Of a stretch of DNA of 64,000 bases, positions 1 to 64,000 are shown one piece after another (position 1 is the stretch's first letter; each line of letters starts with the position of its first letter). The stretch lies in assembly GCA_951406725.2 (NCBI GenBank), contig OX597830.1, forward strand, positions 11,780,001 to 11,844,000. The letters run 5' to 3'. Under the pieces are notes generated by a model, which was given only the letters and a program-made list of their open reading frames with translations, did not search any database and was not told the origin of the DNA. The stretch is from Octopus vulgaris (taxonomy: Eukaryota). The position numbers and the translations under genes are program-made.

Positions 1-721
1 ATATGAAAGAAAAAAAAAGAAGAAAAAGGAATGAAAAAATATAAAGAAGCTGGTTTATGAAATTTTTTCTCTATTCGTTCTCTACGTTTTTCTTTCAATC
101 TGACTCTTTTAGTTAAAATAACAATACACAACTTGTTCCTATAACAAATCCATGCGACAGACAGCGATACTAAAAAATTACACGTGACTCAAAGTTGCCG
201 TGTAACGAAGCTAACAACATACGTTCTTACTGCAAATGTAGTCGTCTGAAATTAATCAATTATATGTCGACTGTCAACTCCTCTCTATCGTTCTATCTTT
301 AATAATTATTCCTACACGCAAATATACTTTACCTACATAAGAGTAAGACTACCAATAACTCCTAATAAAACGGACAATTTTTCATTGACTTTTCAATTAA
401 TATTTCCAATATTAAACAAGGATTTAAAGCATTCAATGCAATTAATATTTGGGGATTTTGTAAATATTTCCCGGTTATTTTTGCGATCATTTTGATTTGG
501 TTGAAAGGCCTCTAATTAATGAGCGTATTTCTTCAAGGTTTAATTGTTTTAGTGAAGTTGTGCCAGAAGATCGAAAAGGGGTTACAGAAGCAGTTTATAG
601 GGAATTTGGTACCTATTTTAAAGCGCTCAAAACAGATTCTATTTTCTAATTATTTTTTTATTAATTTTTCTATATAAAATGCATAGAAAACCTGGCAAGA
701 TTTTAAAAATTCATTGTAACA

Positions 722-1302
<581 letters not shown>

Positions 1303-1442
1303 CAAACTTTCATAACCATCGTTATGTATCTGTCCAACTGTTCGAATAATTGCTTTCCACTTTACGCATTTCTTTAATCTTCTACCTTTATCTCTGATTT
1401 GTGCTTCTCATGCCATTCTCTCTGACTTGAAAATGCGCGCGC

Positions 1443-2081
1443 ATACACACATACATGCATACATACATATATGCATACATACATACATGCATACATACAT
1501 GCATATATACATACATACATGCATACATACATACATACATACATACATACATACATACATACATACATACATACATACATACATACATACACATACATAC
1601 ATACATACATACATACATACATACATACATACATACATACATACATACATACATACATACACATACATACATACATACATACATACATACATACATACAT
1701 ACATACATACATACATACATACATACACATACATACATACATACATACATACATACATACATACATACATGCATACATACATACATACATACATACATGC
1801 ATGCATATATACATACATACATACACATACATACATACATAGATACATACATACATAGATACATACATACATACATACATACATACATACATGCATACAT
1901 ACATACATACATACATACATACATACATACATACATACATACATACATACATACATACATACATACATGCATACATACATGCATATATACATACATGCAT
2001 ACATACATACATACATATATACATACATACATACATACATACATACATACATACATAGATACATACAAACATACATACATG

Positions 2082-2150
<69 letters not shown>
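1443..2150. repeat. (TACA)n microsatellite followed by (TA)n
   Basis: Seen directly; source of the HTYI/MYVC ORFs. Confidence 0.98.
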
Positions 2151-2153
<3 letters not shown>

Positions 2154-2612
2154 CGTGTGTGTGTGTTTGTGTGTGTAAGAGAGAGAGGAGAGGGGGAGAG
2201 AGAAGGAGAGAGGGAAGAGAGAAGGAGAGGGGGAGAGAGGGAAGAGAAAAGGAGTGGAGAGAGAGAGAGAGAGAGAGAGAAGGAGAGGGGACAGAGAGAG
2301 GGGGAGATAGAGAGGTGGGAGGAAGAGAATAAAGCCAGATTACTTCGGGAGAGAGATAGTGGGAAGAAAAAAAGAATTGCGAATACAATACCTGTGTCTG
2401 TTTCCACCTCCTCCATCTGCTGCAAAGCTCATCTAGGTCACAATCCCTAGCAATTTTCTTCGTCATTCTTTCCACACTCTCTCCTTCGCTCTCTCATTCT
2501 TTCCTTATTCTCTGCTGCAACGATATTACATGGTAAATGTGCGTGTGTGGAACACTTAACCTCAAAACAAGAATAACAATAAATGGAAGAACACAACACA
2601 GGCTGCGTGTGT

Positions 2613-3003
<391 letters not shown>

Positions 3004-3196
3004 TTTTTTTATTTTTATTTATTTTTTATTTTATCCCCCCCTTTTTTTGGTCCTCTTTCTTTCCATTTACGATCCCTTTTGATCGAAAACCAAACCCCCT
3101 TCTTTTACCCCCAAAAGAAAAGCTCTACCTTGTAATTTGTCCTGTGTGTGTGCAGCCCTGTGTGGCTAATAAAGAAACATATCTATCAATCTATCA

Positions 3197-3252
<56 letters not shown>

Positions 3253-3748
3253 TATTTATCTATCTGTCTGTCTGTCTGTCTACCTGCCTGTCTACTTGTC
3301 TGTCTATCTGCCTGCCGGTGCTTGTGTGCGTGTGGTGTGTGGTGTGTTCGTATTCATGTATGTTTGTGTGTGTACGTGTATGAATATGGTGTTATGGTGC
3401 ATCTCCGTCATTCGACGATGAGGATTCAACTATTCAGTCGATTGAATAACCAGCTTCAGAATTAACGCGTAAGCGACTGAGTAATTCGCAGATATGAGTA
3501 CTCTTAACGCAGAATAAGCCCCACAGTGTGTGACAAGACCGTACCATTCCAGTGACAGATAGAATCCATTTGCCGGTCTTTTCCACAATTTGCATTTCTA
3601 TACAGTCTACTTAATTTCACTTACAAAATATGAGTCGACTCGAGATTATGATAAATTATATTTGCCTATGGCACCACGCAATGGGAACCGAACACGATAT
3701 CTCAGGGCTGAGTGCACTATATAACTATTCCATGCATACATATGTATG

Positions 3749-3795
<47 letters not shown>

Positions 3796-3854
3796 CATGA
3801 AGTTAAAAGTTATGGCAGGTGACCAAGTGCGAAACTAATAGTCATTCTATGACC

Positions 3855-4275
3855 AGATCTTTTCGGTTTGAATGACAGTTTTTTTCTAGCGGTGTCATAT
3901 GAAATTGTCACCCATAATTATGACCCTAGTATCGATCTATTGCATTTCAATCTGTTTTAGGGTTAGGGTTAGGAGTGGGGGAAGGGTATATTTTTTTCTT
4001 CACAAATGTAAATAAACCCAATCTGTTTCTTAAATGAGGGACACATATTCATACGGCACAGAATGTTTTTTTTTACCTCAATGGACGTCAGTGATTGGTT
4101 GAAATTGCAGAAATTGAAGAAAAAAACAACAAATATCTTCCAAAGTATAGAATTTTCTCAATAAAGCCAAGAGAAAAAGATGCTTTATAAACACATTCTA
4201 CCAGTATACGAAGTTTAAAATTTTTTAGTTACCGAGAAATTATGTTAAAAACTGCCGTTCAAACAGAAAAGATCC
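3855..4275. mobile_element. MITE with ~29-bp TIRs and 8-bp TSD (Merlin/hAT/P-type), internal TTAGGG repeats
   Basis: TIRs AGATCTTTTCGGTTTGAATGACAGTTTTT / AAAAACTGCCGTTCAAACAGAAAAGATCC; TSD CTATGACC at 3847-3854 and 4276-4283; second copy at 54819-54960. Confidence 0.9.
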
Positions 4276-4439
4276 CTATGACCGGCCATAACTTTTAACT
4301 TCTTAAAATATACATTACTACTCTAATGCTTTAACGTGTGCTTCTTTTCGGATAGATGAACTACTGACGAAATATGTATATATATATTTATATATATATA
4401 TATATATATAAATATATATATACAAATATATATATATAT

Positions 4440-4708
4440 AAATACAAATTGGGACAAGAACGCAAAACATCCAAACAATTAGGTGTTACAAAAAAGGAAC
4501 AACAAAACATCCAGAAAGACGATACAAAGAAAACAAGGACCGGTCATTCGGAGTTTTCTTTCCTCAGTCCAGTTCCAGATTATCTTTGAAATTTCGGCTG
4601 GTTATACTCGAGATTGCTCCAATCTGGCCAGCCCCAAAGAAAAAGTAAGCTAAGTGCGTTAGATTTCTTGGAAGAAAGCAGCGAATGTATACAAAAACAA
4701 GGACAGAA
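4440..4708 (-). repeat. Dispersed non-coding repeat family X in (TA)n
   Basis: Homologous by eye to 7155-7560 (+) and 50810-51200 (-). Confidence 0.7.
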
Positions 4709-4721
4709 ATATATATATAAA

Positions 4722-5087
4722 ACTCGACTCCGTCGGTCACGAATGACCATAGGTGTACCTATGAGGTTCCCTCTCTGGGGTACAAGTCTGGACGGAAAGT
4801 CGCCTCATCGGCGAACGCACAACCTAGGGTTGTTTTTATGGAAGACCAGCAGTGGCCAATGCATACCAGTCTCCCCTCTCCATGCCACCGATGTTATCCA
4901 AAGGAAAGACAAAGGCCGATACCACTTGGCACCAGTGAGTTACGTTGCAACTCATTTCTACAGCTGAGTGAGCTGGAACAACGTGAAATAAAGTGTCTTG
5001 CTCAAGAATACAACATACAGCCCGATACGGGAATCGAACTCACAACCTCATAATGGACGCTCTAACCACTGAGCCATGCGCCTTCAC
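4722..5087 (-). mobile_element. tRNA-derived CORE-type SINE (family C)
   Basis: Minus-strand head GTGAAGGCGCATGGCTCAGTGGTTAGAGCG...GTTCGATTCCC (A/B boxes) then CORE-like TTCTTGAGCAAGACACTT; second copy at 21556-21880. Confidence 0.85.
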
Positions 5088-5101
5088 TATATACATATAT
5101 A

Positions 5102-6356
5102 CACAGAAATACAGGAAGTAAATAGACACCTTTAATTTTCAAAATCTTTTATCTAATATGCAAAATGAACAATTGAAATGTAATCGATAGGTAGGACTAC
5201 ATACTTTAGTATTTAGTTGACACTCCCTTTGCAGTTTTTAATTCAGAAACTATTTTTGGCGTTGAAATGGTGAGCTTTGTGATTGTCTATTGTGGAATTT
5301 CTGCCCAATTTTCACGCAACAATCGAAACAATTCATCTTTAGATCTAGGTTTCTGCCGAATTTTTCATATAGCTCTATCTAATATGCTCCAAAGAATTTC
5401 AGTTGGGTTCATGTCAGGAGATTGCCTCGACCAAAGAAGCTTTTTGATCCCATTTTCAGTCAGCCATTGTTGATTCCTTTTCGCTGTGTGGCACGGAGTC
5501 CCATTTTCCACGAATAAAAATTCACTTTTCGTTATGTTATAGCGTGAATACATCGGAAGTTGTCCTTGCTTAAATATTTCGATGTATTTTTCAGAGTTTA
5601 TGGTTCCAACACATTCGATCAGCTCAAAACAACCATTGCTGGTGACAGCTCCTCAAAGCATTACAGAGATACCGCCATGTTTCACAGTTAGTTGGAGTCG
5701 TTTCAAATCAAATTCTTGATTGGGAAGCCTCCAGACACAAACACGTTCACTGTCTGAAAATTCATCTGAGAAAATCACTCTATCCCAAAATGAACTGGAT
5801 TTTTCTGACATCTCCTTAGCCCATTTCTTTATTTTCATGATATTAATAGGAGAGGTTTTCTTTTTGCTGCTCATCCATAATACCCAAGCTTATGCAGATA
5901 TGCAGCACACGTTCTTGGACTAACTTCTAGCTGCTTTGCAATGTCAGAAGCCTTCGAACGGGGTTCATTTTCCATAATTCTCTTCAAACAGCGAAGCTTC
6001 CTTTCCGAGGGCCCATGTCGGCCGGGATGAGAATCTATTGATTCTTTTCCTTGGTTTTTGAATTGCACTATAATTCTATTAACAACAGCAAGAGGAATTT
6101 GAAGATTTTCAGCAATTTTTGACTGGCTAAGACCAGCCTCAAATTGCCCAACAATACCACCTCTTTGAAAACCTGACAGTTCTGCTGAATTTTTTGTGTG
6201 TGACATGGTTACTCTTCGCAAATGTTTAATATAATGGCAACTGAAATGAAAAAGAATAATTACACTGTAAATTCTACACCGCTGAAAACATATTAAGACA
6301 CTTAGGTCAGAAATTTTGAAAATTAAAGGTGTCTATTTACTTTCTGCATGTCTGTG
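5102..6356 (-). mobile_element. Full-length decayed Tc1 (DD34E) DNA transposon
   Basis: ~44-bp TIRs CACAGAAATACAGGAAGTAAATAGACACCTTTAATTTTCAAAAT, TA-flanked, enclosing a transposase pseudogene. Confidence 0.93.
5200..6206 (-). pseudogene. Tc1 transposase, frameshifted
   Basis: HTH (ELSGFQRGGIVG...LSQSKIA), [22 protein letters not shown] (second catalytic D mutated to N) and SPDMNPTEILW with 34-aa spacing. Confidence 0.92.
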
Positions 6357-6703
6357 TATATATATATATATATATATGTATACGCACAAACCCGCACACG
6401 TCTATATACGCACACACACGCGCACGCACAAAAAAGATCGTACATACGTCTATACACAAGAAAAAACAGGTTAAAAATTACAAAAATACAGGAAAAAGTG
6501 TAAAAACACTGAGTAAAACACGTCTATATACGCACATACTCGCATGCACGCACACACGCACACATCTATATACGCACATATCCGCACATACGCACACATA
6601 CTCACGCGCGCACAAAAGAATCCATATACACGTCTATATACGCACATGGGAAAATGCAGGGTGGAAGGTAGAATACAGAAAAATTATGTGTAAAAAATAT
6701 ATA

Positions 6704-7098
6704 AGCTGGAGTGGCTGTGTGGTAAGTAGCTTGCTAACCAGCCACATGGTTCCGGGTTCAGTCCCACTGCGTGGCATCTTGGGCAAGTGTCTTCTGCTAT
6801 AGCCCCGGGCCGACCAATGCCTTGTGAGTGGATTTGGTAGACGGAAACTGAAAGAAGCCTGTCGTATATATATGTATGTGTGTGTGTGTTTGTGTGTCTG
6901 TGTGTTTGTGTGTCTGTGTTTGTCCCCCGATGCTGGTGTGTTTACGTCCCCGTCACTTAGCGGTTCGGCAAAAGAGACCGATAGAATAAGTACTAAGCTT
7001 ACAAAGAATAAGTCCTGGGGTCGATTTACTCGACTAAAGGCGGTGCTCCAGCATGGCCGCAGTCAAATGACTGAAACAAGTAAAAGAGTAAAGAGTAA
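6704..7098 (+). mobile_element. tRNA-derived SINE family A
   Basis: Head GGAGTGGCTGTGTGGTAAGTAGC...GGTTCAGTCCC, internal (TG)n, tail (AGAGTAAA)n; more than 10 copies in the window. Confidence 0.92.
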
Positions 7099-7137
7099 GC
7101 AATAAACCTATAAACCAATATCTTTATAAATATGTAA

Positions 7138-7560
7138 AAAACAACAGACGTCTTTAAAGACGCCTGTTGTTTTTGTCCTGTTATTATTAATATTGTTTTT
7201 TTTTTGTATTTATATTCGTATTACCTTTTGTTTTTTGTATTTATTTTCGTGTAACATCGTCCGTTTTTCTGTCCTTGTCTCGTATACATTCGATCCTTTT
7301 TCCAGGCTAATCTAGTGCTCGTAGCTTAGTTTTTCCTTGGGGCTGGCCAGATCGGAGCAATCTCAAGATTAATCAACCGAAATTGCGACGATGATCCGGT
7401 TCTTGACTGAAGATTAGAGGCTTCGGATGACCTGTCCGTTTTTGTATCGTCTATTTAAATGTTTTGCGTTCTTGTTCCATTTTGTATTTTTATATATATT
7501 TTTTATACATATGTTTTTGCGGCGTACGTACACCTTCCTCTTATATGTATGTAAGTATTC
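7138..7560 (+). repeat. Repeat family X with a short 5' fold-back (7138-7172)
   Basis: AACAACAGACGTCTTT|AAAGACGCCTGTTGTT palindrome at its start; homologous to 4440-4708 and 50810-51200. Confidence 0.7.
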
Positions 7561-7563
7561 CAC

Positions 7564-7644
<81 letters not shown>

Positions 7645-7648
7645 ATAT

Positions 7649-8207
7649 ATGCCAAATATGCCGAAAATAGACAAATCGTCAATAACCATATAATTTATCA
7701 TTATAAGCACGCGTCTCGAACTAAGCCGAGAGAAATTTCCAAAAATTTCCGTTATTATTGTATCGGTCCCAATTTCAGAGATAATTCATAAGAATTTTCT
7801 CCTCGTCAGCGATAAATACGGTAAGAAATAAATGAAATACTTACTTATACCCATGGAAGAAGCAAACACTAAGTCATGTGCACACTTCAGTACCCCAAAT
7901 ATATTCAAAATAGAAATTCTCCAGCACACCTCAAGACACGTGTGATCGGACTGAAAACTCTCACAGAGTGATAGAGTCCGGAAGTGAACACTATTAAATT
8001 TACATTTAATATAGGATAACATTTTTTGAAAAAAAATTCTATCAATGGCCAGCATATTAAAAAATACCTTTAAAGGTTAAATTTATAAACAACTTATAAA
8101 CAAGAGCAAAAGAAAAAAATTCTAATGCCAAATATGCCGAAAATAGACAAATCGTCAATAACCATATAATTTATCACTATAAGCACACATCTCGAACTAA
8201 GCCGACA
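7649..8207 (-). repeat. Hammerhead-bearing repeat (same family as the 28205-28756 fold-back) plus a partial second copy at 8125-8207
   Basis: TGCCAAATATGCCGAAA... shared with 28205. Confidence 0.85.
7761..7814 (-). ncRNA. Hammerhead ribozyme-like motif (cleavage triplet mutated to GAC)
   Basis: UAUCG CUGACGA GGAGAAAAUUC UUAU GAAUUAUCUCU GAAA UUGG GAC CGAUA; perfect 5-bp stem I. Confidence 0.7.
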
Positions 8208-8229
8208 GTCTGTTCGTAAAATGCAGACA

Positions 8230-8446
8230 TGTATACCATAAGATAGTTCTCGGGGAGATTCAGCCTCACATAGAATGTAACAAGGCTGGTCCCTTTGAAT
8301 TACAGCCACAACTCATTTTTACCAGCTGAGTCGACTGCAGCAGGTGAAGCACAGTAGGTTGCTCAAGAACACAGCGCGCCGCAGAGAATGGTACTCATAA
8401 CTTTACGATCGTGGGCCGAATACCCCTAACCACTGTGCTACGCACC
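8230..8446 (-). mobile_element. Diverged CORE-type SINE (family C relative)
   Basis: tRNA-like head and TTCTTGAGCAA motif on the minus strand. Confidence 0.65.
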
Positions 8447-8908
8447 TTTACTGTCTTAACCGTAGAGAAGAGGAATGAAGCGATAGAGAGCGCGATTCGA
8501 TTGTAAGATATTTTATTAGTTAAGCGATATTTCAACAGTACGTCTGTTTTTGTCAAGTTCAAAATAAGAAGTGATACAAATTGAAAATTACAGAACTTTA
8601 AACATAAGGTATGAACGAGAGTAACCAGCGTCCACACGTTGATGGAATGATATCATTAGTTTTTAAGTTACAATTTTATAACAGGCGAAAAGAAAAAGAC
8701 AGAAAAAATCAGAAAAAATAAGACGACAGAAAGTAAGGAAAGAAAAAGAGAGAAAGAAGAATATTTAATCAAACAGTTATGTATAAATTTGATGATATTC
8801 TCCTGTCATCTTATTCATTCCTCCAGAGCGTGATGTTAATAATAAAAACATATTTCTCGTTTTGGGCCTCCGTCAATTCAAATAATAATAAAAAAAAAAA
8901 AAAAAAAA

Positions 8909-9500
<592 letters not shown>

Positions 9501-9506
9501 AAAATG

Positions 9507-9538
<32 letters not shown>

Positions 9539-9584
9539 AATAATAATAATAACAACAACAGCGACAACGCTGATGATGATAAAA

Positions 9585-10320
9585 TGGAATTTGGCCTCAA
9601 GAAGTGCGGAATAATCTAGCTAAAAAGAGGCAGAGTACAGTCACTAGCAGGGACAGAGCTGCCGAATAGAGACTTGATTAAGCAAATTGAAACGGAAGGA
9701 AACAAATACCTTGGTGCACAAGAGTTCAACGAGAAAATGGGAAATGAAATGAAAGAGCAACTGTGGGTGGTGTATTTCCGAAGACTGAGGTTGGTGCTGC
9801 GCTCAAAATTGACTGGATGGAATAAAATCCAAGAAGCTAATACGTGGGTGGTAGCATCACCTCGGCATGGAGGGGGAATTATAGAATTGCAAAAGAGGGA
9901 AATTAAGAAAATGGATACCAAAACCAGAAAAATGTTGACAGTACTTGGAGCCCTCCACCCTAAGAGTAACACTGAAAGACTACTTGTCCAGAAGAAAGGG
10001 TGGGAGAGGTTTGATCAATTGTCAGGACTGTATCGAAGCAGAGGAAAACAGCCAAAGGTGGCATATAAAAATGCCGTGGAGCCATTGTTTAAGCGTACAA
10101 AGAAGGCCGGTGTCATCGAAACTGAAAATTGTGTAATGAAAGAAAATTTAAGCAAGAAATGAACACCAAAAAAGTAAGCGAATGGAAAGAAGAAAACTGT
10201 ACGGTCAGTTTGCAAGAGATGTGAACGCCAAGACAAATACAGAGGACCGGTGGCTATGGATGAGGAGGAGTGACCTGAAGACAGAGACAGAAGCACTCAT
10301 ATGCGCAAGAATGATCCATT
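9585..10320 (+). mobile_element. R4/Dong-like RT-thumb fragment with the zinc knuckle deleted
   Basis: FGLKKC...KYLG...YFRRLRLVLRSKL..NKI...DTKTRKMLT...HPKS; inverted near-copy at 13222-13825. Confidence 0.88.
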
Positions 10321-10330
10321 AATAATAATA

Positions 10331-10750
10331 AATGCCCTGATGCAGTACCAAGCAGTAGCTCTCGTGGCTTCTGATCTTAACTTATTGGAAGTGTTATCAT
10401 GTACATTGTTTTGTCTTGGTATAAAAGATGGGCTACAGCAAATATTCTGCTCAATACCACAGATTTGCTTGTCAGTTGTTTGACCTTAACCAGTTGAGCA
10501 TGTCCCTTAGTGACTGACGATATGTGCATCACTGATCACGAGCAGAAGTAGTGGGAGAGGGTCATGGCCATGTATTGGGAGAGGATCATAGTCAAGAATT
10601 CTTTGAGGTTTGGATAACTCATATCTGGAAACATAGTTGTGATGCATGTACCTGGTGTACCCTTATCAGACGGGTAATCATGATGGTTATATTGGGTTTC
10701 GTATATTTTACCCCAGTGTCACTTTAATGGCAAGCACTGCTCTCCCACTC
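10331..10750 (+). mobile_element. (TAA)n-targeted non-autonomous retroposon (internally deleted copy)
   Basis: One of six copies, all ending ...CACTC-AATAAT. Confidence 0.88.
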
Positions 10751-10821
<71 letters not shown>

Positions 10822-10872
10822 TTAATAAATATATTAATAATATATAAGGAAATTTATACTTATATATGTGTG

Positions 10873-10938
<66 letters not shown>

Positions 10939-10948
10939 AATAATAATG

Positions 10949-12052
<1,104 letters not shown>

Positions 12053-12252
12053 GAGTGAGAGAGCAGTGCATGCCATCAAAGTGACACTGGGGTAAAATAT
12101 ACGAAGCCCAATATACCCATCATGATTACCCGTCTGATAAAGGTACACCAGGCACATGCATCACAACCATATGTGCGCGACATGGTGATCTCATATCAAG
12201 ATAAACAGCACATGACCTTGCAGGTGGGGCCCAGTTAGAATTTTCTTCAGGT
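12053..12252 (-). mobile_element. (TAA)n-targeted retroposon, 5'-truncated
   Basis: 3' 200 bp of the family, within (TTA)n. Confidence 0.88.
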
Positions 12253-12288
12253 TTATTATTATCATTATTATTATCATTATTATTATTA

Positions 12289-12406
<118 letters not shown>

Positions 12407-12426
12407 TATTATTATTATTATTATTA

Positions 12427-12575
<149 letters not shown>

Positions 12576-12579
12576 TTAC

Positions 12580-15030
12580 TGGGTACGCTGGAAAGTGTCA
12601 GCTGTTCACAGCCCGCAGACTAAGTTGACGCTTATTAAATTATCATGCTTCAAGAACCCTACGAAGAATTCTTGCAGTTCCAAGTAATGCTGATTTTTGT
12701 AGGTATTCTACCTTCACACTTGCACCGATCTTTAATTGGAGTTTTTTGTCTGGGGATTTCAATCCGTGTGTCCTTTGTTTTCTTGTAAAGGTCATGTTTA
12801 GCAATTATTCTTTGTTGGGTTTATTAGTTTCCCTTTGCTTGCTTCGAGTAGAAAAGATATATCTGCTCATAGTTGCATTATCAACCGGTTTAAAAATGCA
12901 TCAATTATTAATGGCATCACGCCTACTCTCTTCAATGACCGCAATCTTCGTATTTTCCACTTCAGATCGTCATAGTTGTCTATTTTTTCTTCTTCTTTCA
13001 CATTGATCCTGTTATCTCCGTAGTATGCTATATCGATTATAATACATGCTCTTTCTTTTTATTCACCACAACAATGTCCGGTTTCCGATGTCTGGTCGGT
13101 TGATCGCACTGGATCATTGCCTCCCACAGGATTTTGCAATCCTCATTTTCAGTGGCTTCTTCTGGGGTTTACGCATATCATATCTTTGCTATTTGTAGGC
13201 CGTGATTTCCACAGAGCTCCCAATGGATCATTCTTGCGCATATGAGTGCTTCTGTCTCTGTATTCAGGTCACTCCTCCTCATCCATAGTCACCGGTCCTC
13301 TGTATCTCTCTTAGCGTTTACATCTCTTGCAAACTGACCGTACAGTTTTCTTCTTTCCATGCGCTTACTTTTTTGGTGTTCATTACTTGCTTAGATTTTA
13401 TTTCATTTCACAATTTTCAGTTTTGATGTTACTCTTAGTGTTACTCTTAGGGTGGAAAGCTGCGTACACTGTCAACATTTTTCTGGTTTTGGTATCCACT
13501 TTCTTCATTTCTCTCTTTTGCCATTTTATAATTCCCCATCCATGCCGAGGCGATGCTATCACCCACGTATTAGCTTCTTGGATTTTATTCCATCTAGTCA
13601 ATTTTGAGCGCAGCACCAACCTCAGTCTTCGGAAATACACCACCCACATTTGCTCTTTCATTTCATTTCCCATTTTCTCGCTGAACTCTAGTGCACCAAG
13701 GTATTTGTTTCCTTCCGTTTCAATTTGCTTAATCAAGTCTCTATTCGGCAGCTCTATCCCTGCCGGTGACTGTACTCTGCCTCTTTTTAGCTAGATTATT
13801 CCGCACTTCTTGAGGCCAAATTTCATTCCAATATCAGTACTAAAGCAGTGGACTGTGTTCACCAAGGAACTCACTTGTGTGTCAATCTTGCCATGCAGTT
13901 TCAAATCATCCATGCAGAGGAGGTGGTTGATTGTTTGAGATTTTCCCTTTGGTACCCCAGGCTCATTCTCCTATGTGCCAAGGTCAGGGGGTAATACGCA
14001 GATAACAATAAGTAACGGAGATAAGCTATCACCCTGGAAAATCCTTCTTCTGATACCCAGGATGCTCAAGGTTTTTCCGTAAGATGTCTGTGCAGTTTTC
14101 CACCCCACCATACTTCTCTTCAGAAAACACGCTACATTTCTCGCAATTCCTAGAAGATCTAAGCACTCGATGACCCACGATAGTCAATCGAGGCCATTCC
14201 CGAATGTGTTCTTCTTAGTTGACAGTCTTGGATTACCATTTTGTCTATCAATAATTGATCTTTCCTACCTCTGCGTCTCCTTCTACAGCCTTTTTCTTCC
14301 GTCGGTAATATATCGTTCTCATCAAGAAATTTGTACAGTTCTTCTGCAGTTCCTCCTGACAGTAACTTCCTGACAGGAAATTGGTTTGTAATTGTTAGCA
14401 GCATTTTCCTTTGATGCATCCTTTAGCTACAACACTGTTCATCCTTTTGTCAACCAGCCCGGGATTTTTTCTTTTCCATTGATCAAAGCATTAAATTGCC
14501 CTGCAATCAATTTTTGGCAACTACTGAACTTTTTTTTTTTATCCCAAATCCCTGTACACTATCAGGTCCTACTGCTTTCTAAATGCTTATCTTTTTACTC
14601 ATATTTCTTCTCTTCAGTGAAATGGATAGCCTCTTGCTGGGGATAAGAAGCTGTTTGCTTCAGGCTGTAGAGCCATTCAGCTGTAGTATTATGTTGTTCT
14701 TGCTTACTCCATATCTTACCTCAGAAAAGTCGACTTTCATTAGTATCAGGGACTAATCTTTCACGTTTTTTATGATCAATAATCACTTAATAAAATCTCT
14801 TTTGGTCGGTTCTAAACAATTTGGTTTGCTGGTATTGCTTAATCCGTTGTTCAAACTTAGCTTTGCTTTTTTTGCATGTATGTGCTACTTCAGGGTTTCA
14901 GTTACAACATTTAGGCCTTTTGTATCAACACCATACTTCTTTCAAACTTCTTCGAATTTCCATTCATTCTTAACTTCTCCATTGACATTACACCGTTTAA
15001 GGAGTTTTTATCTTCTGAAGTTCTCTTTTT
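12580..15030 (-). mobile_element. Long decayed R4/Dong-like retrotransposon (RT and RLE)
   Basis: EEKGCRR...KDQLLIDK, RRIFQGDSLSPLL, NHLLCMDDLKL, KYLG, RKPDIV-like motif. Confidence 0.9.
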
Positions 15031-15043
15031 CCACCAAGATTGT

Positions 15044-15461
15044 TTACTCTTTTTTTTTACTTGTTTCAGTTATTTTGACTGCGGCCATGCTGGAGCACCG
15101 CCTTTAGTCGAGTAAATCGACCCCGGAACTTATTCTTTGTAAGCCCAGTACTTATTCTATCGGTCTCTTTTTGCCGAACCGCTAAGTGACGGGGACATAA
15201 ACACACCAGCATCGGTTGTCAAGCAATGCTAGGGAGACAAACACAGACACACAAACACACATATACATATATATATATATATATATATACATATATACGA
15301 CAGGCTTCTTTCAGTTTCCGTCTACCAAATCCACTCACAAGGCATTGGTCGGCCCGGGGCTATAGCAGAAGACACTTGCCTAAGGTGCCACGCAGTGGGA
15401 CTGAACCCGGAACCATGTGGTTGGTTAGCAAGCTACTTACCACACAGCCACTCCTGCGCCT
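15044..15461 (-). mobile_element. SINE family A
   Basis: Full-length reverse copy. Confidence 0.92.
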
Positions 15462-15656
15462 ATTTATTTACTAATCTAAAATAATGAAGAAACTCGCGAT
15501 CTTCAGCTCGTCGTTCCGCCGAAAAGGTAACAACGGAAAAGAGAAGGGTCTATTAAATAAGGTTTGGATGCAAAACCAACAATTTTTATGGGCCTTTAAA
15601 AATCCACGAGAGCAAAACAATAAGGGACGCATGTAGAGTATCAACCTTAATGTGGA

Positions 15657-15817
15657 GGCGCAGGAGTGGCTGTGGGGTAAGTAGCTTGCTTACCAACCAC
15701 ATGGTTCCGGGTTCAGTCCTACTGCGTGGCACCTTGGGCAGTCTTCTACTATAGCCTCGGGCCGACCAAAGCCTTGTGAGTGGATTTGGTAGACGGAAAC
15801 TGAAAGAAGCCCGTCGC

Positions 15818-15865
<48 letters not shown>

Positions 15866-16075
15866 ATATGTTTGTGTGTCTGTGTTTGTCCCCCTAGCAT
15901 TGCTTGACAACCAATGCTGCTGTGTTTATGTCCCCGTCACTTAGCAGTTCGGCTAAAGAGACCGATAGAATAAGTATTGGGCTTACAAAGAATAAGTCCC
16001 GGGGTCGAGTTGCTCGATTAAAGGCGGTGCTCCAGCATGGCCGCAGTGAAAATGACTGAAACAAGTAAAAAAAAA
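15657..16075 (+). mobile_element. SINE family A
   Basis: Full-length copy, head-to-head with 15044-15461. Confidence 0.92.
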
Positions 16076-16099
16076 AAGAAAAGAGAAAAAGAAATACCA

Positions 16100-31728: not shown

Positions 31729-31730
31729 TA
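30855..31730 (-). repeat. Inverted copy of a putative Penelope pLTR
   Basis: Reverse complement of 37140-38075. Confidence 0.85.
31012..31137 (-). ncRNA. Hammerhead ribozyme-like motif with ~95-nt stem II
   Basis: CUGACGA AG..AGAGG...CCUCU..CU GAAAC AGCU GUA; weak stem I. Confidence 0.7.
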
Positions 31731-31769
31731 AATAAATGGAGTTTAACGCAGGTGTAATCAAATATTTTT

Positions 31770-31855
31770 ACTTTCGACACATGTTTCGAAACTTCCACTG
31801 ATACTATTCAAAAGAATAAATGGTATAAACAATGCAATCTTCTCCTCAGGAAAGT
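31770..31855 (-). ncRNA. Canonical type I hammerhead ribozyme
   Basis: ACUUUC CUGAGGA GAAG...UUUC GAAAC AUGU GUC GAAAGU; perfect 6-bp stem I, intact core, GUC site. Confidence 0.85.
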
Positions 31856-33425
31856 GAAAAAAACGAAACTCGTCAATAAGACATTTTAGCAAAAAAAAAA
31901 AATGTATATATATATATATATATATATATGAGCGTCCAATAATACTTTATTTGTTCCACATCCTTGCGTTGTTTTTTGTTTTCTTGTTTGGATTAACTTT
32001 ATATATATATATATATATATATATAAATATGCTTTATGTTTTCTATTGAGGGCTTGAGATAAAGGTCCACAATAAGTGAGTTAGAAGTTATATTAATACC
32101 TGTGATATTAGTCGGTACGAAGAGTTATACATTTCCGGGTATTAATCAAGATACTTTATTATTTTCCGTTACTTTTTGTTTGTCGAGTTGCTGAAATCCT
32201 GCGTGAAGTGAGGAGGGGGTCTATGGTCAGTCCCGTAATCTAATTGGTCATCTATTGTTTTGAAAGGCCATGACTTTGTTATGGTTGGTTAATGGATAAC
32301 CGATAACATAAACAACAAAATAAGCAAATATATAAATATAAATGTATATAAATATGTAAGATAATTTATTACAAATTTATGTAAAAAACAGAATATAATA
32401 ACAGTATATAACATAATAAAGTTAAACTGCATCTATGGAAAAACACACATGGGGCATTAGATTGGTTTTCCTATATACAGATAGGAAATAGTTACAACCA
32501 AAATATATAAATATTGATATACAGAATTATTATGCATCTATAAACCCTATTGTCCTTAATAGCTCCCTCATTTTCGCAAAGAGATACACTAATCTAAGTA
32601 TGAGGGAGAAAAATGTGATACTTACTGTCCGTAAGACTGATATCGAATTTGATAACAAATTATGGTCGAGAAAAGATACACCGGACCTCCTTGATATTAC
32701 AATGAGATCGCTAGACTCAGCGGAAGCGACAAACCTGGTAGGTCTATATATCTTAGATAATATAGGTAGGGAATTCCCTTAATTAACCGGAGGTCTATAT
32801 AGCGATGATGCACTATTCTTAGTTAAGAACCTTTCAAATAGACGTCTTGAACTGCTTAAAAAGCGTTTCCTTAAATTCTTAAATACGCTTGGCCTATCCA
32901 TAATTATAGAAATCGAAAACTATTCTATAAACTATTTAGATGCAGATTGTAACCTAAATACCGGACTCCATGAGCCTTATATAAAAAAACTCTACATTAA
33001 GATATATAAATAATTCTAGTAACCATCCCTTGCGAATAAAAAGTGCCCTACTACTAAATATAAGTAAAAGAGTTTCAAACCTCTCCTCTAATGAAGAGAT
33101 ATTTAGTAAACATAAGGAAAATACAATATAGCACTACAAAATGCATGATATAAAAGTAAAATTAAATACTGCCGCAATAATATTAACTATAATAGCCAGG
33201 ATAGAGTAACTACCCCCAACCCACAATATTTAGACAAATTTAACACTACCAAAGATAAATATAAAAATGACAATAAAAAAATTATAAAAAATACGATAAG
33301 ATAAGCCATAAAAAATAATATTAGACATAATAGCAACAACAATAATGAAATCATTAGTAATAATGGTAAAATTATAACAAAAATAGTATTATTAAATATA
33401 AAAATAAAAATAAGAATAATAACAG

Positions 33426-33706
33426 AGGATTTGGTAGACGGAAACTGAAAGAAGCCCGTCGTATATATGTATAAATATATAAATAATAAATATATATATA
33501 TGTGTGTGTGTGTATGTTTGTGTGTCTGTGTTTGTCCCCCCAACATCGTTTGACAACCGATGCTGGTGTGTTTACGTCCCCGTAACTTAGCGGTTCGGCA
33601 AAAGAGACCGATAGAATAAGCACTAGGCTTACAAAGGATAAGTCCTGGGATCGATTTGCTCGATTAAAGGCGGTGCTCCAGCATGGCCACAGTCAAATGA
33701 CTGAAA
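33426..33706 (+). mobile_element. 5'-truncated SINE A nested in the PLE
   Basis: Begins at GGATTTGGTAGACGG. Confidence 0.9.
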
Positions 33707-33955
33707 AAAAATAATATAAGTAACGCTAATAAGGGAAATAACGAAATCAAATGAAGAATAACATAGTAAAAGCAATTTTTAGTTTAACAAACATTTTACA
33801 AATGGAGAAAACAAATATTGGAGAATAATCAATAACAAAACAATGAGAATAGGATATAGTCTAACACATAACCTAGCTACCATCATCTCCTCAATTAACA
33901 ATAGAAAACTGGACACTATCTAAGTAGAAAAAATAATAGAAGTAAAACAAATATA

Positions 33956-34059
<104 letters not shown>

Positions 34060-34090
34060 TGATAATAATAATGATAATAATAATAATAAT

Positions 34091-34131
<41 letters not shown>

Positions 34132-34132
<1 letters not shown>

Positions 34133-34650
34133 TCTGATCTTAACTGATTGGAAGTGTTATCATGTACATTGTTTTGTCTTGGTATAAAAGATGGGCTGCA
34201 GCAAATATTCTGCTCAATACCACAGATTTGCTTGTCAGTTGTTTGACCTTAACCAGTTGAGCATGTCCCTTAGTGGCTGACGATATGTGCATCTCTGATC
34301 ACGAGCAGAAGTAGTGGGGGTGCATCATAGCCATGTGTTGAGAGGGATTCTTTGGGGTTTGAATAATTCACCTATGGAAACATGGGTGGTTCTTTCAACA
34401 TCCTTAAACAACCCTTATTCAGGGACCTTTTGAGCGGGATGGGCTACTCAACCTGAAGAAAATTCTAACTGGGCCCCACCTGCAAGGTCATGTGCTGTTT
34501 ATCTTGATATGAGATCATCATGTCGCGCACATATGGTTGTGATGCATGTGCCTGGTGTACCCTTATCAGACGGGTAGTCATGATGGGTATACTGGGCTTC
34601 GTATATTTTACCCCAGTGTCACTTTGATGGCATGCTCTGCTCGCTCACTC
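34132..34650 (+). mobile_element. (TAA)n-targeted retroposon nested in the PLE AAT linker
   Basis: Family copy flanked by (AAT)n. Confidence 0.9.
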
Positions 34651-34682
<32 letters not shown>

Positions 34683-35523
34683 TAATAATAATAATAACAG
34701 CAACAATGGAAGTGTAAATAATAATAGTAAAAATACTAACATTAATGATCACAATAGTATAAGCAGTAATAACATTATTGGGATCAACAGAAGCCACAGA
34801 GCTAGTTATATATTAACTGTCAACCCCAATACCATAAACCCTACACAGCCACACAGAACATGTGATTGTAGAATAAATAATAATTGTGTATTTAATAATA
34901 ACTGAATTAGAAAGGAGGTAGTATATGAATGTATAGTAAGTACACAATATGACAGCAAGGTATATGTGGGTACGACAAAAACAATATGAAACAAAGACTT
35001 AATTATCATAACTATACATTTAGAAACAGAAATAGTAGGAATTCTACAAGGTTAAGTAGCTATATATGGGAACTTAAGTATGGGAGAATTAACTATAATT
35101 TAAATTGGAAAATATTAACAACAGCACCTGCGTATAATACTAAAAATGGTAAATGTATATTATGTATTAATGAAATTTTCTTTATAATTTGGACTAAATT
35201 TCCACTTTTAAACAGCTTTAATGAACGCAACGATCCTGTGTACATAAAATTGGGGCATACCATTTCCAAATACCACTAGAACCTAGTATTAAAATACCCT
35301 ACTCACATAATAATAATTATTATTATTCGACTTATTATTTTTGTTATACTGTATTATATAATATGTGACAATTATGCAGGTATATATATAAAAGAAGGTA
35401 TATATTGAGTTAGCTATAATTATATACATGTATGTATGTGTAAGTATATAATACTATTGTTGCTACTTTTGTATTAATATATGTGTGGATATGTGTGTAT
35501 ATATGTATCTATGTGCACGCACT

Positions 35524-35618
<95 letters not shown>

Positions 35619-35832
35619 GCACACATATTTATGTAGGTTTAGATAGGTATGTATATGTTTATGTTTTCTGCTGGTACCTTTAATAAATAAACATTAAGTA
35701 GTTTATAATTTACATTTAATTACACCCCACAAGTATATAGAGTAATAACATTATATAGTACTACCCTTTGGACTTAATCAGTTTTTTAAGATAGTGTATA
35801 TGTGTGTGCCCGTATATACATGTATATATGTA

Positions 35833-35880
<48 letters not shown>

Positions 35881-35882
35881 TG

Positions 35883-35947
<65 letters not shown>

Positions 35948-36414
35948 ATGTATATATATATGTGTATGTATATATTGTATGTGCATATGTATGTATATAG
36001 ATACAGGCATTGATATGCAACCCCATTACAGAACCAATAAATTGATTGATTGATTAATTAATTAATTGATTGATAAGTTGATTGATTGATTGAATAATGG
36101 ACCTAAATTTTTGAGTATGTTTTTATTCTAATTATATACCTAAATAACCTAGAGTTACCTCTCTTCATTCTATTTATAGCTTAATAACCCTCACCCTACA
36201 CCTTTTAAATATAATATTAAGAGTAATTAACAGAATAAATAGACGGATAAATATTTTAAAAGAATGAATGATTAATAAGTTCATTAATTAAGTGACTCAA
36301 CGCTATTACATAGAGTCTTGCATTTGAGGCATTTTGTCAGATAAAATAGATTTTAAACATAATTTTAGCGATAAATCAAAATTTAGTAATATGTAGGTAT
36401 ATAATGTGGCCGCG

Positions 36415-36606
36415 AGTGTACCGTTGGCGATTTTTTTCCCCTCTGTCTTCCCTTCTCTGGATCTTTCCTTCTATGTCTCCGACGAAGAGCTCTGCTCGAA
36501 ACGTTAAACCCTCCTTCTTCCCTTCCTTCCTGAGCGTCCAATAATACTATATTTGTTCCACGTCCTCGCGTTGTTGTGATTTCTCTTTGTGTTTTCATGT
36601 TTGGAT

Positions 36607-36610
<4 letters not shown>
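36415..36610 (+). repeat. Minimal-hammerhead repeat unit (motif at 36475-36509)
   Basis: CCGACGA AGAGC UCU GCUC GAAAC GUU AAAC; relatives at 18930-19070, 31930-32000 and 50560-50775. Confidence 0.75.
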
Positions 36611-36644
<34 letters not shown>

Positions 36645-36771
36645 CAATGATTAAGGGTAAAATCAATTATTTAAGTAGTGGAAATAGCTAAAAAAACGTT
36701 TTGGGCTGCTATTTCTAAAAATTTCAGTATGTGGCAAGTAAATTATTTTACTGACCCCTAATTATATAACG

Positions 36772-36813
<42 letters not shown>

Positions 36814-37139
36814 GAGGATATATAAGGATATATATTGAGTTGATTCATTTATTTAGTAACTAAACACTGTTACATGGAGAATACATTTTAAGCATAATTT
36901 TAGCGATAAATAACGACTCAGTGAAACAACTTGTATGGTCAATTTTGGTCTTTTGTCCCTCATTTGAATTTGGTCCGAATAACTTCCAACATATAATTTA
37001 AAGCCTATATCAGGCGTTTGGTTTAGTAAATATACAAATGATTCCCCTAATTAGAGAGATACATGCATTATTATATATATTATATAAATTTGTAATAAAT
37101 TATCTTTCATATGCAGTCGATTAAAACAATATCCCCTCA

Positions 37140-37198
<59 letters not shown>

Positions 37199-37301
37199 TA
37201 TGTTTGTTTATAATTATTATAATTATATAAAAAGAAAAATACGTACTACAGTAATCCTCCCTTCTCAACACATCAAATATGTATGTACCTATGAGTATAT
37301 T

Positions 37302-37359
<58 letters not shown>

Positions 37360-37415
37360 ATGTATGTGTGTATATATATGTATATATATATATATGTATG
37401 TATATATATATATAT

Positions 37416-37455
<40 letters not shown>

Positions 37456-38075
37456 TCTTCATTTATATACCTTTTCATTCCTACATAACTACAATAATCT
37501 TAAGATAGATAAATCATTTAAATTCCACTATTATTTCTCTTTTAATAATTTTCTCTTTCCTCTGTTTATACTTTATCTAATAGGAATAATATAATACACC
37601 TAATAATAATAATAATTGATTCCTTTGTATGCATATACATATAAATGTATAGATATGTATTTATGTATATTTATGTATATGTATGTATATGTAAACATGT
37701 GTATATATGTATGTATTTTTATTAATAACTTAATCTTATGAACTTTCTAAACTCCCTGACGAAGCCCAGAGGCACACCCAAGTACCTTAATCTTATCTAC
37801 CAAATACTTCAGTTCACTGAAGGGATAGAAGTAAAGTGGGGTACTGTGACCTCTTGTCTGAAACAGCTGTAAGATTCTATTCTATTTTATATGCTCTACG
37901 TTATATATTTTAATAATTACTGGTATTTTTATATTTTATACATTATATATGTAAGGCATAATATATTATACTTGTATGCATATTGTTATAATGGTTTTTA
38001 AAAAAATAAATAACAATATTATGTCTAAAAGTTGATGAATGCCACCTCTTGATCCCCTCCATTTTCTTATTGCCG
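37140..38075 (+). repeat. Putative 3' pLTR with a hammerhead at 37751-37876
   Basis: Inverted partner at 30855-31730; solo copy at 48750-49310. Confidence 0.85.
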
Positions 38076-38249
38076 TATAAATCAAGGGTAAAACAACTTT
38101 TTACCCTCATCCATTTATTACATTCAGTAGTATAATTGCCATGCAATAAAAAAAACACCCGTGTATTATTAATTGGGTATTCTACCATCAGTATATTGGA
38201 TAGATATTATCCCTTATTTGTTTGGATTCACAACCTCTAACTCTCTTGG

Positions 38250-38284
<35 letters not shown>

Positions 38285-38289
38285 TATAT

Positions 38290-38924
38290 GTGTACAGGAT
38301 GTCACAAAACGTAAACAACCTGAAATACGAAGGCAAACTTGGGTATGCGAACAACGAGAGAAACAAACGGAAAACAAGACAAGTAACATAAAAAACGACG
38401 ACCCTTCGTCAGTTGTCGGCTATTCGAGCAATTAAGGATAATATGAGGTTTCGAAAAACCGTTGCATCCGCGAACCAAAATGAAATTTGAGATTTTGCGA
38501 AGGGTCAAAGTTGGTAACAATAACAGGACAGTGGAGACATACAACAAACCAAACAAAACAAACATGGAAGGCCGTTAGGCTAGACGAGGTAGGGTAGTGA
38601 ACGCTGGAGGAATATTCTTTGGTAAGAGAAAAGATAGGAGAGGACACGGATAAGAATGTGTTTGGTCTGTGCGACAGACTGAAGGAAAAGAAAGATGATC
38701 ACGTGAGGAAAAGAAAGATGGGCGATGGTCACGTGTGAGCAACGAGAAAGAGTAAAGTAGGAAGAGGGAGAGAGAGAGACAGAGAGAAAACGGTGAAGGG
38801 GAGAAAACTGAATTAGAGAAAGGATGAGAGAGAAAAACGAAAAGGAGAGAGAGAACAGTACAGGTTCCCTGTATTGATCTTTCTCTCCCCTTTCGTTTTC
38901 TCTCTTTTCCTTTGTCTAATTCAG
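38290..38924 (-). repeat. Unclassified element ending in a ~117-bp fold-back (38808-38924)
   Basis: CTGAATTAGAGAAAGG...TACAGG TT CCCTGTA...CTAATTCAG. Confidence 0.6.
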
Positions 38925-39342
38925 GAATTCCGCAGTGGCAGTTAGGGTAATGATATTAATTGATCATGGGAGATGGATTTTGTATTAGACTTTTATTGCG
39001 TACAACATATGTGTCGACCCATCAGTCCGGGTCTCTTCAAATACATTGATAAAGAAGTATCACTAGAGGTTTTTTAGTGTCGGCTGGCTTGTTGTTATAT
39101 GCCTATCAAGTTCGAGAATGAATAAAAGCAAACAAGATTATAGAAACGCAAAAAGAAAAATCAAGTATGAACGTGGAAATCATGCGTTCCGGTTTAGATA
39201 AAATGACCTAATCAGCTTTCGCTGTCATAACTGCTTAGAGTTATGAAAGTAGAAGGAGAAAGGAAGATTAATACTTAGACAAGTAGTTTCATGTTCGTGC
39301 ATATACACGCTCACATACATATACACACACACATACGTATAC

Positions 39343-39380
<38 letters not shown>

Positions 39381-39407
39381 GTATACATACATACATACAT
39401 ACATACA

Positions 39408-39457
<50 letters not shown>

Positions 39458-39858
39458 AATATATGGATATACATATATACACAAATTCATATATGTAGGT
39501 ACACATGTGCATATACACATACACACATACATAAAGATGCCTGCAGATACGTACATAGACCCAGACACACATACACACGAAGACAGACAGCACACACATA
39601 CTCAGACACACATACACAGACAGCACACATACTCACACACTCACATTATACACATATATATAAATATATATATACCCATATATATATTCACATACACATA
39701 CATTCATACATATATACATACATATATAGATACATATATCCACTTACATATACACACCTGGATTGTAAAGTAACATGTCTAAGTACATGCTATTCGGATA
39801 CTGTTCTTTTTTAGTATATGAAGTCTTAACTCAGGTGGATTAATACGAGCTGTGGGTG

Positions 39859-40780
<922 letters not shown>

Positions 40781-40896
40781 GGTATTAGCATTGTCTCTAC
40801 GTTGGTCATATGAGTCACGGTCAATTTTTGAGAGCTTATTTTGAGTGCAATCTGTTAACTGATGGGTCGAAACATATTGTACCTAATATTAATTAA

Positions 40897-40975
<79 letters not shown>

Positions 40976-41126
40976 CAATTAAGATTCAAGTAAATTCCAA
41001 TGAATTTACTTGAATGTGGTACTTAACTTAGATGCACCAGAAAAACTATATGGTGTTAACCATACAGTAATGTGGGGTGATTATAAACAACCTCACCCAC
41101 TAAGATGTCTAGAGAACTCATATGTA

Positions 41127-41217
41127 TTTTAGCTGATGAGTACGGGACACTTTTATCTGCTGCAATTTTTGCAACTTGTAATAAAGCCTGTCTTTGTATA
41201 AAACAATTGTACTAAAA
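41127..41217 (+). ncRNA. Hammerhead ribozyme-like motif (G12A decay)
   Basis: UUUUAG CUGAUGA GUACGGGACA...UGUCUUUGUAU aAAAC AAUU GUA CUAAAA; perfect 6-bp stem I. Confidence 0.75.
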
Positions 41218-41245
41218 ACTAATCCATTCTTGTTGCTCCTTTCTC

Positions 41246-41310
<65 letters not shown>

Positions 41311-41326
41311 AAGGGAAAGAGAGAGA

Positions 41327-41791
41327 CTATAGTAGAAGGCATTTGCTCAAGGTGTCACGCAATGGAATAGGGCCCAGAACCATGTGGTTGGGAAGCAAGC
41401 TTACCAACCTCATGGTTCCGGGTTCAGTCCCCCTGCGTGGCACCTTGGGCAAGTGTCTTCCACTATAGCCTCGGGGCGACCAAAGCCTTGTGAGTGGATT
41501 TGGTAGACGGAAACTGAAAAGAAGCCCGTCGTATATATGTACATATATATATGTATATATGTATGTGTGTGTATATGTTTGTGTGTCTGTGTTTGTCCCC
41601 CCCAACATCGCTTGACAACCGATGTTGGTGTGTTTATGTCGCCGTAACTTAACGGTTCGGCAAAAGAGATCGATGGAATAAGTATTAGGATTCCAAAGAA
41701 TAAGTCCTGGGGTCGATTTGCTCGACTAAAGGCGGTGCTCCAGCATGGCCGCAGTCAAATGACTGAATCAAGTAAAAGAGTAAAAGAGTAA
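41327..41791 (+). mobile_element. SINE family A with an inverted partial head
   Basis: 41327-41399 is a reverse SINE head joined at AAGCTT. Confidence 0.85.
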
Positions 41792-42358
41792 AAGATAATA
41801 CTCCTAAATAATTAATAAGCATTTTTTTCATCCTTGTATAGATTTGAGTGCAAAACTTTATAGGGCCCGAGAAAACACTTAGCATTATTTAGTTTTGAGT
41901 TCAAATACCACCGGAGTTAATTTGTTTTTCAGCCCTTCCACATTGATAAGATAATTTTCAATCAAAGTTACTTTTAGCTGTTTTGCTAATCATTGGCTAT
42001 AATTACAAAGATTTTTTACCTCAAATCTCAAGTAAATATTGTTAGATACTTAGCTATCTTGCATAAATGTTTTCCTTATATAAGCAGTGTCTGATAAAGC
42101 TGTCTTCTATATCCCATGTAATTAGCAAATTGTCGAGATCATTTTATTAATTAAAATTGCTCATTGTTTCCCTTATTATAGAGACAGCGTTATTGTGAAA
42201 AGGATTATTATAGTCACGGCGTTTTCTACAATCCCACGTTCGTTTCAGGTCATTGTATAACTTTTCAACACTTATGGTATATATACTTTTGTCCCACGAC
42301 GATGATGATGATAATGATGCCTCTCCTCCTCCTCTTCCTCCTCCTCCTCATTATTATT

Positions 42359-42914
42359 GAGTGAGAGAGCAATGCATACCATCAAAGCGATACTGGGGTA
42401 AAATATACGAAGCCCAGTATAGCCATCATGACTACCAGTCTGATAAGGGTACACTAGGCACATGCATCACAACCATATGTGCGCGACATGGTGATCTCAT
42501 ATCAAGATAAACAGCGCATGACCTTGCAGGTGGGGGCCAGTTAGAATTTTCATCTCGTCCAATAGCCCATCCCGCTCAAAAGGTCCCTGAATAAGGATTG
42601 TTTAAGGATGTTGAACGAACCACCCATGTTTCCAGAGGTGAATTATCCAAACCTCTAAGAATTCCTTTCAACACATGGCTATGATGCTCCCTCACTACTT
42701 CTGCTCATGATCAGAGATGCACATATCGTCAGCCACTAAGGGACATGCTCAACTGGTTAAGGTCAAACAACTGACAAGCAAATCTGTGGTATTGAGCAGA
42801 ATATTTGCTGTAGCCCATCTTTTATACCAAGACAAAACAATGTACATGATAACACTTCCAATCAGTTAAGATCAGAAGCCATGAGAGCCACTGCCTGTTA
42901 CTGCATCAGGGCAT
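42359..42914 (-). mobile_element. (TAA)n-targeted retroposon, full length
   Basis: 5' AATGCCCTGATGCAG to 3' CTCACTC. Confidence 0.9.
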
Positions 42915-42944
42915 TTATTATAATTATTATTATTATTATTATAA

Positions 42945-43020
<76 letters not shown>

Positions 43021-43046
43021 CATCATCATTATTATTATTATTATCA

Positions 43047-43073
<27 letters not shown>

Positions 43074-43077
<4 letters not shown>

Positions 43078-43160
43078 TATTCAGTAGTTTTATTTTTATA
43101 GCGTGCTTTCACTTCACTACCGAGCGCAGCTCTGTGTGCCTTGGGTATGTGCTGTGATTA

Positions 43161-43242
<82 letters not shown>

Positions 43243-43265
43243 CATCATCATCATTATTATTATTA

Positions 43266-43317
<52 letters not shown>

Positions 43318-43399
43318 TATTCAGTAGTTTTATTTTTATAGCGTGCTTTCACTCCACTACCGAGCGCAGCTCTGTGTGCCTTGGGTATGTGCTGTGATT
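43074..43399 (-). mobile_element. Two tandem ~85-bp R4/Dong 3' tails in (TTA)n
   Basis: Match the 3' tails at 9430-9500 and 61660-61740. Confidence 0.85.
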
Positions 43400-43400
43400 A

Positions 43401-43471
<71 letters not shown>

Positions 43472-43473
<2 letters not shown>

Positions 43474-43660
43474 GGCAGAATCGTTGGCGCGCAGGCCGAA
43501 ATGCTTAACGGTATTTCACCTGTCGCTACGTTCTGAGTTCAAATTTCGCCGAGGTCAACTTTGCCTTTCCTCCTTTCGGGGTTGTGTACTGGGGTCGATC
43601 TAATCGACTGGCTCCTTCCCGTTAAATTTCAGGCCTTCTGCCTATAACAGAAAGGATTAT
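43472..43660 (+). mobile_element. SINE family B variant
   Basis: GGCAGAATCGTT...GTTCTGAGTTCAAATT. Confidence 0.8.
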
Positions 43661-43749
43661 CGTTTTATTTTCAATATAGCGCATTTTCTATCCCAAATTC
43701 CATACCTATGTCACTTGAGAAAATGCGGATAGTATATACAAGACTATCC

Positions 43750-43980
43750 AGCAGTCTTATTTTTAACACGTGATTTCACTGCACAACCGAGTGCATCTCT
43801 GACTACCTTGGGTATTTGCTGTGGTTTGTTTTAGCTCTGTTATTTTCACTCCGTTGAAAGTGCTTTACGTAGGATGCCTACAGTGCCTATTTCTACTATT
43901 TTCTGTGTTACATATATTCGTGAGTCCTGATGTTTTGGTTATGTATTTGTCTGAGTGTTTTTAATAATACCTATTAGGGG
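43750..43980 (-). mobile_element. R4/Dong-like 3' fragment
   Basis: Homologous to 9280-9500. Confidence 0.75.
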
Positions 43981-43996
43981 ACTGTTTTTGTTTTTA

Positions 43997-44117
<121 letters not shown>

Positions 44118-44138
44118 GTTATTATTATTATTATTATT

Positions 44139-44680
44139 GAGTGAGAGAGCAGTTCATGCCATTAAAGTGACACTGGGGTAAAATATACGAAGCCCAATAT
44201 ACCCATCATGACTACCCGTCTGATAAAGGTACACCAGGCACATGCATCACAACCATATGTGCGCGACATGGTGATCTCATATCAAGATAAACAGCACATG
44301 ACCTTGCAGGTGGGGCCCAGTTAGAATTTTCTTCAGGTTGAGTAGCCCATCCCGCTCAAACGGTCCCTGAATAAGGGTTGTTTAAGGATGTTGAAAGAAC
44401 CACCCATGTTTCCAGAGGTGAACTATTCAAACCCCAAAGAATCCCTCTCAACACATGGCTATGATGCTCCCCCACTACTTCTGCTTGTGATCAGAGATGC
44501 ACATATCGTCAGCCACTAAGGGACATGCTCAACTGGTTAAGGTCAAACAACTGACAAGCAAATCTGTGGTATTGAGCAGAATATTTGCTGTAGCCCATCT
44601 TTTATACCAAGACAAAACAATGTACATGATAGCACTTCCAATCAGTTAAGATCAGAAGCCATGAGAGCCACTGCCTGGTA
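44139..44680 (-). mobile_element. (TAA)n-targeted retroposon
   Basis: Near-full copy within (TTA)n. Confidence 0.9.
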
Positions 44681-44715
<35 letters not shown>

Positions 44716-45469
44716 AATATTGACGTAAATAGGCAATAAGAAGAGCGCAATGCAGTTGTAATAGATTGTTCATTGGTTTGAACGATATTTTGACACCTCG
44801 TCTGTCTTTTTCAAGTTCAAAATGTAAAATGAAGAAACACAGAAATTCAAAGGTGTAAACGAGGAAATCCTGCGTTCCCACTTTGACAGAATGACATCAT
44901 TAGCCTTCAATTTTGCCACTGGCAAAAGGAAAAAGAAAAAAAAGAAGAAAAATGAATATTTAGCCGAATAATTTTGTGTAAATGTGATGAATTTCACCTG
45001 TCATTTTATTCCTTCCTTCAGGGTGTGATGTTAGTAACTCACAAACATATTTGTCCTCATGCATTTTGAAGACTGAATGTGTAGTAGATACAGAATATTT
45101 CCTCAAAATTGCAGCCGCTTGTGGTTAATGTTCGGCAACTTCTATCGAACTATTGCTGTTGTGTCTGACGTTGTACTTCTGCCCATTGAATCTTTTGCAT
45201 AATTGTTCTATTGTACAGACAACATAAATCACGCTGTATTTAGTGCTTTTCGCTGCTTACACCAAATGGGAATCTTTACACGTTCCACCTTCTGTATGAA
45301 TTATAACATTTCTGTTATGATTCCTGATGGAATTGATTTGACTCATGTTGCACAATGAACTGGGCTTACATTTCTTGCGGCTGTTTTTCAAGGTACAGCG
45401 TTCAGAAACTTTCTTGGAATCAGAAATAGTGGTTCAATTTAATATCTAATTTTAAATTTAAATTGTTTA

Positions 45470-45698
45470 CTTTTTACCCTTTTACTTGTTTCAGTCATTT
45501 GACTGCGGCCATGCTGGAACACCGCCTTTAGTCGAGCAAATCGATCCCAGAGATTATTCTTTGTAAGCTTAGTACTTATTCTGTCGGTCTCTTTTGCCGA
45601 ACCGCTAAGTTACGGGGACGTAAACACACCAATATTGGTTATCAAGTGATGGTGGAAGGGACAAACACAGACACACAAATATATACATACAAATATAT

Positions 45699-45747
<49 letters not shown>

Positions 45748-45911
45748 CGACGGGCTTCTTTCAGTTTCCGTCTATCAAATCCACTCACAAGGCTTTGGTC
45801 GGCCCGAGGCTATAGTAGGAGACACTTGCCCAAGGTGCCACGCAGTGGGACTGAACCCGGGATCACGTGGTTGGTAAGCAAGCTACTTACCACACAGCCA
45901 TTCCTGCGCCT
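45470..45911 (-). mobile_element. SINE family A
   Basis: Full-length reverse copy. Confidence 0.92.
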
Positions 45912-46142
45912 GTTAATTTATTTTCGTACATAAGATAAAGATCTTAATTTTTTTTCGCCGTTGGTAGCCGTGTAAAGCAATATTTCATCCTCCTTTGGAA
46001 TCGCTGGTATGGCATAACTTGAGACTCTAAATTAAGCTAAATTCAACATTCTTTAAGATTCTTAAAAATGAGATTTCATTATCTGTTTCTGTTGAATTGT
46101 TTTCAACTTCTGCTTCTGATGTCTGCCTTCTCGACTTTTTAT

Positions 46143-46697
46143 TCCTCCTCCTCCTCCTCCTTCTTCTTCTTCTTCTTCTTCTTCTTCTTCTTCTTCTTCT
46201 TCTTCTTCTTCTTCTTCTTCTTCTTCTTCATTTTCTTCTTCTTCTTCTACTTCTTCTTCTTCTCTTCTTTTTCTTCTTCTTTTCTTCTACTTCTTCATTT
46301 TCATCTTCTTCTTCTTCTTCTTCTTCTTCTTCTTCTTCTTCTCCTCCTCCTCCTCCTCCTTCTTCTTCTTCTTCTTCTTCTTCTTCTCCCTCTCCTTCTT
46401 TTTCTTCTTTTTCTTTTTTTCTTCTTTTTCTTTTTTTCTTCTTCTTCTACTTCTTCATTTTCTTCTTCTTCTTCTTCTTCTTCTTCTTCTTCTTCTTCTT
46501 CTTCTTCTTCTTCTTCTCCTCCTCCTCCTCCTCCTCCTTCTTCTTCTTCTTCTTCTTCTCCCCTCCTTCTTCTTCTTCTTTTTCTTCTTCTTCTTCTTCT
46601 TCTCCTCCTCCTCCTCCTTCTTCTTCTTCTTCTTCTTCTTCTTCTTCTTCTTCTTCTTCTTCTTCTTCTTCTTCTCCTCCTCCTCCTCCTCCTCCAC
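46143..46697. repeat. (CTT/CCT)n polypyrimidine microsatellite
   Basis: Seen directly. Confidence 0.98.
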
Positions 46698-47045
46698 CTC
46701 TCCTCCCTCCACGCTATCACGGATCCTTTAGTTTTCAAGGCATCGTGCTTCACACAATCCCTATCTCTCTTTTGCTTTTGATTTTGCTTTATTCAGTTTT
46801 CCTTTTATTTCCATCTCTCTTCCCTGGTTTCCCCCCCCCCGCCACCACCTCCGTCTCTCTCCTCCTTCCAGATAGTTTTTCATTTGAAAGGTAATCACCG
46901 ATCAGTCACTGCGCCTGCGTAGAGAGGGAAAGAATTATATGTGTTATGACTCACGTAACCACAGTTATTAAATAAATTTTATTCACTCTATTTCGCGGTA
47001 TCTAGTACCTTTCCGCATCATTAAAATTCACACTAGTGTGGACCT

Positions 47046-47510
<465 letters not shown>

Positions 47511-47744
47511 CAAGGCATAAATACTGGTCATTACATATTTTTTTGCATTGTAGTAAATCTGACTCACAGCTGTTTCCAGTGGTCATTATGGGTTCGTTAT
47601 TGATATCAGTTTTACTCACCTGGCCCATTGGTCAGTTTAGAAAAATTGAACGACCTGGCAAATTAATGCTACTTTCGTCAGAATCATAATGAGTAAACCT
47701 ACCTTTCAAATGAGCAAACCTATCACATATATAGATATGTAATA

Positions 47745-47814
<70 letters not shown>

Positions 47815-47815
47815 T

Positions 47816-48383
47816 CTCTCTATCCGCTCAGTCGAAGTCGACTCTCGGTCACTCGTTGGATCAGTGTCCTCCAGTCAGTTCTATCCTGGGCCGCTTCTCT
47901 CAGACTGGCCATGTCCATTCCGGTATCACTCCTGATGGTATCAAGCCAGCGGGTTCTTTATCGGCCTCTTCCTCTCTTGCCACTGACCATTCCGAGCATG
48001 ATGTCCTTCTCCAGGGATTTTCTCCGCATAATATGACCGAAATATGCCAATCTATACTTGGTGATCCTAGCTTCTAGCGACATTTTCGGCCTTATCTGCT
48101 TAAGAACTTCCCCATTGGTGAGCCTCGCTGTCCATGGAATCCGTAAAAGTCTTCTCCAACACCAAAGCTCGAATGCATTAATTCTCTTCTGGTCAGCTTT
48201 CTTTAGTGTCCAGGTCTCGCATCCATATGTTGCTATTGGGAAGACAATTGCATTCACCAATCTGCAATAGGTAGCGAATCTGATGTCTCTACTCTTCCAG
48301 ACCCTGCTCATGCTGACCATTGCCTCTCTGGAGTGCAGTCACCATCTCGATTTATTTTGGAGCCAAGGAAGATGAAATCATCA
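47816..48383 (-). mobile_element. RTE/BovB-like LINE 3' end in (TAG)n
   Basis: VFPIATYGCETWTLKKAD..RINAFELWCWRRLLRIPWT...YFGHIMRR..LEK..MLG...GKRGRGR; 3' GAGTCG...CGACT motif. Confidence 0.93.
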
Positions 48384-48510
<127 letters not shown>

Positions 48511-48653
48511 ATAATAATAATAATAATAACAATAATAATATAATGATTATTACTATTATTTTCATTACTAGCAGGACCCGTGAATATTTTACGGAATTAA
48601 TGGTAAACTTATTGGGTTATTTCTGAAAAGTCTATCAAAAAAATCTGAATATA

Positions 48654-48732
<79 letters not shown>

Positions 48733-48749
48733 GTATGTATCTATATATT

Positions 48750-49310
48750 TCTCATTTATAGACCTCTTCATTCCTACATAACTACAATAATCTTAAGATA
48801 GATTGATTGCTTAAATTCCACTATTATTTCTCTTTTAATAATTTTATCTTTCCTCTGTTTATACTTTATCTAATAACAATAATATAATACACCTTATAAT
48901 AATTGATTCCTTTGTATGCATATACATATACATATAAATGTAGAGATATGTATTTATGTATATTTATGTATATGTATGTATATGTAAAAATGTGTATATA
49001 TGTATGTATTTATATTTATAACTTAACTTAACTTTATGAACTTTCTAAACTCCCTGACGAAGCCCAGAGGCACACCCAAGTACCTTAATCGTATCTACCA
49101 AATACTTCAGTTCACTGAAGGGATGGAAGTAAAGTGGGGTACTATGCCCTCTTGGCTGAAACAGCTGTAAGATACTATTCTACTTTCTATGCTCTACGTT
49201 ATATATTTTAATAATTACTGGTATTTTATATTTTATATATTATATATGTAAAGCATATGTTATACATGTATGTATATTGTTATAATTGTGATTTTTAAAT
49301 AAATAAATGG
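48750..49310 (+). repeat. Solo pLTR copy with a hammerhead at 49049-49173
   Basis: Homologous to 37455-38010; stem II base AGCC/GGCU fully paired. Confidence 0.85.
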
Positions 49311-49351
49311 ACATAATATTATAATAATATAAAATTAAATAGACATAATAG

Positions 49352-49430
<79 letters not shown>

Positions 49431-49433
<3 letters not shown>

Positions 49434-50293
49434 TGTATCCCAAAATATTTGTCATAATTTCGCCACCTAATATCTCGAACAATTTTCGTCCAAATTGTCT
49501 CAAATTTTAGCAGTATGTCTAGAATTCAATACATCTTTAAAATATGATCTTTCGAATGTTTTCTTTTGATAGTTAGACATGTTGTTTGCTGCAACAGAAA
49601 AGGCCTTTTTGTGTATTGAAGTATGCCCAAACTCCGTTAAATGTGAGTGTGTAAGGTGTATTTGTTAGAAGATTTTATAAACAAGCGCCAACAGGGAAGC
49701 AGATTTGGATGTGGCATAAGAAGGTTCAGGCAGAAGGCTGTTTGAGTCGGAAAAAAGAGTCTTCACGGCCAGCAGTTTTAGAAGAGATAGTGAAGCAAGC
49801 CTCAAGTCAACTGTTTGGCGTGTTATAAGAAAACGCTTACGGCTGACACCCCTATAAGCTTCAACTTGTGCAGACTTTAAAGCCTGTTGATAAGCAAAAA
49901 CATAAAACGTTCTGCGAAGATAATCAAGAGAAGCTTGAGTATGACAATTTTGAAAACCGTCTTGTTTTCAGCGACGAGGCCACATTCCATACGAATGGCA
50001 AAGTGGACAAGCAAAAAATTCGCATATGGGGCAACGAAAAACCACGTGACACAATTGAACACGAGAGGGACTTGCCAAAAGTAAATGTGTTTTGTGCCAC
50101 CTAAAAGAGCCGTGATAACTTTGGAACATTATAATATTATCATCTCACGGAATTTTTCGTTAGGAATCTGTAGAATAAAAACCTGTTATGTTCAAAATTT
50201 AGCCTATTAAGTTTCATTTTTCTTGACTGTAGTTATGTAGTTATTCCGATAGGGACATCTCAAATGATGTCAAATTTTGGGGGACAACCTTTG
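49431..50293 (+). mobile_element. Internally deleted Tc1/mariner (rosa/DD41D-like) element
   Basis: FSDEATFHTNGKV...RIWGNEKP....HERDLPKVNVFC; degenerate TIRs next to TA. Confidence 0.8.
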
Positions 50294-50294
50294 C

Positions 50295-50346
<52 letters not shown>

Positions 50347-50423
50347 CATTTGTGTCACCTATCTGTCTGAACGTTTTAATGCCCTCTATTGCGTTTTTGT
50401 TCCATTTTTATATTTATATAGAC

Positions 50424-50501
<78 letters not shown>

Positions 50502-50504
50502 GTT

Positions 50505-50562
<58 letters not shown>

Positions 50563-50638
50563 TCGCCATGTTGATTCGTTAGCTACTGCACGCATTTTTT
50601 TTCTCTCCTTCTTTCTGTGTTTTTTTTCTCTCTGTGTA

Positions 50639-50676
50639 TCTTTCTGTTGAAGAGCGTAGGCTCGAAACGTTAAAGA
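50639..50676 (+). ncRNA. Minimal hammerhead-like motif within unit 50560-50775
   Basis: UCUUU CUGUUGA A GAGC GUAG GCUC GAAAC GUU AAAGA; loopless palindromic stem III; A6U. Confidence 0.7.
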
Positions 50677-50773
50677 CTTGTTTTATTTATATTTCCTGAG
50701 CGCCATACTAATACAATTGTTCGTTTGTTTTCCACCTGCCTTCGTCTTTTGTTTATTTTCATAAAGCTTCCCG

Positions 50774-50809
<36 letters not shown>

Positions 50810-50813
<4 letters not shown>

Positions 50814-51200
50814 CAACAAAAACGCAATACAGGGCATTAAAACGTTCAGACAGAGGAACAGCAATTAGAAGGACAGACAAAAAAGACGGGTCATTCTTGG
50901 CTTTCTTTCATCAGTCAAGTCCCAGAAGTCATGACCATTTCGGACAGTTACATTTGAGATGGTTCGATTCCGTTGTCCCCCAAAAAGTCTAAGCTAAGAG
51001 CATTAGACTCCTTTGTAAGAAAGCTAGCGAATGTGTACGGTAACAAAGACAAAAAGAAAAAACAAATAAACAAATAAAAAACGGAGAAAATGGTACAGAA
51101 TTACGAATACAAACTACAAGAAATAACAACAGGCGTCTTTCGACTGAGAAGGATTCAAATTGCGCTGGCGTGTATGGAGCGAAAGCCTAAAGGCAGGAAC
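50810..51200 (-). repeat. Repeat family X
   Basis: Homologous to 7155-7560. Confidence 0.7.
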
Positions 51201-51207
51201 ATGGGAG

Positions 51208-51289
<82 letters not shown>

Positions 51290-51299
51290 TGTTATTCTT

Positions 51300-51658
51300 T
51301 TATTTTTTATTTGCTTTAGTTATTTGACTGCGGACATGCTGGAGCACTGCTTTTAGTCGAACAAATCGATCCAAGACTTATTCTGTGTAAGCCCAGTACT
51401 TATTGTATCGGTCTTTTACCGAACCACTAGGTTAAGGAGACGTAAACACACCGACATTGGTTGTCAACCGATGGTGGAGGATAAACACACACACATACAC
51501 ACACACACACACATATATACACGACGGACTTCTTTCAGATTCTGTCTACTAAATCCACTCAACAAGGGTTTGGTCGACCGAGGCAATAGTAGAAGACACT
51601 CGCCCAAGGTGCCACGCAGTGGGACTGAACCTGGAACCATGTGGTTGGTAAGCAAGCT
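51300..51658 (-). mobile_element. SINE family A, diverged
   Basis: Reverse copy lacking the extreme 5' end. Confidence 0.88.
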
Positions 51659-51754
51659 ATATATAATATATATGTATGTATATATGTATACTTTGATACT
51701 TTGATAGGTTTCGGCCATTATTGGCCCAGGCCATGTCTAACTTAATAGCACCAC

Positions 51755-51869
<115 letters not shown>

Positions 51870-51947
51870 AATAAAAAGTTTTGAATGGTAAAACAATGCA
51901 CTATAATACAAACAATAGACTATATATTTGTTGTAATTTAATCGTCC

Positions 51948-52054
51948 ATAGTCTGATATGATATTTCGGAATAAAATTCCTTCTTCAGATATTCTTAGAT
52001 GGCTAAGAATATCTGAAGAAGGAATTTTATTCCGAAATATCATATCAGATTATA
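51948..52054. ncRNA. ~107-bp palindrome made of two divergent hammerheads (51951-51993 -, 52008-52051 +)
   Basis: AAUAU CUGAAGA A GGAAU UUU AUUCC GAAA UA UCA U AUC AGAUU; 4-nt spacer ATGG. Confidence 0.8.
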
Positions 52055-52274
52055 TATATATATTTGTTGTGTTAAAAAATGGTTATCACAATTGTACTAA
52101 AATACAGTTATACAGTCTTTGATAATGATAAGAATATGTTAAAAAAATAGAATCTTTGACAATGATAAGAAAATGTTAAGTGGGGTTTTTGTTTAAACAG
52201 TTTACATGAAAGTGTTCAAAATAGGTAGTAAAATAAATTTATATATATCTAATGAAGGATAAAATTTATAATTT

Positions 52275-52488
52275 TACTCTTTTACTTGTTTCAGTCATTT
52301 GACTGCGGCCATGCTGGAGCACCGCCTTTAATCGAGCAACTCGACCCCGGGACTTATTCTTTTTGTAAGCCCAGTACTTATTCTATCGGTCTCTTTTGCC
52401 GAACCGCTAAGTGACGGGGACGTAAATACACCAGCATCGGTTGTCAAGCAATGCTAGGGGGACAAACACAGACACACAAACATACACG

Positions 52489-52524
<36 letters not shown>

Positions 52525-52688
52525 CATATATACGACGGGCTTCTTTCAGTTTCCGTCCACCAAATCCACTCACAAGGCTTTGGTCGGCCCGAGGCTATAG
52601 TAGAAGACACTTGCTCAAGGTGCCACGCAATGGGACTGAACCCGGAACGATGTGGTTGGTAAACAAGCTACTTACCACACAGCCACTT
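52275..52688 (-). mobile_element. SINE family A
   Basis: Reverse copy. Confidence 0.92.
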
Positions 52689-52859
52689 TTTTCGTAGTTC
52701 ATCCAAGCTATTGATGCGTTGTTGTTGTTGCTGTTGTGGCGATCTTCCAAAATGATCTTATTGATGAGACGTTGAATCAGGTTCGTTCTTATTCCTGGTA
52801 AAATCTATGTGGGTTGGGTTGCGAGTTACTTCCTGTAACCTTAGGTACCCACAAGCTTT

Positions 52860-53720
52860 CAATTGTCTTTCAAGTACGTAAAAATCTCTTGATAATCTTT
52901 CCGGTCACTAAGAGGCAAACTTTCTGTAGAAGCTCTACAGGACATTCTGTTCCAATCTTCTTGTCTATATCTTTACTTAGTTCCCAATGCACCAATGATT
53001 ACAGTGCAATTTCAAATATTAACCCTTTCGTGACCAACCCGGCCAAAACTGGCTCTGGCTCTGAGTTCAAAAGTTTTATTTTCATAAGTTCTGAATTAAA
53101 ATCTTCCACCAAACCTTAGTCACAATTTATGTTTGTAACACTAGCTTAATGATAACTAAGTTATTTTACTAAATTCTTTATTATATTTGAAGTAATTGAA
53201 AGAAACACAGAGCATCTCAATAGAAATACAGTAACGAAAGGGTTAAGGGACTGTATTTTTTGCATTTGTCTTTCATCCTTTTTCTTTACAGTCTTGAAAT
53301 CAAACGGACATGAGGGATCAATTCGTAAGCAGTTTCGCTTTTCCTTGTCTACTATTGTTATGCCTGCTCTGTTATATTCTAGCTTCTTATCTGTTTGAAT
53401 AAGAAAATCCCATAAATTTTTGCTTTCCTCCGATTCCACCTCTTTTTCGACCCGTTGGTCTCCAGCATCAAATCCCCATTTCTAACAAAGTTTCCAGTGT
53501 AAACTTTCACAACTTCGTCCTTTTCTGAGACCTTTTCTGGGATATGATTATACCATTTTTTTTCTGTTGTCCTTCCATAGTGTTGGCATAGCTTCCAGTG
53601 TATATAGGTCCCTACTCTGTAAATGCCTGTGGATATATTCCTCCTTAGCCAGGATTGAGCAGCCAGAGAGAATACGATTGTTTCTTCCACATCACCACAT
53701 ATTCTGGATTTACTTATTGT
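52860..53720 (-). mobile_element. R4/Dong-like CCHC/RLE fragment interrupted by a MITE
   Basis: RICG..EET, YIHWKLCQHYG...KWYNHIPEKV, LWDFLIQTDKK..NRAGITIVD. Confidence 0.85.
53023..53242. mobile_element. piggyBac-type MITE
   Basis: TTAA-CCCTTTCGTGAC...GTAACGAAAGGG-TTAA. Confidence 0.88.
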
Positions 53721-54091
53721 ATTCTTCTTCTTCTTCTTCTTCTTCTTCTTCTTCTTCTTCTTCTTCTTCTTCTTCTTCTTCTTCTTCTTCTTCTTCTTCT
53801 TCTTCTTCTTCTTCTTCTTCTTCTTCTTCTTTATTGTTTTCATTATTGTTATGATAATATTTTTTTAACAAAAAGGTCACAATGTCTCGCATGTGTTTCT
53901 GCGACATGTTTATTATCTTGGTGGTTCATCTGCTACCAACATCTGCTGCCAAGATTGAGGATGTACAAGCATGTGTTGCGGCTACGACATCTCCACAGTT
54001 CCTTGACAGTGAGCAGGTGTAGTTGCCGTTCGTCTTACGCGTGTTTCACCAGCTTCTCTCCTTGACGGAGCTGCAGTCTGTGTCAACTAAG

Positions 54092-54169
<78 letters not shown>

Positions 54170-54189
54170 GACAGACAGATAGAGATCTC

Positions 54190-54740
54190 TAGGAAAGTGG
54201 AATATCTTCAAGTGACTACAACCTACGACCAGTCAAACACTGCGATAAGGGAAAAGTATTCTTTAGCGTTCTTTGGAGGATTAGTGGCGGATAAAAGCAA
54301 CGACGTTCTTGGGGAGACCCTAGGCGATTAACTATAAGCTCTCTTTCGGAGGACTTTCAGCCAGGGCCGATGGATAACTTCCAGAAATCCCTGGCCAAGC
54401 AGTTCTACTGGACAGCATTGCTTGTTCGAGATAAACTGAACAGGCACGAAAGTGCCGTCAATCAAGAATGTCCGAGATGCACGTGGGGCGAAGATGCTGT
54501 CTTGCAAGCACCCATCCAGTACCCGAGCTTTGCTGACCAGTTGGTTTATGCTGAACACCTGCTGCCACGCGCAGGACGGATCCAGCTGTCAACATCGTGA
54601 ACTGAGAAAAGGCACCTGCCCCAGAACTTAGGGCACCCGTGGTTTTACGAGGTTTTTCCATGAACAGTCCTCGAACATCTCTTCACCATTGAGGAATACT
54701 CATTGTTAAAGTTTTATTATCACCTTTTTCTTGTTAAACA
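54190..54740 (+). mobile_element. L1/Tx1-like ORF2 C-terminal fragment
   Basis: DNFQKSLA...ALLVRDKL..H.....CPRC...E. Confidence 0.65.
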
Positions 54741-54818
54741 CCATTACACGCAAAAAAACGACACGTCAAAACACACACACACACAAAATATTTTGTCCTA
54801 TGCCGGCCTTAAAGCTTT

Positions 54819-54960
54819 GGATCTTTTCGGTTTGAAAACCCTAACTAACCCTAACCCTAAAAGAGATTGAAATGCAATAGATCGATTCTAGGGTCATAAT
54901 TATGGGTGACAATTCATATGACACCGCTAGAAAAAACTGCCGTTCAAACCGAAAAGGTCC
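54819..54960. mobile_element. Short copy of the 8-bp-TSD MITE with CCCTAA repeats
   Basis: TSD AAAGCTTT at 54811-54818 and 54961-54968; TIR GGATCTTTTCGGTTTGAA. Confidence 0.9.
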
Positions 54961-55034
54961 AAAGCTTTTATTAATGCAAGCTCTTTGTGGTTAATAAAGA
55001 AATCATCATCATCAGCATCATCATTATTATTAAG

Positions 55035-55258
55035 GCACCTAGCTGGCAGATTCGTTAGTATGCCGGAACAAATTCTTAGCAGCATTTCGTCCGTTTTTAC
55101 TTTCCGAGTTCGAATTCCGTCGCGTACGACATTGACTTTTATTATTTCGTGGTCGATAAGATAAGTCACTAGTCAAGTACTGAAGTCGATGATATCTCGA
55201 ATAGCCGCCCCACCCCTCCACTCAAATTTCAAGCCTGTTGCCTTTCGTAGAGAGGATT
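55035..55258 (+). mobile_element. SINE family B, diverged
   Basis: AGCTGGCAGATTCGTTAG...GTTCGAATTCC. Confidence 0.75.
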
Positions 55259-56007
55259 AAACATTTAGCTCACGAAGAATTTTTTTCTGAATGAGCGTAA
55301 ATGATGCAGTGGTAATATTGTCACTTCAAATCGTAGTATGGAATTTTGATAATTTATATGCCACTTTCGAAAAGACAAACCTTTCATGGGAAGGAATCTT
55401 ATATTAATCACTTAGCATTTGTCTGCAGCTCAATTAAGCAGCAAGTTAAAATTTGACAGCAAGTACGCGCTGACGACAAATTTGCATCCGAAAATAGCAT
55501 GACGTTTAACAATAAATTTGACTATGACAAACAAAAAACAAAAACACTTAGCATTAAATATGCAGCTAACGGTGAATGTTGCTTAACGTGAGTTGTTACT
55601 TCCCACCTGCAGCGACAACTGGAATCCAACAGCATTATTGTGGAAATTGATTCTTCACTTCTAAATTGATTTCCTGGTTTACAGTTGATATTTACAAACT
55701 AGATGGGTTGGAATTCTCCACCAGGTTTCCTTGTTTGCATGTAAATGAAATATTTCTGCCGTGAACAATCACGGGGATCGAATTTCTGTAGCATAAAATA
55801 TCTGTAGCTAGTTTTTTTTTCTCTCTCTCTCTCTTACATTTCTCCTTAATACTATCATTGATTTTTAGCTACGTAACGCTGTTGACGATTTCAGCAAGTG
55901 ATTCTTTCGTGTTGCACGCACACTCTCTCATATCAATTAAATTGACGGTTAAAAAAAAGCATTCTTAGCAAGCGTTTCGCTCAATATATTTTGATAGCAG
56001 AGTTAAA

Positions 56008-56050
<43 letters not shown>

Positions 56051-56328
56051 TATTAGTACATAGGTCTGATATATCAAGAATCATAGTTTGCCTTTTTATG
56101 TGTTATTGATGAAGCTAATCAACAAACATCTTTTGTGAATTTTCCATTTGAATAAGACATCAAAGAGTAAAAACAATTAAAACAGTTTATCCTTTTTAAA
56201 TCGGTCGTAAAGGTCATTTAGACTATTTGCAAATTTCGTAGCTGTTCTTTGACTTAGTTACAGCAGCCATTTACTTCAAGCAAGAATCAAATCAACGCAT
56301 ATTCGGTCCGAGTGTATATTTATTGCTA

Positions 56329-56332
<4 letters not shown>

Positions 56333-56417
<85 letters not shown>

Positions 56418-56527
56418 ACACACAGACACACACAGACACACACAGAGACACAGACACACACACACACACACAGACACAGACACACACACACAGACACAGA
56501 CAGACACACACACACAGACACAGACAG

Positions 56528-56559
<32 letters not shown>

Positions 56560-56818
56560 AGACACAGACACACACAGACACACAGACACAGGCACAGACA
56601 CAGACACACACACGCACACACACACGCACAGACACACACACACAGACACACACACACACGCACATCAACGGGGCATAAAAAATGAAGTGCAGTTTTATTT
56701 GGGAAAACATTCACACACACACATGTGTGTGTGTGAATGCTTATGTGTGTGTGTGTGTGTGTGTGTGCATGTGTGCATGTGTGTATGTGTGTGTGTGTGT
56801 GTGTGTGTGCGTGTGTGG

Positions 56819-56863
<45 letters not shown>
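56333..56863. repeat. (CA/CAGA)n then (TG)n microsatellites
   Basis: Seen directly. Confidence 0.97.
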
Positions 56864-56866
<3 letters not shown>

Positions 56867-57035
56867 AGAACAAACAGTAAAAGGTTGTAATTATAGTATT
56901 CGGAATTTCGAATGTCCGAGCGAAGAGCTACGATGCATTCTAGTCGGCTATTAATGGCAACAGACACTATAAAAAAAAAAGCCGTTGAATAAAAGGGAAG
57001 TTACTCTAATAGGTGGAAAAACAAAAGAAAACAAA
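56863..57035 (-). repeat. Left arm of an inverted repeat with a hammerhead-like motif (56893-56951)
   Basis: Reverse complement of 59780-59950. Confidence 0.8.
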
Positions 57036-57106
57036 ACGAAAAGGATTTTTAAAAAGGCACACACAAGCAGGCGCAGGAGTGGCTGTGTGATAAGTAGTTT
57101 ACTTAC

Positions 57107-59154
57107 TGCGTTGTTTTTCGTCGCGGTGGAAGTCACGTCGTACGTGAGAAATTTAACATTTGAAGCACGACTACAGGTAAAGCATTTATTTTGGGGGAGT
57201 TTAGTGAGGTCTGCTGTTTGTATTTAAGTATTTTTTCGAACAGGGATCTCCACTGGGTTCCAGGCATTTGTTTGCCAGTGGTCGTGCAAGAACACTCACT
57301 TCGTAGAGAGAATTGTGCTTATTTTGAGAGGCGTGTCCCTCCGAAAATTTGTTTGGAATTTTCTATGACTGTATTTTTGCCCTTTCAAGTGGATTTTTAC
57401 CATAAAAGATAGGAGTACAGCCAGAGTTGGACGGAATATTATCTGTGCTGTGAAGGACTACCAGTTTGGATTACCAGAGTAGCAGAATTGTGCTGTGTTG
57501 CGTTGCCATTTTGGACTATCTTCCTTCGCTCTTTTTTCTCCTGTCTGTCTTTCTGATCTGTTTTGAGTTACTTTATAGACTTTCATTTGAATATTTTGAT
57601 TTTTGTTTGTGTTTTTTTTAAATTTTTGTTTTGGCTATCAACATAGCAACTGTGAAATCCACTTTGGAGTGGAAAATTGTAGCCCCCAAAGAATAGTTGA
57701 AAAATTATACGGAGAGAATGGTAGTGTTAAGACCCTATTCCAGGGTCCTCGACACCATCAAGGTCTTCTGTCAGGAAGAAATTGAGAAGGAGTTGGCAGA
57801 CTATCTGCCAACTGTTAGGTTTATCCGCAGGGGTGCGAAGCATACAAATGTGTGTACTTTTTGACACCCCTGCGGAAGCTCGTGATTTTGCGAGCATGCT
57901 TTGGAGGGGGAAAAAATTATGTTTCTCCCTACTTATGGCGGTAGAAAGTTGACAAGAGCCTGGGTGTGTGGGCTACCACCCGGTATCGAGGCCGAGTGGA
58001 TAGAAGATACTATCTGTTGGGGCCTGGCTAGCGGCCCTGCCAGGCTCTTAAATGTAAAAATGTTGCCTGCGGTTGATTGGGTCGGGTGAAAAGCAATTTT
58101 GACCCTATGGACCCAATCAGCTGATGATCTGGTTTTACCAGATGTTTAAACAATGGCCGGGTCCAGGTACCCGGTGATGGTTGAGGGACGTCCCTCCAAG
58201 TGTCACCTGTGTCTGGAATCGGGCCATATAAAGAAGAACTGTTGCCGGGAACAGGCTAGGGTCCTGGAACAGTTAATGGGAAAGGTATCCCCTGCTCCCC
58301 CAGTGGAAGAAAAAGTCGAGGAGGAGGTAACCTTCTCAAAAACAAAGGGGAAGAAAGGAAAGAAGGTGGGCAACAATGGCTGCTAACCAATGGATCCTGA
58401 GACGGCGGGGGTGGGGGAGGGACCTCCGGAGATGTCGGAGGAACTCCACCCGTCGTAAAAGGAAAAAAGAAGAGAAAAAAGAAAAACGTGGCATTGCCAG
58501 CGACGGCATGCTTCGAACTCCCTTCGATGGAATGTATGCCACCGGAGGGGGGCGAAGATAACCTCGTCAGTGGGATGTGTACCACTGAGGCCCCTTCCAG
58601 TGAAAGTGGTGAAGAATACGTTTTCTTCTATCTCAGGGGAGGGGCTATTGACAGTTTCGTGGAGAATGATATGGATAGTCGGGTCATGACGGACACGACT
58701 TGTATCGACAGCCCATAGTGGCCTTCGCAGGTGGCTGCTCTGGTGCTGGAAAGAAAGTACTGTGATCTTATAATTAACTCGTGTAAAAACGAGAATTATA
58801 GAATTCTCTTTTGGAGCCCCAGATTGCGGTTGCAGGAATGTCTGCAAGTCGCAAGAAAATTACTCGGGGAAGGATTGTAGAGGTTTATCGCCTCCAATTT
58901 GAGTATAAATCGTTTTATATTTGTAAGGCCATTTTAGTCCAAATATATTGTATTTTAAATTGTAAGAGGGTTAATAACTCTATATGTGTCTTTAAAGAAT
59001 AACGTTATAGAGAAGCAGAGGGTCGGCGGGTGCTTTCTGCCTTCTCCCATCTTTATCATTTTTGTATCATAATCATTCGCCTCATTAATGTTTATGCCCA
59101 GCCCGCAAAGCTACCTTATCTATGTGCTGCCTACATGGCAAATTTAATGCATAA
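57107..59154 (+). mobile_element. Internally deleted L1/Tx1-like element (5' UTR, gag-like ORF1 relic, probable ORF2 start, tail) inside a SINE A
   Basis: VMVEGRPSKCHLCLESGHIKKNC zinc knuckle; RLINVYA APE-like motif; 15-bp TSD at 57092-57106 and 59155-59169. Confidence 0.78.
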
Positions 59155-59505
59155 AAGTAGCTTGCTTACCGGGTTCAGTCCCACTGTATGACACTTTGGG
59201 CAAGTATCTTCTACTATAGCCTCGGGCCGACTAAAGCCTTGTGAGTGGATTTGTAGACGGAAACTGAAAGAAGCCCGTCGTATATATGTATATATGTGTG
59301 TGTGTGTTTGTTCTCCAACATCACTTGACAACCGATGCTAGTGTGTTTACGTCCCCGTTACTTAGCGGTTCGGCAAAAGAGACCGATAGAATAAGTGCTA
59401 GGCTTACAAAGAATAAGTCCTGGGGTCGATGTGCTCGACTAAAGGCGGTACTCCAGCATGGCCGCAGTTAAATGACTGAAACAAGTGAAAGAGTAAAAGA
59501 GTAAA
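59155..59505 (+). mobile_element. Remainder of the split SINE A (head at 57069-57106)
   Basis: Continues the SINE consensus after the TSD. Confidence 0.88.
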
Positions 59506-59779
59506 GTGTAAACATATTCGCACAATACATAGATATAAACCTCCTGCGTTCACAACGTCTACATACGTACACGCTCACCCAAACATGTATACGTACATGC
59601 ACATACACACACACATAAACATACATATATGCGTATCTACGTACATGTACATATATGTTTGTGTGTGTGTGTATGTGCATGTACGTATACATGTTTGTGT
59701 GAGTGTGTACATATGTTGACGTTGTGAACGTAGGCAGTTTATGTCTATGCATTGTGAGAATATGTTTGCGTGTTTTATC

Positions 59780-59950
59780 CTTTCCTTTTTTTCATTTTCC
59801 TTCCTATTAGAGTAACTTCCTTTTTATATAACGGATTTTCATAGCGTCTGTTGCCATTAAGAGCCGACGAGAATGCCTCGTAGCTCTTAGCTTCGACATT
59901 CGAAACTCCGAATCCTATAAAGACGACCTTTTACTGTTTTTTTTCTAAAT
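59780..59950 (+). repeat. Right arm of the inverted repeat with a hammerhead-like motif (59860-59918)
   Basis: CCGACGA GAAUG...CAUUC GAAAC UCCGA AUC CUAU. Confidence 0.8.
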
Positions 59951-60049
59951 TAGAACATATATAAATAATCTTGCATTTATCCAATATCGATGTCTCATTT
60001 TTTTGTTGTTACTTTTTATTATACATATATATATATATTAGTGCGAACG

Positions 60050-61025
60050 CGCTATCTTTAAGGTAGCATGTCGTGCATTGAGTTCATATCGTTATGTCAT
60101 ATATCCCTATGATGTATATGCATAAGTATACGTATGGAATGCATGAGAGAAGGACGCATGCAAGATATGCAACATGAAGGAAGCTCGAACTTCAGTAGTG
60201 GAAAACGTAAAATATTATGTTATACTTTGTTTTTATTAACAACATATTTTTTCTGGAAGCATATGTGATGTAGTCCTCCGCGTTGTTCTTTTCTAGGTTC
60301 AAACATGTCTAGCGTGTATTAAACAACGAGCTTTTCCTGCTAAAAAGTTTACACAACATGTCTATTGTGTTTCTAAATTTTATATCAGAAGGTTTTTTCG
60401 AGAGTACGTCATGGCTCTAACGCTCATGTTCTCCTGTTGCAAGTTTTCTAAGGATTAGAGGCATTTTCATATCGTCGTCACAATCTTTTCTGTCTTTGTT
60501 GAAGATCTGTTAGTATCTTCTATTGTAAGCCTCGAAAGTAACTCCTTCGTCTTCATAATTAAATTTCATTATTCAATTTGCAACATAATCTGGCGAGAAC
60601 ATCTTTTCAGCTTTTTTGGACGACTTACTATTCATTAATTGCAGTACTTTTACTGTAACAGTAATTGTTGTTGTTGTGGTTCTTGTAGTCGTTGTTATTG
60701 CTGTTGTTGTTATTGTAGTTGTTGCTTTTGCATCTCGAGTTAAACCGGCCGACATTTCTTCCATAATTTTACGATTTTGTATACTGTAAAATTCGCACAA
60801 AAATCTTTTGTGAGTTTGTTTAATACTCGTGTGTTTGTTAATTCCACGTGAGTTTGTTAGTTCCTCGTCGCCACTGTTGCAGTCCAGCGTCTGACTGTTG
60901 TAACGTCCACTATAGTTAGTTAGACATGAAAGTTAGTTAGACAGTATAGTTAGTTAGACATGAAAGACATATCTACCTATGACCGACTTCGCCGACTTCT
61001 CGACGACATCACAGTTTTTGTAACA
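60050..61025 (-). mobile_element. Ty3/Gypsy relic: 5' LTR (~60875-61025), PBS and decayed gag
   Basis: TGTTAC...AACA-G-TGGCGACGAG (PBS 60864-60873); FNYEDEGVTF...ILRKL..GEH...LFS..SSLFNTR. Confidence 0.75.
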
Positions 61026-61061
61026 ACTAGCACATACCACTCGTCACGTGGGAGGGATTTC

Positions 61062-61110
<49 letters not shown>

Positions 61111-61591
61111 GAGTGAGAGAGCAGTTCATGCCATCAAAGTGACACTGGGGTAAAATATACGAAGCCCAATATACCCATCATGACTACCCGTCTGATAAAG
61201 GTACACCAGGCACATGCATCACAACCATATGTGCGCGACATGGTGATCTCATATCAAGATAAACAGCACATGACCTTGCAGGTGGGGCCCAGTTTGAATT
61301 TTCTTCAGGTTGAGTAGCCCATCCCGCTCAAACGGTCCCCGAATAAGGGTTGTTTAAGGATGTTGAAAGAACCACCCATGTTTCCAGAGGTGAACTATTC
61401 AAACCCCAAAGCATCCCTCTCAACACATGGCTATGATGCTCCCCCACTACTTCTGCTCGTGATCAGAGATGCACATATCGTCAGCCACTAGGGGACATGC
61501 TCAACTGGTTAAGGTCAAACAACTGACAAGCAAATCTGTGGTATTGAGCAGAATATTTGCTGTAGCCCATCTTTTATACCAAGACAAAACA

Positions 61592-61593
<2 letters not shown>
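61111..61593 (-). mobile_element. (TAA)n-targeted retroposon, 5'-truncated
   Basis: Family copy within (TTA)n. Confidence 0.9.
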
Positions 61594-61659
<66 letters not shown>

Positions 61660-61662
<3 letters not shown>

Positions 61663-61872
61663 TGTAGTTTTATTTTTATAGCGTGCTTTCACTTCACTAC
61701 CGAGCGCAGCTCAGTGTGCCTTGGGTATGTGCTGTGATTTGTTGTGATGCTCTGATGGTTATTGTATGGAAAGTGTTCTGCGTAGGATGTGTGCAGTGCC
61801 TAGTAGTGCAATTTTCTGTATGTTATATGTGTTTGTAAGTCCTGGTGTTTTTGTTATGTATTTGTCTGAATA

Positions 61873-61873
<1 letters not shown>
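61660..61873 (-). mobile_element. R4/Dong-like 3' end
   Basis: YITKTPGL..YNIQKIALLGTAHILRRTLSIQ* plus tail, in (TTA)n. Confidence 0.88.
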
Positions 61874-61961
<88 letters not shown>

Positions 61962-62249
61962 CCATAACAGAAACATAAACTGTAATATAACTTGCGGGGA
62001 TATTCGAACATGCTATGTTTGCCAAATAGAATTTCAAATGACAGGTAACTTGATTTGAAATGACAGGTAACTCATCTCCGGCAGGTGCCACTGAGGTTAC
62101 TGTATATCATTGAGCATGCGTTACCTTTAGTCCATAACAATAATGTGTTTTTGAAATTACATCAGGATTGTGTTTTTTTAAAAGCTCGTAGAGTAGACCA
62201 TCCAAACCAGGCGATTTACCCCTCGTGCAGTTAGCCATCGCTCCCGGTA

Positions 62250-63330
62250 TTTCAGCAGTTTTTATCGGCCTCTCGCAACGCTCCGCCTCCGTCGCCGAGA
62301 TCGGGAGCAGTCCGTTGCGGTAGGAAGTGAAGTCCGTCTTTGCGTTTGTGATATTGGCAGTAGATGCGCTTGAAGTGTTTGTGGTGATGTAGTGCTTGTT
62401 TGCTGTGTTTTTTTTTTTCCTTTACAGCCTTTATTTTTTCTTCTCTCCTCTTATTGAGTGGATGAGGTGTATTCGTTGTGTTTTTTATTTGTTTTTCTTT
62501 TCTCCTTCTTTTAGTTTTTGTTTTCCACTCCACGTTCTCGTCAGACTCTCTGCACGTTATGTCTGATCGTTCAGAATCGGGAAGTGACACGTCATTCATT
62601 GGAGCTGAGAGGTGCCTGGTGGAATCCATTATTGCTATGGTGTTGTAGTGGCTGTTATTGTTGTTGTTGCTGGATTTTCTGTTATTTCTGTTGATGTTGT
62701 AACTTGTGTTGTTGATGATGATGTTGCTTTTTTTGAGCTTTGGTGACTGTTGTTGCTGGATTCCTTGGTGCCGTTAGAAGAGAGTGACTCTTGGCCTTCC
62801 TTCCTACTCTAACGGATATGATGGTGCCGTCTCGGAGATGTATCTGATGAGGGATGGCATATTTGTTAGCTCAGCGGATAAGGATAGCATAGGTTGTTCA
62901 CAATACAAATTGGCACGCTAACAAAAACTATAAATTTGTGATCTGCACAATCGATATATATATAGGACCCGTAGAGACGGACCCGGTTACTGGAAGTTGT
63001 CCCTAAAATATTGGGTAGAAGTGGAGATTGTGTACATCGCCTACGTCATCTTTTATTACCTGACAGTCATGCTCCGTAGTTTTTCGTATTTTATGTGTAA
63101 CAAGCTTAAAGTATTACTTCCCGTTTGTTATCCTTAGGTTGAATAGTACGGGTATTATAGAATTTATTTGTCATTTTTTTTGTGTGTGTACGGTGGTTGG
63201 GGACGGAGTCGGACTGATATTGATTGGATCGTAATGTGGCGAACGTGTTTACACAAGTGATGGAGAGTGATGGAGAAGATACACAGTTAAAATACATCAT
63301 TTCATTTGGAAAACAGAGATAAATTTCAAT
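62250..63330 (-). pseudogene. Possible heavily decayed non-LTR ORF1 (gag-like)
   Basis: EGRP motif, then Thr/Asn-rich and WK..KRRRK segments, ordered like the 57.7-58.7 kb ORF1; weak. Confidence 0.35.
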
Positions 63331-63480
63331 GAGTATTACTTACTCGGATATAGTTCAACACTTTGTCAGTTATTTTACGTTCCATTTCTTGTCTTTATTC
63401 CCGATGCTTTTGGATAGATTTCGGAGCGGTGTTTTTATCGTTCTCACATGTTAAACATCACCGATGTTATCTCCTTGTTA

Positions 63481-63559
<79 letters not shown>

Positions 63560-63934
63560 TACTATTATTATTCACCATGCCAGGGCCAAAATGTTCTGTG
63601 TTTGTTATTTTTGAAAGGATCTATACAAATACAATTCCATAATCCAACAAAATTATTAAACAAATAACACGAAGGTTTCTCCTCTTGTGTTCATAAATTC
63701 TTTAATACCTTTCGATTTTACCAAAAATGCAAATGCAGTAAGATGAGTCCCTCTGTATAATTATCTTGCATATTACTTTCATTTAAACAAGTTGAGATAT
63801 ACTTATTAAAATTACTTAGTATATTTACCTAAGCTTATTTTCTTTTCTTCTTATCTTACCTCGTCATACACCACTTAACCCTTTATAAAGACCCCTTATA
63901 TTTTCGTTCTTTACCTAGCTCATATTTTATATAT

Positions 63935-64000
63935 TCTTTTACTCTTTTACTCTTTTTACTTGTTTCAGTCATTTGACTGCGGCCATGCTAGAGCACCGCC
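63935..64000 (-). mobile_element. 3' end of a SINE A (runs off the window)
   Basis: TTTTACTC tail and TTGTTTCAGTCATTTGACTGCGGCC. Confidence 0.9.

Follow-up and report, generated by a model that had tools for sequence, protein, structure and literature searches.

Minimal hammerhead ribozymes (min-HHRs) lie in the pseudo-LTRs of metazoan Penelope-like elements (PLEs), and their consensus combines CUGANGA and an extra base (H) with G10.1-C11.1, GAAA, a palindromic 15.2-16.2 and a short helix I (Cervera and de la Pena 2014, PMC4209133, Fig. S3; here and below, citations refer to parts of the papers concerned). In the parts of that paper cited here, a single min-HHR gave no detectable cleavage in vitro and dimers and trimers had low activity only. 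Dual min-HHRs on opposite strands, about 100-700 bp apart, are reported there, as is a 5'-truncated element with a second, opposite-strand min-HHR. The hammerhead of the Anolis Poseidon element PAc cleaved only after addition of the element's protein, and uncut RNA was the main insertion substrate (Frangieh et al. 2024, PMC11167929). An adjacent inverted 5'-truncated copy, a one-sided tail of 30-40 bp and a bias towards microsatellites are general features of PLE insertions (Craig et al. 2021, PMC8557442). Palindromes at head-to-head Penelope junctions have been read as products of self-priming (PMC3846280), and the formation of PLE inverted ends is named as still needing in vitro study (PMC8557442).

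The octopus palindrome described here is very probably an unusually short example of this published kind, the inverted 5' end of a truncated PLE insertion. It lies in a 64-kb window, the whole stretch of DNA that was analysed. We have high confidence that it is the inert scar left by the insertion of a Penelope-like retrotransposon, with two head-to-head min-HHRs. Most likely the locus is plain genome debris and does not work as a switch. Our literature search found no paper on this octopus repeat family; most subscription papers and Repbase-type collections were outside its reach. The word "octopus" has no occurrence in one supplement file of PMC4209133.

Anatomy of the palindrome and its hammerhead motifs

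The two arms (51948-51998 and 52003-52053) are reverse-complementary with one mismatch in 51, G51951 against T52050, which is a G·U pair in plus-strand RNA. They are separated by the 4-nt spacer ATGG (51999-52002), which is repeat-family sequence and forms the last bases ahead of the turn-round. The near-perfect hairpin with a 4-nt spacer described in the first-pass annotation is therefore real, although we count 106 bp in total and not 107, and the strictly perfect part is 47 + 4 + 47 = 98 bp (51952-51998 and 52003-52049). The inverted copy at 52003-52049 on the plus strand is identical to 51952-51998 at 47/47 positions and runs to 52053 with the one mismatch. The outermost arm bases merge into the AT-rich flank. 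The plus-strand hairpin has a predicted fold of -76.7 kcal/mol, and the 203-nt stretch around it gave z = -14.0, with 0/200 shuffles as good. All microRNA and snoRNA matches in Rfam were below gathering. The miRNA profile mir-4662 reached 49.1 bits against a gathering score of 97 and scored equally on the two strands, which is expected of any palindrome.

Judged by its bases, each arm is a minimal hammerhead as in metazoan PLEs, and the consensus fits at every point. The motif in its native place lies on the minus strand at 51956-51992 (core start 51988, C17 at 51960, 4-bp stem I, 5-bp stem II, no stem III). The second lies inside the fold-back on the plus strand at 52009-52045 (core 52013-52019, extra A at 52020, stem II 52021-52033, GAAA 52034-52037, C17 at 52041). 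In each arm, CUGAAGA (51988-51982 on the minus strand) is followed by a single additional A, then by a stem II of 5 bp capped by a UUU loop, GAAA and AUC; the two cores are 24 nt apart. With a strict motif descriptor, these two motifs were the only matches in the 64-kb window, and 30 block-shuffled windows averaged 0.0.

Both cores had been called intact, which holds for the conserved boxes and fails for stem III. Only 2 nt lie between A15.1 and U16.1 in each arm, so stem III is impossible within one molecule (0 bp as a monomer). An alternative register using the second AUC, 5 nt on, was rejected; there stem III would have 3 bp, but stem I just 1 contiguous bp. No register tested combines stem III with stem I in one arm. 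The cleavage-site register reads A-U-A-U followed by C, with a self-complementary 15.1-16.1 and a UH site. Stem I, with its 4 contiguous bp, has a predicted probability of only 0.001 in the isolated arm. When two same-sense arms were cofolded, an alternative dimer was predicted at -11.9 kcal/mol; the dimer joined by an intermolecular helix III, with stems II formed but stem I missing, reached -6.2 kcal/mol.

A canonical monomeric hammerhead of the Rfam families was ruled out: the three helices are not formed in one motif and there was no Rfam match. With a single arm, none of the eight matches listed up to E 10 was a hammerhead, and with the whole window there was no hammerhead among the 150 of 196 matches listed; the Rfam hammerhead models describe canonical motifs. 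We infer that neither min-HHR should cleave. Each lacks stem III, would need a same-sense partner and probably the element's protein as well, and would be locked in the hairpin in a read-through RNA. As the first-pass annotation proposed, a read-through transcript of either strand would meet the antisense arm first, and the motif would be buried: the predicted pair probability of G10.1-C11.1 in stem II is 0.80 in the isolated arm and 3e-15 in the full hairpin.

The motifs share with the PLE min-HHRs in pseudo-LTRs (PMC4209133) the conserved boxes, the extra base, the UH site, a 4-bp helix I and the lack of a helix III, and their U-A-U-C ending is also listed there for a coelacanth family. Unlike the opposite-strand pairs of that paper, which are about 100-700 bp apart, the cores here are separated by 24 nt; helix II here has 5 bp. 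The locus also resembles PAc (PMC11167929) in its uncut-hammerhead RNA template (the cDNA here crosses C17), its AT-rich target and the lack of reads starting or ending at the cut site. PAc was studied in vitro as a full element, and the formation of inverted ends is outside the tests in the parts of that paper cited here.

Retrozymes were considered as another class of hammerhead repeat. They are head-to-tail tandem repeats whose canonical motifs permit same-sense dimers, unlike the two motifs here, which are inverted and minimal. Animal non-LTR retrozymes are like the locus in being small non-coding repeats with type I hammerheads (PMC7229834). That assignment was ruled out because there is no tandem array at the locus, only two inverted motifs.

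Repeat family, flanks and the inverted arm

Contigs of three DNA runs (X1, X3 and X6, with organism codes A, B and D) were aligned to 51868-52250 at 85% likeness, as were reads of one RNA run, X23. Run X1 is possibly the source sample, and X6 shares its species label (organism D) with RNA run X23. The minus-strand repeat at 51868-52002 is the 135-bp, 5'-truncated end of a very abundant family, and it holds both the left arm and the spacer. The palindrome had been described as only two back-to-back hammerheads; the left arm is instead the inner part of this repeat fragment. Summed contig depth over 51868-52002 in X1 was 3e4-2.3e5, versus 30-52 for single contigs, which gives no copy number but makes it clear that the family has very many copies. 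Dispersed, high-copy, hammerhead-bearing end fragments were found in all three DNA runs. We infer a PLE pseudo-LTR as the origin of the family.

Beyond 52002, other copies of the family carry on into a different sequence that they have in common (30, 29 and 17 contigs in X1, X3 and X6 and 83 reads in X23, among the 24 of 497 loose ends listed). The left arm and spacer are therefore ordinary family sequence, and the right arm is an inverted copy added at the point where the element breaks off. What had been seen as an antisense arm is nothing but the element where it normally lies, and the second arm corresponds to the inverted copy that is well described for truncated 5' ends. The proposed search for other copies and inversion breakpoints gave, besides the abundance of the family and the break at 52002, at least two X6 contigs at single-contig depth with opposite-strand joints within the family, at 51912/52002 and 51931/51999 (2 among the 15 joints listed; 15 more exist). 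When the arm and its two flanks were compared by Blast with the 64-kb window, no further family copy appeared, and an exact 29-nt core pattern had no matches in viral, prokaryote-genome and metagenome contigs. These searches tied no ORF with RT and GIY-YIG domains to the family, which counts against its PLE origin. A MITE or foldback DNA transposon was ruled out, since other copies are non-palindromic past 52002 and, on the left, the inverted part stops short of the fragment's end.

On the left, the repeat is flanked by an (AT)54 microsatellite at 51758-51866 (54.5 copies, 100% matches), likely the target site at the element's 3' end, given the (TA)n bias of PLEs (PMC8557442). On the right is a short (TA)n run at 52050-52062, followed outside the palindrome by a piece of a different, less abundant repeat (52063-52243; summed depth up to 1.9e4 in X1); each of the three DNA runs has loose ends on both sides of this piece, before 52063 and behind 52243. 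An exact 14-nt direct match, 51921-51934 with 52057-52070, flanks the palindrome (E = 0.045) and allows an outer 15-bp helix. It covers 51927-51928, two bases at which this copy differs from the family majority. The match may mark a second template jump, or chance.

The locus is like the PLE ends in PMC3846280 and PMC8557442 in its 5' truncation, its adjacent head-to-head inverted copy (the family continues past 52002 and the fold-back starts at 52003), its junction palindrome, its one longer side and its AT-rich microsatellite flanks, (AT)54 on the left and short (TA)n on the right. Unlike the ends in those papers, as cited, it is without an ORF and has no discernible target-site duplication (TSD), and the whole unit is less than 190 bp. 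Any TSD would be hidden in the flanking (TA)n. The one-sided extension is 81-84 nt, versus the published tail of 30-40 bp (PMC8557442), a point against the preferred reading; it shrinks to about 44 nt on the left when 52056-52070 is taken to be the end of the arm, set off by a deletion.

In the order of steps that we favour, the element's reverse transcriptase would start at a nick in the (TA)n run and copy about 135 nt of the element's end, passing through the uncut minimal hammerhead. Copying would stop at 52002, 14 nt upstream of the core. The new DNA end would then snap back over the 4-nt loop and copy about 47-51 nt, and the folded-back end would be joined to the other (TA)n end. An alternative after Arkhipova, self-priming on an antisense template, would give the same product, indistinguishable here. 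Directly behind the spacer stands a C, in place of the A of the family consensus (agreement 0.57-0.77), so there would be no ready microhomology for priming from the consensus, and priming would have needed an untemplated base or a variant parent.

Alternative origins and possible roles

One point against a fold-back formed at insertion is that the arms are too alike. They show 0/47 differences, whereas the adjoining part (51868-51947) differs from the family majority at at least 5/80 sites, private to this insertion (other base in 94-99% of depth; 40 of 122 differences listed). If all five listed differences postdate the insertion, the probability of identical arms is p = 0.002; with the divergence between the arms of the 28-kb palindrome (28199-28756, described below) as the yardstick, it is p = 0.10. 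This would suit a history in which the same PLE stump gained its inverted arm later at the DNA level, through a template switch in replication or repair, or had its arms kept identical by arm-to-arm correction. The 14-nt match includes the insertion's own bases 51927-51928, which hints at a local template jump, but its last 8 nt are also the start of the neighbouring repeat. The five differences may stem from the parent copy, and the contrast of 0/47 with 5/80 gives a Fisher p of 0.16. Moreover, two other hammerhead families in the window show the head-to-head geometry, as do further copies of the family studied here, and a PLE-specific process explains all of them at once. We regard a later origin or correction of the arm as improbable.

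Perfect arms over 47 bp might also point to a fold-back chimera, an assembly or library artefact in a repeat-rich region, and such structures are known to trouble short-read assemblies (PMC8557442). No piece spans the junction among the 24 of 4221 listed from X1, X3 and X6, and no read listed does so, but with 24 of 4221 pieces listed this gap in coverage proves nothing. Depth at 52005 was 323, 76 and 60 in the three runs, though depth is not diagnostic. Arm divergence shows the neighbouring palindromes of like build to be genomic. The break just upstream of a hammerhead core is also shared with the palindrome at 30378-30634. An artefact is very improbable in our judgement.

The first-pass annotation raised a self-silencing switch and a dsRNA of about 50 bp for Dicer or ADAR. 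The arm lengths bear out the dsRNA in a read-through transcript, which would be very stable by prediction, with identical arms. A selected regulatory element nevertheless seems hardly credible, whether as a ribozyme switch that masks itself or as a hairpin maintained as a substrate of ADAR or Dicer and acting on the family's many copies. Predicted folding gives no active monomer to switch: these are min-HHRs without stem III, a single motif of this type stayed uncut when tested (PMC4209133), the Anolis hammerhead needs a protein (PMC11167929), and there is therefore probably nothing to switch off. A central bidirectional promoter was ruled out, as only 24 nt lie between the cores.

RNA run X23, read raw and to about 6 in 100 of the run, comes from the related organism D, which may lack the insertion. 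In total, 411 reads aligned, about as many in one direction as in the other; a fraction of 0.8 continue into sequence unlike the locus, and 9 cover 52005. There were 0 reads over 52050-52062 and no pile-up of read starts or ends, so use by Dicer or ADAR, while possible, finds no support at the locus. The aligned reads come from other copies of the family. The suggested check for A-to-I editing gave 37 A>G or T>C places versus 16 G>A or C>T in X23, compared with 12 versus 13 in DNA run X6. This excess is not significant (Fisher p = 0.08), and it concerns the family and not the locus; differences between paralogues can mimic editing. In a rotifer, antisense small RNAs against Penelope copies have been described (PMC3846280).

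A bolder extension of the preferred reading, the insertion scar of a PLE, seems doubtful to us. It would have the turn-round set by the ribozyme end of the template, and octopus genomes would hold thousands of near-zero-spacer stumps that map reverse transcriptase stops and self-priming; such stumps, if transcribed, would supply perfect 50-bp dsRNA, through which ADAR or small-RNA pathways would act on the family as a whole. In two of the three window palindromes, the turn-round point lies 14-16 nt upstream of the hammerhead core, and in the third it lies at about 110 nt.

The palindrome alone matters little, since decayed insertions like it are numerous. Taken together, very short head-to-head stumps preserve a record of the way in which PLEs form inverted ends, and a genome-wide catalogue of stump junctions in octopus could test self-priming models cheaply. 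The animal group to which the octopus belongs is known for heavy A-to-I editing, and such a catalogue would also list ready-made dsRNA substrates in it.

Related sequences elsewhere in the window

Five further regions with short-spacer inverted repeats turned up when the 64-kb window was scanned for them. Two of these have head-to-head hammerhead-like cores and, like the palindrome studied here, are longer on the left side only. The larger, of about 560 bp (28199-28756; cores at 28362 on the minus strand and 28597 on the plus strand), belongs to a second hammerhead family and has diverged arms. Its junction is short and self-complementary, its left side alone is extended, by about 35 nt, and further partial direct copies of this family lie at 7649-7930 and 8090-8208. 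The other (30378-30634) has a 1-nt spacer, two deletions in one arm and a core in which G3 and C8 are exchanged: GUGAACA on the minus arm, with one further change on the plus arm. It has a 7-bp stem I and a palindromic helix III region, and both of its arms look decayed. A C3G/G8C double change gives partial restoration of activity (PMC11167929).

No hammerhead core was found in our scans of the remaining three regions (15377-15740, 54811-54968 and 59510-59767), the first of which is a pair of SINE-like copies. At 50644-50680 on the plus strand, upstream of a (TA)n run, lies a solitary min-HHR-like motif whose first box carries one change.

Coding remnants that recall PLEs also occur in the window, unlinked to the 51868-52002 repeat. 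A decayed reverse transcriptase at 16094-16570 has 52% identity to an Octopus sinensis RVT_1 protein. It is part of a plus-strand stretch (15533-17680) in which the reverse transcriptase is followed by what we take, from motifs read by eye, to be GIY-YIG-like sequence, interrupted by a SINE-like repeat. Two further frames, at 34953-35279 on the plus strand and 39859-40182 on the minus strand, presumably resemble the C-terminal part of PLE GIY-YIG endonucleases. The homologue search with the former returned 0/30 candidates; the latter has 376 unnamed relatives, and 2/7 of those scanned gave weak GIY-YIG hits below the Pfam cut-off. Pfam matched 1/11 window frames, the one at 5871-6332 on the minus strand, whose paired helix-turn-helix hits (5874-6332) make it like the N-terminus of Tc1/mariner transposases. 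A PDB sequence search with P0001 gave 0 matches.

Two faint hammerhead-like traces were also seen. Near 17635, a degenerate hammerhead-like stretch, recognised by eye, lies about 70 nt past the apparent end of the ORF. To the left of (AT)54, at 51690-51740 on the minus strand, a short GC-rich stem is followed by GAAA, with no recognisable first box, and is possibly a decayed hammerhead remnant.
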